64,000 nucleotides of DNA from Nitrospirota bacterium (GTDB taxonomy: Bacteria > Nitrospirota > Thermodesulfovibrionia > Thermodesulfovibrionales > UBA6898), in assembly GCA_021814475.1 (NCBI GenBank), contig JAKAIE010000004.1:3283-67282 (forward strand), given 5' to 3'. A program made the translations under genes and the position numbers. How positions within the stretch are numbered: position 1 is the first letter of the stretch; the number at the start of each line of letters is the position of its first letter. The notes beneath the pieces are model-generated. The model worked only from the letters and a program-made list of their open reading frames with translations. It was not told the DNA's origin and searched no databases. Positions 1 to 64,000 of this stretch are shown piece after piece.

Positions 1-2118
1 TCGGCCAAGTCGGATATGGGGACACTGAAGATCTATGAAGATTCGGTGCGCGATGACCTGCTCACCCCGGTGGAAGTCTCGGCGGAAATCATCAGGGAGC
101 TTATCCGGGCTGCGGAAAAGGAGACAGGGGTATCACCCAAAAAGGCACGGGTGGTCATCACCGTACCGGCATCGTTTACCCATAACCAGAGGCAGGACAC
201 CTTGGATGCCGCGAGATTCGCGGGCTTGACCATAGCTGACGGGGATCTACTCGACGAACCGGTCGCAGCCTTTATTCACACAGCCTGTCATCAGAAGCTC
301 GATGCGCAGCTGGATATGACGAGTCCGAAGAGAATCCTGATCTTCGACCTCGGAGCCGGTACATGTGATGTTTCGGTCTTTGAGGCGTCGTATGCTGCCG
401 GATTCGCCTCCTCTGGTATAGGTCTCGATATCGTAAACAGGTCGATCAGCAACTATGAAAAGCTGGGGGGTGATAACGTCGACCTCCATATTGTCGAGTT
501 GGCCATCCTTCCCCATTTCTGCGAAAAGAACAGGATTGATTTTGATGAGCTGCCGGAGAGAGTCAAGCGGGAGATCAGGTTCAGGCTGAAACTGAAGGCC
601 CGGCAGGTGAAGGAGGAGATCTGTCGCCAGATACGCGACGGCCGGGGCATGACGGGGATCAAACAGCCGTGGGCGATCGATTCTTTTCCTATTTCAGAGC
701 AGAATACCAGGACAGCCAAGGTGACAGGTACGACCAAACTGGAGACATTCCTGGAACTCATGCATCCGTTTATCGCAGATGACCTTGAGAGTTCCTATAC
801 CATCGCGGACGACTACTGCACATATTCATTCTTCGGACCAGTGATAGATTCACTCAGGAAGGCCGGTCTCGGGTTGGGTGACGTTGACGGCTTTATCTTT
901 AATGGCGGTAGTTGCCACAACCCCATAATCCGCAGGGCCTTCAAAGACCACGGCGGCCTTGCAGGGGCAACTTTCTTTGAAACCCCGGACCTGGACCTCT
1001 CGGTTTCGAAGGGTGCAGCTATCCACTGCTACTATCTTCATCGTAACAGCAGGCCGCTGGTGACCCCCATTCTGAACAGCGATATCGGTATCTACACGCA
1101 TGGGCTGAAAAAGGAGGTGTTGATTCCGGCAGGAACCTCGTTGCCGTTCCCCGAAGGCGGAGATTACAGGGTGAAGAATGATTTCTGTCTGCCGAGGGCA
1201 AAAATGAACAGCGTGGGGATCTCCGTATTTTCCGGGGATGGAAGAGTGGTCAGCAATCTTAAGCTGCCGCTGCCTGAGGGGGTGAAGAAAGGAGACCCGG
1301 TGAGCATCGGTGTCCGTATTGACAGCAACAAGGTGATGTCCTTCACGGCGTTTATGTCCGACACCCCCGATGTCAGAATAGAGGCCGAGCTGAGCAATCC
1401 ATGGACACATACGGTGAACACCCCTGAGGACATGGCTGCCAACGAGCTCTGGGAGAAGGTCGCGAGCACGAGAAGAGAGAGGCAGAATGTGCCGGCCGGC
1501 ACCATGATCGACCTTGCCAACCGGGAACGCCTCCGCAACAACGTGGATGCAGCATTAGAGATCATGCAGCGACTGGAAGACAGGGGAACCAGCACTCCAG
1601 GTTTTCACAATATCCTCGCCCTCTGCTATGCGAGGAGAGGGCAGCGGGACAAGGCCCTTGAACATTTCAGGAAGGCAGCTGAAATGGCCCCTGACAATGC
1701 CACTCTGGTTTCGAACTATGGCAGTGAACTTGTCAATAATGACAGGGTGGACGAGGGGATTTCGGTCCTGAGACGCGCTGTAGACATTGGTTCTGGAGAT
1801 TATTTTCCCCATTACTGGCTGGGTTATGCGTACAGAGGCAAAGGGGACGAGGAATCGGCGGGAAAGGAGTTCCTGCGTGCCCGAAAGATACTGGTTTCAC
1901 TCTGCTGCCAGCATCCGGACAATGAGGTCTATACCGACTTTCTTCAGGACGTCGAACTTGCCATCGGAAACTATGCGGAATCCGATGCAGCCAGGAGGAG
2001 ACTCCAGGCTATCAGGAATTCCAAGATCCTGGGTGGGGATCAGGAAGACCTTCTGGCCGGGCCTGAGTCCGGCATATGGACAGAGGACGAGATCTATGAA
2101 AACAAAGAGCGGGAATAA
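1..2118 (+). CDS. Hsp70-family (DnaK-like) ATPase with C-terminal TPR repeats; 5' end cut by window edge
   Basis: Frame is open from nt 1 (listed ORF 16..2118). Hsp70/actin-fold motifs: VVITVPASFTHNQRQDTLDAARFAGL, ILIFDLGAGTCDVSVFE, FIFNGGSCHNPIIRRAF. A DnaK-SBD-beta-like segment follows (DIGIYTHG..LIPAGTSLPF..ISVFSGDG..VSIGVRIDSNKVMSFTAF). TPR-like repeats (ALCYARRGQRDKALEHFRKAAEMAPDN; YWLGYAYRGKGDEESAGKEF) then replace the helical lid. Confidence 0.8.
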   Translation, partial: SAKSDMGTLKIYEDSVRDDLLTPVEVSAEIIRELIRAAEKETGVSPKKARVVITVPASFTHNQRQDTLDAARFAGLTIADGDLLDEPVAAFIHTACHQKLDAQLDMTSPKRILIFDLGAGTCDVSVFEASYAAGFASSGIGLDIVNRSISNYEKLGGDNVDLHIVELAILPHFCEKNRIDFDELPERVKREIRFRLKLKARQVKEEICRQIRDGRGMTGIKQPWAIDSFPISEQNTRTAKVTGTTKLETFLELMHPFIADDLESSYTIADDYCTYSFFGPVIDSLRKAGLGLGDVDGFIFNGGSCHNPIIRRAFKDHGGLAGATFFETPDLDLSVSKGAAIHCYYLHRNSRPLVTPILNSDIGIYTHGLKKEVLIPAGTSLPFPEGGDYRVKNDFCLPRAKMNSVGISVFSGDGRVVSNLKLPLPEGVKKGDPVSIGVRIDSNKVMSFTAFMSDTPDVRIEAELSNPWTHTVNTPEDMAANELWEKVASTRRERQNVPAGTMIDLANRERLRNNVDAALEIMQRLEDRGTSTPGFHNILALCYARRGQRDKALEHFRKAAEMAPDNATLVSNYGSELVNNDRVDEGISVLRRAVDIGSGDYFPHYWLGYAYRGKGDEESAGKEFLRARKILVSLCCQHPDNEVYTDFLQDVELAIGNYAESDAARRRLQAIRNSKILGGDQEDLLAGPESGIWTEDEIYENKERE

Positions 2119-2656
2119 GAAGCCGAAGGGGACCCGTCCAAGAAACGTCTGGAATTCGGTGCGTAAGCTTCAGAACTACCTGAAAAAGGCTGATATTGAG
2201 GCCATGGTCTTTATGGATTCTCTCCAGGAGCTGAGGGATGCGGTGATGCTCGATGTACGCGCCGAAATCGTCAGGGGTTTATGCAACACGGTCCACGGAG
2301 ACCTCCTTAACGGCCTCCTGGAATACAGGAGGAAGATCGAAAATGGCGCAGACTCGGGGGACATCGGGGAAAACGCGGTTATGATCGGTCTACTCGATAC
2401 CCTGATGCAAAAGCTTTGCGTAAGGCCTTTCAGAACATCCGGTGAGCGGTTCTTTGTCAGAAGGGACGCGGCCACCGATTATGAGTTCGAAGAATATCCG
2501 GAGGCGATAGCAGACGATAAGAATACGAAGTTCGAGGTCGAGGTACTTCGGCCAGGGTGGAAGATTGATGAGAGGATTATCATCAAACCAAAAGTGATCC
2601 AGGTATCCTGTGCAGAAGAAGACATGTTTGAACGCTCAAGGCCACACACGTATTAA
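2096..2656 (+). CDS. GrpE-like nucleotide-exchange factor (186 aa), overlapping the Hsp70-like gene
   Basis: ATG at 2096 lies inside listed ORF 1787..2656 and overlaps the upstream stop by 23 nt. Basic N-terminus and helical middle. The C-terminal pattern GERFFVRRDAATDYEFEE...KFEVEVLRPGWKIDERIIIKPKVIQVS resembles the GrpE beta-domain (G-x-F-D-P ... V..GY...R-v-l-R-p-A-x-V-x-V). Assigned by eye. Confidence 0.55.
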   Translation: MKTKSGNKKPKGTRPRNVWNSVRKLQNYLKKADIEAMVFMDSLQELRDAVMLDVRAEIVRGLCNTVHGDLLNGLLEYRRKIENGADSGDIGENAVMIGLLDTLMQKLCVRPFRTSGERFFVRRDAATDYEFEEYPEAIADDKNTKFEVEVLRPGWKIDERIIIKPKVIQVSCAEEDMFERSRPHTY

Positions 2657-2775
2657 CAAGACGGCCTGAAATACTGCAGGGGATAACTGAAAGTGCCCCA
2701 CTCTGGATACGGCCTTGTCCCTCCCTTATATGAGTCTTTATTGTATTTGTGGTGGCGGTGATGTTATATTCGCAC

Positions 2776-2984
2776 ATGGATATCACTCATTTGGCCCTGA
2801 GGTTTTATAGACGAGACTTCTAACTGCTTGTCTGGCCTTCATATTGCCATAACTCCTCTTCCTGGGCCAGAGGCATGCGGAGATGCGTATTATGGGCTGG
2901 CAGCTCTGTCCTGAAATTATCGCTTTTGGGGCTGTTCAAATTATCGCCTACGCCATTGAAGTTGAAATAACAGATTATCAATGA
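2776..2984 (+). pseudogene. Decayed higB (RelE/HigB-family killer) remnant upstream of higA
   Basis: The frame ending at TGA 2982-2984, 12 nt before the higA ATG, reads ..GQRHAEMRIMGWQLCPEIIAFGAVQIIAYAIEVEITDYQ*. This follows the HigB C-terminal pattern (G-x-R-x-G-x-W-S-x-R-x-x-x-x-W-R-x-x-F ... V-x-x-x-D-Y-H). That frame is closed by TAA at 2850. An upstream piece (MDITHLALRFYRRDF*, from 2776) is in another frame. No intact ORF of about 90 aa exists. Confidence 0.4.
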
Positions 2985-2996
2985 AAGGAGCCGATT

Positions 2997-3305
2997 ATGC
3001 GGACATTAAAGAACATACATCCTGGTGAAGTTCTCAAGGAAGAGTTCCTGGAACCGATGGGTCTCTCTGTATACCGTCTTTCAAAAGAGACAGGTCTTTT
3101 GCAGACCAGGTTGAGCCAGATTATCAAAGGCGAAAGAGGTATCTCTGCCGAGACCGCGCTAAAACTTGGCAAGTTTTTCGGTGTTCCTGCTGAATTCTGG
3201 ATGAATCTGCAGACGCTCTATGACATTGAAGAGGCTCAGAAAAGATACAAGAAGGATATCGAATCCATTCATACCTTCCGCGATTCCAGGCTGGCGGTAA
3301 TATAG
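2997..3305 (+). CDS. higA: HigA-family antitoxin (XRE helix-turn-helix)
   Basis: 102 aa. IHPGEVLKEEFLEPMGLSVYRLSKETGLLQTRLSQIIKGERGISAETALKLGKFFGVPAEFWMNLQTLYD matches the HigA/VapI antidote pattern (hPGe.L.eefL.p.g.s...lA...g......s.ii.g.r.it...Al.L...fg.s.efW..LQ..yd). Confidence 0.85.
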   Translation: MRTLKNIHPGEVLKEEFLEPMGLSVYRLSKETGLLQTRLSQIIKGERGISAETALKLGKFFGVPAEFWMNLQTLYDIEEAQKRYKKDIESIHTFRDSRLAVI

Positions 3306-3379
3306 AGGTAAAGAGATTTCGGCGTTCCGGACTTTTCCTGTATGACTGATTGATGACAAATTAGCATTGAGCCGATGTA

Positions 3380-4453
3380 ATGGCATTACCGACTGCTTAT
3401 AAATGGAATTTTGCTCCACGCTTCCGCAGGAATGCCTTTGGCTGGCGTTCTCAGCCGGCACTGACACGGATAAAGGAGGCTGTGGCGGAGATAAAGAAGA
3501 TGGCACGGAAGGAGTCCGTTCTGGCTGCCGAAGGCGCCGTGCTGTTTCTGGAGAAGGTATCCCCTGCATTAGCCCACGTCGATAGCTCCTCGGGTGCGAT
3601 AGGAACGGCGGTGAACAATGCCATCGATATACTTGCGGCCATCATAGCCATAGCACCGGCAGACAATTCCCTTCGGGACAAATGGATGGATCGTCTCTGG
3701 CAAGCGGTTGAGGACGACGATATCCCCTATATCGAGCTGTTGCCGGAATATTGGGGAGATCTCTGCGCCACCCCTGAGCGAGCCTCTCGCTGGGCAGACT
3801 CGTTTATCGATGGGGTAAAAATGGCGTGGAAGAATTCTTCTTCCGGGCATTACGTTTATTTCAAGGGTACAGTTGCGTGTTTGAGCGCTCTGATCAAGGC
3901 TGGACGGAATGAGGAAGTCCTCGCCCTGCTTGAGCTGTCGCCATACAAATACTGGCATTACAGTCAATGGGGAGTGAAGGCCCTGAGCGCAATGGGCAAG
4001 AAGGCCGAAGCGATCCGCTACGCTGAGAGCAATCGAGGAATCAACGATCCCGTGGACGCAATTGCAGAGGCATGCGAGGAGATTTTGCTTTCAAGCGGCA
4101 TGAGCGAGGAAGCCTATGCCCGCTATGCAAACCTCGCCAATCGAGGAACTTCTCACTTGGCCACGTTCCGGTCTATTGCAAAGAAATATCCCCATAAGAC
4201 CGCTGCCGAGGTACTGCACGATCTGGTCCGAAGCACACCCGGAGAAGAAGGTAAATGGTTTGCCTCTGCGAAATCAGTGGGTCTGTATGATGAGGCAATA
4301 GCACTGGCAAACAAGACGCCTTGTGATCCGAGGACATTGACGCGGGCAGCCAAAGAAGCTTTGCCCGAGCATCCTGCGTTTGCTGTTGAAGCAGGGATGG
4401 CGGCGCTCAGATGGCTGAGCGAGGGGTATTGTCGCCGTCTCAGGCGATTTTAA
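3380..4453 (+). CDS. Hypothetical alpha-helical repeat protein (357 aa)
   Basis: Long ORF with coding-like composition. A/L/E-rich amphipathic segments, no TM segment and no catalytic motif recognised. The 3' end overlaps the convergent antitoxin gene by 14 nt. Confidence 0.6.
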   Translation: MALPTAYKWNFAPRFRRNAFGWRSQPALTRIKEAVAEIKKMARKESVLAAEGAVLFLEKVSPALAHVDSSSGAIGTAVNNAIDILAAIIAIAPADNSLRDKWMDRLWQAVEDDDIPYIELLPEYWGDLCATPERASRWADSFIDGVKMAWKNSSSGHYVYFKGTVACLSALIKAGRNEEVLALLELSPYKYWHYSQWGVKALSAMGKKAEAIRYAESNRGINDPVDAIAEACEEILLSSGMSEEAYARYANLANRGTSHLATFRSIAKKYPHKTAAEVLHDLVRSTPGEEGKWFASAKSVGLYDEAIALANKTPCDPRTLTRAAKEALPEHPAFAVEAGMAALRWLSEGYCRRLRRF

Positions 4454-4715
4454 CTTCAAGCCTCTTTCCAAGGGCATGGGCCACCTTCTCCAGGGTCGAG
4501 AGCTTGATATCCTCTGCATGGTTTTCGATCCGTGATATGGCGGTCTTCTTAGTCTTCAGCCTCTGGGCGAGTTCTTCCTGTGTCAGTCCTGCCGTCTCCC
4601 GGGCCTGCTTCAGTACCACACCTATTTTGAACTGCTCGTATCCCTCTTCATAGCCTTCGGCAAAGGCCCTGTCCCTCTTCTTTCTTTCTACAACGTATTT
4701 TTTCAGGTCGCTCAT
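4440..4715 (-). CDS. XRE-family HTH antitoxin (91 aa)
   Basis: Start MSDLKKYV at 4715 preceded by AAAGGAGG. HTH core LKQARETAGLTQEELAQRLKTKKTAISRIENHAEDIKLSTLEKVAHALG. The listed ORF start at 4766 has no RBS. Confidence 0.8.
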   Translation of the reverse strand: MSDLKKYVVERKKRDRAFAEGYEEGYEQFKIGVVLKQARETAGLTQEELAQRLKTKKTAISRIENHAEDIKLSTLEKVAHALGKRLEVKIA

Positions 4716-5067
4716 CTTTTGTCCTCCTTTGCAAATAGTCCTTCCTGTAATCCTCTGCCCGTTCAATCTCCCTCTGAGGGGTCTTTTGTGTTTTCTTGAT
4801 CAATCCGTGCGTCAAGACAACAACAGAATGACCGTCAAAAAAGCAGAATATCCGGTAAGCATTGGAGCCAAGCTGTATCCTGCATTCCCATATCTCCTCG
4901 GTGCTGACAAGCTTTTTGAAGTACGTCGACGGCACAACGTCAAGGTCTTCGATCAGGTTCAATACCCAGGTCACTTTCTGCGCCGCCTTACCGGACAGCG
5001 AATCAAGAAACTCCTGCACCGGGCATTTGCCGTCAGCAGTCCTGTAGAAGATTACTGTCTTACCCAC
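4648..5067 (-). CDS. Type II toxin, Gp49-like/HigB-RelE superfamily (139 aa)
   Basis: MGKTVIFYRTADGKCPVQEFLDSL...EIWECRIQLGSNAYRIFCFFDGHSVVVLTHGLIKKTQKTPQREIERAE is the typical Gp49/DUF891 toxin pattern. GTG start. Toxin-first order as in higBA. The last 68 nt overlap the antitoxin gene out of frame. Confidence 0.75.
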   Translation of the reverse strand: MGKTVIFYRTADGKCPVQEFLDSLSGKAAQKVTWVLNLIEDLDVVPSTYFKKLVSTEEIWECRIQLGSNAYRIFCFFDGHSVVVLTHGLIKKTQKTPQREIERAEDYRKDYLQRRTKDERPEKIRCRKKEEGQGLCRRL

Positions 5068-5073
5068 AGAAGT

Positions 5074-5102
5074 ATGTTAACGTCTACGTTAACTCTTGTC
5101 AA
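5074..5102 (-). promoter_or_regulatory. Putative sigma70 promoter of the toxin-antitoxin operon
   Basis: Minus strand: TTGACA (5102..5097), 17 nt spacer, TAACAT (5079..5074). The -10 ends only 6 nt before the GTG start, implying a leaderless or near-leaderless mRNA. Confidence 0.45.
5076..5093. promoter_or_regulatory. Perfect-arm inverted repeat GTTAACGT-ct-ACGTTAAC (candidate antitoxin operator)
   Basis: 8-bp arms are exact reverse complements and lie inside the promoter spacer/-10 region. Confidence 0.55.
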
Positions 5103-5119
5103 GCTGCCGGTATTTCCAG

Positions 5120-5138
5120 AACGTGAAGAAAACGTGAA
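5120..5138. repeat. Direct repeat AACGTGAA x2 at 11-bp spacing
   Basis: AACGTGAA at 5120..5127 and 5131..5138, just upstream of the TA -35. It shares the AACGT core with the inverted repeat. Confidence 0.5.
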
Positions 5139-5327
5139 AATAGACGGTCGAAAACGGTATAAATCGAGCGAGTTCTATAAAAAACTAAAGCAGCCTAACT
5201 CCCTGATAATCAAAATCAATTTCTGGTATTTTCAAGCACTTGCCAAGTCCCCTGATCCGCCCTTTCAAGTCTGTGTCACGTGAGTAGAATTCATATATAG
5301 GCTTGTCGTGGGGTTGGGGCATGCCTA

Positions 5328-5588
5328 TCAAGTATTGAGCCGAATTATTCTAATAACCCTTGCAAAATTATCGTCGGCTGCATCTTCAATAGGCGCAAAG
5401 AGGACCTGATCGCCAGTCTTCAGCTCAATTCGAACCCTGTTCAGTTCACGTGAGTCTATGCTGTATTCGGCTCCGTTGGCGAGAGACTTGATTTTACCTG
5501 TATTGGATTCGGGATCAAACTCGGTAATGACTCCCTCCTCTTTTTGATATATATCATACCACGCTTCTTCCCGCGCATCCATGCCCAT
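5328..5588 (-). CDS. Hypothetical small protein (86 aa), possibly OB/cold-shock-like
   Basis: ORF only. GVITEFDPESNTGKIKSLANGAEYSIDSRELN..LKTGDQVLFAP loosely follows the cold-shock-domain pattern. No clear RBS. Confidence 0.35.
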   Translation of the reverse strand: MGMDAREEAWYDIYQKEEGVITEFDPESNTGKIKSLANGAEYSIDSRELNRVRIELKTGDQVLFAPIEDAADDNFARVIRIIRLNT

Positions 5589-5660
5589 GGAGACTAGAGG
5601 AATATCTTTTTTGTTATTTTTTTTGTCATTTGCTAGAAACGGAAAACGAGTTGGAAGTCA

Positions 5661-5693
5661 CTGTCCTGCAACTGTCCTGTTAAGTGTCCTGTT
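5661..5693. repeat. Three phased copies of (C/G)TGTCCTG
   Basis: CTGTCCTG at 5661, CTGTCCTG at 5672 and GTGTCCTG at 5684, so the spacing is 11 and 12 bp. Confidence 0.7.
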
Positions 5694-5702
5694 GGAACAA
5701 GT

Positions 5703-5734
5703 GAGGCTGTCAGACTCACCTGTCTGACAGCCTC
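5703..5734. repeat. Perfect 13-bp-stem inverted repeat with 6-nt loop
   Basis: GAGGCTGTCAGAC (5703..5715), tcacct, GTCTGACAGCCTC (5722..5734). It lies 29 nt beyond the tRNA 3' end. No U-tract on either strand. Confidence 0.8.
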
Positions 5735-5763
5735 TAATCTATTGAAAATAAACGATAATTTCT

Positions 5764-5840
<77 letters not shown>

Positions 5841-5854
5841 TCAATGTAAAACCA

Positions 5855-5884
5855 ATAATAACCTATGTGACAGACTGTTGTCAA
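5855..5884 (-). promoter_or_regulatory. Putative sigma70 promoter for tRNA-fMet
   Basis: Minus strand: TTGACA (5884..5879), 18 nt spacer, TATTAT (5860..5855). The -10 ends 14 nt before the mature tRNA 5' end. Confidence 0.5.
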
Positions 5885-5905
5885 ATTACGTGAGAATTAC
5901 GTAAG
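5884..5905. repeat. Tandem 11-mer AATTACGTGAG / AATTACGTAAG
   Basis: Two adjacent copies with 1 mismatch, abutting the -35 of the tRNA promoter on its upstream side. Confidence 0.7.
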
Positions 5906-6038
5906 AATAACATGATACATCCATGAGAAAGCCAGCCATAAAGGCATGATTTGTATCGCCGAAGCCGGCCGCTGCCATGGCTGCGGGAGGCTTCTCCGCG
6001 CGGATTAAGACGCCGCGGCGCCTGTCCTGGGCCGCCGC

Positions 6039-6512
6039 TTATTTCTTTTCGCCGCTGACCGCCTTTGAATAGACGTTCTTTATATGATCGAGGTATCCGA
6101 CGAACTCCTCGGGGTCGACCTTGTCGATGAAGCAGAGCCTCTTGCCGGCCTTGTCAAGGATCAGATTTGTATCGAAGTCCAGGAAGATGAGCAGGCAGTC
6201 CTTCTTGTAGTCGAATTTTTCCCCGAGCTTCTCCTCGTCCTTTGTGAGCGGCTTCGTCAGGTCGACTCTGATCGGGATAAAGTCGTCCATGATCTTCTTT
6301 GCGATGACAGGGTTGTCATAGACTTCCTTCTGGAGCTTCTCGCACCGCGGGCATCCCTTGCCGAAGAAAAAGTCGATGATCATCGCCTTCTTCTCGGCCT
6401 TTGCGCGCGGCATCCCGTCCTTCAGAGTGACCCATGTAATCTTGTCCCCAGCGGATGCGGCTGAAGCGAAAAATGTGAAGAGCAACAGAAACAGGGTGAG
6501 ATATTTTTTCAT
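6039..6512 (-). CDS. Secreted thioredoxin-fold protein (CxxC)
   Basis: Signal peptide MKKYLTLFLLLFTFFASAASA. Redox motif GKGCPRCEKL in a thioredoxin-like context. Confidence 0.7.
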   Translation of the reverse strand: MKKYLTLFLLLFTFFASAASAGDKITWVTLKDGMPRAKAEKKAMIIDFFFGKGCPRCEKLQKEVYDNPVIAKKIMDDFIPIRVDLTKPLTKDEEKLGEKFDYKKDCLLIFLDFDTNLILDKAGKRLCFIDKVDPEEFVGYLDHIKNVYSKAVSGEKK

Positions 6513-6703
6513 GGCGCCTCCTGGTGTTCTGTCTATAGTGTTGTTATATTATATCATTGTTACAGTGAAGGAATTGTTTTTGTATCGCGGACCGGGTATT
6601 TCATGCCGGAACCAGTGCATTTTTCGTGAAATAAATCGTCCCTTTGTGTATAATACTAAGTCTGTTTGTACAAATCTGGTGATTGAATGTTCTGGAGGAA
6701 GAG

Positions 6704-6901
6704 ATGCCGAAGTTAAAGACGCATAAAGGCGCAGCAAAACGGTTCAAGGTGACCGCGACGGGCGAGGTGAAGAGGCACAAGGGTTTTACGAGCCATCTTT
6801 TGACCAGCAAGCCGGCCAAGAGGGCAAGGGGCCTTCGCCAGGCGACTCTCGTGGCAGATACCGACCGCGACAACATAAAGAAGCTTTTACCGTACGGTTA
6901 A
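6704..6901 (+). CDS. rpmI: 50S ribosomal protein L35
   Basis: [33 protein letters not shown]; GGAGGAAGAG precedes the ATG at 6704. Confidence 0.95.
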
Positions 6902-6982
6902 ACTATTAAATCAGGGACTATGAAGCCGGGCCCGCAGTGAGGGGCCTGTTCTTATCGCAGTTCTGTTTTTGAGGAGGAGAAG

Positions 6983-7342
6983 ATGCCTAGAGCAAAAGGT
7001 GGTATTAAGACAAGACAGAGACACAAGAAGATCCTGGACAGGGCGAAGGGATATTACGGCGGCAAGGGCCGGCTTTTCAAGGCCGCGTCCGAGACGGTCG
7101 ACAAGGGACTCCAGTACGCGTATCGTGACCGCAAGGCCAAGAAACGCGAGTTCAGGGCCCTCTGGATCACGAGGATCAGCGCGGCCGTCCGCAGCATGGG
7201 TCTGAATTACAGCCAGTTCATGAACGGCCTCAAGAAGGCGGAGATCGGCCTCGACCGGAAGGCACTGGCGGATCTTGCATACAGCGATCCGACGGCGTTC
7301 AGCTCGATCGCCGAGACGGTGAAGGCAAAGCTCGCTTCGTAA
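6983..7342 (+). CDS. rplT: 50S ribosomal protein L20
   Basis: [26 protein letters not shown]...[19 protein letters not shown]. Confidence 0.95.
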
Positions 7343-7348
7343 GACGCG

Positions 7349-8362
7349 GTGGATGAACTTGATGCGCTGAGGGAATCGTTCCGGGCAGATCTCGGCTCGG
7401 TACAGAGCTTACCGGAACTCCAGCAGCTCAGAAACAAATATGCAGGCAAGAAAGGGATTTTAACTGCACAGTTAAAATCCCTTTCTTCTATTTCCCCCGA
7501 GCAGAGACCCCTTTTCGGAAAGACCCTCAACGAGATCAAGGAGTTTGTCGAGGAGGAGCTCAGGAACCGTGAACTCGCCTTCAAGGAGGGCGAACAGGAG
7601 AAGAGGCTCCTTGCAGAGCGGATCGACATCACCCTCCCGGGCAGGCCCGGTCTCTTCGGCAGGGCGCATCCGATCAACCAGATCCTTGACGAGATTAAGG
7701 GGATCTTCGTCTCTATGGGATTCGGAATCGAGCAGGGGCCCGAAATAGAACTCGACTATTACAATTTCGAGGCGCTCAATATCCCGAAGGACCATCCGGC
7801 CCGCGACATGCAGGACACCTTCTATGTCTCCGGCGATGTTGTGCTCAGGACCCATACTTCACCGGTACAGGTGAGGACAATGGAAAAGAGGAGACCTCCT
7901 CTGAGGATTATCGTACCGGGCAAGGTCTACCGCTGCGACTCCGACGTGACCCATACGCCGATGTTCCACCAGGTCGAAGGGCTGATGGTCGATACCGACG
8001 TCTCCTTCAGCGATCTTAAAGGAGTCCTCGAACTCTTCCTGCATAATCTTTTCGGGAAAAACACACCTGTCAGGTTCAGACCGAGCTATTTCCCTTTCAC
8101 CGAACCGTCCGCCGAGGTTGATATCGGATGCATCTTCTGTGCGGGAAAGGGCTGCAGGATCTGCAAAACAACGGGCTGGATCGAGATCCTGGGCTCCGGC
8201 ATGGTCAATCCCCGCGTCTTCGAGATGGCGGGCTACGACCCTGACGAATATTCGGGCTTCGCCTTCGGCATGGGAGTGGAACGGATCACGATGCTCAAGT
8301 ACGGGATAGACGACCTGAGGCTCTTCTTCGAAAACGACCTCAGGTTTCTGAGGCAGTTCTAG
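7349..8362 (+). CDS. pheS: Phenylalanine-tRNA ligase alpha subunit
   Basis: Class II aaRS motifs: HPARDMQDTFY, FRPSYFPFTEPSAEVD, GFAFGMGVERI. GTG start. Confidence 0.95.
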   Translation: MDELDALRESFRADLGSVQSLPELQQLRNKYAGKKGILTAQLKSLSSISPEQRPLFGKTLNEIKEFVEEELRNRELAFKEGEQEKRLLAERIDITLPGRPGLFGRAHPINQILDEIKGIFVSMGFGIEQGPEIELDYYNFEALNIPKDHPARDMQDTFYVSGDVVLRTHTSPVQVRTMEKRRPPLRIIVPGKVYRCDSDVTHTPMFHQVEGLMVDTDVSFSDLKGVLELFLHNLFGKNTPVRFRPSYFPFTEPSAEVDIGCIFCAGKGCRICKTTGWIEILGSGMVNPRVFEMAGYDPDEYSGFAFGMGVERITMLKYGIDDLRLFFENDLRFLRQF

Positions 8363-8371
8363 GGGAAACCT

Positions 8372-10429
8372 ATGCGCGTATCGCTCGACTGGATAAAGGA
8401 ATTCGTGGAGGTGAAGGCGCCCGCCCGGGAGGTCGCCGACCGGCTGACCATGGCCGGGCTTGAGATAGAGGGCATCGAGAAGATCGGAGATGACTCGGTC
8501 TTCGAGGTGAACGTGACGCCGAACAGGCCCGACTGCCTCAGCATCCTCGGCATCGCGCGCGAAGTCGCGGCCGCCTTCCGTCTGCCTTTAATGCTGCCCC
8601 CGAGCCAGATCCCTGCGGGTGCTCCTGCCTCCGCGGTGGGTGTCGAGATCGTCGATGCGGACCTCTGCGCAAGGTATGCAGGCAGGCAGATCAGCGGCGT
8701 TTCTGTCCGGCCTTCTCCATCGTGGATGAAGGAGAGGCTCGAAAAATGCGGCATCAGGGCGATCAATAATATCGTCGACGTCACGAACTATGTACTGCTC
8801 GAATTCGGCCATCCCCTGCACGCCTTCGACGCCGACAGGCTTGAGGACAGGAAGATCAGAGTCGCCAGGGCCGGGAAGGGCGCGAAGATCGTCACTCTGG
8901 ATGGTGCTGAACATACCCCGAACGAGGATTCTCTCCTTATATGGGCCGGAATACATCCCGTGGCCGTCGCCGGCGTGATGGGAGGGGAAGGATCAGGGGT
9001 GACGGAAACCACAAAAAATATATTCCTCGAAAGCGCTTACTTCGAACCCACGTCCGTCAGACGTACCTCCAAGCAGCTGGGACTCAGGAGCGAGGCATCT
9101 TACCGGTTCGAACGTGGTACGGACATAGAGTTTCTGGAACGCGCCCTTGACCGTGCCGCCCTCCTGATGAAGGAGACCGGCGGGGGTGAGATCCACGAAA
9201 TCGTCGATGTCTATCCCGAAAAATACATGCCGGTGAAGACCGAGGTATCCTTCTCCCGTGTCAACAGACTTCTCGGCACAGATATCCCGAAGCAGGAGAT
9301 ACTCGATATCCTCAACAGGATAGGGATCGGGACAGAAGACAGGGGCGAGACCTTTGTCGTCACCCCGCCGGCGTACCTGCGCGATATCCGTCATACCGTG
9401 GATGTGGTCGAGGAGATAGCCCGTATCTACGGTTTTGGCAATATCCCTGCGCGTCTGCCCAGGACCGCACTGTCCGACGGGGGCACAGGCACGAAGGTCT
9501 CCGACCTTGACAGGCTCAGGGATTCGATCCGGAAGACAGGCTTCACCGAGGCGGTCAACTACAGCTTCATGAACATCACCGATCTCGATCTCCTGTCTAT
9601 CCCCGAAGGAGACGGGCGGCGCAGGGCCGTTGCTGTCATGAATCCCCTGAGGCAGGAAGACGGACATATGAGGACGACCCTCCTGCCCTCGCTGCTCCAG
9701 AACTTCATGCATAATATTTCCCGCGGCGTCAGGGATATCCGGTTCTACGAGATCTCGAAGGTCTTCATCGACGAAGGCGGTCAGCTCCCGATGGAGAAAC
9801 TGAGGTTCTCCGGCATCTTCTACCGGGACAGATCAGCGTCCCTCTGGAAGCAGGACCTGCCCGGGTTCTTTGCGGTGAAAGGCTGCCTTGAGGCGGTCTT
9901 TGACGAACTGGGGATCAGGGGGCTTTCCTGGAGTTATTCGGGGGAGAAATTCCTGCACCAGGGCAAGGCCGCGGACCTGTCGGCCGGCGACCGGAGGCTC
10001 GGTTCGCTCGGAGAACTGAGTCCTGCCGTGATCGAGAGGCTCGATTTGAAGATCAGCAAACCGGAGATCGTGGCCTTTGAATTCGACCTCGACTCGATCC
10101 TCGGCCTCATCGGACGGGAAAAGACATACCGCCAGATCCCGAGGTTTCCTGCGATCGAACGTGACATGGCGATCATCCTGGATGACGGGATGGCAGCGGC
10201 CGAAGTGCGTGCATATTTTACTGGATATTCCTCCCCGTATATAGAGAGCGTCGAACTCTTCGATTATTACAAGGGCAAGAACATGCCGGAGGGGAAAAAG
10301 AGTCTTGCCTTTCGCGTCGTCTACCGTGCGAACGACAGGACCCTCACCGATGCCGAGGTCGAGCCGGTGCATAAGGGTCTCGTCGATTTTATACTTTCAA
10401 AGACATCCGGCGAATTAAGAGGCGTGTAA
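8372..10429 (+). CDS. pheT: Phenylalanine-tRNA ligase beta subunit (short form, 685 aa)
   Basis: MRVSLDWIKEFV...VTPNRPDCLSILGIAREVAA, B3/4 and B5 regions, and a C-terminal FDYYKG...SLAFRVVYR anticodon-binding domain. It lacks the roughly 110-aa OB tRNA-binding insert found after the first 40 aa of E. coli PheT. Confidence 0.9.
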   Translation: MRVSLDWIKEFVEVKAPAREVADRLTMAGLEIEGIEKIGDDSVFEVNVTPNRPDCLSILGIAREVAAAFRLPLMLPPSQIPAGAPASAVGVEIVDADLCARYAGRQISGVSVRPSPSWMKERLEKCGIRAINNIVDVTNYVLLEFGHPLHAFDADRLEDRKIRVARAGKGAKIVTLDGAEHTPNEDSLLIWAGIHPVAVAGVMGGEGSGVTETTKNIFLESAYFEPTSVRRTSKQLGLRSEASYRFERGTDIEFLERALDRAALLMKETGGGEIHEIVDVYPEKYMPVKTEVSFSRVNRLLGTDIPKQEILDILNRIGIGTEDRGETFVVTPPAYLRDIRHTVDVVEEIARIYGFGNIPARLPRTALSDGGTGTKVSDLDRLRDSIRKTGFTEAVNYSFMNITDLDLLSIPEGDGRRRAVAVMNPLRQEDGHMRTTLLPSLLQNFMHNISRGVRDIRFYEISKVFIDEGGQLPMEKLRFSGIFYRDRSASLWKQDLPGFFAVKGCLEAVFDELGIRGLSWSYSGEKFLHQGKAADLSAGDRRLGSLGELSPAVIERLDLKISKPEIVAFEFDLDSILGLIGREKTYRQIPRFPAIERDMAIILDDGMAAAEVRAYFTGYSSPYIESVELFDYYKGKNMPEGKKSLAFRVVYRANDRTLTDAEVEPVHKGLVDFILSKTSGELRGV

Positions 10430-10460
10430 AAAAAGGGACCGCAGCGCGGTCCCTTTTTTT
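10428..10460. terminator. Bidirectional intrinsic terminator between pheT and pfk
   Basis: AAAAAAA-GGGACCGC-agc-GCGGTCCC-TTTTTTT. Confidence 0.85.
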
Positions 10461-10485
10461 GTTGTGTGTCTGCCGATGAACGCTC

Positions 10486-11700
10486 TTACATATGCCTTGT
10501 GATCTGCCCCTGTATCTCCACAAATCTGTGATCATATTTCTGCGGCTCTCTTCCAAAGCAGGTGCCGATACTTTCATACAGAGGGATCTCCTTCAGATCC
10601 ACCTCGCGTCTCTTGATCGCCTCCTGTGTCGCCTGGTACTGCACCTGGTCTCCGTCGACATTAACGACGGTGACACCCTGCTTTCCATCCATTAGGAGCA
10701 GGACCGCGCCTGCGCCCGTCTTATAGCCGAAGGTGACGTCATAGGAAGATGATCCGCCGCAACGCACCAGGTGGCCGGGGGTTACTTCCCTCACCTCGGG
10801 TATTTCGTAGACGCCGGGTGCGTACATCCCGGTCTTCTTCATGAATTCGATCACCTCGGGGTCCGACTTCAGCCGTTTTTCGAGCTGCTGCCGGATATAC
10901 TTGCCTGCGCCGGCCAGTTTCTTGTGACCGAAGGCATCGACGCCCGCAGACTCGTCGTAGAGCATCTCGCCGTTTGCGTTCTTCAGCCCCTCGGCCACGA
11001 CGATAATATAGGTGCCCGCCTTCACGTCGCTCCTCATCACGCGGCCGAAATAGGTTGTCTTCATGTGTCCGTAGACGACATCGAAGTCCACCGGGATCTC
11101 CGGGATCAGGATGCAGTCCACCTCGGCGCCGATGCCGCCGCGGAAGGCGGTATGTCCGACGTACCTGCCGAAGACCTCGATGACGAGTATCCTGTTATGG
11201 CTCAGGCCTGTTGTTTTCAGGTCCCTCGCAAAGGTCGATATCCTGTTGATCGACGAGTCGCCTCCGACGCTGTAAGGCTGCAGGTCGAGGTCCATCGTCT
11301 TCGGCACATGGATGCAGGGGATGCCGTTTTGGGTCAGGTCGACCACGACGCTTCCCGTGTCATCGCCTCCGCTGATCACCAGGGCGTCTATACCGAACTT
11401 TTTCAGACCCTCCTTGATCCGGTCGTACTTCTTCTCGTCCTTGATCTTGCTTATCTTGACGCGGGAGTGGCCCGCCTCCGAGCCGGCAAGAGACGCCTCT
11501 ATGCGGCTGACGCGCTCTGCGTTGAGGTGGACCACCTCCGGCAGATCGACCAGATTGTAAAGCCCTGCATAACCGTTCGGGATGACGACGGAATCGATGC
11601 CGTTGGCATACGCCTCACGCGCGACCCCCTTTATGACGGCGTTCAACCCTCCGCAGTCGCCGCCGCTCGTGATGATCCCGATCCTTTTTATCGATGCCAT
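10486..11700 (-). CDS. pfk: 6-phosphofructokinase, probably PPi-dependent type
   Basis: MASIKRIGIITSGGDCGGLNAVIKG. ISGGDDTG (Asp at the E. coli Gly104 position) and VPKTMDLD (Lys at the Gly124 position) are PPi-PFK signatures. AGGAGG RBS before the ATG at 11700. Confidence 0.8.
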   Translation of the reverse strand: MASIKRIGIITSGGDCGGLNAVIKGVAREAYANGIDSVVIPNGYAGLYNLVDLPEVVHLNAERVSRIEASLAGSEAGHSRVKISKIKDEKKYDRIKEGLKKFGIDALVISGGDDTGSVVVDLTQNGIPCIHVPKTMDLDLQPYSVGGDSSINRISTFARDLKTTGLSHNRILVIEVFGRYVGHTAFRGGIGAEVDCILIPEIPVDFDVVYGHMKTTYFGRVMRSDVKAGTYIIVVAEGLKNANGEMLYDESAGVDAFGHKKLAGAGKYIRQQLEKRLKSDPEVIEFMKKTGMYAPGVYEIPEVREVTPGHLVRCGGSSSYDVTFGYKTGAGAVLLLMDGKQGVTVVNVDGDQVQYQATQEAIKRREVDLKEIPLYESIGTCFGREPQKYDHRFVEIQGQITRHM

Positions 11701-11788
11701 GAAAAGACCTCCTGCAAGGAAATTGGTACGAAATGTACTGGAATAATATATCACAAGAGCTGCAAAAGGAACAGGGGGCCGCATGGCC

Positions 11789-13414
11789 TCAGGTGAATTT
11801 ATAAAGGCGCTCAGCGCCGATCTTCATCGGCAGAAAGAAGGCAGCTCCGTTTAAGAGTATGACAAGTGTCAAGGCGCATACCGACATCGCGACAGTGAAA
11901 GTGTGAGCGCCCCGGCCTGTCTCCCACAGATAATAGATCCAGGTCTCCAGTGCGAGAGTTGCCATCACGAGGGCAAAGGCGATGACCATAAACGCCATGC
12001 TCCCCATACTCACCGAGACGGAGGCGATGCCCGCATGCCTGAACTTCGGATAGATCGCTCCCATTCCTATTCCCAATCCGCTGACAGATACGCAGAGCAT
12101 CAGGGACGTGGCGAGGGATGCCCAATGCAGGGGACCCTGTATATCCATGATCACGTCGGCGGCAAGCACGAGGGCGGTTATCAGAACGGTGACGGGTATA
12201 CTTCCGTAAACGAGTTTTGACCACAGGAGGCGGGCTGCAGGCACGGGCGCGGTCCTGATGACCCAGAAGGCCTCTCCTTCGAGACTCACCAGCGGAAAGA
12301 GAAAACGGGCGGCGACTGCGGTCAGGATCAGCCCGGACATCAGCATATTCACGAGCAGCATGACCTCCCGGACGAAGGGGGTGATCGCAAGGAGGAGGTC
12401 AAAGGGGATGGACCTGAGATTGTGCAGATAGATCGCGATCAGTGCAGCGATGACCAGGATCTGGGACCATTGGCCCGTGTCCCGGAAGAAGATGATCGCG
12501 TCTTTGTAAAAGAGCGCCGCCCACCGGCGCGGAAAACATCTGCTCAGCGGAGACCGTCCGGGCACGTCGGCAGAAGGCTGAAGTCTCCCGATGTTCCTGA
12601 GGAAGAGGTACCTTCCTGCCAGGGACGCCGCGAGGAGAGAAAAGACGCTGCAGCCCACGAGCACGGCGAGGCCGGACAGCCCCGGCCGAAGGCCCCTCAG
12701 GACCGGAAAGACCGCCTCTGTCATCCAGTAGCCGGGGAGCAGGCGGGAGTCGGACCTGAATCTCATGAAGGAGTTCAGCATCTCTTCAGGGTCACCCGGT
12801 CCGGCCGGAAGACTGGACCTGAAGATGAAGTACAGGACCACGAAGAGCAGCAGAGCGATCCCCAGGAATGCGTCCCGCGACCTGCGCGCCGGGAATAGCC
12901 TTGTGAGCAGGTGTGCCGCCGCAGCGCCGATACCCCCTGCAATCAGGATCACCATCGCCAGTCCGGCGGCCACTATACCGTAATACAGGGCGGGTGCGTC
13001 ATAGCGCAGACCGTAGGCGATGAAGACGGGGGGCATGAAGACCAGCACCATCCAGGATGAATCGAGGAGGGCCTCGGAGAGCTTCAGCCGGAGAACGCAA
13101 GTCAGTGGTATTGGTTTCGAAAGAAAGAACCTGATGTCCGCCGACATATAGAAGGACGAAAGCGACGTGACGATCCCGCTGAGGATCAGGAAGAAGAAAA
13201 GTCCCGAAAATATCATCGAAAAGAGGGACTCGGATATAATCTCTCCTGCGAAGCCCGCATCCCGGATGAAGGTAAGCAGGTAGTCCATGCCTAGATAGAG
13301 CGACCAGCAAAAGGCGGCCCCTATCGCGATGAACGGAAGCCTCCTGAGCAGGATCCCTGCGGTCAGTGAATTTTTCAGGGAAAGGAACCGGGGCCGCATC
13401 AGGAGCATCAGCAT
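11789..13414 (-). CDS. Polytopic membrane protein, probable ABC exporter permease (541 aa)
   Basis: At least 10 hydrophobic segments. Starts 4 nt after the stop of the ABC ATPase gene. Confidence 0.6.
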   Translation of the reverse strand: MLMLLMRPRFLSLKNSLTAGILLRRLPFIAIGAAFCWSLYLGMDYLLTFIRDAGFAGEIISESLFSMIFSGLFFFLILSGIVTSLSSFYMSADIRFFLSKPIPLTCVLRLKLSEALLDSSWMVLVFMPPVFIAYGLRYDAPALYYGIVAAGLAMVILIAGGIGAAAAHLLTRLFPARRSRDAFLGIALLLFVVLYFIFRSSLPAGPGDPEEMLNSFMRFRSDSRLLPGYWMTEAVFPVLRGLRPGLSGLAVLVGCSVFSLLAASLAGRYLFLRNIGRLQPSADVPGRSPLSRCFPRRWAALFYKDAIIFFRDTGQWSQILVIAALIAIYLHNLRSIPFDLLLAITPFVREVMLLVNMLMSGLILTAVAARFLFPLVSLEGEAFWVIRTAPVPAARLLWSKLVYGSIPVTVLITALVLAADVIMDIQGPLHWASLATSLMLCVSVSGLGIGMGAIYPKFRHAGIASVSVSMGSMAFMVIAFALVMATLALETWIYYLWETGRGAHTFTVAMSVCALTLVILLNGAAFFLPMKIGAERLYKFT

Positions 13415-13418
13415 CCAG

Positions 13419-14123
13419 TCACCCCATCCGCAGGAAGAACCCCTCGAGCCCGCCCTCGATCTCCCTCAGTTCTTCCCTGGCTTTTATGGTCACGAGGACT
13501 CCTTTGTTGATAAACCCCACCCGGTGGCAGATCTCTTCCGCAATATGGAGGCTGTGCGTGGCGAGGAAGATGCTCATCCCTTTACTGCTCAGGTCGCGGA
13601 TGATCTCCTTCAGAGTCCGGATCCCGAAGGGGTCGAGGCCGATGAACGGCTCGTCGATCAGGAGTGCGCGGGGATCGTGGACCAGGGCGGAGGCGAAGAG
13701 GAGGCGTTGTCTCATGCCCTGTGAAAAACCCTCTATCAGCTCGTCCCCGACGTCGCTGATGCCGAAGAGGTGGAGGAGTCTGCCCGAGGCCTCGATCGCA
13801 GGGCCTCTGCCGACCCCGTAGAGAGAGGCGACGAAGGAAAGCAGTTCCCGGGCGGTCAGTTTCTCGTAGAGGAAAGGCCTGTCGGGCACATACCCGAATG
13901 AGGCCTTCGCCCTGAGTGGTTCCCTGACGATGTCGTATTCCCCGAAGCGGATCTGTCCGGTGTCGGGGATCAGGAGACCCGTCATCATCCTGAGGGTGGT
14001 TGTCTTTCCCGCGCCGTTGGGGCCGACGAGTCCGAATATCTCACCCGGAGCGATCGAGAGCGAGAGGTCCCGTACGGCGGTCAGCCCGCCGAACGCTTTG
14101 CTGACGTTATTGAGGGATATCAT
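13419..14123 (-). CDS. ABC transporter ATP-binding protein
   Basis: Start MISLNNVSKAFGG. Walker A GPNGAGKTT, signature FSQGMRQR, Walker B LLIDEPFIGLD. Confidence 0.9.
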   Translation of the reverse strand: MISLNNVSKAFGGLTAVRDLSLSIAPGEIFGLVGPNGAGKTTTLRMMTGLLIPDTGQIRFGEYDIVREPLRAKASFGYVPDRPFLYEKLTARELLSFVASLYGVGRGPAIEASGRLLHLFGISDVGDELIEGFSQGMRQRLLFASALVHDPRALLIDEPFIGLDPFGIRTLKEIIRDLSSKGMSIFLATHSLHIAEEICHRVGFINKGVLVTIKAREELREIEGGLEGFFLRMG

Positions 14124-14364
14124 GCCAGTGGTGCGGCTCCTGTCTGCCAGCTGCGTCCATACCGCGAAGTGACTCTGCAAGCTCTCTGTCGAAAAAGTCG
14201 TAGTCCGTCTTGCCGATGATCTGATCGGCGGTCATTCCCATGAAACGCATCATCGCCGGATTGCAGACGAGGTACACCCCCTCGGGGTCCTTCAGCCAGA
14301 CCATGTCAGGGATCGTCTCGATGAGCGTCTTCAGCAGCCACTGCTCTTTTTCAGCTGGGTGCAT
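14107..14364 (-). pseudogene. Truncated PAS-domain ORF (85 aa), probable gene remnant
   Basis: LLKTLIETIPDMVWLKDPEGVYLVCNPAMMRFMGMTADQIIGKTDYDFFDRELAE is the N-terminal two thirds of a PAS fold. The ORF ends inside the ABC ATPase gene (17-nt overlap) before the last beta strands. Confidence 0.5.
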
Positions 14365-16434
14365 CTACTTTCCGAGCGCGGCCATGACGGCCTGCACGAG
14401 TGTCTGGACCTGAAAGGGCTTCTGAATGCAGTCGACGATCCCCGCCTCCGACAGGTCAGCCGTCTCGGCTCGGAGGGGATAGCCGGTGAGAGCGATGATC
14501 TTTACCCCCGGTTTCTTCCGGGTGATCAGCCTGCTCATTTCGATTCCACCCATCCCGGGCATGACGAGATCCGTGATGACGAGCCTGATCGTATCGCGCA
14601 TCTCACCGAAGACCGACAGGGCGTCGTTGCCGTTCGACGCAGGGACGATAGTAAAATTCAGCCTGGAGAGGCTTCTCATGACGAGGGTCCGGACGGTCTC
14701 GTCATCCTCAACGACCATGATCATTTCGGCGTCGCCGTGGGGCAGGACTGCCCGGGCAGGCCTTGCGGCGACTTCGGCATCAGTTTTAGCGGCGGGCAGA
14801 TACAGAGAAAACGTCGTACCTTCTCCCACCGCCGTCCGCACATCGAGAAACCCGTCATGCTGTTTGACTATACCGTAAACCTGTGAGAGGCCGAGCCCGG
14901 TCCCTTTTCCCTGGTCCTTTGTGGTGAAGAAGGGCTCGAAGATATGAGAAAAGACCTCCGGTGTCATGCCGGTGCCCGTGTCTGAGACCCTCAGCAGGAC
15001 CCAGTCGCCGTCGGGCATGTCGGGAACGGGAGGCATGTCGGAGTGTCTCACTGAGATCCTGGAAATCTCGAAACCCATGCTGCCTCCCTCGGGCATTGCA
15101 TCCCGGGCGTTCAGAGCCAGATTCGCCAAGACCTGCTGCAACTTCGTCGGATCGGCAGAGATAAGGTACTCCCCGGGCGAGTACGAGGCATGCGTCGTGA
15201 TCGTCTCCGGAATCGTCCTCGTAATGAATTTAATGAAGTCCCTGAGAAAGGCCGCTAGATCAAGGGGTTGCCTCTCGCTGATGGACTTCCTGCTGAAATC
15301 GAGGATCTGGCGGATCAGATGGGCAGCCCTCAGGCCATTATTCAGTATCGCCTCGACCATCTGCCTGTCCTCGGGTTGAAGTGTCTCCTCCGAAAGCATC
15401 ATCTCCGACAGGCCGATGATCCCGGTCAGGATGTTGTTGAAGTCGTGCGCGACTCCGGCGGCGAGTTGTCCGACAGCAGCGAGTCTTTCCTGGGATTGGA
15501 TCCGTTCGGCCATATTCCGTTCTTCTGTGACGTCCTTCAGCAGGAGGACCATTCCCTGCGGGTTTCCGGACGTCCCTATCATGCATCCCGTCAGCGTGAA
15601 GATGAGGTTCGACGGTCCCGCGATCTCGACCGTGGGCATCGTATTGTTTCCGGCCGACTCTAAAAGGTCCGCCAGCGAATGTCCGGCGATATCCGTGAGG
15701 ATGTCCCCGCGCAGTCCGGCCGAGAGGGTAGTGAGATGCTGTTCCCCTGTGCTGTTCGCAAGGACGACCCTGCATTCCGTGTCAAGCAGAAGTGCGCCCT
15801 CCGGGATATGGTCGATCAGCGTATTCATAGTGGTGACCAGCTGCGTCAGCTCGTCTTCAGCCTTTTTCCTCTCCTGTACCTCGCTGCGGAGACGTTCGGT
15901 CAGGTTCACGAGATCCCCGGTCCTCTCCTCGACCCGCAATTCAAGGGTCTCCTGGGTCCTGATCAGCTCTTCCTCGACCTTTTTTCTTTCCCTGACCTCC
16001 TCGACTGCCTGGTCGCGCATCTTCCGGTAGTCCCGGATCTGCAGGGTGAGATCAGTGACGTCCTGGATTGCAAAAAGGGCATGGAATCCGTCCCCATCCC
16101 CGGACCGGATGGCGGTGATCACGGTATGCTGGATCCTCATGCGGCCGGGCGAAAGCCGGGAGGGGATAATATGGTCGTGGAGCTGAGAGGAAAAAATCGT
16201 CGGCGGCCCGCCTTCAAATATCTCCTGGAGCCGGCTTGCGTAACGCGGTGTTGCAAGATGGGGGAAGGAGTCGGCGATATTTTTTCCGACGAGGGCATCA
16301 CGGGAGATTCCCGTCCAGTCTTCGAGACAGGCATTCCAGAAGAGGACGGCAAAGTCCCTCCTGAGGATGAAGACCCCGACCGGGACATGGTCGAGGATGC
16401 CGAAGGTCGTTGCTATGGGGCCGATGTCATGCAC
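14365..16434 (-). CDS. Cytoplasmic hybrid sensor histidine kinase (PAS, coiled coil, PAS, HisKA, HATPase, REC)
   Basis: H-box VAHDFNNILTGI, G-boxes DTGTGM and GTGLGLSQVYGIV, C-terminal receiver MIMVVEDDETVR...LVITDLVMPGMGG. No TM segment. Confidence 0.9.
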   Translation of the reverse strand: MHDIGPIATTFGILDHVPVGVFILRRDFAVLFWNACLEDWTGISRDALVGKNIADSFPHLATPRYASRLQEIFEGGPPTIFSSQLHDHIIPSRLSPGRMRIQHTVITAIRSGDGDGFHALFAIQDVTDLTLQIRDYRKMRDQAVEEVRERKKVEEELIRTQETLELRVEERTGDLVNLTERLRSEVQERKKAEDELTQLVTTMNTLIDHIPEGALLLDTECRVVLANSTGEQHLTTLSAGLRGDILTDIAGHSLADLLESAGNNTMPTVEIAGPSNLIFTLTGCMIGTSGNPQGMVLLLKDVTEERNMAERIQSQERLAAVGQLAAGVAHDFNNILTGIIGLSEMMLSEETLQPEDRQMVEAILNNGLRAAHLIRQILDFSRKSISERQPLDLAAFLRDFIKFITRTIPETITTHASYSPGEYLISADPTKLQQVLANLALNARDAMPEGGSMGFEISRISVRHSDMPPVPDMPDGDWVLLRVSDTGTGMTPEVFSHIFEPFFTTKDQGKGTGLGLSQVYGIVKQHDGFLDVRTAVGEGTTFSLYLPAAKTDAEVAARPARAVLPHGDAEMIMVVEDDETVRTLVMRSLSRLNFTIVPASNGNDALSVFGEMRDTIRLVITDLVMPGMGGIEMSRLITRKKPGVKIIALTGYPLRAETADLSEAGIVDCIQKPFQVQTLVQAVMAALGK

Positions 16435-16438
16435 GGTG

Positions 16439-17041
16439 CTAACACGATAAATTCCGATCGATGGCCGAGATCAGCGAACCGAAGGATCCCGCCTCGAAGA
16501 TCAGTATTATATCCCCTTCGATATAGAATTTCTCGATACTGAAATGAGTGTGCGCCATAAGGACCGTTACGTTTGAAAACTCGTCATCCGAGATCAGGAG
16601 GTTCTCGATATTGTCTTCCAGGTATGTCGGAAGAGAGTAGTTGATATGCTGCTTCAGTACGTTTGAGATCGACCCCATGACCCCGTTGATGACAATGTTG
16701 CCCACCTCGCTGAGCGTGCCCACCCTGACGGCGTCGAGGTCGTCCGGATCTCCCTCTTCGCTGACGAGGACCGAGACGAGCTTCGAGGCACTGTCCGGCG
16801 GGAAGACGAGGGCTGCAGTTCCGGTGAATGACCCTTTGAACCCCAGTTTTACGGCGGCGAGCCTGTCGCTGCTGAAACTGCCCATTTCGTCCTTCAGTGT
16901 CCCCCGGCTCAACACCTTGATGAACGGAACCTGAAGACTGATATGGCATTCGATCATGTCGCTGAGCACACCGGCGGCCTTTCCGACACCGATATTGATC
17001 AGCTCCTTCAGTGCGTCCGTTTCCTGTGCAGTCAGGTTCAT
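16439..17041 (-). CDS. CheC-family CheY-P phosphatase-like protein (200 aa)
   Basis: Start MNLTAQ overlaps the upstream stop (ATGA). Both CheC active-site motifs are present: DALKELIN-x22-P and SEVGN-x22-P. Confidence 0.8.
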   Translation of the reverse strand: MNLTAQETDALKELINIGVGKAAGVLSDMIECHISLQVPFIKVLSRGTLKDEMGSFSSDRLAAVKLGFKGSFTGTAALVFPPDSASKLVSVLVSEEGDPDDLDAVRVGTLSEVGNIVINGVMGSISNVLKQHINYSLPTYLEDNIENLLISDDEFSNVTVLMAHTHFSIEKFYIEGDIILIFEAGSFGSLISAIDRNLSC

Positions 17042-17415
17042 GCTCCCTCCCCAGCCTTCCCTTCCAGGGCCTTTCTCACCACAGACAGAAGTTCGTCCTC
17101 CTTCGGCGGCTTGTGGACAACGGCAAAGGCCCCGAGGTCCATGCACTGCCGGTAGACGCTCTCCTGGATGTCGGCAGTGATGACGACCACAGGGATCCGG
17201 GTCCCGAGGTGTGCGATCGCGCTCAGGATCTTCAGCCCGTCCATGCCGGGCATGATGATGTCCAGGAGGAGCAGGTCGGGTGCCTTTGTCGAGGCGATCT
17301 GGAGCCCCTTCATGCCGTCGGCCGCTTCGACAATGTCATGATTATCCGTCTTCAGGATATTCCTGATCTTGCCGCGCATGAAACTTGAATCATCGATTAT
17401 CAGTATTGATGCCAT
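17038..17415 (-). CDS. Single-domain CheY-like response regulator
   Basis: ILIIDDSSFMR, LLLLDIIMPGMDG, VVVITAD and HKP provide the conserved Asp/Thr/Lys set. Confidence 0.9.
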   Translation of the reverse strand: MASILIIDDSSFMRGKIRNILKTDNHDIVEAADGMKGLQIASTKAPDLLLLDIIMPGMDGLKILSAIAHLGTRIPVVVITADIQESVYRQCMDLGAFAVVHKPPKEDELLSVVRKALEGKAGEGA

Positions 17416-17419
17416 CTTC

Positions 17420-20400
17420 TCATCCTTCCCTGTGGTATTCCTGGATTGATTTTATGGTTACTTTCTTTTTGATCAGCATCTCGATCGCATTGACGACCGC
17501 CCGTGCGCCTGCGACGGTTGTCGTGTAAGGGATGCCGTGCTGGAGTGCGCTCCTCCGGATCGAAAAGGAATCCTTCTGTGCCTGCGCCCCGCTGACGGTG
17601 TTGATGACAAAGACGATCTCCCTGTTTTTGATCAGGTCGACGATATGCGGTCTTCCTTCCACCACCTTGTTGATCACCTCGACGTCGAGCCCCTTGTTCG
17701 ACAGAAACTCGGCAGTTCCCCTGGTGGCGATGACCGAAAAGCCTGCGGCGTACAGCCTCTCTACGAGGTTGCAGATGCCAGGCTTGTCCTCGTCCCTGAT
17801 GCTGATGACGATCTTCCCGGAGAGGGGGAGCACGTTCCTGACCGCTGCCTGCGACTTGGCAAAGGCCCGGCCGAAATCCTCGTCGATTCCCATCACCTCG
17901 CCGGTCGACTTCATCTCCGGTCCCAGAATTGTATCGACGCCAGGGAATTTATCGAACGGGAAGACTGCCTCCTTGACCGCGACGTGCCTGATCGTCTTTT
18001 CGGTTGTCAGCCCTAACTCCCTGAGCGTTTTCCCCGCCATTATCTTTGCAGCCACCTTGGCCAGGGGGACCCCCGTCGCCTTGCTGACGAAGGGAATTGT
18101 CCTCGACGCCCTCGGGTTTACCTCGAGAATATATATGTCGTTCTTCTTGACCGCAAACTGGATGTTCATCAGGCCTATGACCCCCAGTTCCTTTGCAAGG
18201 GCCTTTGTCTGCTGTTTTATCGCATCGATGATCTCTGCGCTCAGGGAATAGGGGGGAAGGGAACAGGCGGAGTCGCCCGAATGGATGCCGGCCTCTTCTA
18301 TATGTTCCATGACCCCGCCGACCACAACATCGGCGCCGTCGGATACTGCATCCACATCCACCTCGATCGCATCGCGCAGATATTTATCGACGAGGATAGG
18401 GTGTTCAGGCGCAGCCTTTACTGCCCGCTCCATATAGTTTCTGATCGAATCTTCGTCGTAGACGATCTCCATCGCCCTGCCGCCGAGGACATAGGAAGGC
18501 CTGACCATCACCGGGTACCCGATCCTCGACGCCGCTGCGACCGCCTCATCGACGGACATCGCGGTGTCGCTCTCCGGCTGTCTCAGGTCAAGTTTATGAA
18601 GGAGTTCCTTGAAACGCTTCCGGTCTTCGGCGCGATCGATCGAATCCGGAGAGGTGCCGAGGATTGTGATCCCCTCTTTTTCGAGCGGGACAGCCAGTTT
18701 CAGGGGAGTCTGTCCGCCGAACTGGACGATGACTCCAACCGGCTTCTCCTCCTCGATGATATGCAGGACATCCTCGATCGTGAGCGGTTCGAAATAGAGC
18801 CTGTCCGCGGTGTCATAGTCGGTGCTGACCGTCTCGGGGTTGCAGTTGACCATGATCGTCTCGAACCCGAGTTCCCTCAGGGCAAAGACCGCATGCACGC
18901 AGCAGTAATCGAACTCTATCCCCTGGCCGATCCTGTTCGGACCCGAGCCCAGGATTATGATCTTCTTTTTGTCTGTAGGGTTGACCTCGGACTCGAACCG
19001 GCCTGCAGGCCTACCAGCCTGCAGGTCCTCAATATGATAAAAAGGTCTCTCGTATGTTGAGTAGAGATACGGGGTGAAGGCCGCAAACTCGGCGGCGCAG
19101 GTGTCGACCATCTTGTAGGCCGGCACTATCCCGTGAGCCTTTCTGAATTCCCTGACAGACCTTTCGTCCGTTCCCGTAAGCTGTGCGACCCTCCTGTCTG
19201 AAAATCCGTTTTCCTTTGCAGCCCGGAGAAAGGCCGGGTCCAGGGGGCGGCCGGACTGCTTCGTGATCTCCTGCTCCATGTCGACTATCTGCAGGAGGTG
19301 GCGCAGGAACCACGTGTCTATCATGGTATGTTTATGGATCTCATCAATACTCATGCCGCCGCGCATCGCCTGGGCAACATACCAGATCCTCTCTGCGCCC
19401 GGTATCTTCAGTTTGTTGATGATCCTCTCCGGGGTCGTTTCGACCTCCTCCATGCCGTAGGTGCCTGATTCGAGGCTTCTGAAGGCCTTCTGGAGAGATT
19501 CCCTGAATGTCCTGCCGATCGCCATCACCTCGCCGACGGACTTCATCTGCGTGGTAAGCACAGGGTCTGCCTCGGGGAACTTTTCGAAGGCGAATCGCGG
19601 GAACTTCGTGACCACATAGTCGATGGTCGGTTCGAAGGATGCCGGCGTCTCTCTCGTGATGTCGTTCCTGATCTCGTCAAGGGTCAGGCCGACGGCGAGT
19701 TTGGCCGCGATCTTGGCTATCGGGAAACCCGTTGCCTTCGAGGCGAGGGCCGAACTCCGCGACACGCGGGGATTCATCTCGATGATGATCATCCTGCCGT
19801 TTGCAGGGTTCACCGCGAACTGGATGTTCGAGCCGCCGGTGTCGACACCTATCTCCCGGATGATCGCAACCGAGGCATCACGCATCCTCTGATATTCCTT
19901 GTCCGTCAGTGTCTGGGCAGGTGCGACGGTGATCGAATCCCCTGTATGAACGCCCATGGGGTCGAAGTTTTCTATGGAACAGATTATCACCACATTGTCT
20001 TTCCTGTCGCGCATCACCTCGAGCTCATATTCCTTCCAGCCCAGTGCCGACTCCTCGATCAGGACCTGGCAGACCGGGCTGAGTTTGAGCCCCTTTTCGA
20101 GCAGCTCGACAAACTCTTCCTGGTTGTAGGCGATGCCGCCGCCGGTGCCGCCGAGGGTGAAGGCCGGTCTCAGGATCGACGGAAAGCCGAGTTCCTTGAC
20201 CGCGTCGAGGCCTTCCTGCATCGTGTTGACCGCGGCGCTCTTTGGCACATCGAGGCCGATCTTTGCCATCGCCTTCTTGAAGAGCTCCCTGTCTTCCGCC
20301 TTCTTGATCGCGTGGATATTCGCGCCGATGAGTTCGGCCCCGTATCTTTCGAGCACACCCTTTTCGGAGAGTTCGACGGCAAGGTTCAGCGCGGTCTGGC

Positions 20401-20674
20401 CGCCCATCGTCGGCAGTATCGCATCCGGCCGCTCCTTTTCGATGATCATCTCCAAAACCTCGGCATTAAGCGGTTCGATGTACGTGACATCGGCGGTCTC
20501 CGGGTCTGTCATGATCGTCGCCGGGTTCGAGTTGACGAGGATGACCCTGTATCCCTCGTCCCGCAGCGCCTTGCAGGACTGCGTTCCCGAATAATCGAAT
20601 TCGCAGGCCTGTCCTATCACGATCGGGCCGGACCCGATAATCAGAATGCTCTTTATGTCCTCTCTCTTTGGCAC
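17420..20674 (-). CDS. carB: Carbamoyl-phosphate synthase large subunit
   Basis: 1084 aa. [32 protein letters not shown] and duplicated ATP-grasp halves. Confidence 0.97.
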
Positions 20675-20691
20675 GTTAACCTCTCACGATA

Positions 20692-21267
20692 TTATATATT
20701 CTCAATAAATTTCTTTATCACGGCATGGGCGCTGATCGCGTCCTCCATACTCTTTCCTGCAAAGATGATCAAGTCTCGCCCACCGGCGAGTTTCAGCGTC
20801 AGCAGGTAGAGAGCATTCTCCTCCCCGAAGCCGGGGATGGCGGTATGGTGCTGCAGGGATATCTTCTTGACGAACTCTACTCCGTCGGCGTTTTCGACCG
20901 CCGTCTTCTTCGTCTCGATCAGAATGCTTTTGATATCCGCGAGGGGAAAACCTCCGACCATCCTGCAGTACAGGCCCTCCCTGAAGATAGAGACCTTTCC
21001 CCGCGGTCTGTCGAATGTCGTGCGAAGGTACTGCTCCCTGAATACAAACCGCCTGAAGAGTGGGAAGGTGATCAGTGCCACGCCGAGCAGTCCGGCAAAG
21101 GCGGGCAATCCGCTCCCCCCTCTGCTTGCTATCGCCATATAGGTCAGACCTGCCGCTGCCACGGATGCCAGCATCGAGGAAAACTCCCGGTTATAGATGC
21201 CGCTGTGCAGCACGCTGCCTGTTCCGGCATCGAAATACCGTGTCCTGAAGGTCAGGCTGTCGGCCAC
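20692..21267 (-). CDS. Hypothetical membrane protein (191 aa) between carA and carB
   Basis: Two hydrophobic helices (MLASVAAAGLTYMAIA; LPAFAGLLGVALITFPLF) followed by a roughly 110-aa soluble domain. No recognised motif. Confidence 0.55.
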   Translation of the reverse strand: MADSLTFRTRYFDAGTGSVLHSGIYNREFSSMLASVAAAGLTYMAIASRGGSGLPAFAGLLGVALITFPLFRRFVFREQYLRTTFDRPRGKVSIFREGLYCRMVGGFPLADIKSILIETKKTAVENADGVEFVKKISLQHHTAIPGFGEENALYLLTLKLAGGRDLIIFAGKSMEDAISAHAVIKKFIENI

Positions 21268-21325
21268 CTGCTCAATCGTATAGCTGGGCGAAAGGTCGGT
21301 CTGATCTTTGGTCTGATCTATGGCC

Positions 21326-22471
21326 TCACCCCGCGCAACTGCCTGTCTCTATCAGGTCCCTGAATCTAGAAAAAAGATGTGTCGAGTCGTTCGGCCCCGG
21401 GCCGGCCTCGGGATGGTGCTGGACCGAAAAGACCGGCAACTCCACATGTCTCATGCCCTCCTCCGTACCGTCGTACAGGTTCCTGTGCGTAAGCCTCGCC
21501 TGCCCTCCCAGGCTGTTGACATCGACGCAGTAATTATGGTTCTGCGAAGTGATCTCGACCCGGCCGGTGGCAAGATCCTTGACCGGGTGGTTGCCCCCGT
21601 GATGTCCGAATTTCAGCTTGTACGTCCTGCCGCCCATCGCAAGGCCGAGGATCTGGTGGCCGAGGCATATGCCGAAGACCGGCTTCTTTCCGATCAGTTT
21701 CCGGGCCGCCTCCACCCCGCAGGTAACCCTCTCGGGGTCTCCGGGACCGTTGCTCAGCAGGATGCCGTCCGGGTTCATTTCGAGGACCGCCTCGGCAGGG
21801 GTATGAGCAGGCACGACAGTCACCCGGAAACCGGCCTCGGCAAGGTTCCTGAGGATGTTGTATTTCACTCCGAAATCATAGACGACCACCGCGCGGCCGG
21901 ACTTCCCTTCTCCGCCCAGGGGAGGGTGGGGAGGGGCGCACCATTTCCAGCAGCCTTCATCCCATGTGTAGGGCTGCTGAGTGGTGACCTCCTTCACATA
22001 GTCGAAGGCAGAGATGCCTGGATGCGCCTTCACCTTTTCGAGAAGGCTGCGCGGATCGGGGTCGACCGATGAAATGATGCCCATCTGCGCGCCGTGGTTT
22101 CTCAGGTGGCGCGTCAGCGCCCTGGTGTCGATATCCTGGATCCCGACGACGTTGTATTTCTTCATATAATCGGTGAGGCCCATGGAGGACCGCCAGTTCG
22201 AGGGGACCTCGCAGGCCTCCTTGACGATAAACCCTTCGGCCCTGATGCCTCCGGCAGATTCAATGTCCTCTTCGTTGACACCATAATTGCCGATCTGCGT
22301 ATAGGTCATCGTGACGATCTGTCCCCTGTACGAGGGATCGGTCAGTATTTCCTGGTATCCGGTCATCGAGGTGTTGAAGACCACTTCTCCCATGGTCTCG
22401 CCGCCGGCGCCGAAGCCGGCGCCTTCAAATACGGTGCCGTCGGCCAGCACGAGCAATGTCTTTAATCCCAT
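21326..22471 (-). CDS. carA: Carbamoyl-phosphate synthase small (glutaminase) subunit
   Basis: Start [17 protein letters not shown] with [21 protein letters not shown] nucleophile elbow. Overlaps the pyrC stop by 10 nt. Confidence 0.95.
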
Positions 22472-23774
22472 CGGTATATCCTTCCTTGCGCGATAGTGAC
22501 TGCCGGCGCTCTGTGGAGCAGCCATCCCGCAAACGGGGAGTTCTTTCCCTTTGATACGAACCCCTCCGGATTGACGGTATATTCATTCTTTGTCCCGAGG
22601 ATCACCAGGTCCGCATCGGATCCCGGCCTCAGACAGCCTTTATCTTTAAGTCCAAGAATCCGGGCCGGTGCTGCGGTCATTTTTTCGATCAGGCCGCTCA
22701 GGTTGAGCACGCCGTCGTCGACGAGTTTCATGCTCAGGCCGATCAAGGTCTCGAGGCCCGAGATGCCGGAAGGCGCGTTGTCGAACTCGGAGCGTTTTTC
22801 ATCGGCGTGATGCGGGGCGTGGTCGGTGGCGATCACATCGATCGTGCCGTCCCTGAGCCCCTCCCGTATCGCTTCGACATCCTGCCGGGTCCTGAGGGGC
22901 GGGTTCACCTTTGCGTTCGTGTTGTACCCCCTGACCTCCTCTTCGGTGATATGAAAATAGTGGGGACAGGTCTCGGCCGTGACGCGGGCGATGCCTCTCT
23001 GTTTGGCCTGCCGCAGGAGTTCGACAGAACCCTTCGTCGAGACATGGGCTATATGGAGCCTCCCGCCGGTCAGCTCCGCCAGCGCAATATCCCTTCCGAT
23101 CATGATCTCCTCGGCCTGAGGTGGTATGCCCCTGAGCCCCATCGTCACGGAGAGCAAGCCTTCGTTCATCACCCCGCCGGCAGCAAGTGTCAGGTCCTCG
23201 CAGTGGGCGATGACCGGTACGTCGAGGATCTTCGAATACTCGAGCGCCCGTCTCATGAGGAGACTGTCCATCACCGGGCGGCCATCGTCCGAGAAGGCGA
23301 TGCAGCCGGCCTCGCGCATGATGCCCATCTCCGCGAGTTCCTCGCCTTTCTGGCCCTTGGTGATCGCCCCTATGGGGAAGACGTCGCAGGACGCAGTTTC
23401 ACGGGTCCTCGCAAGTATAAACGCGGTGGTGACGGCATTGTCGTTGACCGGGGAGGTGTTCGGCATGCAGCAGACACTGGTGACTCCGCCGCGTGCTGCT
23501 GCCGCGGTCCCCGTCTGTATCGTCTCCTTGTATTCAAAACCCGGTTCGCGCAGATGCACATGCATGTCGATGAGGCCCGGGATGACGAGGCGGCCCTCCG
23601 CATCAATGACCGTTTCTCCTTTTCCCCCGCGCACCTTGTCCCGTGCGCTGTGCCCCTTGTCCTTCGGCTCCAGTTGCTGTATCCCGGAGATCTTTCCGTT
23701 TTCGATGATAATATCACAGAGGCAGTCGATTCCCTGCGAAGGGTCGATCAGATGTCCGTTTTTTATAGTGACCA

Positions 23775-23778
<4 letters not shown>
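22462..23778 (-). CDS. pyrC: Dihydroorotase
   Basis: [14 protein letters not shown] metal-binding motif; 438 aa; lies between pyrB and carA. Confidence 0.93.
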
Positions 23779-25324
<1,546 letters not shown>

Positions 25325-25376
25325 CTAGGCATGGTGAAGGTATGTAATGGCGATCGCAGCTCACACCGGCTCCTTT

Positions 25377-25410
25377 GCCTTTGTTAGCCTCCCGGGCTAG
25401 TTTAAAAGGC
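25377..25410 (-). promoter_or_regulatory. Candidate PyrR-binding hairpin in the pyr leader
   Basis: Minus-strand RNA: GCCUUU-uaaac-UAGCC-CGGGA-GGCUA-ac-AAAGGC. The apical CC-pentaloop-GGCU resembles the PyrR box (A-R-U-CC-AGAGA-GGCU), but the loop sequence differs and no clear downstream terminator was found. Confidence 0.3.
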
Positions 25411-25415
25411 AGTTT

Positions 25416-25445
25416 ATTTAAGCATAAGAAAAGGAGGGGTGTCAA
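25416..25445 (-). promoter_or_regulatory. Putative sigma70 promoter of the pyr string
   Basis: Minus strand: TTGACA (25445..25440), 18 nt spacer, TTAAAT (25421..25416). Confidence 0.35.
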
Positions 25446-25619
25446 ACGTTTCTGCCGGGTCTCTGCTGCCGGCCGGCCACCGAAGCTTGCGAAAAAAGCA
25501 GGCCGTTGCCCGAGGAGGCTGCCCGCCGGCGAGTTTCCGCGGTGCGATGTAGTATAATTAACGGCTGTTCAGTGCCTTTGTCACTGACAGACATTTACAA
25601 TTGATGAGGAGTACGTCAC

Positions 25620-26489
25620 GTGAAGGTCAGTTGTTTCACTTTTTTGAGAAACGCGCATATCCTCGGATATCCCTTCATCGAATCGATACGGTCGGCCCTT
25701 CCTCTGTGCGACGAATACGTAGTCAATGTTGGGGACGGCGATGATGACACCCTTGAAATGGTCCAGGCAATCGGCAGCCCCAAGATAAGGATAATCCGGA
25801 GCAGATGGAACGAAAAGATGAGGACGAAGGGATATGTTTACGGCCAGCAGAAGTGTGTGGCCCTCTTCAACTGTACCGGTGACTGGGCGTTTTATCTCGA
25901 GGCGGATGAGGTCCTGCATGAAGACGACATTCCGGTTATCAGACGGGCGATGGAGACCCGCCTTGCCGATGAAAGGGTGGAGGCCCTCGTATTCGATTTC
26001 ATCCACTTTTACGGGAACCACAGGACGTATGCCTCCAGTCCGGCATGGTACAGGAGGGAGGCGAGGATTATCAGGAACTCCCTGAGGGTGTTCGCCCCTG
26101 ACGGATTATTTTTTCTTGTCCTCGATCCCGGTTCAAACAAAAAAAGCCGGTATCCGCGGGCTGCCCTTGCGGACGCGAGGATATTTCATTACGGATGGGT
26201 CAGAAGCCAGGAGCAGATGGGCGAAAAAAGCAGACGGGTTGCGGGCTACTGGGGGGGGCAGACGACGGTTATTGATTATTCGAAGATAGATGGCCGGATG
26301 CTCAGAGAATATTCCGGCAGCCACCCGGCGGTGATGCGCGGATGGCTGCCGATGGATGAGCCGGCGGTCTTCAGGCCTGATCCCGGCTACAGGCTGTCCC
26401 CCAGGGAACGGAGACATCGGATCTTGCAGAAGATCGAGGATGTCCTGGGCGTCGACCTGACGAAAAAACACTTCAGGCTGGTCAGGTAG
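25620..26489 (+). CDS. Glycosyltransferase family 2-like protein
   Basis: GTG start after GAGGAG. FLRNAHILGYPFIESIRSALPLCDEYVVNVGDGDDDT and FYLEADEVLHEDD (DxD-type) patterns. Soluble. Confidence 0.7.
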   Translation: MKVSCFTFLRNAHILGYPFIESIRSALPLCDEYVVNVGDGDDDTLEMVQAIGSPKIRIIRSRWNEKMRTKGYVYGQQKCVALFNCTGDWAFYLEADEVLHEDDIPVIRRAMETRLADERVEALVFDFIHFYGNHRTYASSPAWYRREARIIRNSLRVFAPDGLFFLVLDPGSNKKSRYPRAALADARIFHYGWVRSQEQMGEKSRRVAGYWGGQTTVIDYSKIDGRMLREYSGSHPAVMRGWLPMDEPAVFRPDPGYRLSPRERRHRILQKIEDVLGVDLTKKHFRLVR

Positions 26490-27227
26490 ATGGCGGAACA
26501 GAGAGCACCCCGAAAATGGAAATGCGGGTTCCCGGTTCGGCCGCTGGACAAGAGGGGGAAGACCGACTTTGCATTCGCCCTGATCATAGGGGGGGTGAAC
26601 GCGGTAATCATCTATTTTATCGCGCGGAATCTCTCTGCCGAGTCTCCTTTGTTCCGGACCCTCTTTCACTCGTACAGGTCTCTCCTGGTTTTGTTGCCCG
26701 TTGTATTCATGGCGGGTCTTGTCACGGCCCGTTTGTTGACGAGCCTGATCCCGTTTTTGTATCAGTTTGCAAAATTCTCCCTTGTCGGCAGCATGAATTT
26801 TCTCGTCGATATGGGGATATTGAATTCCCTTATTTTTTATACCGGCATCTGCAATGGACCTGCCCAGTCTGGACTGAAGGGCGTGTCATTTGTCCTTGCC
26901 GCTGTAAACAGTTACTTCTGGAACAAATTCTGGACATTTACGCGAAGATCAGGCAAGAGATTGCGGACCGAAGTGTATCAGTTCCTCGTCATCAGCACCT
27001 CGGGTTTCTTCGTGAATCTTTTGATTGATTACCTGTTTGTCAACAATATCGGTCCGCGTGCCGGGATAATGCCGCAGAGCTGGGCGCAGGTGTCTGCCAT
27101 GGCGGCAGCTATTGCGAGCCTCTGCTGGAACTTTATCGGGTATAAATTCATCGTCTTTGATGCGGGCGCCCCTGGACAGGCCGTCATGCAGCCTGACGGT
27201 ACGGGAATTACGGAAAGAAACGGTTAG
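26490..27227 (+). CDS. GtrA-family polysaccharide-synthesis membrane protein with N-terminal extension
   Basis: FAKFSLVGSMNFLVDMGILNSL and NSYFWNKFWTF are typical GtrA motifs; 4-5 TM segments. Confidence 0.7.
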   Translation: MAEQRAPRKWKCGFPVRPLDKRGKTDFAFALIIGGVNAVIIYFIARNLSAESPLFRTLFHSYRSLLVLLPVVFMAGLVTARLLTSLIPFLYQFAKFSLVGSMNFLVDMGILNSLIFYTGICNGPAQSGLKGVSFVLAAVNSYFWNKFWTFTRRSGKRLRTEVYQFLVISTSGFFVNLLIDYLFVNNIGPRAGIMPQSWAQVSAMAAAIASLCWNFIGYKFIVFDAGAPGQAVMQPDGTGITERNG

Positions 27228-27248
27228 CATGAGCCGCGGATATGCTCC

Positions 27249-28541
27249 ATGAATGATCAGCGCGCTGGTTCTCGCTATCCGGGATGGCTTCTGACTGCGT
27301 TGCCCTATGCCGTGTTCAGCGTGTTCTTGTGGTTTGCGTACGGCGTTGTGAGAAGGATCACCGGGGCCACCGGCAAGATCCTTGGTTTCCGGTACGGTGA
27401 TTTCTTCGAGTTTTATTCCGGGGCCGACGCATTACTGAAGGGCGCAAACATCTATGAGGCCGGACGGTTGGGGTATATTTATCCTCCGCTGCTGGCATTT
27501 CTGCTGGCTCCGTTATCCATGCTTCCGATAGATCAGGCGGCCTGGTTATGGCTTGCGGTCAAGATCGGCCTGCTCGCCGCCTGCGGCTGGTGGGGAGCGG
27601 CGGAAATACAGCAACGCCTTGCGCAGCCCCGGGATCGGGCCTCGTTATTGATTATTGTCCTCTCCGGCATGCTGCTGGACATGGACAAGCTGCGCACGGA
27701 AATGAATATGCAGCAATCGAATCTGCTTGTGCTGCTCTGTTTCGTTCTGGCATTGAGATGGCTTGACCGGCGTCCGCTGCTGAGCGGTCTCGCCCTCGGA
27801 TTCGGGGCCAATATAAAATATCTCACCCTTATCGCATTGCCCTATCTGATTGTCAGAAAACGCTACAAGGCGGCCGCGGCAACTGCGGCGGGTTCAGTGT
27901 TTTGGGCATTACTGCCGGCAACAGTGCTGGGATGGGACCGGAACATCGAATTTCTCAGAAATGCGCTCGGGGGTCTCGTGAATCTCGTGTCAAGGGATTC
28001 AGCCGCTACCGGAGCAGCGAAGGTCATGGGACCGGAGGCCGGCATGTCGATTACGGCTTTTGCCGCGCGATATTTTTCGGCCGGCCAGCATACCGCCGCC
28101 AGTATTTCGGTGGCCGGCACCGCAGCCCTTCTGTATATACTTGCTGTCTGGGGAATCTACCGTTCAACAGGAACCCCCTTTCTGCGGGGACGTGGCGGCC
28201 TCGCGGAGTCTCGGGATATTCTGCCGGGCGTTGTGGCTCTCGAATGGGCGGGCCTCATCGTTTTCGCCCTGGCGTTCAGCCCGCAGACCGGTAGTCCGCA
28301 TTTGTCAATCCTGCTGCTTCCCTGCCTCGCGGCGGCGGGTGTGCTTTTGATGCCGCGACAACAGATTTCGGGGCTGCCGCTGATTGCGGGCCTTTTAATA
28401 ATGTTTGCGGGTATGGTGCTGCCCTACGGACATGATAACGCCATGCGCTGGCATCATATTGCCGGCCCCATATGGTGCGTATTGACGATGTATCTGACCC
28501 TGCTGTGGACCGGTTTAAGGAGACTGAAGGCTCAAACCTGA
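27249..28541 (+). CDS. GT-C-type membrane glycosyltransferase (DUF2029/GT87-like)
   Basis: 430 aa, polytopic. The GYIYPPLLAFLLAPL motif in the first periplasmic loop is typical of DUF2029. Confidence 0.65.
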   Translation: MNDQRAGSRYPGWLLTALPYAVFSVFLWFAYGVVRRITGATGKILGFRYGDFFEFYSGADALLKGANIYEAGRLGYIYPPLLAFLLAPLSMLPIDQAAWLWLAVKIGLLAACGWWGAAEIQQRLAQPRDRASLLIIVLSGMLLDMDKLRTEMNMQQSNLLVLLCFVLALRWLDRRPLLSGLALGFGANIKYLTLIALPYLIVRKRYKAAAATAAGSVFWALLPATVLGWDRNIEFLRNALGGLVNLVSRDSAATGAAKVMGPEAGMSITAFAARYFSAGQHTAASISVAGTAALLYILAVWGIYRSTGTPFLRGRGGLAESRDILPGVVALEWAGLIVFALAFSPQTGSPHLSILLLPCLAAAGVLLMPRQQISGLPLIAGLLIMFAGMVLPYGHDNAMRWHHIAGPIWCVLTMYLTLLWTGLRRLKAQT

Positions 28542-28637
28542 AAGGACCAACCCTGTCCCTGCCAGGCGGCATATCCGAAGCGGGAGGCCGGAGAAACGCT
28601 GGATGAAGCGCGGCGCGGACTCAGATCTTCCCTGCTG

Positions 28638-29405
28638 TCACCCGTTTTTCCGGTTGAGTTCCTGAAGCTTGGCATATTTGTAGAACGTGGTAACGGCCCC
28701 TGTGAGGGAAATGAAAAACCCCTCCTTCCCGTCAAGGACCCCGAGCTTCAGGAAGTACGACTTTGTAAACGAACCGAACCCGTGCAGGAAGGCATCCAGC
28801 CCGGAGGAGTTCCTGCCGGCCCTGAACAGCTCTTCTGCCCCCAGTGATGAATAGGTGTTGATCTTTTCGATGACCGCGGAAATATTCCGCATCGGGTAGT
28901 GGATGATCGGGCCGGACAGTCTCATGGTGACTCCCTTTACTTCAACGTACTCATGCACAGCCCTTGCGCTGACACTGCCTTTCCCTCTTCTGAAAAGGCG
29001 GACGATTTCGTCCGGCCACCACCCGCAATGTTTTATCCACCTGCCGTTGAAATAGGCCTTTCTCGGGAGACTGTACGCGTCGGCGGGCGCATTGCCGCCG
29101 ATGGCCTTTATGATGGCCTCCCTCGTCTCCTCGGGGATCCTCTCGTCGGCGTCCAGTATCAGCACCCAGTCATGCCGGCACTTCTCCACAGCGCTCGTCT
29201 TCTGGGGCCCGAACCCTTTCCACTCCTCACTATATACCCTGCAGTTGAATTGCTCCGCGATCTGCACGGTCCGGTCGGTGCTTCCGGAGTCGACTACGAC
29301 TATATCATCCGCAAACATGACGCTTTCCAGGCAGTCAGTCAGCATCTTTTCCTCGTTCCTGGTGATGATCGCCACGGAAAGAGGGATCTTCCGGGAGATC
29401 ATCAT
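28638..29405 (-). CDS. Glycosyltransferase family 2 (LPS core-type)
   Basis: LSVAIITRNEEKML...VVVDSGSTDRT...VLILDADERIPEE. Confidence 0.85.
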   Translation of the reverse strand: MMISRKIPLSVAIITRNEEKMLTDCLESVMFADDIVVVDSGSTDRTVQIAEQFNCRVYSEEWKGFGPQKTSAVEKCRHDWVLILDADERIPEETREAIIKAIGGNAPADAYSLPRKAYFNGRWIKHCGWWPDEIVRLFRRGKGSVSARAVHEYVEVKGVTMRLSGPIIHYPMRNISAVIEKINTYSSLGAEELFRAGRNSSGLDAFLHGFGSFTKSYFLKLGVLDGKEGFFISLTGAVTTFYKYAKLQELNRKNG

Positions 29406-30556
29406 GCGCGTGTCCCGGAGATGGCCAGGATGAGATCGTTCATCAGGTTGCCCTGAAGCCTGTCGGAGTAGCGATTGGTGACCGTCTCCAGGCCCCTGGC
29501 CGCAAAGGATCTCCTCTCTTCCGGGTTTTCGATCAGCCGGATCAGGGCGGTCGTGAGGGACTCGGGATCACCGGGGCGGACGAGCAGCCCGTCGACCTCA
29601 TGGGTGATCAGTTCGGCAAGCCCGCCGGAATTGGAGGCGATGACCGGCCTGCCCATTGCCATCGCCTCGGCGGCGGCGAAGCCGAAGGCCTCTTCACAGA
29701 TCGACGGCATGACGAAAATATCCATCGCCGCGTACATCCTGTAGACAGGATCGATCCTGCCTGTAAAACGGACGCGGTCTTCCAGGTGCATGCCCGCGGC
29801 GGCGCGGAGCATGGTCTGCCGTTCCCGGCCGTCTCCGACGATCAGGAGTCTGGCTTGGGGGTAGTGGCGGGCGATCCTTCCGAATGCGGCGATCAGGCAA
29901 TCGAGCCCCTTTTCAGGGTGCAGACGGCCGGCAAAGCCGATCACCAGATCTCCCGGGAGATATCCTGTTTCTGCCCTGGTGCTCTCGCGCTCTTTGAGCG
30001 CCTCCCTGATCCTTTCGACCGGCACTCCGTTATAGACCTCCCTGATGATATTTTCCCTGATCCCGCTTAGTTCAAGCTCGCGCCTGACCGAACGGGAGAC
30101 CGCGATCACGCAATCGGCGGAAGAATTGATGAGCGTCCTTGTCGCAAGGGAAATCCGGCGGGTGAGGTGTCTGACGAGGATGACCTTTCTGCCGGTCAGC
30201 CTGGATGCGATGACGGCAGGCCAGTATTCCTTCGGGCTGTTAGCGATGACCAGATCGATGCGGTCGCGCCTGATAATGCCTACAAGCGATGCGATCGAAA
30301 CAAGGTCGATGGCGGACCGCACTCTCACCTGCCGGGAAGGCAGTTTTTTCATAATGCGCGTCAGACTGACCGTTCCCGATTGCCAGCATCCGATAATGAT
30401 GTCGTGTCCCCTGTCGGAGAGCTGACCCGCCAGTTGCTCTGCATATGTTTCGCCTCCCCCCAGCAGTGATTCAGGTCTCCCCATGTAACTGCTGATAATG
30501 AGCACGCGTCTGTGGCTGTCCTCCGGGGAACCGGCGTTGCGGGGCGTGCGCGCCAT
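29402..30556 (-). CDS. Glycosyltransferase family 4 (GT-B)
   Basis: EAFGFAAAEAMAMGRPVIASNSGGLAELI (E-x7-E region). Confidence 0.85.
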   Translation of the reverse strand: MARTPRNAGSPEDSHRRVLIISSYMGRPESLLGGGETYAEQLAGQLSDRGHDIIIGCWQSGTVSLTRIMKKLPSRQVRVRSAIDLVSIASLVGIIRRDRIDLVIANSPKEYWPAVIASRLTGRKVILVRHLTRRISLATRTLINSSADCVIAVSRSVRRELELSGIRENIIREVYNGVPVERIREALKERESTRAETGYLPGDLVIGFAGRLHPEKGLDCLIAAFGRIARHYPQARLLIVGDGRERQTMLRAAAGMHLEDRVRFTGRIDPVYRMYAAMDIFVMPSICEEAFGFAAAEAMAMGRPVIASNSGGLAELITHEVDGLLVRPGDPESLTTALIRLIENPEERRSFAARGLETVTNRYSDRLQGNLMNDLILAISGTRA

Positions 30557-31824
30557 CAGACCTTCTCGTCCGGCGCGTCCCTGGCAAGCAGGGCGACTGC
30601 GATAAGGAATGCTATGCAGAGAAAACTCAGAGGCCTCCTCAGGCTCTCGTCGAAGACCCCTCCCATAAAGAGGTTAATGAGGGCATAGCCTGTTCCCTGG
30701 TTGAGGGCCCACGATGTCGTCCCCTGGCCTCCCGGAGTTTTCCGCAGCAGCAGTACGGCAACGGACAGCCAGAAGGTGAGAAACAGCGCCAGCCCGACAA
30801 GACCCGTCTCCGAAGCGACGGTGAGATAGACGTTATGGGCATGCGCGTAAAGCGCCTCGCTGAAGTTCCAGTCTTTCCTGTAGGGGGTGCTGTACGCTCC
30901 CGCGGTATGTTCCCACTCGCGCTGGCCGACCCCGATGACCGGGTGATCGGTGATGATGTCAGCCGCGATGCGCATGAGATACAGCCTCTCGACGTTGCTC
31001 GGGTTCTTATGCACGTCGAAGATGCTGGCTGCACGGGACCGGACCGGCGGGAACAGCGCAAAAACGATAGCGATCACGGCTGCCATTGCGGTAGCGCCGA
31101 GCACCGCAGTCCGGAGGCTCTTCCTCGTGAAGACAAGCACCAAAGACCCCAGAAGAGACAGAAAATAGGTCCTCGCGAAGGTCATTACCGTTCCTGCGAA
31201 CATGAAGGCCGCCGAGATGCCGAGCATTATTCTGCGCGTCCTGGAGGTCCTCCAGTAGAGGGCGAGAAATGAAAAAAAGACGGCAAGCGTGCTGAAGGTG
31301 CAGCCCGCCTGGATGTAATACCGGAAAAAGCCATACAGTTTGCCGTCCCGCAGGGGCTGTTTCGGAAGGGGGTAGGTCAGGCCGGTGACATGCTGCAGGA
31401 TACCCAGCAGCACCACGAGCGAGGAGGCTGCGGACACGACGAGCACAGCTTTGACCGCGGCCTCCTTTTTTTTCCCGGGATCAAATGTGAGACCGAAGAG
31501 CAGCAGGGAGCTGAAGAGTACCGGCGCATCGTCGAAGGGTGCGAAAGTCGGCTGCTTGCCGTTCAGGACGCGGGAGAGGATCTCCCAGACGACAAAGGCG
31601 GCGAGGCTGAGGAGAGGCACCCTCAGCCGGGAGAAGGTTGCCGCTACCCCTCCCGTGCGTCGCCAGATGATGATGGCGAAGAGGGCCAGTCCGGCGACCG
31701 CAAAGTATGCGGCGCTGTGCGAAAGAAGTATCGTGATCGCATAGAGGATGGCCAACCCCGAGAGCACAGTCCCGGCAATCCGCTCGTGCTGTATCCCTTT
31801 GGGGAGATTCCTGACATCCCCCAT
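30556..31824 (-). CDS. O-antigen ligase / Wzy_C-family membrane protein
   Basis: Polytopic. AHAHNVYLTVASETGLVGLALF matches the Wzy_C/WaaL signature region. Confidence 0.8.
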   Translation of the reverse strand: MGDVRNLPKGIQHERIAGTVLSGLAILYAITILLSHSAAYFAVAGLALFAIIIWRRTGGVAATFSRLRVPLLSLAAFVVWEILSRVLNGKQPTFAPFDDAPVLFSSLLLFGLTFDPGKKKEAAVKAVLVVSAASSLVVLLGILQHVTGLTYPLPKQPLRDGKLYGFFRYYIQAGCTFSTLAVFFSFLALYWRTSRTRRIMLGISAAFMFAGTVMTFARTYFLSLLGSLVLVFTRKSLRTAVLGATAMAAVIAIVFALFPPVRSRAASIFDVHKNPSNVERLYLMRIAADIITDHPVIGVGQREWEHTAGAYSTPYRKDWNFSEALYAHAHNVYLTVASETGLVGLALFLTFWLSVAVLLLRKTPGGQGTTSWALNQGTGYALINLFMGGVFDESLRRPLSFLCIAFLIAVALLARDAPDEKV

Positions 31825-32597
31825 CAGTAGTGTCCGCCGGTGAGGGTTGCGGTGACCGACCCTATCTTTACCTTTGCGCTCATCCTGACGGGCACCTTTT
31901 TATCGTCATCTGTCAGCCAGATCAGCATCTCCCCCTTCCGGTAGAAGATGCCCTCGGACTTCATGATCGGCTTAATCACCAGGGTATCGACCTCGCCGTA
32001 AGGCCCTTTGATGCGCTCCTTCCGGAGAACCTTGACCTCGGCGTCATAGATCTTCTTGCTGTCGAAGATTCTGATATAGACCGATTCGCCGACCTCAAGA
32101 CGCATGCCCCTGACCTGATAGAAACTCGACAGGGGGTCAAAGACGACCGAGGGGAGGTCGAACTCCTTCCGTTCGTCCGCGAGATGGTCGATATAGACCG
32201 CCCTGGACCTGGCGTGATCGAAGATGACCTCCTTCTGTTTCCGGTGCCTGCCTTCGCTCAGGTTCAGTGTGTAGGTGAGCGGAGACCCCAGCGTGTTCGG
32301 CTTTGGCCCCGCTCCTATTCTGGTTTCCACACGGTCGTTGACCCGGTAGAAGAACGACACCCACTTGGCAGACTGTGTCGTGACCGTGATCGTGAACGTA
32401 TTGTCCTTGCGGTCAAGGTTTATGACCGACTCTCCCGCCTTTATGCCGGCCCAGGAGATGTCATAGTTCAGGGTTTCGGGTACCTGGAAGGCGGGGGCTG
32501 CCGCCGGGCCGGTGAGAATGGCTGCCACCAGGAGAACGGCCAGAAAGAAGGGCGCGGCTGCTGCAGTCAGTCTTTTACCGTGTTTAATCTCGGCCAT
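31824..32597 (-). CDS. DUF3108-like secreted protein
   Basis: Signal peptide. The LNYDISWAGIKAGESVINL start and beta-rich remainder are typical of DUF3108. Confidence 0.6.
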   Translation of the reverse strand: MAEIKHGKRLTAAAAPFFLAVLLVAAILTGPAAAPAFQVPETLNYDISWAGIKAGESVINLDRKDNTFTITVTTQSAKWVSFFYRVNDRVETRIGAGPKPNTLGSPLTYTLNLSEGRHRKQKEVIFDHARSRAVYIDHLADERKEFDLPSVVFDPLSSFYQVRGMRLEVGESVYIRIFDSKKIYDAEVKVLRKERIKGPYGEVDTLVIKPIMKSEGIFYRKGEMLIWLTDDDKKVPVRMSAKVKIGSVTATLTGGHY

Positions 32598-32636
32598 GGT
32601 TGTCAGTTTTATTGTAATGGAAAGGGCTGCAAAAGG

Positions 32637-34361
32637 TCATGACTCCTGACTGCTGAACTGCAGCTGATAGAGGTTCCGGTATATGCCCCTGCGCGCGAGG
32701 AGTTCATTGTGCGTTCCGCTCTCCGCGATTCTGCCCTTGTCCATGACGATAATGCGGCTGGCCTTCTTGATAGTCGAGAGCCTGTGGGCGATTACAAAGG
32801 TGGTCCTGTTGGACATCAGGTTTTCGAGCGCCTTCTGGAGGATCATCTCAGAGGCGGTGTCCAGAGATGATGTGGCCTCGTCGAGGATGAGGACCGGCGG
32901 ATTCGTCAGTATGGCGCGCGCGATTGAAAGCCTCTGCCGCTGGCCGCCGGAGAGCCGGGCGCCCTTTTCCCCTATCATCGTCTCATACCCCTGGGGAAGT
33001 TCCATTATAAAGTCGTGGGCGTAGGCAGCCTTTGCCGCTTCTATCAGCGCATCCCGGCCGGCCTCCGGCCTTCCGTAGGCGATATTGGCTGCAACCGTAT
33101 CGTTGAACAGTATGACCTCCTGGCTGACAATGCCGAAGGTGGAGCGCAGAGACGTGAAAGAGACAGTGGATGTATCCACTCCGTTGATAAGGATTTGGCC
33201 TTCCGTCGGGGTGTAGAAACGGGGCAGGAGATTGACCAGGGTGGACTTTCCACCTCCGCTTCGGCCGACGATTGCAACGATCTCTCCCCGCCGGACGGTC
33301 AGGGAGACCCCGTCGAGCGCCTTATGGTTCGAGGCGGGATAGGTGAAAGAGACATTCCTGAATTCAATATCCCCTGCCGGGCTTCCGAGTGTTCCGGAAC
33401 CGTCCGTCTCCGTCGGTTCGTCCAGAAGGTGCATGATGCGTTCAAACGGAGACCGCGCCTGCTGGAGATTGATATTCACCTTCGAAAGCCGCCGGATCGG
33501 GCTGTACATGAGAAAGATCGCAGTAAGGAACGAGAAAAAATCACCGACGGTGACTGCGTTGGTGATCACAAGCCTGCCGCCGTACCACATCACGAGGGCT
33601 ATCCCGATGCCGCCGACCGCCTCCATCAGCAGCGTGGCTACCTCTCCCACCCGGGTGGCCCTCATATTTTCGCGGTAGAACTCCCGGGTGATCTCCTGAA
33701 ATCGCGCGGACTCCTCCGGCTGCCTGCTGAAGGCCTTCAGTATCTTGATGCCGGTGAAGCTTTCGTTGAGGAACTCGGTGATGTGGGATATCTTTTCCTG
33801 GGAACGACGGCTGATCCGCCTGATGCGTTTCCCGAGTCTGCCGACGGCATAGAACGCGGCGGGTAGGGCGACGAGCGAGATGACGGCCAGGTCCCACCTT
33901 CGCCAGAGGGCCACGGCGATCAGTGCGACCGCGGTCATGCTTTCGATCAGGAGGTCCTTAATTGTGACGCTGACCAGTTCATTGAGGACCGTTATGTCGT
34001 TGACCACCTTCGAGATGAGTTCGCCGCTGGAACTCTTGCCGAAGTATCCGAGCGGCAGGTGAAGGATATGACTGAATGCCCTGTTCCTGAGGTTCATCAC
34101 CATCTTCTGGTTAACGGAACGTATCAGGTACCCGTTGATCATCAGGAAGATCCCCTTGATGAGGAAGATGAAGAAGACCACCAAAGGGATTACCGAGAGG
34201 AGGTAGGTGTCTTTTCTCACGAAGACGTCGTCCATGATCGGCTTCACAAGCCACGCGAGAGAGCCCTCCAGTGCCGAGACGACAACGCTGGCGGCGCCGG
34301 CTGCTGCCACGCGCCTCCAGTAAGGTCGTACGGTCTCGAAGATTTTCCGGTATTCTTCCAA
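32637..34361 (-). CDS. msbA: MsbA-like lipid A/lipid export ABC transporter (permease-ATPase fusion)
   Basis: Six-TM domain followed by Walker A GRSGGGKST, LSGGQRQRLSIARA and LILDEATSSLD. Preferred start is TTG at 34361 (GGAGG 6 nt upstream); the listed ORF extends to a TTG at 34430 with no RBS. Confidence 0.85.
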   Translation of the reverse strand: MEEYRKIFETVRPYWRRVAAAGAASVVVSALEGSLAWLVKPIMDDVFVRKDTYLLSVIPLVVFFIFLIKGIFLMINGYLIRSVNQKMVMNLRNRAFSHILHLPLGYFGKSSSGELISKVVNDITVLNELVSVTIKDLLIESMTAVALIAVALWRRWDLAVISLVALPAAFYAVGRLGKRIRRISRRSQEKISHITEFLNESFTGIKILKAFSRQPEESARFQEITREFYRENMRATRVGEVATLLMEAVGGIGIALVMWYGGRLVITNAVTVGDFFSFLTAIFLMYSPIRRLSKVNINLQQARSPFERIMHLLDEPTETDGSGTLGSPAGDIEFRNVSFTYPASNHKALDGVSLTVRRGEIVAIVGRSGGGKSTLVNLLPRFYTPTEGQILINGVDTSTVSFTSLRSTFGIVSQEVILFNDTVAANIAYGRPEAGRDALIEAAKAAYAHDFIMELPQGYETMIGEKGARLSGGQRQRLSIARAILTNPPVLILDEATSSLDTASEMILQKALENLMSNRTTFVIAHRLSTIKKASRIIVMDKGRIAESGTHNELLARRGIYRNLYQLQFSSQES

Positions 34362-34477
34362 AAAAGGCCTCCGTAGTGAAAAGTTGCCGTTTCTAGCCGG
34401 CCAGCGGCTGTGCGCGGCATTTACCGGCAATCATTATAATGCACGGGGATGGATAAGATAAAGCACGGCAGGAGAAC

Positions 34478-35005
34478 TCAGGGGCGCGCCGCGTAATGGG
34501 CGGCCAGTTGAACTGCGTCCCAGGGCCTGCAGTCTCCTTCGGAGTAGCCGAGCAGTCCGGCATAGCGGTATATAGCATCTACGGACGGCCCTTCGATCTC
34601 GAGAAACTCGGGGATGAAGGAGTAGGCGTCCTGGTAGCGGTCGAACTCGAAGTGCAGCCCGGCAAGCTGGTAGGAGGTGCGGTGTTTTTTCATCTCGAGC
34701 CAGATTGAAAACCCGAGGGCTTCGAGGATCGCACGCATGCCGTGGAAGTCCGAAACCGTCACCTCCTGCTCTTCCCGTACCTTTGCACGGTCGTCACAGA
34801 TATCGTGCTTGACTGTCAGTAGGGTCCCGGCGCCCTCTCTCCGCAGCCTGAGGGTGGTGTGCCGCTCCTTCAGGTACTGTCCCGGCATATCGTAATAGAG
34901 CGCATGGATCTCGTCGTCGAAAATCATGACCGCGCCGAGCGAGAGAAGCGTCGACACTGCCCGCTCCCGGTCTATCTCCAGTATCTTGAGTTCGATTTCG
35001 CGCAT
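34478..35005 (-). CDS. CYTH-domain protein (class IV adenylate cyclase / triphosphate tunnel metalloenzyme family)
   Basis: N-terminal E-x-E-x-K (MREIELKILE); 175 aa, typical CyaB/CYTH size. Confidence 0.75.
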   Translation of the reverse strand: MREIELKILEIDRERAVSTLLSLGAVMIFDDEIHALYYDMPGQYLKERHTTLRLRREGAGTLLTVKHDICDDRAKVREEQEVTVSDFHGMRAILEALGFSIWLEMKKHRTSYQLAGLHFEFDRYQDAYSFIPEFLEIEGPSVDAIYRYAGLLGYSEGDCRPWDAVQLAAHYAARP

Positions 35006-35181
35006 CTTCCATTATACCAGTTCGTGCATATCCCGCATCTTGAGTCCGATTTATACCGGATGCCCTGAGGGCGAACAAGGGGAAGTGTATGCTCACCCCG
35101 ATGCAGGGGGAACAGTCCGTTTCAGGAGAACCGGAAAAGACCTGCATGCCGTATTCACGGGGATTTCCGGGCTTTTTGGGC

Positions 35182-35210
35182 TTGACAAATAGAGAAGTTC
35201 TTGATACTGT
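35182..35210 (+). promoter_or_regulatory. Putative sigma70 promoter for the HU gene
   Basis: TTGACA (35182..35187), 17 nt spacer, TACTGT (35205..35210). Confidence 0.5.
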
Positions 35211-35255
35211 TATCACAGCTTATTTCACAATACAAGAACGAAAGGGGGGAAGATA

Positions 35256-35531
35256 ATGACGAAGATGGAACTCATTGACAAGATTGCTGCGGGTGCCGGC
35301 CTCAGCAAGGCCGATGCGGGAAGGTCTCTTGATGCGACGCTGGATTCGATCAAGGCTGCCTTGAAGAAAGGGCAGAAGGTTACGATAGTCGGGTTCGGAA
35401 CTTTTGCGGTGACGAAGAGAAAGGCCAGAAAAGGGCGCAATCCGAGAACCGGGCAGGTAATCAGCATCCCGGCTGCCAAGACACCCAAGTTTACTGCCGG
35501 AAAGACGCTGAAAGACGCCGTAAAAAAATAA
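35256..35531 (+). CDS. hup: HU-family DNA-binding protein
   Basis: [11 protein letters not shown]...[44 protein letters not shown]. Confidence 0.93.
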
Positions 35532-35562
35532 AATTCCGTTCAGGGACATATGCATTCAGAAT

Positions 35563-35597
35563 AAAGGGGCTGCCTGCTGGCCGCCCCTTTATTTTTT
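35563..35597 (+). terminator. Intrinsic terminator after the HU gene
   Basis: AAAGGGGC-tgcctgctggcc-GCCCCTTT followed by ATTTTTT. Confidence 0.8.
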
Positions 35598-35621
35598 GTC
35601 CGCGGTCTGATATCCTGATGT

Positions 35622-36494
35622 ATGACTGAAGGCAATGTTATCGTCTGCGGCATCGACCTCGGACCTTCCTCGGAAGAGGTTATCGCGTACGCCGCACTGT
35701 TTGCTTCCTCTTCAGGCGTACCGGTCAGGCTTCTCTATGTCATAGACTATCTTCTGACTCCGCCTTCCTACCTGGCCGCGTATATCGACGAGGAGAAGAA
35801 GAAGGAAGAGGCGGAGATGGTCCGCTGGAAGGAGAGGCTTGTGGAGTCGGGCATCAACGCCGAGTCCCGGATCATGATGGGGCGGCTCCACGAATCATTC
35901 AGTTCCGTACTTTCCGAAGCTCCGGTGGAACTCTTGGTCATCGGCTATAAGTCACATCTCTTCCGTCCGAGCAGTTCAGAGCGCCTGATCATGTCCCAGC
36001 GCGTTCCGATGCTCGTAGTCAGGCCGAAGTCAGGCGATGCGCCGAAGATAGGGGCGGTGAAGATCCGCAGGATCGTCTGCCCTGTCGATTTTTCCGAGAA
36101 CTCCCGTAAGGCGGCCTCTATGGCCCAACAGTACTCTGCCACTTTTTCGGCCGAACTGGACCTGGTCCATGTCATCCCTTCGCACCTCATCAAGAAGAAA
36201 TGGATGGTCTGGTCCGACATGGATGCGTCTGACAGGGACCGCTTCGATGAACTGATGGTCTCGGAGGCGGCGGCCACGATGTCCTCTTTCTGCAGGGGGC
36301 TCGGTATCGAAAAGACGGGCGAGATAACCCACGGCAACCCGGGAGAGGCAATACCGGCACTTTCGGCCGCGAGGGATACGGACCTGATCGTGATCGGTGC
36401 CCGCGGCCTGTCCTATCTGCAGAGCATGCTGATCGGCAGCACCACCGAACAGGTGCTGAAGTCGTCGGTCTGTCCCGTCCTGATAGTACACTGA
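35622..36494 (+). CDS. Tandem universal stress protein (2x UspA domains)
   Basis: Two Usp-like halves. The C-terminal half ends DLIVIGARGLSYLQSMLIGSTTEQVLKSSVCPVLIV (ATP-binding G-x2-G-x9-G-S/T). Confidence 0.8.
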   Translation: MTEGNVIVCGIDLGPSSEEVIAYAALFASSSGVPVRLLYVIDYLLTPPSYLAAYIDEEKKKEEAEMVRWKERLVESGINAESRIMMGRLHESFSSVLSEAPVELLVIGYKSHLFRPSSSERLIMSQRVPMLVVRPKSGDAPKIGAVKIRRIVCPVDFSENSRKAASMAQQYSATFSAELDLVHVIPSHLIKKKWMVWSDMDASDRDRFDELMVSEAAATMSSFCRGLGIEKTGEITHGNPGEAIPALSAARDTDLIVIGARGLSYLQSMLIGSTTEQVLKSSVCPVLIVH

Positions 36495-37513
36495 TGTTTA
36501 TCCAGGCGGCAGCACTCCTTTTCGGGCTCGTCCTCATCCTGATCGCGGCTGAGTTTTTCACGAACGGCATCGAGGCCTTCGGTCGCCACTTTTCCTTTTC
36601 TCAGGCGGTTGTCGGCAGTATCTTTGCCGCGGTCGGTACAGCCTTGCCCGAGACGATCCTTCCGGTGGTGGCAATCTTCCTCTCCGGCGGAGAGTCTGCG
36701 AAGGAGATCGGTGTCGGCGCCATACTCGGGGCCCCTTTTATGCTTGCGACTCTCGCCTTTTTTCTTATGGGCGTGACGATATCCGTGTCAGCGATGCTGA
36801 AAAGGCGTCCCTTCACCCTGAACGTCGAGGTCCTGTCGGTCAGACGGGACATCGTCTTTTTCCTTGTCATGTATTCAGCCGCCATTGTGCTTCCTCAAGT
36901 TGCCGGGCATGCCTCACAGGCGCCGATAGCCGTCCTGCTGGTCATCGGTTATTTATTTTATGCCTGGATGACCTTCAGGGGAGAAAGCGCGGAAATGGAA
37001 GAGTCGGAGCATATGTACCTCTGGAAGATCATCAGGAAAATCAGGGGTGCTGCCGTCGCGGAACACCCGTCGTTGTCCGTCATTGTCCTGCAGGTCATCG
37101 TCTCCCTGGGGGTGATGGTCGAGGGCGCGCACACCTTTGTGAAAAGTCTTGAATATATCTCGCACCGGTTCGGCATGGATCCGATGCTCTTTGCCCTGTT
37201 GCTCGCGCCGGTGGCGACCGAACTCCCCGAGAAATTCAACAGCGTAACGTGGACATGGAAGGGCCGTGATACCCTTGCTATGGGAAATATTACCGGCGCC
37301 ATGGTTTTTCAGGCTACGTTTCCGGTTTCCGTCGGTCTCCTGTATACGGACTGGAAGCTCACCGGCATGGCCCTCTTTTCTGCTGCGCTTGCCATGGCAT
37401 CGACGCTGATCGTGATGGGATCGATACTCCTGTGGAAACGGGTCCATCCCGTTGCGATGCTGATGGGAGGAGGGCTTTATCTGGTCTATGCCGCAGTGCT
37501 GATCCTGAGGTAA
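36494..37513 (+). CDS. Ca2+/cation antiporter (CaCA, YrbG-like)
   Basis: Two alpha-repeats (GTALPETILPVVA; GNITGAMVFQATF) in a roughly 10-TM protein. The start overlaps the usp stop by 1 nt. Confidence 0.8.
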   Translation: MFIQAAALLFGLVLILIAAEFFTNGIEAFGRHFSFSQAVVGSIFAAVGTALPETILPVVAIFLSGGESAKEIGVGAILGAPFMLATLAFFLMGVTISVSAMLKRRPFTLNVEVLSVRRDIVFFLVMYSAAIVLPQVAGHASQAPIAVLLVIGYLFYAWMTFRGESAEMEESEHMYLWKIIRKIRGAAVAEHPSLSVIVLQVIVSLGVMVEGAHTFVKSLEYISHRFGMDPMLFALLLAPVATELPEKFNSVTWTWKGRDTLAMGNITGAMVFQATFPVSVGLLYTDWKLTGMALFSAALAMASTLIVMGSILLWKRVHPVAMLMGGGLYLVYAAVLILR

Positions 37514-37558
37514 AGCACTCCTCTGGCCGGAAGGGACAGCAGGGGGGATAAGTTACGG

Positions 37559-37843
37559 CTATTTCCTGAACAGGTCCTCAAAGGCCTTTCTCGCCGCATC
37601 CGTCCCGGCAGAGGGAGGTTGAGGACCTCCTTCGCTGAAGGAATAGTAATCGCAGAAATTTGCCCGATCCCGGGTGCGCTGGAATTCGGCCTTTGGTTCG
37701 AGGCACTTGTTGTGGGCCTTCTCCGAGTAGAACCTGCAGTTCAGGCAGATATGCAGGTCCGCCCCGCATGCGGGGCAGACCGCTTTCCTCGAAAAAAATG
37801 TATCAACCTCGATCTCTTTTTTGCACAGGGCGCAGCTCTTCAC
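37559..37843 (-). CDS. Cys-rich zinc-ribbon protein (94 aa)
   Basis: CALC-x15-CPAC-x6-CLNC plus NKC and FCDY. Coding-like composition. No family name recognised. Confidence 0.55.
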   Translation of the reverse strand: MKSCALCKKEIEVDTFFSRKAVCPACGADLHICLNCRFYSEKAHNKCLEPKAEFQRTRDRANFCDYYSFSEGGPQPPSAGTDAARKAFEDLFRK

Positions 37844-37924
37844 GGTGACTCCCTTCGGCGTTTTCTGTGTCAGACAGATGACCGCATCCTGATATCATTC
37901 TACACGATCGCCCCTATTTTGTAT

Positions 37925-37953
37925 TTGACAGGTCCGGGTGATTCTGATATTGT
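37925..37953 (+). promoter_or_regulatory. Putative sigma70 promoter of the 27-codon micro-gene
   Basis: TTGACA (37925..37930), 17 nt spacer, TATTGT (37948..37953). Confidence 0.55.
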
Positions 37954-37984
37954 GAAAACATAAATCCTGATAAGGAGGAGCGCG

Positions 37985-38068
37985 ATGGCCTGCAAATCAA
38001 AGGGCGGCACGTGCGGCACTGCAAAGAAGACCGCGGCGAAACCCGCCAAAAAGACAGCGAAGAAGTAA
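37985..38068 (+). CDS. Small basic peptide, 27 aa (MACKSKGGTCGTAKKTAAKPAKKTAKK)
   Basis: Not in the ORF track (below the size cut-off). AAGGAGG (37972..37978) lies 6 nt before the ATG. It has its own promoter upstream and terminator downstream. 9 Lys and 2 Cys in 27 residues. Confidence 0.55.
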   Translation: MACKSKGGTCGTAKKTAAKPAKKTAKK

Positions 38069-38094
38069 GCCGGCTTTACTTTCTGCCGTAAAAA

Positions 38095-38118
38095 GGATGG
38101 GGTCTCCCATCCTTTTTT
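38095..38118 (+). terminator. Intrinsic terminator after the micro-gene
   Basis: GGATGGG-gtct-CCCATCC followed by TTTTTT, 26 nt after the stop. Confidence 0.8.
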
Positions 38119-38162
38119 GTGCCGCCAATCTTTCCTGCGCCATGCGACAATAAAGGTAATCC

Positions 38163-39302
38163 ATGTTTGATTTTGATAATGAACTCTCCGCGCTGAAAAA
38201 AAAGGGTCTTCTCCGGCATCTCCTCTGGAGATCGTCTGCCCAGGGACCGCTTGTCACGATCAACGGGAGAAGGTACGTCAATTTCGGCTCGAACGATTAT
38301 CTCGGGCTGGCGGCCCATCCCCTGGTGGCGGGGGCCGCAAGGGATGCCGCGCTGAGGTTCGGTTTCGGGGCTGGGGCTTCAAGACTTCTTGCGGGCGGGA
38401 CGGCGCTTCATGAGAGACTCGAAAGGTCGGTTGCCCGCCTGAAGGGTACGGAGGCCGCCCTTGTCTTCAACTCCGGCTATGCCGCCAATACCGGCATCAT
38501 TCCCGCGATCGCAGGGGAGGGCGATGCGCTCTTCAGCGATGAACTGAACCATGCTAGTATCGTCGACGGCTGCCGGCTGAGCCGGGCGCGCCGTCATATC
38601 TACCGGCACCGCGATGTTTCGGACCTTGAGGGTCTGCTCGGTAAAGAAAAGCGGGCGCGCAGAAGGATCGTGCTCACCGATTCGGTCTTCAGCATGGACG
38701 GGGACATTGCGCCTCTGCCGGGGCTCTGCGAAGTCTGCACGAGGCACGGGGCGATGCTTTATATCGACGATGCCCACGCCACCGGCGTGCTCGGGGGAGG
38801 GAGGGGCAGCCTGGCGCATTTCGGCATAAGGGCGGAGCCGTGGATGGTCCAGATGGGGACTTTTTCGAAGGCACTGGGGTCTTTCGGGGCCTTTGTCGCG
38901 GGCAGCAGGGAAATGATCGACTGGCTGGTCAATACCGCACGGACTTTTGTCTTTTCGACGGCGCTGCCCGCGCCGGTCATCGCCGCGTCGTTAAAGGCGA
39001 TGGCGGTTATGCGCAGGGACGCTTCCCGGCTTAAGAGGCTTCAGGAAAACAGATCCAGTCTTGCAGCCGCTCTTCAGGCCAGGGGATGGAACATCCGCAG
39101 CAGCGAGACCCCGATCCTGCCGGTCCTTACCAGGACGGTGGAAGAGGCGACGTCGCTGTCCCAACTTCTCTTCAGCAGGGGCGTCTATGCGCCGGCGATC
39201 AGGCCCCCGACGGTGACGGCGCCCAGAATTCGGTTGACGGTCACGGCCGCGCATACGGCCGCGCAGATTGAAAGGCTTCTGCGGATTCTCGATGCTTATT
39301 GA
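38163..39302 (+). CDS. bioF: 8-amino-7-oxononanoate synthase
   Basis: NDYLGLAAHP, DDAHATGVLG, and TFSKALGSFGAFVAG (PLP lysine). Confidence 0.9.
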   Translation: MFDFDNELSALKKKGLLRHLLWRSSAQGPLVTINGRRYVNFGSNDYLGLAAHPLVAGAARDAALRFGFGAGASRLLAGGTALHERLERSVARLKGTEAALVFNSGYAANTGIIPAIAGEGDALFSDELNHASIVDGCRLSRARRHIYRHRDVSDLEGLLGKEKRARRRIVLTDSVFSMDGDIAPLPGLCEVCTRHGAMLYIDDAHATGVLGGGRGSLAHFGIRAEPWMVQMGTFSKALGSFGAFVAGSREMIDWLVNTARTFVFSTALPAPVIAASLKAMAVMRRDASRLKRLQENRSSLAAALQARGWNIRSSETPILPVLTRTVEEATSLSQLLFSRGVYAPAIRPPTVTAPRIRLTVTAAHTAAQIERLLRILDAY

Positions 39303-39317
39303 TGCCGCAGCCGGGGA

Positions 39318-39950
39318 TCAGTTCCTGGGGATGATGTAGAGACAGGAGGCGGCTCCGTCGGCGACCGTGTGTTCCCGGGTCACTTTTTTGCCGAGAAGTT
39401 CACGGTAGAGCTGGAGCTCGTGCGCGCAGGCCTCCGGAAATTCGGTCGCAATCCTGCTGATCGGGCAATGATACTGTTTGAGTTGATAGGAGGTATCGTT
39501 TCTGTTCAGTTCCACCAGATTTCCCCGCCGCTCCAGGTATTGCTTCAGGCCCGTCACGGTGTCGTCAATGCCGGTTTTTCCGGCCAGCGCCTCGCGGTAC
39601 TCTTTCAGAAGCCGCTCTTTTCTCCAACTGAATATCCTGTCGATCTTCTCGGGACCTTCGTAGTTTTTTATGTCCCTCAGCAGGTTCAGTGCAAAGTCGT
39701 CATAATCGTTCCTGAACAGATTGTTGGCGTTGTCGGTCAGCTTATAGATAAACCCGGGTCTGCCGATGCCCTGTCTTCTCGAAGTGTACGTCACCAGCCC
39801 CTTTTTTTCGAGCGACAGCAGGTGCTGCCTGACCCCCATCGGGGTGATACTGATCTCGCGGCTCAGCTCGTCGATCGACATGCCACCGCTTTTTTTAAGG
39901 TGGTGGATGATGTTTTTTCTTGTGGAGGTTTCCTCGGCCATAAAATCCAT
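39318..39950 (-). CDS. Winged-helix (ArsR/DeoR-like) transcriptional regulator with C-terminal sensor-like domain
   Basis: RKNIIHHLKKSGGMSIDELSREISITPMGVRQHLLSLEKKGLV is a wHTH. The C-terminal roughly 120 aa includes a C-P...C...C set. Confidence 0.7.
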   Translation of the reverse strand: MDFMAEETSTRKNIIHHLKKSGGMSIDELSREISITPMGVRQHLLSLEKKGLVTYTSRRQGIGRPGFIYKLTDNANNLFRNDYDDFALNLLRDIKNYEGPEKIDRIFSWRKERLLKEYREALAGKTGIDDTVTGLKQYLERRGNLVELNRNDTSYQLKQYHCPISRIATEFPEACAHELQLYRELLGKKVTREHTVADGAASCLYIIPRN

Positions 39951-40009
39951 GAGAAAACATTACCATAAAACAGAGCGTTTGTAAATATATATAGTAAATG
40001 CTAAATATA

Positions 40010-40025
40010 AATTAATATATTAATT
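40010..40025. promoter_or_regulatory. Perfect 16-bp palindrome AATTAATATATTAATT in a divergent AT-rich spacer (candidate operator)
   Basis: Self-complementary over all 16 positions. Lies between the regulator (39950) and the ferritin-like gene (40204). Confidence 0.45.
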
Positions 40026-40203
40026 CGATTCTTCGAACATTTTGTGTCGCCCGCAGCAGGTCTCTGCCGGGTATATCGCAGGCGGGGGCCGCATTCCCTC
40101 CCGGGCGACATTGTGGTAATATTAACTGTCGGCCCGGCGTGCCGATCCATCTGCCCCGGTTGCATGCAGCCGGTTTAAAGAATGACGGAAAAGGAGTGTA
40201 TCT

Positions 40204-40689
40204 ATGATCACAGGCAAAGAAGACCTGCTTCAGGCGCTGATCGAGGCTTTCCTGATGGAAAAGGGCACAAACCTTTTTTACAGCCAGGCGGCTTCAAAGT
40301 CCGAAAACCCCGAGGCGCGAAAGACGTTTCAGGCCCTGACCGTCTGGGAAGAAAGGCATATGGATTATATACAGCACCTGTATATGGCGATTCAGGGAGA
40401 CCTGGATGTCGAAGGGTTCGAGGTGTTCCAGGCAAAGGCAGAGGCGCCTGTGGCTGAAGGTGGCATCCCGGTAAAGGACCTGGAAGCGAAGGTCGAAGCA
40501 TATAAGTTTTCGGGTGATTCCGCCGCCTTCGATATTGCTCTGGGGATAGAGGCGCAGGCTTATAACCTTTACCGCAGGCTGTCCGAGGGAGCGGCGGACG
40601 TCAATGCGCGGGCTGTTTTCCGCGAGATGATGGAGCAGGAACAGAAGCACATAGACTATCTGAAAAAGACAAGGGGTCAGGTTGCTTAA
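40204..40689 (+). CDS. Ferritin-like/rubrerythrin-like diiron protein
   Basis: Two E-x-x-H motifs (WEERHMDY; EQEQKHIDY) in a four-helix-bundle-length protein (161 aa). Confidence 0.65.
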   Translation: MITGKEDLLQALIEAFLMEKGTNLFYSQAASKSENPEARKTFQALTVWEERHMDYIQHLYMAIQGDLDVEGFEVFQAKAEAPVAEGGIPVKDLEAKVEAYKFSGDSAAFDIALGIEAQAYNLYRRLSEGAADVNARAVFREMMEQEQKHIDYLKKTRGQVA

Positions 40690-41527
40690 ACTCAGGGACG
40701 GCATCGTCGAGCTTTACCGCAAAGTGGCGACCTCTCTGCCTCCTGATGTTGAAGAGTCACTGAAGGCAGCGGCGCTGCGCGAAGAGCAGGGATCTGCCGC
40801 GGAGTCTGCCCTGAAGGTGATGATCGAAAATGTCCGGCTGGCCCGGGACACGGTCCGGCCGATATGCCAGGATACCGGTGTCCCGGTATTTTATCTGAAA
40901 GTGCCGGCCGGCCTCAGCCATAACGAGCTGCGCCTGACGATCGATGAGGCGACGCGTATTGCCACGGAGCGGGTGCCCCTCCGGCCCAATGCGGTCGACG
41001 TACTCACGGAGCGGAACTCGGGTGACAATACCGGGATCGGCTTTCCGGTGGTCTATTTTGAGGAGACCTCTTCAGGCACGCTGACGATCGACCTGATGCT
41101 GAAGGGCGGGGGCTGTGAAAACGTGGGACAGACCTATAAGCTTCCGGTCCCTGAGCTCAATGCCCCGCGCGACCTCGCAGGGGTAGGGCGGTGCGTTGTG
41201 GATGCGGTCCAGAAGGCCCAGGGCAAGGGGTGTCCGCCGTATGTTATCGGAGTGGGGGTTGGCGCGGCCAAGGACCAGGTGACGCGTCTCGCCAAGGAAC
41301 AGCTGATGCGGAAGCTCGGTGATGTCAACAAGACCGGCGAGCTTGCCGCAATCGAACAAACGCTCGTCTCGGAGATAAACCGTCTCGGGATAGGCCCTCA
41401 GGGACTCGGGGGGAAGACAACGGCGCTCGCAGTGAAGATCGGCGTGAACCACCGTCATCCTGCATCGTATTTTGTTGATGTTTCAGTCAGTTGCTGGGCG
41501 ACCCGCAGGGGAAGACTCATATGGTGA
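40682..41527 (+). CDS. Class I (Fe-S) fumarate hydratase, alpha (N-terminal domain) subunit
   Basis: CQDTGVPVFYLKV and GGGCEN motifs. TTG start overlapping the ferritin-like stop by 8 nt. Confidence 0.85.
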   Translation: MLKLRDGIVELYRKVATSLPPDVEESLKAAALREEQGSAAESALKVMIENVRLARDTVRPICQDTGVPVFYLKVPAGLSHNELRLTIDEATRIATERVPLRPNAVDVLTERNSGDNTGIGFPVVYFEETSSGTLTIDLMLKGGGCENVGQTYKLPVPELNAPRDLAGVGRCVVDAVQKAQGKGCPPYVIGVGVGAAKDQVTRLAKEQLMRKLGDVNKTGELAAIEQTLVSEINRLGIGPQGLGGKTTALAVKIGVNHRHPASYFVDVSVSCWATRRGRLIW

Positions 41528-42123
41528 GGACGGTGCCTGTTTCGCTCCCGATGACGGAGGACGATGCACGCGGACTCCGGGCGGGAGACCTCGTGCTGCT
41601 GAGCGGAAATATTGTGACAGGCCGTGACAGGATTCATAAATTCCTGCTCGAGCAGAAGCCCTCTTCCGAATCCCTGCCTTTTCCTCTTGCCGGTTCAGTA
41701 CTGTATCACTGCGGTCCGATCATGAAGGAGACCGAAGAGGGGTTCATTGTGGTTGCGGCCGGACCGACAACGAGCATGAGGGTTGAGATGTACGAACACG
41801 GAGTGATCGGCGGCTGCGGAATCAGGGGCGTCATGGGCAAGGGAGGCATGGGAGATCTCACGAGACAGGCGCTCGTGGAGCGCGGCTGTGTATACATGCA
41901 TACTATCGGCGGCGCGGCCGTCTATCTTGCAGAGAGGATCACGAAGGTCCTCGGTGTCTGGATGCTTGAGGAGTTCGGGCTTGCCGAGGCGATGTGGCAT
42001 CTCGAGGTGAAGGACTTCCCCGCCATCGTGACGATGGACGCTCACGGGAACGATACGCACAGGGAGATAGAGGCGCTTTCACTCGAAAGGTTCAGGGAGA
42101 TGGCCGGCATCCGGCAGGGTTGA
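41521..42123 (+). CDS. Class I fumarate hydratase, beta (C-terminal domain) subunit
   Basis: Start MVRTVPVSLPMTEDDARGLRAGDLVLLSGNIVTGRDRIHK; GPTTSMRVE..GKGGMG. Overlaps the alpha subunit by 7 nt. Confidence 0.85.
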   Translation: MVRTVPVSLPMTEDDARGLRAGDLVLLSGNIVTGRDRIHKFLLEQKPSSESLPFPLAGSVLYHCGPIMKETEEGFIVVAAGPTTSMRVEMYEHGVIGGCGIRGVMGKGGMGDLTRQALVERGCVYMHTIGGAAVYLAERITKVLGVWMLEEFGLAEAMWHLEVKDFPAIVTMDAHGNDTHREIEALSLERFREMAGIRQG

Positions 42124-42130
42124 TGCGGAG

Positions 42131-43015
42131 ATGATTTTCATCGCAGGGGCCTCGGGGTTCACGGGGGGACATCTCGTCGGGCATCTGATCCGGAAGGGGT
42201 TCGGGGTCAAGGCCCTCGCCAGGTCTTCTGCCACATTGCGGAAGTTGTCCGCGGAGGGGTGCCAGGTCGTTCAGGGGGACATCACCGATCCTTCCAGCCT
42301 CAAGGGTGTTCTGTCAGCCGGCGACATCGTCATCCACCTTGTCGGCATCATAGAAGAGAAGGGGGATTCGACCTTCCAGAAAGTACACGTCGATGGCACG
42401 GCCAATATGGTGCAGGAGGCTAAGGCTGCCGGCGTAAGACATTTCTTTTATCAGTCCGCTCTGGGAGCCGATCTCCGGGCGGTCACCGCATACCTCAGGA
42501 CCAAGGCCGGGGCCGAGGAGATTGTCAGGGCTTCCGGCATTCCGTTTACCATCTTCAGGCCCTCCCTGATCATCGGTCCCTGGGACGGTTTTACAAAGAG
42601 GATGCTTGAGATCATCAGGATGTCTCCGGTCATACCGGTCCCCGGGCGGGGTGACGCCCGGTTCCAGCCTCTTTATATACAGGATTGGCTGGTCTGCATG
42701 CAGCGGCTGATCGAAGATCCAGCGGCCTTTCAGGGGACCTTCGAGATCGGCGGCCCCGAGCACCTGACGTACCGTGAGATTATACTGCTGCTGGCGTCGG
42801 CGTCCGGACATGAAAGGCCGGTCGTCAACCTGCCGATGGGGCTGATGAAGTTCGCCGCATCGGCGATGAGGCTTTTCCCGTCGCCGCCTGTCACTGCCGA
42901 CCAGCTGAAGATGCTGGAACAGGACAATATCACCGATATCGACTCCGTCTCCGGATACTTCGGTTTTCAGCCCATGCGTTTAGGGGAGGCGTTGAAGGAG
43001 TTCGTGAAAGAGTAG
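42131..43015 (+). CDS. NAD(P)-binding epimerase/dehydratase-family (NmrA/NDUFA9-like) protein
   Basis: N-terminal Rossmann motif IFIAGASGFTGGHLVGHL. Confidence 0.75.
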   Translation: MIFIAGASGFTGGHLVGHLIRKGFGVKALARSSATLRKLSAEGCQVVQGDITDPSSLKGVLSAGDIVIHLVGIIEEKGDSTFQKVHVDGTANMVQEAKAAGVRHFFYQSALGADLRAVTAYLRTKAGAEEIVRASGIPFTIFRPSLIIGPWDGFTKRMLEIIRMSPVIPVPGRGDARFQPLYIQDWLVCMQRLIEDPAAFQGTFEIGGPEHLTYREIILLLASASGHERPVVNLPMGLMKFAASAMRLFPSPPVTADQLKMLEQDNITDIDSVSGYFGFQPMRLGEALKEFVKE

Positions 43016-43033
43016 ATATCCCCGGAGCGGCTC

Positions 43034-43450
43034 CTACTTTACTACCAGGATGCTGCAGCCCGCATGATCAACCAGCTTCGAGGAGATGCTACCGAGAAGG
43101 AACTTTTCAGCGCCGTGTCTTCCGTGCGACCCGGTCACGATCAGATCCGCCCTGATTTTTTTTGCTTCGGCAAGGATCTCCTCCGCAGGATTGCCCTGGC
43201 GTATGACCGTCCTGACCGTCCTGGGTCCCTTTGCCGACGCCTTGATCTTTTCCATCATCTTTGCAGTCTCTCCGGTAAGGGTTTCGGATATCCTCGCACG
43301 GTCGATCTCCATGAGTTCAGTCAGGTACAGCTCAGGGATCACCGAGATCACCGTGACCACCGAATCGAATTTTTCGGCGATCTCGAACGCCTTCCTTATA
43401 GCCTTGAACGACTGTTTTGAACCGTCATGCGCCACCAGTATTTTTTTCAT
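43034..43450 (-). CDS. Universal stress protein UspA
   Basis: MKKILVAHDGS...DLIVTGSHGRHGAEKFLLGSISSKLVDHAGCSILVV. Confidence 0.85.
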   Translation of the reverse strand: MKKILVAHDGSKQSFKAIRKAFEIAEKFDSVVTVISVIPELYLTELMEIDRARISETLTGETAKMMEKIKASAKGPRTVRTVIRQGNPAEEILAEAKKIRADLIVTGSHGRHGAEKFLLGSISSKLVDHAGCSILVVK

Positions 43451-43574
43451 ATGCGCCTCCTTTTGGAAGATTTTATCAGATGTCGGGGGCTTTGTCTTTT
43501 ATTTTTTTCGGTAAATCGTTAAAATACAGCTCTGATGTTCATTCAGGGGAGGCAATATCTTCAGCAAGGAGAGG

Positions 43575-44729
43575 ATGATGGCAAAAAAAGATTATGTGTT
43601 TACCTCGGAATCGGTGACCGAGGGACATCCCGATAAAATAGCCGATCAGATTTCCGACTCGATACTCGATGCGATCCTGTCCAAGGATCCGGTGGCGCGC
43701 GTGGCCTGCGAGACGCTCGTAACTACAGGCCTGGCATTCGTTGCCGGCGAGATCTCGACGTCTTGTTATGTGCATATACCGGACATCGTCAGGGAGACGA
43801 TCAGGGATATCGGGTATACCCGCGCGAAATACGGATTTGACTATGAGACCTGTTCGGTCATCACCTCGATAGACCAACAGTCCGGAGACATCGCGATGGG
43901 TGTTGATACAGGCGGCGCCGGGGACCAGGGACTTATGTTCGGTTTTGCCTGCAACGAGACCGCGGAGTTGATGCCGCTGCCGATCATGCTGGCCCACAAG
44001 ATCGCCCGCCGCCTCTCCGAGGTCCGCAAGCAGGATGTGCTGAATTACCTCAGGCCGGACGGCAAGTCCCAGGTGACGGTAGAGTACCGCGACGGCAGGC
44101 CCTTCAGGATCGATACGATAGTCGTCTCCTCGCAGCACAGCCCCGAGGTCCATCTTCATGACATGAAGGAAGACATCATCGAAAAAGTGATCAAGCCGGT
44201 CGTCCCCAAAGAGCTCCTTGATGAGGAGACGGTCAAATATTATATAAACCCGACAGGCCGGTTCGTGGTCGGCGGCCCGATGGGAGACACGGGGCTGACC
44301 GGAAGGAAGATCATTGTCGACAGTTACGGCGGCGTCGGCAGCCACGGCGGCGGCGCGTTCTCCGGCAAGGATCCGACGAAGGTCGACCGCTCCGGCGCGT
44401 ACATCGCCCGCCATATCGCAAAGAATATTGTGGCAGCCGGCATTGCGGAGAGGGCCGAAGTGCAGCTGGCCTATGCGATCGGCGTTCCTGAACCTGTGTC
44501 GATCCTGGTCGATACATACGGGACGGGCAAGATCGAGGAAGAGCGGATCGCGAAGATCGTGAGGAACAACTTCGACCTCACCCCAAAGGGCATCATCGAC
44601 TACCTGAACCTCCGCCGGCCGATCTACAAAAAGACGGCAGCCTATGGCCACTTCGGCAAGGAAGACCCCGATTTCACCTGGGAGGCGACCAATAAGGCGG
44701 CCGCCCTGAAGAGTGAGGCGGGACTGTAG
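43575..44729 (+). CDS. metK: S-adenosylmethionine synthase
   Basis: [46 protein letters not shown]. Confidence 0.97.
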
Positions 44730-44745
44730 GAAATTCAACCGCACC

Positions 44746-44844
44746 CCGTCGAGGGGCGCTGCAGCAGTCACCGGAAGGTGCGTCTGTCAGGCTCGATGGA
44801 GTGGTTCAGAGAAACGGCGCCCATTCAAAAAACCGAATGGGAGG
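44746..44844 (+). ncRNA. SAH riboswitch (aptamer plus SD-sequestering expression platform) upstream of ahcY
   Basis: CCGUCGAGGGGCGCUGCAGC...CACC-GGAA-GGUG...UCAGGCUCGAUGG...AAACGGCGCCCAUUC matches the remembered SAH-element core (GAGG-GCGCUGC ... CAGGCUCG ... AACGGCGC-C). GGGCGC and GCGCCC can form the pseudoknot, and UCGAG pairs with CUCGA. CCCAUUC (44820..44826) can instead pair with GAAUGGG (44835..44841), which overlaps the SD GGGAGG. Confidence 0.7.
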
Positions 44845-44850
44845 AATATC

Positions 44851-46260
44851 ATGACTACGGCAATGGCAGCAGAAGACTACGTTATCGCGGACATCAAACT
44901 GGCTGATTGGGGCCGCAAAGAGATTAAGATCGCCGAGACCGAGATGCCCGGTCTGATGGCGATTCGTGATGATTACGCCAAGCGCAAGCCGCTCAAGGGC
45001 GCGCGCATCACCGGCTCACTTCATATGACCATCCAGACCGCCGTGCTGATCGAGACGCTGAAGGCGCTAGGCGCCAAGGTACGCTGGGCATCGTGCAACA
45101 TTTTTTCGACGCAGGACCACGCAGCCGCCGCGATCGCTGCCGGCGGTACCCCGGTGTTCGCCGTGAAGGGCGAATCGCTCAAGGACTACTGGGACTACAC
45201 GCACCGTATCTTCGAATGGCCGGACGGTGGCTATTCGAACATGATCCTCGACGACGGCGGAGACGCTACGCTGCTGCTGCACCTTGGCGCCAGGGCAGAG
45301 AAGGACATCAAGGTCCTCGACAAGCCCGACAGCGAGGAAGCGACGGTGCTGTTCGCCAGCATCAAGGCTAAGCTCAGGAAGGACCCGAAGTGGTACTCGA
45401 CGCGCCTGGCCAGGATCAAGGGCGTGACCGAGGAGACCACGACCGGCGTGCATCGCCTCTACCAGATGCACGAGAAGGGCGAGCTCAAGATCCCCGCTAT
45501 CAACGTCAACGACTCGGTCACCAAGTCCAAGTTCGACAACCTCTACGGCTGCCGCGAATCGCTGGTGGACGGCATCAAGCGCGCCACCGACGTGATGGTG
45601 GCCGGCAAGATCGCCGTGGTCTGCGGCTACGGCGATGTGGGCAAGGGCTCGGCGCAGGCGCTGCGGGCGCTCTCGGCCCAGGTCTGGATTACCGAGATCG
45701 ACCCGATCTGCGCGCTCCAGGCCGCAATGGAAGGCTACCGCGTCGTGACCATGGACTATGCGTGCGACAAGGCCGACATCTTCGTCACCGCGACCGGGAA
45801 CGTTCATGTCATCGACCACCAGCACCTGGTGAAGATGAAGGACCAGGCCATCGTCTGCAACATCGGCCATTTCGACTCCGAAATCAACGTGGCGTCGCTC
45901 GAGAAATACAAGTGGGAAGAGATCAAACCGCAGGTCGACCACGTCATCTTTCCGAACAAGAAACGCATCATCCTGCTGGCCAAAGGCCGTTTGGTGAATC
46001 TCGGCTGTGCCACCGGCCATCCGTCATACGTGATGTCGTCCTCCTTCGCCAACCAGACGATAGCGCAGATCGAGCTGTTCACCCGCACCAAAGAGTACCC
46101 GGTGGGCGTCTACACACTGCCGAAGCATCTGGACGAGAAGGTCGCCCGGCTGCAGCTTAAGAAGTTGAACGCTAAGCTCACCACCCTGACCGATCAACAG
46201 GCAGCCTATATCGGCGTGTCGAAGAAGGGTCCGTACAAGACCGAGCACTACCGCTATTAG
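44851..46260 (+). CDS. ahcY: Adenosylhomocysteinase
   Basis: Start [25 protein letters not shown] after [21 protein letters not shown] site and [18 protein letters not shown]. The listed ORF start at 44713 is an upstream artefact running through the riboswitch. Confidence 0.95.
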
Positions 46261-46362
46261 CCGGCAGTTATCAGCATAACATTGCGGCGCGGCGGAACAG
46301 TTTCATCTCGGCGTGTCTTACCGGTTACAAGGTGACCGGATGAATCAATAATATTTCTTACA

Positions 46363-46390
46363 GGGCCCCCGGCACCGGGGGCTCTTTTAT
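46363..46390 (+). terminator. Intrinsic terminator after ahcY
   Basis: GGGCCCCCGG-ca-CCGGGGGCTC followed by TTTTAT. Confidence 0.7.
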
Positions 46391-46406
46391 GCGATTAGGA
46401 GGACTT

Positions 46407-46946
46407 ATGGCCGAGGAAAAGAAGGAAACATGGCTTAACTATCTGGCGCTGACCACGGTAATCCTTGCCGTCTGCGCGACGCTCTCGACGTTTAAGGGTG
46501 GCGGTCATTCGACGAGGTCGGTGCTTGCCCAATCCCAGGCATCCGATCAGTGGTCGTTCTACCAGGCCAAGAGTATCAAGGGGTATCTCTATGAGCTCCA
46601 GAAGGAGCGGTTTGCTCTTGACCTGAAGGGGCTGGATCCGGCAAAGAGAAAGGCGATGGGAGCTGAGTATGAAAAGAGGATAGACGCCTATGCGGGGAAG
46701 ATCGCAAAATACGAGGAGGAAAAGGCAAAGATCGAGAAGCAGGCCAAGGCGCTCGAAGTGGTCAGGGACGAAGCACAGCGCCACTCAAAGGCGTTCGGAA
46801 TGGCGGTGATATTTCTTCAGATCGCGATTTTGCTCTCGTCGATCGCGGCGCTCCTGAAGAAGAAGGCTGTCTGGCTGGCCGGATTGGCGACCGGCATCAT
46901 CGGAATTGTCTATTTCGCCAACGGTTTCCTGATATTCCTGCCCTGA
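46407..46946 (+). CDS. DUF4337-like membrane-anchored protein
   Basis: Start MAEEKKETWLNYLA after TAGGAGG. SDQWSFYQAKSIKGYLYE motif; N- and C-terminal TM helices. Confidence 0.6.
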   Translation: MAEEKKETWLNYLALTTVILAVCATLSTFKGGGHSTRSVLAQSQASDQWSFYQAKSIKGYLYELQKERFALDLKGLDPAKRKAMGAEYEKRIDAYAGKIAKYEEEKAKIEKQAKALEVVRDEAQRHSKAFGMAVIFLQIAILLSSIAALLKKKAVWLAGLATGIIGIVYFANGFLIFLP

Positions 46947-47010
46947 TCTCTTCACCTGCTGTTTGAAGTGCGGACCCCATTCTGTTAGAATCAGAATTAC
47001 ACAGGCGCCT

Positions 47011-47697
47011 ATGGACGAAAAGAGGCTTCATAAACGTTTTGTAGTCGAGGGCATGGAACTCGACGGCAACATGATGTTTGCTACGGAGGTGACGGTGCTC
47101 AATATCAGCATCAGCGGGCTGTCAGTCTCCGCGGACCGGCGCATGGATATCGGCAGGGAATACACGATCAAGCTCCGCGACCACCATGCAGCTATTGCGG
47201 TGAAGGCTCTTGTGGTCTGGTCTTCGCTGACTGGAAGCAGGGAAGGGCCGCAAGGAGAATCGGTGCCGGTCTATTCGGCTGGCATGAAGTTCACCGATGT
47301 GATGACGCAGCATATTGCGGCCCTCATCGGGTATATGGAGGACCAGATCGGGGGGCCGGAACACCGGCTGAGCGGCCTCCGGTTCCATGTTGCCGGGCCC
47401 GGCAATGCGGTTCTTCAATATCCCTCGCGGTACCGCGTAAAGAAGATCAGCGCCGGGGGGATGCTGATCGAGAGCGTCGAGGCACTCCAGGCGGAAGAAT
47501 TCTATACCATGGAACTGTCGATCCCGGAGGAGTCTTCGATACATTTTCTGGGCCGGGTCGTCTCCTGCACACTGTCAGAGGCCGGGGGAATCGGCCATTT
47601 CGATATCGGCATAGAATTTGCCGGCATGGGTGAAGATGCGCGCGGCAAACTGAACGATTTCCTCTCGATGCTGAACAGGATGGGCGAGGGTTTCTGA
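47011..47697 (+). CDS. PilZ-domain protein (one intact plus one degenerate PilZ-like half)
   Basis: N-terminal RLHKR (RxxxR) and NISISG (N-x-S-x-x-G) c-di-GMP motifs. The second half (KKISAGGMLIES) lacks the RxxxR motif. Confidence 0.7.
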   Translation: MDEKRLHKRFVVEGMELDGNMMFATEVTVLNISISGLSVSADRRMDIGREYTIKLRDHHAAIAVKALVVWSSLTGSREGPQGESVPVYSAGMKFTDVMTQHIAALIGYMEDQIGGPEHRLSGLRFHVAGPGNAVLQYPSRYRVKKISAGGMLIESVEALQAEEFYTMELSIPEESSIHFLGRVVSCTLSEAGGIGHFDIGIEFAGMGEDARGKLNDFLSMLNRMGEGF

Positions 47698-47867
47698 ACC
47701 GTTCCGGGTTTCTCCTGCAACGCCCGTCCCTGTCCCTGGTTTTATCGTGCCGGATACCTCTTTCCCTTGAAAAAATAAGGAAAAATCAGCAATACTATCA
47801 CTCTGCCGGGTAAGGAAAAGGGCCTGTTTTGTGCCGCCGCAGATTCTCCTTCCGGCGCCAGACATAT

Positions 47868-48941
47868 ATGGAAGAACTGAACAAACTCAGGAAGAATATC
47901 GACCGGACCGACGACGAGATCCTTGCGCTGCTGAACCGGCGCGCCGGCTATGTCCTGGAGGTCGGAAATATAAAGCGGGCGGGCAAGACCAGGTTCTACC
48001 GGCCGGACCGTGAACGCCAGATTCTCGAGCGGCTCACGAAGAACAACGACGGGCCGTTCCCCAACGATGCCCTCAGGGCGATCTACCGCGAGATACTCTC
48101 TGCATCTCTTTCTCTTGAAGAACCCCTGAAGGTCTCCTGTCTGGGGCCTCTTGCCACATACACCCATCTTGCGGCCCTTAGGCATTTCGGCTCCTCGGCG
48201 GCCTTCGTCCCGGTCGACAGTATACGGAAGGTCTTCGAGAACGTTGAGACGAACAAGGCGGAATACGGCGTCGTGCCGATAGAAAACTCGAACGAAGGCG
48301 TGGTGAGTCACACGCTCGATATGTTTGTCGACTCGGACCTCCAGGTCGTTGCCGAGATCATTCTTGAGATATCCCATAACCTTCTCTCCCGGCAGTCGGA
48401 ACGGAGGAAGATCAAAAAGGTTTATTCGCACCCCCAGGGACTTGCGCAGTGCAGGGCGTGGCTGGAGGCGAATATGCCCGGGGTTCCGGTTGCCGAGTCT
48501 ACAAGCACCGCGAGGGCGGCGGAACTGGCATCAAAGGAGCCCTATGCCGCGGCGATCGCAAGCGAGATCGCTGCCCGCATGTACGACCTGAATATCGTGG
48601 AGCGGAATATCCAGGACAGCAGACGGAATATCACCCGTTTTCTCGTCATCTCGAAGGAGTTTCCTCACCGCACCGGCAACGACAAGACCTCGGTCATGTT
48701 CTCGATCAAGCACCGCCCCGGATCCCTCTACGATGTCCTGCTGCCGTTCAAGAGGGCGAAGATCAACCTGACGAAGATCGAATCGCGGCCTTCGAAGAGG
48801 AAGGCCTGGGAGTATATATTTTTCGTCGACATGGAAGGACATGTAGAGGACAGGAAGATCAGCCGGGCGATCGAACAGCTTAAAGAAAACTGCCTTTTTC
48901 TGAAGATACTCGGGTCATACCCCCAGGGGAGGATACAATGA
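47868..48941 (+). CDS. pheA: Bifunctional chorismate mutase / prephenate dehydratase (P-protein)
   Basis: MEELNKLRKNIDRTDDEILALLNRRA (CM), prephenate dehydratase core TRF..I, and an ACT domain with ESRP. Confidence 0.9.
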   Translation: MEELNKLRKNIDRTDDEILALLNRRAGYVLEVGNIKRAGKTRFYRPDRERQILERLTKNNDGPFPNDALRAIYREILSASLSLEEPLKVSCLGPLATYTHLAALRHFGSSAAFVPVDSIRKVFENVETNKAEYGVVPIENSNEGVVSHTLDMFVDSDLQVVAEIILEISHNLLSRQSERRKIKKVYSHPQGLAQCRAWLEANMPGVPVAESTSTARAAELASKEPYAAAIASEIAARMYDLNIVERNIQDSRRNITRFLVISKEFPHRTGNDKTSVMFSIKHRPGSLYDVLLPFKRAKINLTKIESRPSKRKAWEYIFFVDMEGHVEDRKISRAIEQLKENCLFLKILGSYPQGRIQ

Positions 48942-50014
48942 TACAGCCGCCGGACTATGTTCTCGACATTCAGCCGTATATACCTGGCAAGCCGCTGGAG
49001 GAACTCGAACGGGAACTCGGCATCTCTAATTCCGTAAAGCTTGCCTCGAACGAAAATCCTGTCGGTCCGTCTCCCGCCGCACTCAGGGCGGTGCAGGGGG
49101 CGTTTGCCGATATCCACCGCTATCCTGACGGAGCCGGCTACTACCTGAAACAGGCCCTCGCGAAGAAACTAGGGGTGGCTGAAGACGCGCTGATCCTGGG
49201 AAATGGTTCGAACGAACTTCTCGACATCGCGGTCAGGACGTTCATGAAGCAGGGCGACGACGCGGTGATGGCGGCCCCGTCGTTTGTTGTCTACGCGATG
49301 GCGGTCCGGTCGGTCGGCGGCAGGCCGATCCAGGTGCCTCTGAAGGACTTCACCCACGACCTTGGGGCGATGGCCGATGCGATTACGCCGGCGACAAAGA
49401 TGGTCTTTATCGCGAACCCGAATAATCCGACAGGTACGATCAATACCCGGGAGGAATTCGACCGGCTGATGGCCCGTGTGACCGAAGAGATGCTGGTGGT
49501 GGTCGACGAGGCATATTACGAGTATGTGACTGACGGCAGTTACGCCGACAGCATGAAGCATCTTTGCGCTGGAAAGAACCTGCTGATCCTGAGGACCTTT
49601 TCTAAGATTTACGGGCTCGCCGGGCTTCGCATCGGCTACGGCATCGGAAGAAAAGAGGTCCTTAACGACATGAACCGGATCCGCGAGCCTTTCAACACCA
49701 ATACGATCGCACAGAGGGCCGCCCTCGCCGCCCTTGCCGACGACGGCCATGTGAGCCGGTCCCTGGAGGTGAACGAAAAAGGGAGGCAATACCTTTACAG
49801 GGAGCTCGGGGGGATGGGGTTTTCCTATGTGCCGACCCATGCGAACTTTATCTATATGCCGGTGGACGACGCCCCCATGCTCTACAGCGCGCTCCTGAAA
49901 AAGGGCGTGATCATCCGCCCGATGGGACCGAAGGCGATACGGGTGACGATCGGGCTGCCTGAAGAGAACTTCAGGTTCATCGATGCGCTGAAGGAAACGA
50001 AGGGAATTAAATGA
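48938..50014 (+). CDS. hisC: Histidinol-phosphate/aromatic aminotransferase
   Basis: KLASNENPVGPSP, NPNNPTG, and TFSKIYGLAGLRIGY (PLP lysine). Confidence 0.9.
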   Translation: MIQPPDYVLDIQPYIPGKPLEELERELGISNSVKLASNENPVGPSPAALRAVQGAFADIHRYPDGAGYYLKQALAKKLGVAEDALILGNGSNELLDIAVRTFMKQGDDAVMAAPSFVVYAMAVRSVGGRPIQVPLKDFTHDLGAMADAITPATKMVFIANPNNPTGTINTREEFDRLMARVTEEMLVVVDEAYYEYVTDGSYADSMKHLCAGKNLLILRTFSKIYGLAGLRIGYGIGRKEVLNDMNRIREPFNTNTIAQRAALAALADDGHVSRSLEVNEKGRQYLYRELGGMGFSYVPTHANFIYMPVDDAPMLYSALLKKGVIIRPMGPKAIRVTIGLPEENFRFIDALKETKGIK

Positions 50015-50046
50015 GCAGCTGCTGCGAAATGAGAGTGGAGGAATAG

Positions 50047-51072
50047 ATGGATATCATTGTATTGAGCCATGAGGCTGCGGAAGAGGACATACGCCATATC
50101 ATAAAAAGGCTCGAAGGCTGGGGTCTGGGAGTTCATGTCTCGCAGGGGACCGAGAGGACGATCATCGGAGTGATAGGCGACACCTCGAAGGTGACTGAGG
50201 AAGAGGAGGATTCTATCCGCGCGGCGGCCGGTGTGGAGAACGTTGTAAGGATACTCAAACCTTTCAAGCTCGCGAGCCGGGAGTTCAAAAAAGAAAATAC
50301 GGTCATAGATGTCTGCGGGGTCACCGTCGGAGGCAGGAGGGTGCCGGTGATGGCCGGGCCATGCGCTGTAGAAAATGAGACCGTCCTGACGAGCATTGCG
50401 AAGAAGGTCAGGGACGCGGGGGCCTCGTTCCTGCGCGGGGGCGCATACAAGCCGAGGACTTCTCCTTATGCCTTCCAGGGGCTCGGTCCTGAAGGACTGA
50501 AGCACCTGGCCCACGCCCGCGAGAAGACGGGGCTGCCGATCGTTACGGAGATCATGGACCCGCGGGATCTCGAAGTGATCGTGGAATATTCGGATATCAT
50601 ACAGATCGGGGCCAGAAACATGCAGAACTTCAGGCTCCTGCTCGAGGTCGGCACATGCCGCAAGCCGGTCTTGCTCAAGCGCGGGCTCTCCTCGACGATC
50701 AAGGAATGGCTTATGTCCGCCGAATATATCATGTCCCGCGGGAACCAGAACGTGATGCTCTGCGAGCGCGGTATCAGGACCTTCGAAACCGCGACGCGCA
50801 ATACGCTCGACCTGTCCGCCGTCCCGGTGCTGAAACAGCTGACCCACCTGCCGGTTGTGGTCGATCCGAGCCACGGGGTCGGCAAGCGGGACCTGGTTGC
50901 GCCGATGGCGAAGGCGGCCATCGCTGCAGGCGCCGACGCGCTGATGATCGAGGTCCATACCAACCCCGAAGAGGCGATGTCCGACGGTGAACAGTCTCTT
51001 AAACCCGAGCAGTTCGAAAAGTTGATGCAGGAACTGAAGCCGGTGGCGGAAGCCGTGGGGAGAGAAATATAG
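50047..51072 (+). CDS. aroF: 3-deoxy-7-phosphoheptulonate (DAHP) synthase, type I-beta with N-terminal regulatory domain
   Basis: 341 aa. A roughly 70-aa ferredoxin/ACT-like N-terminus is followed by [22 protein letters not shown] and DPSHG motifs. Confidence 0.9.
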
Positions 51073-51077
51073 CGTCG

Positions 51078-51929
51078 ATGTTCAATAAGATCGCGATCCT
51101 CGGCGTCGGACTTATAGGCGCCTCTTTTGGTCTTGCAGTAAAAAAGCAGGGCCTCTGCAGGGAGATTGTCGGTTACGGCCGCAGTCCCGTGAACCTGGGG
51201 CATGCGATGAAGAAGGGGGCGATCGATTCCGGAACCGACGATCCCTCTGCCGCCTGTGAAGGGGCGGACCTGATAATGCTGTCCACCCCGGTCGGAACTT
51301 TTACGGATCTCGTGCTGCGGGTGGCGCATGTGATCAAGACGGGCGCCATTGTGACTGATGCCGGTAGCGTCAAGGGAGATCTGGTGTATGATCTGGAGTC
51401 GGCGATGCCGGAAGGCGCGCATTACGTGGGGGCGCACCCTATCGCCGGCAGCGAGCTGTCCGGAGCCGCGGCAGCCTATAGCGGTCTGTTCAGCGGAGCC
51501 AAATGCATCGTTACGCCTACCTCCCATTCCGGGGCAGAGGCGCTGGCGCGAGTTACTGCATTGTGGGAAAAGCTCGGTGCTATCGTCACGGTCATGGACC
51601 CCCGGGAACATGACCGCGTGTATGCCGCAGTAAGCCATCTTCCTCACCTTATTGCCTATACGATGGTCAATACTGTTGCGGATATCGACAGGGCATATCT
51701 GGAGATGGCCGGCCAGGGGTTCAGGGACATGACCAGGATAGCAGGGAGTTCCCCTGAACTCTGGAGGGACATCAGCCTGATGAACCGGAGAAACCTCGTC
51801 GAGATGATCGAGGTCTTCCGCAGGCATCTCGATTCGCTGAGCAGCTATCTCGGGAAGGAAGAGGGCGGGCTGCTGGAGGGAGAGTTGCGCAGGGCGCAGG
51901 AACTGAGGAACGGGCTTGGACAGAATTGA
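51078..51929 (+). CDS. tyrA: Prephenate dehydrogenase
   Basis: [16 protein letters not shown] Rossmann motif; GAHPIAGSE. Confidence 0.9.
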
Positions 51930-53205
51930 AATAAAGGGGACAAAGGTTTTCAGGGGGGAGGTCACCCCTCCTCCGGACAAGTCGATATCGCACAGGGCGG
52001 TCTTTTTCTCCTCGCTCGCAAAGGGCACCGGGTCCGTCAGAAATTTCCTGAGGGCGCAGGACACCTTGAGCACGATGCACGCCTTCAGGTCGCTCGGTGT
52101 GGATATCCGCGATGACGGGCAGGTGATGATTGTCACGGGGAAGGGCATCCACGGTCTTTCCGAGCCTTCCGACGTCATCAACTGCGGCAATTCCGGCACC
52201 ACGATCCGTCTGTTGTCAGGGGTGCTTTCGGGCAATCCTTTTTTTTCCGTACTGACCGGTGACGATTCTCTTCGCAGCAGGCCGATGGCACGGGTGATCA
52301 CGCCACTCAGCCGGATGGGGGCGGTCATCACCGCCCGTGCCGGCGACCGCTATCCCCCGCTGGCGATAAGGGGCGGCGGGCTGAAGCCCCTCTCGTACGA
52401 GATGCCTATGGCGAGCGCGCAGGTGAAGTCGTCGATACTCCTGGCCGGTCTTTATGCAGGCGGCGAGACGGTCGTTACCGAGCCGGCCCGCTCGCGGGAC
52501 CACACCGAACGGATGCTTCCTGCCTTCGGGGCAGACCTTCGGGTCGATGGTCTGAACGTTACGGTCAGGGGAGGCAGGGACCTCTCCCCGGTCGATATTG
52601 TCGTGCCGGGAGATATCTCCTCCGCAGCCTTCTTTATGGTTGCCGCACTGGTCATTCCGGGCGCGGAGGTGATGATAAGGAACGTCTGCATCAATCCCAC
52701 CCGCACCGGCATCATCGAAGCTCTCCGCAGTATGGGGGCCGTGATGAAGACGGAGAATGTGCGCGACATATCGGGAGAGCCTGTGGCCGATATTTACTGC
52801 AGGGGAGAGGCGGGACTGAAGTCCGTCGAGATCGGCGGGGAGATCGTCCCTTCGCTGATCGACGAGTTCCCGATCCTGTGTGTTGCCGCTGCGCTGGCGG
52901 ACGGCGTGACGACGATCAGGGGGGCTGAAGAACTGAGGGTGAAGGAATCGGACCGGATAGCCGCGATGGCGGCTGAGCTTCGCAAAATGGGCGTTGAGAT
53001 CGAGGAATTCCCTGACGGCCTGAGCATACGGGGGACCGGACGGTTGACCCCCGCCGTCGTCGAGAGCCACGGTGACCATAGGATCGCGATGGCGATGACG
53101 GTGGCCGGTCTTGCCGCAGAGGGTGTGACGGTCATACAGGGGGCCTCGGCGGTGGGGATCTCGTTCCCGGATTTTTTCGATATGATCGGGAGATGTTCTT
53201 CGTGA
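51916..53205 (+). CDS. aroA: 3-phosphoshikimate 1-carboxyvinyltransferase (EPSP synthase)
   Basis: [31 protein letters not shown], and HGDHRIAMA. Confidence 0.95.
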
Positions 53206-53906
53206 GGAAGGTGATCGCTATAGACGGGCCTTCGGGCGCCGGCAAGAGCACCATCGCCCGCATGCTTGCGCAGAAGCTGGGTTTCGAGTACCTCGATACC
53301 GGGGCGCTGTATCGCGCGGTGGCGCTCTATCTCGTGCGCCTGGGGCTCCGGGAGAACGCCACTGATGACGAGGTTGCCGAAGCGGTGAAAAAGGTGTATG
53401 TTGTCTTCAGGCAGGGCAGGGTGATCATGAACGGAGCCGATGTCTCGGATGAAATCCGGACTCCCGAGGCGAGCCATTTTGCGTCGGTCTTTTCCGCGCG
53501 GAGGCCCGTGAGGGAACACCTCCTGGAGATTCAGAGAGATGCGGCGCGCCATACCGACATCGTGGCGGAAGGCCGGGACATGACGACGGTCGTATTCCCG
53601 GGGGCTTGCCGGAAGTTCTACCTCGATGCCTCTGTCGGGGAGAGGACCAGGCGAAGGACGCTTGAGCTGGCCGCGAAAGGTTTTGAGGTGAATGAAGAGG
53701 AGATCCGGATGGAGATCGCTGAACGCGATGCCCGCGACGCGGGCAGGGACATCGCGCCGCTGAGAAAGGCGGACGACGCCCTGTTCATCGAATCAACAGG
53801 CCTCCCGGTGGAGAAGGTATTAATGAAGATCATGGAGCATTTGCCGGAGGAGAAAGATGGTGCCTGCGGCGCGGCTGCCGGCGGGGGTGCGGCATGCAGA
53901 TCCTAA
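53193..53906 (+). CDS. cmk: Cytidylate kinase
   Basis: IAIDGPSGAGKSTIARMLA P-loop and YLDTGALYRA. A Gly/Ala-rich C-terminal tail overlaps the ispH start. Confidence 0.9.
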   Translation: MFFVRKVIAIDGPSGAGKSTIARMLAQKLGFEYLDTGALYRAVALYLVRLGLRENATDDEVAEAVKKVYVVFRQGRVIMNGADVSDEIRTPEASHFASVFSARRPVREHLLEIQRDAARHTDIVAEGRDMTTVVFPGACRKFYLDASVGERTRRRTLELAAKGFEVNEEEIRMEIAERDARDAGRDIAPLRKADDALFIESTGLPVEKVLMKIMEHLPEEKDGACGAAAGGGAACRS

Positions 53907-54754
53907 TCGCAAAGAGGGCCGGCTTCTGTTTCGGCGTCAGGCGGGCGATTGATATCACCTTTGATATCCCGCAGGAAGACAGGGAGGGGGTCTGTACCCT
54001 CGGCCCGATCATACACAACCCGCAGGTGATCCGGAGGTTGAAGGATGAGGGCATTGAGCCGATCGAGGCTGATGAGCTCGACAGCAGGAAGGTGAAGACG
54101 CTCATCATCCGGACGCATGGAATACCGTGTCAGCTCTATGATACCATATCGTCGCGGGGGTTCCGGATCATTGATGCCACGTGTCCTTTCGTGAAAAAAG
54201 CCCAGGATTATGCGCGGCTGCTTGCCGAAAACGGGTATCAGGTGGTGATCCTTGGCGACAGGCACCATCCCGAGGTCAAGGGTCTTGTCAGTTATGCGGG
54301 CCCCGACGCGGTTGTTGTCGACGGGGATTCGCCGCTGGAGGGGCTCAAGCCGAAGGTCGGGGTCGTGGTGCAGACCACTCAGCCGATCGAGGCGCTGAAA
54401 AAGCTGCTCTCGGAGATCATCGCGAATACGCGCGAGGTGAAGGTTTATAATACCATCTGCAGCTCGACGGCCCTCCGGCTGAAGGAGACCGAGGAGATGG
54501 CCCGCAATGTCGACGTCATGGTGGTCGTCGGGGGCAAGAACAGCGCCAATACCACGCAGTTGGCGAAGCTCTGCGAGGCGCTCGGCGTCAGGACGCACCA
54601 TATCGAGACTGCCGGGGAGATCGAGGATGCATGGTTTGCGGCGGCCGGGAAGGTCGGCATTACCGCCGGGGCCTCGACGCCGGACTGGATAATATTTGAG
54701 GTGGAAAAAAGAATAAAAGACATAGGAGGGATTTCCCCTGATGGAAAATACTAA
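53894..54754 (+). CDS. ispH: 4-hydroxy-3-methylbut-2-enyl diphosphate reductase
   Basis: MQILIAKRAGFCFGVRRAI, GPIIHNPQV, ATCPFV, NTICSST (three Cys ligands). Confidence 0.93.
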   Translation: MQILIAKRAGFCFGVRRAIDITFDIPQEDREGVCTLGPIIHNPQVIRRLKDEGIEPIEADELDSRKVKTLIIRTHGIPCQLYDTISSRGFRIIDATCPFVKKAQDYARLLAENGYQVVILGDRHHPEVKGLVSYAGPDAVVVDGDSPLEGLKPKVGVVVQTTQPIEALKKLLSEIIANTREVKVYNTICSSTALRLKETEEMARNVDVMVVVGGKNSANTTQLAKLCEALGVRTHHIETAGEIEDAWFAAAGKVGITAGASTPDWIIFEVEKRIKDIGGISPDGKY

Positions 54755-56318
54755 CAGCGATATGGAGCGGCTGTACGCCGAGACCTTCCAGAGCATCGAA
54801 GAAGGTACGATACTGCCTGGCAGGATCATCTCCGTGAAACAGGACGGTGTTATCGTCGATATCGGGTACAAGTCCGAGGGGTTCATCCCCGCGGAGGAGT
54901 TTTCCGACGACGAGCGGAAGTCCCTGCGTCCGGGGGCTGAGCTCGAGGTCTATGTCGTGAGCATCAGGGATGCTGAAGGGGTAGTGAAACTCTCCAAAGA
55001 ACGTGCCTCGAAGATCAAGGTGTGGGATGTGCTTGAGAAGGCTCTTCAGTCCGGTACGCTGGTCAGCGGGGTGATCACCGAAAAGACGAAGGGCGGCCTG
55101 ACCGTCGATATAGGCGGGGTACGGGCTTTTCTCCCGGGCTCTCAGATCGATATCAGGATGGTCAAGGACGTGGGCAGCCTGATCGGCAGCCGCATGGATT
55201 TCAGGATCCTCAAGATCAACCACAAGAGGTCGAACATTATCGTCTCAAGGAGGGCGGTAGTCGAAGAGGAGCGGGCGAAGCTGAAGGGCGAAACGATCGG
55301 GAAGATCAGGGAAGGGGCTCTGCTTGAGGGGGTCGTGAAGAATATTACCGACTATGGCGTCTTCGTCGATCTGGGGGGCATAGACGGGCTCCTCCACATT
55401 TCGGACATCTCGTGGGGCAGGATAACCCATCCTTCTGAAATTTTCTCTGTTGGCGACAGGATAGAGGTGATTGTCCAGAAGTTCGACGAGGCGCAGGAAA
55501 GGATCACCCTGGGTTATAAGCAGAAGTCTCAGGACCCGTGGGAGAAGGTAGAGGAGCGGTATCCCGCAGGCCGGAAGGTGGAAGGTGTCGTTGCCAGCAT
55601 TACCGACTACGGCGTTTTCGTCAAGATCGAGGACGGGCTGGAAGGACTCGTGCATATCTCCGAGATGGACTGGTCTCCGAAGATGCGGCATCCTTCGAAG
55701 GTCCTTTCGATCGGCGAGACGGTTGAGGCGGTTGTGCTGAAGGTGGACAGGGCCGAACGGAAGCTCTCTCTCAGTATCAAGCAGACGAAGCCGAGTCCGT
55801 GGGATATCATTAGCCGGCAGTATGCTGTCGGCCAGCGGATAGCCGGAAAGGTGAAGAGCCTTACCGATTTCGGTGCCTTTATCGGCCTTCCGGAGGGAGT
55901 CGACGGGTTGCTCCATATTTCCGACCTCTCCTGGACAAAACACGTGAAACACCCCTCGGAGCTGCTGAGGAAGGGGCAGAAGATCGATGTCGTGATACTG
56001 TCTATGGACCCGGACAACGAGAAGATGGCTCTGGGGCTGAAGCAGCTCGAACCCGATCCGTGGACCGAGACGATCCCTTCGCGGTTCAGGCTCGGTGACG
56101 TAGTGAAGGGCAGGGCACTCAGGATCACCGATTTCGGGATCTTCGTCGAACTCGAGGGCGGGGTCGAAGGACTGGTCTATTCTTCCGAGATCGTTCAGCC
56201 TTCCGGTGAGGAGAAGATAAAGGAAGAAGATATCCTCGAGGCGAGGATTATCAAAGTGGATGCCGCAGAGCGGAAGATAGGGATGAGCATGAAGAATCTC
56301 AGGAGGAGTGAGGGATGA
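54741..56318 (+). CDS. rpsA: 30S ribosomal protein S1
   Basis: Repeated S1 domains, e.g. GVVKNITDYGVFVDLGGIDGLLHISDISW and GKVKSLTDFGAFIGLPEGVDGLLHISDLSW. Confidence 0.93.
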   Translation: MENTNSDMERLYAETFQSIEEGTILPGRIISVKQDGVIVDIGYKSEGFIPAEEFSDDERKSLRPGAELEVYVVSIRDAEGVVKLSKERASKIKVWDVLEKALQSGTLVSGVITEKTKGGLTVDIGGVRAFLPGSQIDIRMVKDVGSLIGSRMDFRILKINHKRSNIIVSRRAVVEEERAKLKGETIGKIREGALLEGVVKNITDYGVFVDLGGIDGLLHISDISWGRITHPSEIFSVGDRIEVIVQKFDEAQERITLGYKQKSQDPWEKVEERYPAGRKVEGVVASITDYGVFVKIEDGLEGLVHISEMDWSPKMRHPSKVLSIGETVEAVVLKVDRAERKLSLSIKQTKPSPWDIISRQYAVGQRIAGKVKSLTDFGAFIGLPEGVDGLLHISDLSWTKHVKHPSELLRKGQKIDVVILSMDPDNEKMALGLKQLEPDPWTETIPSRFRLGDVVKGRALRITDFGIFVELEGGVEGLVYSSEIVQPSGEEKIKEEDILEARIIKVDAAERKIGMSMKNLRRSEG

Positions 56319-57163
56319 AGAAGATCTGCCTGGTCACGGCCGGACTGCTGGGGGCGCTGATCGTCATCAGCCTTGCAGTGGTCCTGATCCAGAAGAATAT
56401 CCCCCTTACACAGAAGCTTGCGCTGGTCAGGATAGAAGGCCCGATCATGGACTCGAAGGACGTGGTCGACGAGATCGATGAATATGTCAGGGACAACTCG
56501 ATAAAGGGGATCGTACTGAGGATCGACAGCCCGGGCGGGGCGGTTGCCCCTTCCCAGGAGATTTACTCGGAGGTGAAGAAGGCTGCCGCACGGAAGAAGG
56601 TCGTTGTCTCGATGGGTTCGGTAGCCGCCTCCGGCGGGTATTATATCGCGTCTGCGGCCACGCGGATCTTTGCGAACCCCGGAACGCTGACCGGCTCTAT
56701 CGGCGTGATCATGGAGATCCCGAACATCTCGGACCTGATGAAGAAGATCGGCGTCAGCGCCGAGGTGGTCAAGAGCGGAAAGAACAAGGATATCGGGTCC
56801 GCCTTCAGGCCGATGAAAGAGGAGGACCGGCAGCTGCTTCAGAATGTCCTGGATAACGTCCATGAGCAGTTCATCAGGGCGGTCGCCGAAGGCAGGCATA
56901 TGAAGATCGAAGATCTGAGGCCGATCGCCGATGGCAGGATCTTCAGCGGCGAGCAGGCCGTCCCGCTGCACCTTGTCGATGAACTCGGCACTCTCGACGA
57001 TGCGACTAAGGCCGCAGGCAAACTGGCGGGTCTCGGCGGGGAGCCGGAGGTGGTCTCGAAAAAGGACAAGGTCTCGATCCTCGATGTCCTGAGGGGCAGG
57101 TTTCCGAAGGAATTTTCCGATATTATCCCCGCGGTGAAGATAAAATACCAATACGCGCCTTAA
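56315..57163 (+). CDS. sppA: Signal peptide peptidase SppA (36K type)
   Basis: N-terminal TM; IDSPGG, MGSVAASGGYYIA (Ser nucleophile), and GKNKD. Confidence 0.9.
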   Translation: MKKICLVTAGLLGALIVISLAVVLIQKNIPLTQKLALVRIEGPIMDSKDVVDEIDEYVRDNSIKGIVLRIDSPGGAVAPSQEIYSEVKKAAARKKVVVSMGSVAASGGYYIASAATRIFANPGTLTGSIGVIMEIPNISDLMKKIGVSAEVVKSGKNKDIGSAFRPMKEEDRQLLQNVLDNVHEQFIRAVAEGRHMKIEDLRPIADGRIFSGEQAVPLHLVDELGTLDDATKAAGKLAGLGGEPEVVSKKDKVSILDVLRGRFPKEFSDIIPAVKIKYQYAP

Positions 57164-57172
57164 GGAGGTTCT

Positions 57173-57454
57173 ATGACAAAGTCGGTGCTCATCGAAAAGG
57201 TAGCAGAGAAGGCGGAGGGTCTGACCAGAAACCAGACCGAGATCATCGTCGACACGGTCTTCGACAGCATCAAGCAGGCCCTGCTCAACGGTGACAAGAT
57301 AGAGATACGGGGTTTCGGAAACTTCCGTCTGAAGACACGCGGGCCGAGGAAGGCCAGAAATCCGAAGACCGGCGAGAGCGTAGAGGTGAAGGGCAAAAAG
57401 GTCCTCTATTTCAAGGTCGGCAAGGCCCTGAAAGAGACGCTGAACACAGAGTAG
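57173..57454 (+). CDS. ihfB: Integration host factor beta-like (HU/IHF family)
   Basis: LTRNQTEIIVDTVFDSIKQALLNGDKIEIRGFGNFRLKTRGPRKARNPKTGESVEV. Confidence 0.85.
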   Translation: MTKSVLIEKVAEKAEGLTRNQTEIIVDTVFDSIKQALLNGDKIEIRGFGNFRLKTRGPRKARNPKTGESVEVKGKKVLYFKVGKALKETLNTE

Positions 57455-57504
57455 CAGCGCGGACCTTCCGGTCCGCATTTCCAGTATACCAAGGAGACTA
57501 TGAG

Positions 57505-58128
57505 ATGAAGAAACTGGCGGTAATGGCAACAACTCTTTTCTCTGCCGTGTTGTTTGCGGCGGCGGCGTTCGGGGCGGGGTTTGGCGGAGCCACCAACTAC
57601 TCCGCGGACATGGAGACGACAACGCAGCAGGGCGCGTTCACCTCGAAGATGTTCTTCAAGGACACGAAGATGCGGATGGAGAGTGAACAGAGGGGGCATA
57701 AGTCGGTCACGATCATCAGGCCGGACAAAAAAGTGATGTGGATGATGATGGGCGGAAAGGATTATATGGAGATGCCTCTGGACCTGAGCAAGCAGGATAT
57801 CCAGTCTAAGCTCCACGATCCCAACGTCAAGGTGGACAAGCAGTTCATAGCGAATGAGACTGTTGACCGGCATCCGGCGAAAAAATACCATATCACCGTC
57901 ACCACAAACGGCAAGGCCGAGAAGTCAGGCTATATATGGGAGGCGTCTGACCTGAGCAACTTCCCGGTAAAATACGAGTCCGAGGACGGGAAGATGACGA
58001 CCGTCTGGAAGAACATCAAAATCGGGGGAGTTTCGGATTCAGTGTTCGAAGTGCCCGCAGGGTACAAGAAGATGGCTATGCCGATGATGCCGGCGGGCCT
58101 GGGCGGCGGAATGCCCAGAAGAAGATAG
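57505..58128 (+). CDS. Secreted beta-rich protein (DUF4412/LolA-like), Met-rich
   Basis: Signal peptide MKKLAVMATTLFSAVLFAAAAFG. Beta-rich body and a C-terminal MAMPMMPAGLGGGMPRRR tail. The family call is tentative. Confidence 0.5.
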   Translation: MKKLAVMATTLFSAVLFAAAAFGAGFGGATNYSADMETTTQQGAFTSKMFFKDTKMRMESEQRGHKSVTIIRPDKKVMWMMMGGKDYMEMPLDLSKQDIQSKLHDPNVKVDKQFIANETVDRHPAKKYHITVTTNGKAEKSGYIWEASDLSNFPVKYESEDGKMTTVWKNIKIGGVSDSVFEVPAGYKKMAMPMMPAGLGGGMPRRR

Positions 58129-58144
58129 TCACTATTTTTTCGGG

Positions 58145-58185
58145 CCGGCCTCCGGATCACAGAGATTCGGGGCCGGTTTTTTTTT
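58145..58185 (+). terminator. Intrinsic terminator closing the plus-strand supraoperon
   Basis: CCGGCCTC...(loop)...GGGGCCGG followed by nine T. Confidence 0.75.
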
Positions 58186-58199
58186 GCCCGGTGGGCGGC

Positions 58200-59600
58200 T
58201 CAGGACCGGTCGGTCATCCGTCCCGGGTCGAGCAGCTGGTCGAGTTCTTCTTCTGAAAGATCCGTCAGTTGCCGTGCAACATCCCTGATGGGTCTGCCTT
58301 CGGCATATGCCTTCTTGACGATTTCGGCAGCCCTGTCATACCCGATTACCGGATCGAGTGCCGTGGCCAGGATCGGGTTCCTGCCTGTGTGTTCCCGGAT
58401 GCGGTCGCGGTGCACAGTGAATCCTGAAACCGCCTTGTCCGCGAGCAGTCCGGCTGAGTTTCCGAGAAGCACTATCGACTCCAGGAGATTTCGCGCGATG
58501 AGCGGCAGCATGACGTTCAGCTCGAAATAACCGTAGAGGTTGCCGATCGTGATAGCCGTGTCGTTGCCGATGACCTGGCTGCAGGCCATCGAGACCGCCT
58601 CGCAGATAACAGGGTTGACCTTGCCGGGCATGATGCTAGATCCGGGCTGGACAGCGGGCAGAGATATCTCCGCGAAACCCGTGACGGGGCCGCTGTTCAT
58701 CAGCCTGAGGTCGTGCGTAATCTTCATCAGCCCGGTTGCGGAGGCCTTCAGAAGGCCGCTCAGTTCGACCGCCGTATCCATGGATGCCTGGGAGGCGAAG
58801 TGGTTTTCGGTCTCGGAAAAGGCGAGACCCGTCCGGCAGGCGAGTTTCGCGCAGACACGACCGCCGAAGCCGGGAGGCGCATTGAGCCCGGTCCCGACTG
58901 CGGTCCCGCCGATCGTCAGCCTCAGAAGGCGCGGCATGCAGGCGCTGATCCTTTCGATCGACTGCGAGACCTGATGCCTCCAGCCGCTGAGTTCCTGGCC
59001 CATGCGGATCGGGACGGCATCCATCAGGTGCGTCCTGCCCGTCTTGATCACGTCCCAGAGTTCAGCCTCACGCCTTCCGATCGTCTCGCTCAGGCGGAGG
59101 AGCGGGGGCAGGAGGAGTTCATTGATCAGGAGGCATGCGCTCAGGTGCAGGGCGGTCGGGATGACGTCATTCGAGGACTGGGACCTGTTGACGTGGTCGT
59201 TCGGATGGACCTTGCCCCCGATGCCCGATTCCTGGCCCGCTTCGCGCAACAGCTGCGTAGCGCGCGTTGCGATCACCTCGTTGGCGTTCATGTTCGTCGA
59301 GGTGCCGGAGCCTGTCTGGAAGACATCGAGCGGGAACTGGTCGTCCCACCTCCCCTCGGCCACCTCCTGTGAGGCCCTGATGATGGCGTCGGCGTAAGCC
59401 TTTTCCAGAAGCCCCATTTCGGCATGGACTTCTGCGCAGGCCTCCTTGATCATCCCGAGGCTCCGGATAAAGACGCGCGGGAACCGCACGCCGCTCACCG
59501 GGAAGTTCTCGATCGCGCGCTGCGTCTGGGCGGCATAGAGCGCATCGGCAGGCACCCTGACCTCTCCCATGGAATCTCGCTCAATGCGATAATCGGTCAT
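58200..59600 (-). CDS. fumC: Class II fumarate hydratase / aspartase-family lyase (FumC-like)
   Basis: DSMGEVRVPADALYAAQTQRAIENF and GSSIMPGKVNP signature. GAQTQR-type N-terminus favours FumC over AspA. Confidence 0.8.
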   Translation of the reverse strand: MTDYRIERDSMGEVRVPADALYAAQTQRAIENFPVSGVRFPRVFIRSLGMIKEACAEVHAEMGLLEKAYADAIIRASQEVAEGRWDDQFPLDVFQTGSGTSTNMNANEVIATRATQLLREAGQESGIGGKVHPNDHVNRSQSSNDVIPTALHLSACLLINELLLPPLLRLSETIGRREAELWDVIKTGRTHLMDAVPIRMGQELSGWRHQVSQSIERISACMPRLLRLTIGGTAVGTGLNAPPGFGGRVCAKLACRTGLAFSETENHFASQASMDTAVELSGLLKASATGLMKITHDLRLMNSGPVTGFAEISLPAVQPGSSIMPGKVNPVICEAVSMACSQVIGNDTAITIGNLYGYFELNVMLPLIARNLLESIVLLGNSAGLLADKAVSGFTVHRDRIREHTGRNPILATALDPVIGYDRAAEIVKKAYAEGRPIRDVARQLTDLSEEELDQLLDPGRMTDRS

Positions 59601-59612
59601 GCAGACATATCC

Positions 59613-60317
59613 TTACAGGTACTTCCTCAGCACGTCGAGGTTCAGATTCTTCGTGACCGCCTTTTCTATCGCCTCGTCGGTCACGTTCTTCATATAAGGG
59701 AATATCCCGATCACGGGTACGGGACAGATCCGTTCGAGGACCTGGGCATTGGTCTTCTCCGAAGGGGTATTTTCCGGCGGCATGCTGTAGTTGATGATTA
59801 CGCCCGCCACATCGAGCCCCTCCTTCAGGGCATATTTGACGGTCAGCATCGTATGGTTGATCGTCCCGAGTCCTGGCTTTGCGACCACGATCAGCGGCAG
59901 CCCGAGGTCGGACGCCAGGTCGATCACCGCGTAGTTCTTTTTGATCGGCACGAGCAGTCCGCCTATCCCCTCGACGACCATCGCATCGTATTTCGCGGAG
60001 AGCTTCGAGAAGGCGTTTCTTATGGCGGGGATGCTCACCTTTCGCATCTCGGTCTCCGAGGCGGGTAAAGGTGCCAGAGGGGCCTCGAAACAGCAGGGCG
60101 TAACCATCGTGATAAGATCGTCCATGTGGGACGCCTGCTTCAGCGACATGCCGTCGAACGGGATCAGCAGGTCACCCTCACGTCCGCAGCCGCTTTCGAT
60201 CGGTTTCATCGCCCCGCCCCTGAGGCCGAAACGCCTCATCGCCCTGATAATAGCCCCGGCGACTATCGTCTTGCCTACACCGGTATCCGTTCCTGTGACA
60301 AAAAAACCCTTTGGCAT
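59613..60317 (-). CDS. bioD: Dethiobiotin synthase
   Basis: FFVTGTDTGVGKT P-loop; 234 aa. Confidence 0.88.
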   Translation of the reverse strand: MPKGFFVTGTDTGVGKTIVAGAIIRAMRRFGLRGGAMKPIESGCGREGDLLIPFDGMSLKQASHMDDLITMVTPCCFEAPLAPLPASETEMRKVSIPAIRNAFSKLSAKYDAMVVEGIGGLLVPIKKNYAVIDLASDLGLPLIVVAKPGLGTINHTMLTVKYALKEGLDVAGVIINYSMPPENTPSEKTNAQVLERICPVPVIGIFPYMKNVTDEAIEKAVTKNLNLDVLRKYL

Positions 60318-60343
60318 GATACCTCGCTGTTTGGTCTATTATA

Positions 60344-61060
60344 TCAGATTATCCGGCTGTCGAGGCTGAAGACCTGTCCTGTGATACAGCTGGTAGTCAG
60401 GAGCCAGGCGATGAAACCGGCCGCCTCCTCAGCGGACGAGAGAGACCCGAGCAAACTCCTCTTTATTGCCTCCTGCCGTGCCGCTGCCGCTGCACCGCCC
60501 ATCCCGGTATCAAGATAACCCGGCATGACCGCATTCACCCTGATATCCGACTCTCCCAGTTCCACTGCCGTGCAGACGGTGAGTCCGAGCAGGGCGGCCT
60601 TCGAGGCGCTGTATGCCGCCTGTCCCGCCTTGCCCCGCATCCCGGAATGGGAGGCTATATTGACGATATGGCCTCCCCCGGAGCGTACCATGAGGGGAGC
60701 AACCTGCCTGATGACATGCAGGCAGCCCGAGAGGTTCGTCCGGACCACGGAGTCCCAGTCTTCTTCAGTCTGACGGACGAGAAGGGCATCTCTTGATATC
60801 CCGGCGTTGTTTATCACGGCGTCCAGCCGGCCGAAACGCCTTTCGATCTCCGCGGCCATCCCGGCGACCTGACCGGCATCACCGACATCGGCCCTTATCG
60901 CGCAGGAACCGTTTCCGGATAGACGTGCAACCTCTTCAGCCTCTGCAGACGAAGAGAGATAGTTCACGCCGATAGCATATCCCTGCCGCGCAAGCGTCAG
61001 TGCGATGGTCCTGCCGAGACCACGCGAGGCCCCGGTGATGAGCGCTACCTTCTTTAACAT
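60344..61060 (-). CDS. Short-chain dehydrogenase/reductase, FabG-like
   Basis: TGASRGLG, NNAG, and Y-x3-K (YSASKAA). Confidence 0.85.
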   Translation of the reverse strand: MLKKVALITGASRGLGRTIALTLARQGYAIGVNYLSSSAEAEEVARLSGNGSCAIRADVGDAGQVAGMAAEIERRFGRLDAVINNAGISRDALLVRQTEEDWDSVVRTNLSGCLHVIRQVAPLMVRSGGGHIVNIASHSGMRGKAGQAAYSASKAALLGLTVCTAVELGESDIRVNAVMPGYLDTGMGGAAAAARQEAIKRSLLGSLSSAEEAAGFIAWLLTTSCITGQVFSLDSRII

Positions 61061-61099
61061 ACGTTGGTATTTTATCAGATCAGGGTTTGGATGGAGGAA

Positions 61100-61141
61100 G
61101 AGGATAAGAAAAGGAGGCGGTACGGGGATTCCCGTACCGCC
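61100..61141 (-). terminator. Intrinsic terminator after the glutamate-synthase-like gene
   Basis: Minus strand: GGCGGTACGGG-aauc-CCCGTACCGCC (61141..61116) followed by TCCTTTTCTT. Confidence 0.7.
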
Positions 61142-61162
61142 TTCTCTTCACCGGATAAACTT

Positions 61163-63586
61163 CTAAACGTTTTCTGTCATCTCCCAGACGCCGCAGGGGC
61201 AGATGCCGGCGCAGAAGCCGCAGCCGATGCATTTGTCCTCATCGACTACGTATTCATACCCTCCGCCTTCGCGGTCGACCCTGGTGATTGCCCCCCAGTA
61301 GCAGGTCGCCTCGCACATGTGGCAGTCCCTGCAGGAGGCGCAGGACATGCACTTGTTCGCCTCGCGCTCAGGGGTGAAATCTCCGACGCAGACATCATAG
61401 TATTCCTTCTTGATCCTCTCGTAGGGGATCACCTGCCTGATCTCAGGCTTGCGCGGAGCGTGCGCCATCTGGTAATGGACGGTTTCGGCAACGATCCTGC
61501 CCTGGCCGATCGCATGGGTGACCAGGCCGAGTCCTGTGACATCCCCGATAGCGAAGACCTTCACGTCGGTTGTCTGAAAGATATCGTTGACCGTGATCCA
61601 CCCACGTTCCGTATTGACGGAGGTCGGGAGGAAATCGAGCACCGGCACGTCGCCGACGGAGATGATCAGCATATCCGCATCGAGCGAGGAGCCGTCCTTG
61701 AAGTATATTTTCCGTTCGTCTTTGCTGTATTTTTCGGTGATACGTGGCCAGAGGATCTGTGTGCCCTTGGCTGTTGCGGTCTCCACCTCCTTGCCGAAGG
61801 CAGCAGGCTTCTGGATATCGACCGCGATGACCGCTTCAGCGCCGAAGTTGTACGCCTCGGAGGCCACGTCCATACCGACGTTGCCGGCCCCGATCACGAC
61901 CACCTTCTTCCCCTTGAGATCGTGAATCTTTCCGCTGTTCGTCTCCTTCAGAAAATCGTACGCAGTGAGCGCATCCTCGGACCCCGGGAAAGGGATCTTC
62001 CTCGGCTTGTGCGCGCCGACCGCGAGGATGACTATCTCATGATCTTTGTAGATCGAAGCGAATTTCTCTTTTGTGATCGGCGAGTTCAGGTGCACGTCGA
62101 CGCCGAGTTCGGCAAACCGGGAAAGCTCTTTTTCGAGGATCTGATGGGGCAGACGCTCCCTCGGTATGCACTGCTCGATCTTGCCGCCGAGTTTTTCGGA
62201 GGACTCGTACAGATCGACCGAGTGTCCCTTCAGGGCCAGCTGCCATGCCGCGCTCAGTCCGCCCGGGCCGCCGCCTATGACCGCAACCTTATGGCCTGTC
62301 GCTGCCTCCTTCTTCGGTGCGGGCAGATCTAGCGCCAGACTCCCGAGTTTTGCGATATCGAGCGGCCTGTCGAGTTGTCCTCGGGTGCAGCTCTGCATGC
62401 AGGGGTTCGGACAGATCTGGCCGCAGACCGTGGCGGGCAGGGGGCTGTACCTCAGCACCAGTTCGAGCGAATCCTGCAGCAGTCCCTGTCTGATGAGGGA
62501 TGCCCTCTTGTGAGAAGGGATCTGCGAAGGACAGGCATATGCGCAGGGCGGGGCGTATTTGTCGTTTGCCCAGACCGGCTTGTTCCTCCGGTCCTTTCCT
62601 GTCGTGATATACGGCAGAAGGGTAAGGTCGTGGTCGAGGTATTCGGCGAATATGCCGCCTTCTCCCACTTCCTTGTACCAGTTCTTCTTCCTGAAGTCGG
62701 AGGTGGACATCCTGATCGCCCTGCGCTGCCGCTTTTCCTGGGGCGTGTAGGAGATCAGCTTCTTCCAGGCATCGCGGGAGGAGGCGAGTTCCTCATAGTG
62801 CGACGTCCGGTCGATCGCCTCGAGGTACGGCTTCATGTTCGTCGTCAGCCAGTCCCAGTCCTGGTCAGTCAGGTCGAGGAGCTTCACATCCTTGTCGCTG
62901 TATCCCTGGATCGGTCCGCGGAAGTATATCACGCCGCCGACCATACCGACGCACGGCCTGTATCCCAGAACGCTGTCGGGGTTCCTCGGCTCGACGCCGC
63001 AGACGACCGCGATGCCGCCCGCCTTGAACTCGGCAAAGGAATCTCCGACACTCCTGAAGTACCACGACTGGGGAGGCTCGAAGCGGGGGTTATGCTTGGT
63101 CATCGTGTCGCACCGCGCCCCGCCGCTGCCCTGCACATAGAGTATGCCCTGAGCCGCGGCATTGAAGGCGCCGTTCGTCACGTCGCCTAGTACGGTGATT
63201 TTTGCCCCGCAGTTGATCCAGCCGGCATCGTCAGAGACGCTGTTCTTCACCACGATCTCGGTGCCTTCCATGCCCATGCTGCCGACACGCTGACCGGCCG
63301 GCCCTTCAACCGTGATCAGGACTTTTTCCCCTCTCGGCCATATGCGGCCGCCTATGCCGTGCTGGCCGGCCGCTAAGATATGGATCTCGCGTGCGCCGTT
63401 CTGTACCGCCTCCTGTACCTGCTCTTCAAGAATGCGCGAGGAGACCCTTTCTCCCTTCACAGTGCCTTTCAGTGTCAGGCTCTTCCCGTCTGTTTCTGTT
63501 GCAGCGGCCTGGCGCTTCTGTTTCGCCTCCACCTTCTGCCCTTTTCCTTTAGTCACTTTCTTTATGGTAGTTTTCTTAGCAGGCAT
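61163..63586 (-). CDS. Fusion protein: GXGXG (GltB C-terminal-like) domain + GltD-like NAD(P)H/FAD oxidoreductase + 2x[4Fe-4S] ferredoxin
   Basis: 807 aa. The N-terminus has repeated G-x-G-x-G beta-helix strings (GQHGIGG, GSMGMEG, GSGGARC). The middle has CPxxC...VAVIGGGPGGLSAA and VVVIGAGNVGMD. The C-terminus has CxxCxxCxxC and CIGCGFCAGICP. Confidence 0.85.
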   Translation of the reverse strand: MPAKKTTIKKVTKGKGQKVEAKQKRQAAATETDGKSLTLKGTVKGERVSSRILEEQVQEAVQNGAREIHILAAGQHGIGGRIWPRGEKVLITVEGPAGQRVGSMGMEGTEIVVKNSVSDDAGWINCGAKITVLGDVTNGAFNAAAQGILYVQGSGGARCDTMTKHNPRFEPPQSWYFRSVGDSFAEFKAGGIAVVCGVEPRNPDSVLGYRPCVGMVGGVIYFRGPIQGYSDKDVKLLDLTDQDWDWLTTNMKPYLEAIDRTSHYEELASSRDAWKKLISYTPQEKRQRRAIRMSTSDFRKKNWYKEVGEGGIFAEYLDHDLTLLPYITTGKDRRNKPVWANDKYAPPCAYACPSQIPSHKRASLIRQGLLQDSLELVLRYSPLPATVCGQICPNPCMQSCTRGQLDRPLDIAKLGSLALDLPAPKKEAATGHKVAVIGGGPGGLSAAWQLALKGHSVDLYESSEKLGGKIEQCIPRERLPHQILEKELSRFAELGVDVHLNSPITKEKFASIYKDHEIVILAVGAHKPRKIPFPGSEDALTAYDFLKETNSGKIHDLKGKKVVVIGAGNVGMDVASEAYNFGAEAVIAVDIQKPAAFGKEVETATAKGTQILWPRITEKYSKDERKIYFKDGSSLDADMLIISVGDVPVLDFLPTSVNTERGWITVNDIFQTTDVKVFAIGDVTGLGLVTHAIGQGRIVAETVHYQMAHAPRKPEIRQVIPYERIKKEYYDVCVGDFTPEREANKCMSCASCRDCHMCEATCYWGAITRVDREGGGYEYVVDEDKCIGCGFCAGICPCGVWEMTENV

Positions 63587-64000
63587 AGCTTATTCCCAAC
63601 CTCTCTGCCATGGCTTTATCGTCGATGCTCAGGCCGTCCGACATGCCTATCGGCAGTTCGGTGGACCTACCCATCGGTGCGAAGATCTTCTTGAGTTCGA
63701 CGTCAGCCGCCTTGAAGACTTCGACCACGCGCTCGGCGACCCTGTCGGAGTCGAGCCTGCGATACAGTTTCGGGTCCTGCGTCGTGATGCCCCTCGGGCA
63801 CTGGCCCGTGTTGCATAGGTTGCACCGGTTGAACTCGTCGCCGAAGCAGTCCGAGGCGGTCTGCATGATATACTTTCCGATCGAGACGGCTGAGGCCCCG
63901 AGCATGATCAGCGCAGCCGCATTGGCCGCGAGATTGCCCTTTTTGCCTACGCCTCCCGCAGCGATCAGCGGCAGTTCGTTCTGTTTGCCCTGCTTGACGA
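63576..64000 (-). CDS. Glutamate synthase FMN/Fe-S (GltB domain 2-like) subunit; N-terminal part outside window
   Basis: The frame stays open to nt 64000 (..VKQGKQNELPLIAAGGVGKKGNLAANAAALIMLGASAVSIGK..), typical of the GltS FMN barrel end. CNTGQCPRGITTQD. The stop overlaps the next gene start by 11 nt. Confidence 0.85.
   Translation of the reverse strand, partial: VKQGKQNELPLIAAGGVGKKGNLAANAAALIMLGASAVSIGKYIMQTASDCFGDEFNRCNLCNTGQCPRGITTQDPKLYRRLDSDRVAERVVEVFKAADVELKKIFAPMGRSTELPIGMSDGLSIDDKAMAERLGISYAC

Follow-up and report, generated by a model that had tools for sequence, protein, structure and literature searches.

Hsp70-like ATPases have, to our knowledge, been flagged computationally in a few conflict systems and shown to work in none of them, and we know of no such conflict-system Hsp70 that comes with a dedicated exchange factor in a minimal two-gene cassette. 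CnuD (in CnuCD), a component of the Type III CoCoNuT restriction systems, combines an Hsp70-like ATPase with a substrate-binding unit that bears HEAT-like repeats; it is linked to McrB/McrC-type GTPase systems, and the paper on it (PMC11090510) calls its Walker A-like motifs degenerate and reports no exchange factor, never mentioning GrpE, DnaJ or nucleotide exchange. The GAP1-N2 GTPase-centred systems were computationally proposed as conflict systems with HSP70 and GrpE, in which TPR or DnaJ is fused to an FNIII-repeat protein, and their hosts are chiefly actinobacteria and firmicutes (Kaur et al. 2020, PMC7159879). Menshen was also considered as an Hsp70-containing comparison and was dropped, since the Menshen paper is without any mention of Hsp70.

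The locus studied here lies at the beginning of a 64,000-nucleotide stretch of DNA from a Nitrospirota bacterium (GCA_021814475.1 JAKAIE010000004.1:3283-67282), referred to below as the window, and consists of a gene for an Hsp70 fused to TPR repeats (Hsp70-TPR) and a gene for a GrpE-like protein. As in CnuD, Hsp70 ATPase and substrate-binding domains are followed by alpha-helical repeats and the genes are found in defence loci. Unlike CnuD, the pair has invariant ATPase motifs and an attached GrpE-like gene, and neither a McrB-type GTPase nor McrC/DUF2357 was present in the annotated neighbourhoods or among the 25 commonest neighbour families. The GAP1-N2 systems are similar in that HSP70 is paired with GrpE and their operons also include TPR or DnaJ modules, but here it is Hsp70 itself that carries the TPR array, and the hosts come from other phyla; the GAP1-N2 GTPase and the FNIII-repeat protein are absent from the annotated neighbourhoods. 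With the housekeeping DnaK-GrpE pair the locus shares an Hsp70 ATPase with all catalytic motifs, a beta substrate-binding domain, and an adjacent gene for a partner whose domains follow the order of GrpE and whose C-terminal beta domain may bear the GrpE signature. It differs in having TPR repeats and an acidic motif tail instead of the helical lid, in a partner that escapes the GrpE HMM and whose N-terminus is basic rather than acidic, and in being mobile, patchily distributed and situated in islands, with no J-protein linked to it. By analogy only, it also recalls the STAND/NLR NTPases (Avs, bNACHT), which combine an NTPase switch with a C-terminal repeat sensor and lie in defence islands, and some members of the Hsp70-TPR family bear an N-terminal effector (HEPN_Swt1-Hsp70); the NTPase here is, however, actin/Hsp70-like instead of P-loop, and a putative dedicated exchange factor is encoded with it.

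An Hsp70 ATPase fused to TPR repeats

The Hsp70-TPR gene occupies positions 1..2118 of the plus strand, with frame 1 open from nt 1 at the window edge to a TAA stop at 2116-2118. Since the complete gene, found on other assemblies (L001:5746-8139), encodes 797 aa, the window begins at residue 93; it thus covers the C-terminal 705 residues (93-797), and 276 nt of the 5' end lie outside. Pfam HSP70 matched with E=2.8e-25 in one search and E=4e-26 in another; the PF00012 scores of 89-92 bits, against a gathering cut-off of 20.6, identify an actin-fold ATPase domain. The part of this domain that lies in the window (residues 93-441, 1..1047, plus strand) has its catalytic residues intact. Across 41 homologs G11, T12, K95, PASF..R156, D177-E178-P179, D208-x-G-x-G-T213-x-D215 and G394-G395 are invariant and D9 is nearly so. 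By motif reading we take their equivalents in DnaK to be D8/K70/E171/D194/T199, K95 (codon 3 of the window) presumably standing for K70 and the DEP motif at 177-179 for E171. From these intact motifs the protein is predicted to be, most likely, catalytically competent.

The AF2 model (pLDDT 88.6, pTM 0.87) assigns residues 1-441 to the ATPase domain, 454-555 to a beta domain and 567-769 to a helical/TPR region, after which comes a disordered acidic tail. Full-length DnaK, BiP and Hsc70 rank first when the model is searched with Foldseek (E down to 5e-28). The TM-scores of 0.77-0.78 (target-normalised, whole-construct comparison) against the ATPase plus beta substrate-binding constructs 7kzu and 5o4p indicate that the DnaK-like beta-sandwich, which is all-beta in the model and encoded at 1084..1389 on the plus strand, is real. 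Residues 567-769 (1423..2031, plus strand) replace the alpha-helical lid of Hsp70 with a TPR array modelled as eleven paired helices; TPR_2 matched with E=6.3e-11 (42 bits against a Pfam cut-off of 27), and TPR_14, TPR_16, TPR_8 and TPR_1 likewise exceeded their own cut-offs. Identity to DnaK is about 20-25%, and the NCBIfam DnaK and HscA equivalog models gave 45-95 bits against cut-offs of 620-1019; the protein is an ortholog of neither. The large protein is a true Hsp70, with an ATPase domain, a beta substrate-binding domain and all catalytic motifs invariant family-wide. The original prediction of nucleotide-binding motifs with a beta-sandwich, and of a lid exchanged for TPR repeats and an acidic tail, agrees with the Pfam HSP70 and TPR-clan matches above cut-off, the invariant motifs, the paired helices of the model and the Foldseek results; its description of the protein as a non-canonical Hsp70 is in keeping with about 90 bits against those NCBIfam cut-offs.

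The acidic C-terminal tail, encoded at 2032..2115 on the plus strand, carries the clade-specific motif LLAGPESGIWTEDEIYE, recognised from motif counts and net charge. The pattern A[GS]xxSG was present in 18 of the 22 proteins with a GrpE-like partner and in none of the 41 helicase-partnered ones (Fisher p=2.8e-12), an association confounded by common descent, as the former proteins are probably one clade. The net charge of the last 25 residues is -2.9 in the GrpE-partnered proteins and +1.0 in those with a helicase.

The GrpE-like partner

The GrpE-like gene (2096..2656, plus strand; 186 aa) begins with an ATG at 2096, and its first 23 nt overlap the Hsp70-TPR gene, exactly as had been read from the sequence at the outset. 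A Shine-Dalgarno-like GAGGA lies within the Hsp70-TPR gene at 2083..2087 (plus strand), 8 nt 5' of this start, and we infer that the second gene is translationally coupled to the first. The product has a basic N-terminal tail with 10 K/R in its first 30 residues (10-14 across the family), a long helix, two short helices and a C-terminal beta domain. In the AF2 model (pLDDT 80) the helices span residues 16-63, 70-82 and 90-107 and the strands 109-169. The ten best Foldseek matches in the PDB were all GrpE, from four organisms (E=5e-4 to 0.12, about 160 aligned columns), and the next match followed after a clear gap at E=0.7. The TM-scores against GrpE were low (0.25-0.40) because the long helix stands at a different angle in the monomer model. 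The long N-terminal helix, the helices of the four-helix bundle and the C-terminal beta domain of GrpE are all present in the model topology and the Foldseek alignments, and the modelled fold of the 186-aa protein clearly resembles that of GrpE.

In sequence the likeness is fainter. The protein had no match in Pfam, NCBIfam or PADLOC, including PF01025, whose gathering score is 25.8 bits. Among distant members of its family GrpE was the top-scoring Pfam family, and the best-scoring member, P0024, reached 19.4 bits (E=9e-4), under the cut-off; phmmer and hmmsearch against the PDB with the single sequence, two family profiles and P0024 found no GrpE. The family aligned by hhalign with a thin GrpE profile of 3 sequences weakly but collinearly (E=0.0013-0.046). 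In a column-shuffle test against the same thin profile the beta domain gave z=5.7, with 0 of 60 shuffles reaching its score, and the helical half z=1.0. The register obtained with this profile sets G154-W155-K156-I..R-I-I-I-K164-P165-K-V167 against the GrpE pattern G-[YF]-x-L..R-x-[LI]-R-P-A-x-V. A homolog search meant to deepen the GrpE profile returned only Enterobacteria and Geobacillus sequences and was not used. Judged by these comparisons, the sequence resemblance appears real but weak. A GrpE match had been anticipated for 2096..2656: it was borne out by structure, the ten best folds being GrpE, and not by HMM, there being no PF01025 match.

A profile search of 1.84 billion representatives returned only 20 relatives, none of them demonstrably a canonical GrpE, and no significant relative was found among viral structures. 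In some relatives a further domain of about 200 aa precedes the rest at the N-terminus. The protein belongs to a GrpE-fold family overlooked by Pfam.

Conservation, neighbourhood and sister branches

The pair recurs with differing flanks at 21 distinct loci in Nitrospirota, Verrucomicrobiota, Planctomycetota, Acidobacteriota and Kiritimatiellia. The GrpE-like gene is invariably 3' of the Hsp70-TPR gene in L001, L006 and L008-L011, and among the 94 loci surveyed, 22 non-redundant Hsp70-TPR genes were followed by a GrpE-like gene, which mostly overlapped their stop codon or lay within about 20 nt of it. The divergence of the two proteins is closely correlated (Mantel r=0.966, p=2e-4, n=21 pairs), and in an all-vs-all BLAST of the neighbours the two core genes were the only constant ones. 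Across five phyla the two genes have moved as a unit and diverged in step. Conservation as neighbours, proposed at the outset as a check, was borne out, the genes usually overlapping and lying between unrelated flanks.

The suggestion of a third gene upstream, for a J-protein or an effector, found no support. No effector gene was conserved next to the pair in the comparison of neighbours across loci, and no J-domain was detected at E<=1 in the window or the 94 loci with a small HMM built from 4 sequences; a host J-protein may serve. The recovered upstream DNA holds neither a J-protein nor a conserved third gene, and contains instead a Type IIG restriction-modification gene (PADLOC E=0), PDC-S02/DUF1016 nuclease genes and a DprA/PsyrA-like gene. 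A 357-aa ORF at 3380-4453 was considered as a third component and rejected: L008 also has a 357-aa protein, but the two are unrelated. Phage genomes gave only generic DnaK-like matches to Hsp70-TPR, and promoter and terminator scans around the pair were at chance level.

On the other side of the pair, a tRNA-Met gene (CAT) was located by ARAGORN at 5764..5840 on the minus strand. With its 3' end towards the islet, it likely marks the right-hand boundary of the acquired region; beyond it lie the housekeeping genes rpmI-rplT-pheST. The GC content is 0.45-0.55 over positions 1-6000 and mostly 0.55-0.61 from 7000, and toxin-antitoxin-type genes are present in the islet. Elsewhere, raw counts based on crude ORF calls at about 22 loci, without a background control, gave WYL in 5 loci, DrmD-type SNF2 helicases in 4-5, ARPP-1 in 3, CHAT in 2 and an integrase in 1. 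The DrmD-type SNF2 helicases (DISARM) lie at most 4 kb from the pair in 5 loci, one ending 76 nt upstream; L006 has Lamassu LmuA/LmuB and WYL as neighbours, and the L009 copy sits amid housekeeping-type genes. The islet is horizontally acquired, and the module occurs in variable, defence-rich neighbourhoods. The original prediction had placed the genes in an accessory islet by a tRNA gene with toxin-antitoxin-type loci and had taken them for a candidate defence or stress system; the tRNA-Met, the low GC and the restriction-modification and toxin-antitoxin genes match the first point, and the Lamassu, DISARM and WYL genes adjoining relatives are in keeping with the second.

At least 500 Hsp70-TPR proteins of about 800 aa were found in many phyla. 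In PADLOC-DB v2 the Hsp70-TPR protein had only marginal matches to PDC-M61B and PDC-S28 (E about 0.004-0.007) and the GrpE-like protein had none; the GrpE-partnered pair is one branch of a large Hsp70-TPR family that is absent from current defence catalogues. In a sister branch a homologous Hsp70-TPR of about 800 aa, 25-30% identical, is encoded with an SF1 (UvrD-like) helicase of about 390-460 aa and a protein of about 500 aa of no assigned kind. The helicase takes the partner slot in place of the GrpE-like protein, the partner gene usually overlapping the Hsp70-TPR stop codon by 4 nt, and the tail lacks the acidic AGPxSG motif and often has a terminal G-x-LP instead. The contexts are again mobile or defence-like: cassettes of this type lie on plasmids, including pSMS3-3 and pPP6, and one has IS elements at its flanks. 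The branch appears uncharacterised, since no PADLOC system model matches it. Other relatives are fused to effectors, as in HEPN_Swt1-Hsp70 (HEPN RNase) and AAA+ fusions. Together with the helicase partners, these fusions suggest an 'effector - NTPase - repeat sensor' layout as in NLR/STAND-type immune proteins.

A candidate chaperone switch

On balance we lean towards the pair being a self-contained mobile two-gene Hsp70/exchange-factor module, probably an ATP-driven switch in a candidate defence or conflict system rather than a contributor to general folding. In such a switch, as fold and gene order suggest, the GrpE-like protein, presumably a dimer, would bind the ATPase domain and expel ADP, thereby resetting Hsp70 independently of the host GrpE. 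Because no J-protein is encoded nearby, the trigger for ATP hydrolysis would be the client itself, a host J-protein or the TPR/tail region. Capture of a foreign or stress-exposed polypeptide would fall to the beta domain together with the TPR array. Two roles suggest themselves for the acidic tail (LxAGPxSGIW-EDE): it could hold the protein in an off state, as an internal pseudo-substrate or TPR ligand, or it could dock the GrpE-like partner by that protein's very basic N-terminus. As output, the bound target might be sequestered or remodelled, or a neighbouring nucleic-acid enzyme controlled; this last step is speculation, as neither an effector nor a J-protein is encoded with the pair.

More tentatively, and with some doubt, the pair may be an anti-phage or anti-plasmid immune module that works by itself, the Hsp70 cycle and its private exchange factor acting as sensor and effector alike; with the helicase-, HEPN- and AAA+-linked branches it would make up an Hsp70-based immune superfamily. 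Such a module might, for instance, be a decoy chaperone in which invader proteins evolved to recruit the host DnaK/GrpE become trapped.

Dedicated chaperone pairs are known, HscA/HscB serving IscU, and TPR modules are classical chaperone-adaptor domains. The full set of Hsp70 parts (beta substrate-binding domain and intact ATPase motifs), the adaptor-type TPR array, the lack of a linked effector gene and the housekeeping-type neighbours of L009 would all suit a specialised chaperone pair that folds, assembles or keeps inactive a single dedicated non-defence client of the host or of a mobile element, the islands then being a by-product of horizontal transfer. We regard this as rather unlikely: no conserved client gene adjoins the pair and the flanks differ at every locus, the distribution is patchy across phyla (21 loci in a family of more than 500 members), established defence genes turn up repeatedly in the vicinity, and the sister branches are HEPN-fused or helicase-coupled.

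The nature of the small protein bears on the exchange-factor part of the proposal. If it were GrpE-like in fold only, it could be a coiled-coil adaptor or a nucleic-acid-binding partner filling the slot taken by the helicase elsewhere, and the want of a GrpE HMM match, the helical half without sequence signal, the basic first 30 residues throughout the family, the DNA/RNA helicase in the related operons and the additional N-terminal domain of some relatives would be accounted for. We nevertheless think this improbable, since the best PDB folds are GrpE from several organisms with a clear gap after them, the full GrpE domain order is reproduced, and the gene adjoins that of an Hsp70. In GrpE the beta domain is the part that contacts DnaK (e.g., PDB 1DKG), and it is in this domain that the sequence similarity falls. 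That the pair is an accessory or regulatory part of whatever system adjoins it (Type IIG restriction-modification here, DISARM or Lamassu at other loci) is very unlikely in spite of the nearby DrmD-type helicases and the restriction-modification gene directly upstream in this genome, because the neighbouring system, its distance and its orientation vary by locus, several loci have none of these systems, and only the two genes are constant.

Even if the pair did no more than ordinary dedicated chaperone work, its co-chaperone architecture would be new, with TPR in cis and J-independent or host-J-dependent cycling. If the immune reading is true, the family would be a large unrecognised immune superfamily that runs NLR/STAND logic on a different NTPase fold. 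Small as it is (two genes and no obvious effector), with an intact catalytic site and a mutable, partner-specific tail motif, the module is tractable and so lends itself to experiments that ask directly whether a chaperone cycle is able to serve as an immune switch.

The Hsp70-TPR protein and its GrpE-like partner

In the window, plus-strand frame 1 has no stop codon between nt 1 and a TAA at 2116-2118. The 705 residues encoded by this 3' part of the Hsp70-TPR gene (1..2118, +) gave a Pfam HSP70 match with E=2.8e-25, together with hits above cut-off to several TPR families. The GrpE-like gene (186 aa, 2096-2656, +) begins at an ATG at 2096, preceded by GAGGA with a spacer of 8 nt, and overlaps the Hsp70-TPR gene by 23 nt. 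Longer assemblies with the same locus were located by exact-sequence look-up of the 186-aa protein. The full Hsp70-TPR protein is 797 aa (L001:5746-8139), therefore the window starts at residue 93.

In an alignment of 41 homologs (22-67% identity to the window protein), G11, T12, K95, the PASF..R156 block, D177-E178-P179, D208-G210-G212-T213-D215 and G394 were invariant, and D9 and G395 nearly so. By our reading, these residues correspond to phosphate-binding and catalytic positions of DnaK (K70, E171, D194, T199); as these positions are kept, the ATPase should be active. The AlphaFold2 model from the same alignment (pLDDT 88.6, pTM 0.87) comprises an ATPase domain (residues 1-441), a beta domain (454-555), eleven paired helices (567-769) and a disordered tail. 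Full-length DnaK, BiP, Hsc70 and Ssb ranked at the top in Foldseek (E down to 5e-28), with target-normalised TM-scores of 0.77-0.78 against constructs of the ATPase and beta substrate-binding domains. From these ranks and scores the large protein is, as modelled, a genuine Hsp70 in which the helical lid alone is swapped for TPR repeats, in agreement with the fusion originally proposed. That it is a DnaK or HscA ortholog was rejected, with a score of ~90 bits against cut-offs of 620-1019.

The 186-aa protein had no match among Pfam (PF01025 included), NCBIfam and PADLOC models, and PDB sequence searches with single sequences and family profiles found no GrpE. The family is tiny: a search of 5.8 billion clustered proteins yielded 11 relatives, and an exhaustive profile search over 1.84 billion representatives yielded 20. 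The AlphaFold2 model, from 12 sequences (pLDDT 80), begins with a basic, disordered N-terminus and continues through a 48-residue helix and two shorter ones to a small beta domain; in the model, this is the domain order of GrpE. The ten best Foldseek matches in the PDB were all GrpE, those of E. coli, Thermus and Geobacillus and human GrpEL1, with E=5e-4 to 0.12 over ~160 columns; the following match had E=0.7. The TM-scores were low (0.25-0.40), as expected because the long helix differs in angle in the monomer model. Alignment with hhalign to a thin GrpE profile of three sequences was collinear (E=0.046 when the family was represented by 12 sequences and E=0.0013 with 26), setting G154-W155-K156-I...R-I-I-I-K164-P165-K-V167 against G-Y-x-L...R-x-I-R-P-A-x-V of GrpE. 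In column-shuffle controls with this three-sequence profile, the C-terminal beta domain gave z=5.7 (0/60 shuffles as high) and the helices z=1.0, with no signal there. One distant member matched Pfam GrpE with E=9e-4, below the cut-off, and GrpE was the top-scoring Pfam family across all 26 members. We concluded from fold prediction and profile comparison that the small protein is a very divergent GrpE-fold protein, and we infer exchange activity. The GrpE-like partner of the original prediction therefore stood as a fold, but not as a match to the Pfam GrpE HMM. The first 30 residues of the GrpE-like proteins hold 10-14 Lys/Arg and are followed by an invariant P-x-x-V-W-N-S-x-R-K-L block. Longer proteins of 340-445 aa (L038:6566-7903 and the homologs P0020, P0024 and P0028) carry an unannotated N-terminal domain of ~200 aa or more before the GrpE-like C-terminal domain.

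Conservation of the pair and its helicase-type relatives

The Hsp70-TPR family is large: the clustered database contains at least 315 of its proteins, and species-representative genomes gave at least 514 matches, spread over many phyla and including one archaeon. ORFs were called (crude calls) in 94 fetched loci and searched with family HMMs, giving a census of 82 non-redundant Hsp70-TPR genes with downstream sequence. A GrpE-like gene lay downstream of 22 of the 82, mostly overlapping the stop or within ~20 nt (Nitrospirota, Verrucomicrobiota, Planctomycetota, Acidobacteriota and Kiritimatiellia), a UvrD-like SF1 helicase of typically ~390-460 aa, often with a 4-nt overlap, downstream of 41, and another gene downstream of 19. 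Wherever a GrpE-like gene was looked up, an Hsp70-TPR gene of 793-801 aa preceded it, with unrelated flanks that differ from locus to locus, and in an all-against-all comparison of neighbours only the pair was constant. The distance matrices of the two proteins were correlated over 21 pairs (r=0.966, Mantel p=2e-4), the GrpE-like protein diverging faster (mean p-distance 0.74 vs 0.61 for Hsp70-TPR). The expectation that the two genes would be neighbours elsewhere was thus borne out.

In Hsp70-TPR proteins that have a GrpE-like partner, the C-terminus is made up of the conserved motif L-[IVL]-A-G-P-x-S-G-I-(W) and then acidic residues; in the window this sequence is LLAGPESGIWTEDEIYENKERE. The core A[GS]xxSG was found in 18/22 GrpE-partnered and 0/41 helicase-partnered proteins (Fisher p=2.8e-12), but because the GrpE-partnered proteins probably form a single clade, the association holds at clade level and does not reflect independent events. 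The net charge of the last 25 residues was -2.9 against +1.0 in helicase-partnered proteins (Mann-Whitney p=1.7e-6), which often end in a G-x-L-P motif instead.

Helicase-type relatives were present on plasmids of cultured bacteria, Antarctobacter pSMS3-3 (flanked by IS6 and IS256 elements) and Persicobacter pPP6, in three-gene cassettes that encode Hsp70, an 'AAA family ATPase' (387-388 aa) and a hypothetical protein (456-596 aa). The loci of this cassette type, with ~800-aa Hsp70-TPR, SF1/UvrD-like helicase and 456-596-aa protein, are L012, L013, L014, L053, L095:6065-11496 and L096:6692-12092; the third protein had no Pfam or PADLOC match, and this sister cassette appears uncharacterised. 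Other family members have added domains: HEPN_Swt1 on an Hsp70 of 994 aa (P0130, L014:1973-4957), which shares effector, NTPase and repeat region with NLR-type proteins, or AAA+ (PF00004) in proteins of 976-1095 aa (P0072, P0073, P0083).

Genomic setting

The Hsp70-TPR gene, the overlapping ORF, the toxin-antitoxin-type genes and the tRNA were all found where the original prediction had placed them. The interval from the pair to tRNA-Met (CAT; 5764-5840, -) contains a HigA-like HTH gene, an orphan gene for a 357-aa protein, and a toxin of Gp49(HigB) type with an HTH antitoxin. GC rises from 0.45-0.55 in 1-6000 to mostly 0.55-0.61 from 7000, the part that contains rpmI-rplT-pheST; this gives the region the look of an acquired islet flanked by a tRNA, whose left end lies beyond the sequence recovered. 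The HTH gene (2997-3305) is solitary, the 340 nt before it having no toxin ORF; it could be a regulator or an antitoxin without its toxin, or what is left of a decayed toxin-antitoxin locus. The 357-aa ORF (3380-4453, +) had no Pfam, NCBIfam or PADLOC match and is conserved only in same-species contigs; it is unrelated to the 357-aa protein of L008. The toxin and HTH_3 antitoxin ORFs (4440-5067, -) overlap by 68-119 nt depending on start choice. The toxin has a further match, to the C-terminal part of NsnC (Menshen) in PADLOC (E=4.6e-11); its ORF is missing from the gene calls for L001-L004.

Upstream of the Hsp70-TPR gene, L001 carries a DUF1016/YhcG nuclease gene (PADLOC candidate PDC-S02), a Type IIG restriction-modification gene (1128 aa, PADLOC E=0), a truncated DUF1016 copy, a DprA-like protein (180 aa, PADLOC PsyrA, E=1.3e-20) and two tiny ORFs. 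The bracketing of the Type IIG gene by the two DUF1016/YhcG copies, with the DprA-like gene next (L001:26-5468), suggests a rearrangement inside the island. The suggestion of a third component upstream, a J-protein or effector, was not supported, as genes for J-domain, STAND, TIR or protease proteins were all absent from the recovered DNA. The J-domain search was equally negative for the window and for all 94 loci, and the window contains no canonical dnaK-grpE-dnaJ.

At L006 (Nitrospirae), the pair is preceded by Lamassu (LmuA with Cap4 nuclease, LmuB) and a WYL regulator and followed by metallophosphatase and patatin genes. There the GrpE-like gene is overlapped by a 202-aa gene, followed by the metallophosphatase and a 240-aa gene on the same strand (L006:10581-12712), the 202- and 240-aa products being hypothetical; this may be a lineage-specific operon extension. 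L008 has CHAT-TPR, ARPP-1, a 1015-aa UvrD-type protein, and conjugation and primase genes, and L010 has WYL and ARPP-1. Among 128 neighbour proteins from 22 loci (raw counts from crude ORF calls, no background control) were five WYL regulators, four to five DrmD-type SNF2 helicases (PADLOC E=0; some with NOV_C or PLD nuclease domains), four proteins matching DrmA models, three ARPP-1 (two directly upstream), two CHAT and one phage integrase. ARPP-1 (PF20208) lies directly 5' of, or overlaps, the Hsp70-TPR gene at L008:6619-7593, L010:3028-3984 and L019:1864-2922; ARPP-1, or WYL in its five loci, could be an optional regulatory or accessory component. At L020:5752-6879, a separate all-TPR protein of 375 aa ends 6 nt before the Hsp70-TPR gene. 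The proposed defence setting agrees with the Type IIG, Lamassu, WYL and DrmD-type neighbours but not with L009, where the neighbours are of housekeeping type.

Proposed mode of action and relation to known systems

An intact Hsp70 whose lid is replaced by TPR repeats and a partner with the GrpE fold make up the pair, and the two are inherited together; the module is mobile and often adjoins defence genes. The target polypeptide would be bound by the beta domain and the TPR array, and the GrpE-like partner, as a dedicated exchange factor, would reset the Hsp70 without need for host GrpE. The tail motif could be either an autoinhibitory pseudo-substrate or TPR ligand, or a dock for the basic N-terminus of the partner, and the output may be a target trapped or remodelled, or control of a neighbouring enzyme. 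We hold the reading as Hsp70 plus exchange factor with good confidence, and a role in defence or conflict to be about an even chance.

DnaK-GrpE is nearest in function. In layout and setting, the pair is closest to CnuD of Type III CoCoNuTs, with Hsp70 ATPase and substrate-binding domains and HEAT-like repeats, and to GAP1-N2 GTPase systems, which include HSP70 and GrpE. The ATPase motifs of CnuD are degenerate, its systems depend on a link to McrBC, and no exchange factor is reported for it. As the defining partners of both are absent beside the pair, PADLOC has no model for either protein, and full-text searches of a limited collection of papers found none on an Hsp70-TPR/GrpE-like pair or the helicase-type cassette, we rate it as an Hsp70/GrpE pair repurposed as a mobile cassette.

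Follow-up and report, generated by a model that had tools for sequence, protein, structure and literature searches.

Lysine-rich repeat tails and other very small basic proteins of bacteria

Tails resembling histone H1, rich in lysine, alanine and proline, occur in several bacterial proteins, among them mycobacterial HupB/Hlp, which carries PAKKA/AKKA repeats, HBHA, AlgP of Pseudomonas and DdbA of Streptomyces (PMC3643593, PMC10665949). The peptide described here is the 27-aa product of a micro-gene in a 64,000-nucleotide stretch (hereafter, the window) of a Nitrospirota genome of the UBA6898 lineage (GCA_021814475.1, contig JAKAIE010000004.1). It has in common with the H1-like tails a K/A/T/P composition arranged in xxKK tetrads, predicted disorder, a variable number of repeats and the lack of Arg. 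Unlike those proteins, however, in which the tail accompanies a folded DNA-binding domain, the "tail" here is the whole protein of 23-32 aa, and it is preceded by a conserved two-Cys head that has no counterpart in HupB/Hlp, HBHA, AlgP or DdbA. The sequence-only reading of this DNA had compared the C-terminus of the peptide with H1-like or nucleoid-protein repeats. The tandem (A/P/T)(A/P/T)KK repeats support this comparison as a likeness of composition, but not as homology, since searches with Pfam, NCBIfam and a PDB profile found no relationship to any H1-like, Hc1/Hc2, HU-tail or nucleoid family. By analogy, the described systems that the peptide would work most like are these bacterial Lys/Ala repeat tails, its own DNA binding being putative.

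A second group for comparison is formed by the smallest ribosomal proteins, such as Thx of Thermus, bS22 and bL37 (Actinobacteria, Bacteroidota and others), bL34 and bL36. Like these, the peptide falls within or close to the 24-40 aa range and has a very high positive charge. Like Thx, bS22 and bL37, it is encoded by a stand-alone gene (here with strong expression predicted from its signals), of a type that gene callers and annotators have tended to overlook. On the other hand, the peptide is basic through Lys only instead of being Arg-rich, is variable in length, matches no family model and has no counterpart in one sister family within the order, and it has two Cys where bL36 has a full Cys3His zinc site.

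The Cys pair invites a third comparison. In the Rad50 zinc hook and in the CD4/Lck zinc clasp, each partner gives two Cys to a shared metal. The micro-protein likewise offers two thiols per chain, so that a tetrahedral site would need two chains, which would explain why exactly two Cys are invariant. This comparison serves as a lead only: the Rad50 and CD4/Lck motifs are CxxC or CxC in folded proteins, whereas the micro-protein has C-x5/6-C in a disordered 27-mer, and its metal binding is putative.

Organization of the locus

The segment from 37925 to 38118 of the window is an autonomous, monocistronic and strongly signalled gene (Table 1). A promoter, a Shine-Dalgarno (SD) sequence, a 27-codon ORF and an intrinsic terminator had been claimed for it from the letters of the DNA, and each of these was confirmed to the base when the window was re-read; the claims of nine Lys and a C-x6-C motif in the 27-aa peptide are also correct. 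In a promoter scan, the micro-gene promoter scores 10/12 and carries the TG extension. The terminator hairpin has 12 bp when the flanking A5/U5 pairs are counted, with a folding energy of -19.7 kcal/mol (z = -4.4 vs shuffles). A simple consensus terminator scan missed it, because pairing of the A5/U5 flanks lengthens the stem and leaves too few unpaired T residues. Terminators flanked by A-tracts in this way, which are possibly bidirectional, may be systematically under-reported by such a scan.

Table 1. Features of the micro-gene and its surroundings, in window coordinates
Feature	Position	Strand	Remarks
Near-consensus promoter upstream of HU	about 35182-35210	+	TTGACA-N14-TGNTANNNT match; HU at 35256-35531
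94-aa Cys-rich ORF	37559-37843	-	zinc-ribbon-like; CxxC-x15-CxxC-x6-CxxC
-35 hexamer TTGACA	37925-37930	+	perfect consensus
Extended -10 TGaTATTGT	37945-37953	+	TG 37945-37946, TATTGT 37948-37953; 17-nt spacer from TTGACA
Shine-Dalgarno AAGGAGG	37972-37978	+	6 nt to ATG
Micro-gene, 27 codons + TAA	37985-38068	+	ATG 37985, TAA 38066-38068; product MACKSKGGTCGTAKKTAAKPAKKTAKK
Intrinsic terminator A5-GGATGGG/gtct/CCCATCC-T6	38090-38118	+	fold and T-run; GGATGGG 38095-38101, CCCATCC 38106-38112, T6 38113-38118; hairpin arms begin 26 nt beyond stop codon
bioF	38163-39302	+	TIGR00858 equivalog, 443 bits vs cut-off 426
Winged-helix regulator, SufR-like	39318-39950	-	convergent with bioF; TIGR02702 114 bits, below 179-bit cut-off

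Conservation of the reading frame

Homologous loci provided 44 distinct ORF sequences, which encode 38 distinct peptides of 23-31 aa (a further member of 32 aa, L084, came from later loci). An ATG start and an open frame are present in all 44, and every difference in length amounts to whole codons. Pooled over these sequences, synonymous change is saturated (pS 0.75) against a pN of 0.15, for an overall pN/pS of 0.20, and the entropy at the first, second and third codon positions is 0.59, 0.23 and 1.24, respectively. The effect is specific to the frame, as the 12 anchored codons of the head have a pN/pS of 0.09 in frame +1, in contrast to 1.40 in frame +2 and 10.4 in frame +3. The sequence-only reading had suggested setting conservation of the frame in relatives against third-position change, and by this comparison the frame is kept while synonymous sites are saturated. 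The micro-ORF is almost certainly a real coding gene.

Two accounts that would make the peptide incidental bear on the same data, and together they are extremely unlikely. According to the first, which had been offered from the outset as an alternative, the locus specifies a non-coding sRNA of ~160 nt that happens to contain an ORF. Such an RNA would account for the gene having its own promoter and terminator, and the transcript does fold somewhat better than shuffles (z -2.2). However, third positions are saturated while the peptide is conserved, which leaves no RNA-level constraint inside the ORF, and neither the 5' UTR nor the stretch between the stop codon and the hairpin is conserved between genera. 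No Rfam family came near its threshold: in Rfam 15 nothing reached the gathering threshold, and the best match (STnc390, 20.2 bits vs 50) covers the terminator hairpin only. As nothing apart from the peptide is constrained in the nucleotide sequence and Rfam gave no match, the sRNA alternative finds no support. According to the second account, an open frame on the opposite strand is the true gene. In each of the 44 ORF sequences, one antisense frame contains no stop codon, and its pN/pS in the head is 0.23 (the three antisense frames give 1.9, 0.23 and 6.4). This frame, however, has its wobble positions in common with the sense frame, and it owes its lack of stops solely to the absence of Tyr, His and Gln from the peptide. 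An antisense gene was rejected, as the frame has no conserved start and no SD, and its length from stop to stop ranges from 27 to 190 codons. We conclude that the sense ORF, not the antisense frame, specifies the product under selection.

Conservation of the control signals

The signals around the ORF were counted in 52 distinct homologous units with full flanks. A perfect TTGACA, the exact 17-nt spacing and a TGnTAnnnT box are found together in 45 of the 52, and the remaining seven, all from family f6, have extended -10 boxes of the G/ATGATATAT type with AT-rich DNA upstream. A GGAGG-type SD lies no more than 20 nt from the start in every unit (52/52). A hairpin followed by a T-run begins 17-32 nt past the stop in at least 39 of the 52; the others, mostly from family f6, have longer hairpins that were seen by eye. 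The terminator stems differ from one another by compensatory changes, for example GGATGAC/GTCATCC, GACGGCT/AGCCGTC and GGGATTGC/GCAATCCC. The case against chance follows from this recurrence of the whole unit (promoter, SD, frame and terminator) in 52 distinct versions among relatives. These comparisons show that selection has preserved the control signals (promoter, SD and terminator) along with the reading frame and the two Cys.

The promoter pattern itself, TTGACA-N14-TGNTANNNT, occurs at 19 sites in the 3.15-Mb genome, where a uniform base composition would give ~1.5. The sites include those upstream of HU (Table 1), of rpsL (on contig C128), of an ATP-synthase-b-like ORF and of a pilin-like ORF. 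To judge from its signals, the data suggest that the micro-gene is strongly, and probably constitutively, expressed.

Distribution and absence from annotation

By six-frame search, the micro-gene is present in 24 of 25 genomes of the same family (f1), a count that includes two weak matches that proved to be true divergent members at the same locus; the sole genome without it is 82% complete. A profile search of 401 genomes of the phylum detected it in families f2, f6 and f12 of the Thermodesulfovibrionales and found no member outside this order; in all, the micro-gene occurs in four further families of the order. Within the order, the micro-gene was not found in the 21 genomes of the sister family f10 (Thermodesulfovibrio-type) even at E = 5. 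Two pattern scans of ~185,000 species genomes yielded 45 true members, every one of them in a Nitrospirota MAG, under labels such as Thermodesulfovibrionales, Candidatus Sulfobium, UBA6898 and similar. Other matches fell away on inspection. Those in Phycisphaerae and Pirellulaceae were rejected as they have the MACK.KG head alone, without the two-Cys/Lys-tail peptide, and those in Bacteroidota, Spirochaetia and Treponema were rejected as 44-nt matches out of frame. A match in Gemmatimonadota, where the locus ends after MACKTKGS, is at best a doubtful candidate.

All carriers are uncultured genomes or enrichments of sulfate-reducing Nitrospirota, Ca. Sulfobium among them (PMC5812927), and the habitats of the carrier family include rice paddies, groundwater and sediments. 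One MAG, WY3.bin121, has the micro-gene on two contigs (L042 and L061), with identical peptides and with different flanks and third positions, which could reflect either a real duplication or two strains binned together.

The family is nearly invisible to protein databases. Two members scanned against Pfam and NCBIfam gave no match up to E = 10, and a 20-sequence profile matched nothing in the PDB, not even among the chains of ribosome structures. Seven member peptides were all missing from a collection of 15 billion predicted proteins, which, together with the frame-specific purifying selection, bears out the earlier proposal of a genuine small protein missed by annotation. When a 39-member profile was run against 1.84 billion representative proteins, five matches of 37-168 aa were returned (P0001-P0005). 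All five are gene-caller artefacts, in which the micro-ORF has been extended to an upstream in-frame start, through the SD and the promoter; no longer protein carrying the two-Cys/Lys-tail module was found among these representatives. A full-text literature search found no paper containing the peptide motifs. Since the peptide is absent from the protein collection, published proteome searches that used annotated proteins probably omitted it; bottom-up data would miss it even with its sequence in the database, as trypsin would reduce it to di- to pentapeptides. The family is thus a real, undescribed and unannotated micro-protein family, found only in Nitrospirota of the Thermodesulfovibrionales type.

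Genomic context

In family f1, the usual order is a divergent zinc-ribbon ORF, the micro-gene and bioF, and either neighbour may be missing. The zinc-ribbon ORF of the window (94 aa) has sub-threshold matches only, to DZR, Zn_ribbon_8, LysW-like and RpoP-like models. Its homologs are 56-79% identical and patchy in distribution: several genomes of the same family are without it, and in families f2 and f12 it occurs in single genomes. A pairing of the micro-gene with this ORF was considered and rejected, as the ORF is absent from several carriers of the micro-gene (G007, G011, G015, G023 and the f6 genomes). The converse case, in which the ORF is present and the micro-gene absent, is found in G025.

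On the other side, bioF begins 44 nt past the micro-gene terminator (gap 38119-38162), with a weak SD and with no promoter listed by the scan, and it stands alone in the window, with no other bio genes adjacent. This arrangement, together with the fact that bioF is the next gene downstream in most f1 genomes, could be read to mean that the micro-ORF is a leader peptide or attenuator that controls bioF by read-through of the terminator. Such a role is very improbable and is largely refuted by context. The micro-gene occurs without a downstream bioF in several f1 genomes (L003, L009, L017 and L018) and in all other families, and where bioF does follow, the spacing ranges from ~80 to ~600 nt. Selection acts on the amino-acid sequence (head pN/pS 0.09), not on the mere presence of particular codons, and the minimum-free-energy fold consists of the terminator hairpin only, with no antiterminator pairing.

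Beyond family f1, the neighbours in f2, f6 and f12 are unrelated or convergent, and include genes for a transporter, LeuRS, acetyl-CoA synthetase, NifS and ThyX/ArgF. The promoter, the SD and the terminator travel with the ORF into these unrelated contexts. These observations show that the micro-gene moves between genomic contexts as a self-contained unit, and, given that its neighbours are unrelated in the other families, both a role as leader of bioF and a partnership with the zinc-ribbon gene next to it fall away.

The winged-helix gene beyond bioF (Table 1) is syntenic with it across the family. It resembles SufR, the regulator of Fe-S cluster biosynthesis. As a separate observation, bioF in this genus may depend on read-through from the promoter of the micro-gene.

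Anatomy of the peptide

The family consensus has two parts: (i) a head, M-A-C-K-S-K-G-(G)-x-C-G-T-[A/T]-K-K; and (ii) a tail of two to four [A/T/P/S]2-3-K-K units. No member seen departs from M1, C3, K6, C10, K14 or K15, and A2 and K4 change in three or four members only. Two of these are the most divergent members, which begin MACKSKSSKCKTAKK and MSCRPKGAPCKTSKK and still have both Cys. The two Cys are spaced by five or six residues, and nearly all members have two Cys only and no His; a few (L015, L020 and L084) have a third Cys beside C10. From residue 13 to the end, the pattern is xKK-xxxK-xxKK-xxKK, in which K19 is nearly invariant and the terminal KK is kept. Units are gained and lost between genera, as in AKKAPAKKAPAKKKK, so that the members vary from 23 to 32 aa by xxKK units. 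Of the pooled residues, K accounts for 35%, A for 18%, T for 16%, G for 9%, C for 8%, and P and S for 5% each. Across the 38 distinct peptides, Asp, Glu, Arg, His and hydrophobic residues, both aromatic and aliphatic, are practically absent; one Arg occurs in one divergent member. AlphaFold modeling with a 39-sequence alignment gave a pLDDT of 57 and no secondary structure, and so predicts that the peptide is disordered.

This composition bears on two proposals that involve membranes or secretion. The suggestion in the sequence-only reading that the peptide might be membrane-active is unlikely to be right, as the 38 peptides have essentially no hydrophobic residue. It is also very unlikely that the gene encodes a secreted cationic antimicrobial peptide or a RiPP precursor. 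While the product is short, cationic and Cys-containing, as such peptides may be, it has neither a signal peptide nor a leader/core architecture, and it lacks a hydrophobic or amphipathic face. In none of the families does the gene have a conserved neighbour for modification, export or immunity, and its single-copy, near-universal occurrence in family f1 differs from the patchy distribution of bacteriocin loci.

The conservation of the Cys pair could be taken to mean that the thiols are central, the peptide being a small carrier or buffer of metal, persulfide or redox equivalents in anaerobic sulfate reducers, with the Lys tail used for solubility or docking only. C3 and C10 are indeed the most strictly conserved side chains, surviving in the most divergent members; the carriers are sulfate reducers of the Nitrospirota; and in family f1 genes that are Cys-rich or related to Fe-S clusters (the zinc-ribbon ORF and the SufR-like regulator) are often found around the micro-gene. 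However, two Cys with no His, Asp or Glu do not make a self-sufficient metal site. The peptide does not have the features of zinc-ribbon, rubredoxin-type or metallothionein proteins, namely at least four Cys/His in one chain and CxxC knuckles. Outside family f1 there is no conserved linkage to a sulfur, metal or Fe-S gene, and the zinc-ribbon gene itself is absent from many genomes with the micro-gene. In addition, the tail is also under selection (K14 and K15 invariant, K19 nearly so, terminal KK kept). A thiol carrier of this kind is therefore improbable.

Proposed function

The favored reading, to which we assign a rough probability of 0.45, is that the peptide is disordered and abundant and serves as a nucleic-acid-binding polycation, its Cys pair being used for a metal or a disulfide. 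Because Ala occupies position 2, the start Met is probably removed, which would leave a chain with nine Lys and no acidic or hydrophobic residue. The C-terminal [A/T/P][A/T/P]KK repeats would form a flexible polycation, similar to a segment of histone H1 or of an HU tail, and the polyanion bound by it would most likely be chromosomal DNA, otherwise RNA. In the invariant head, A-C-K-x-K-G-(x)-x-C-G-T-x-K-K, the two thiols would hold a metal ion or form a disulfide. Given that a tetrahedral metal site needs more ligands than two Cys, a second copy of the peptide or a partner protein would supply the others. Pairing of this type would give a DNA binder with one arm the ability to bridge, or it would tether the tail to the partner. 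Several points count against this reading: the likeness to H1-like and HU tails is one of composition, the Cys spacing varies (x5 or x6), and the strong conservation of the head suggests a specific partner, which non-specific DNA binding would not explain.

The same positive charge would suit a lineage-specific tiny ribosomal or ribosome-associated protein, comparable to Thx, bS22 or bL37, with its basic tail threading between rRNA helices. A length of 23-32 aa and a strong positive charge fit such a protein, as do the stand-alone gene with near-consensus signals and a promoter class shared with rpsL in this genome; moreover, in the literature on bS22 and bL37, annotation had repeatedly passed over very small polybasic ribosomal proteins before cryo-EM revealed them. 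However, the basic residues of the peptide are almost exclusively Lys, whereas the known tiny ribosomal proteins are Arg-rich. No ribosomal family of NCBIfam or Pfam was matched at E = 10, nor was any PDB chain. The absence of the micro-gene from the 21 genomes of family f10 means that its product does not belong to the conserved ribosome of the order. Finally, the tail gains or loses repeat units from one genus to another, a behaviour that is unusual in a peptide held within rRNA and typical of tails selected for composition, such as those of H1. This drift in repeat number fits a flexible binder of polyanions better than a peptide embedded in rRNA. A ribosomal role is unlikely on this evidence, and the nucleic-acid-binding polycation is preferred.

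A bolder form of the polycation reading, which we regard as doubtful, is that the peptide acts as a gene-encoded polyamine with a switch. In such a scheme, it would be an abundant component of chromatin or ribosomes specific to Thermodesulfovibrionales, its invariant Cys pair would link two copies, or the peptide and a partner, through a shared metal ion or a disulfide, and the bridging or compaction of nucleic acid that it causes would respond to metal or redox state. Because a peptide of 26-27 residues can be made chemically, the idea that a minimal H1-like tail with a two-thiol head organizes nucleic acids is directly testable. Should the peptide prove to belong to the ribosome or the nucleoid, the inventory of parts of these uncultured organisms would change.

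Few genes of this environmentally widespread family of sulfate-reducing Nitrospirota are as well signalled and as consistently kept as the micro-gene, and standard gene callers did not call it. It is a clean and statistically solid addition to the growing evidence that conserved micro-proteins are hidden in bacterial genomes. Separately, the TTGACA-N14-TGNTANNNT sites appear to constitute a small promoter class, probably of high expression, that could be used to find other missed genes.
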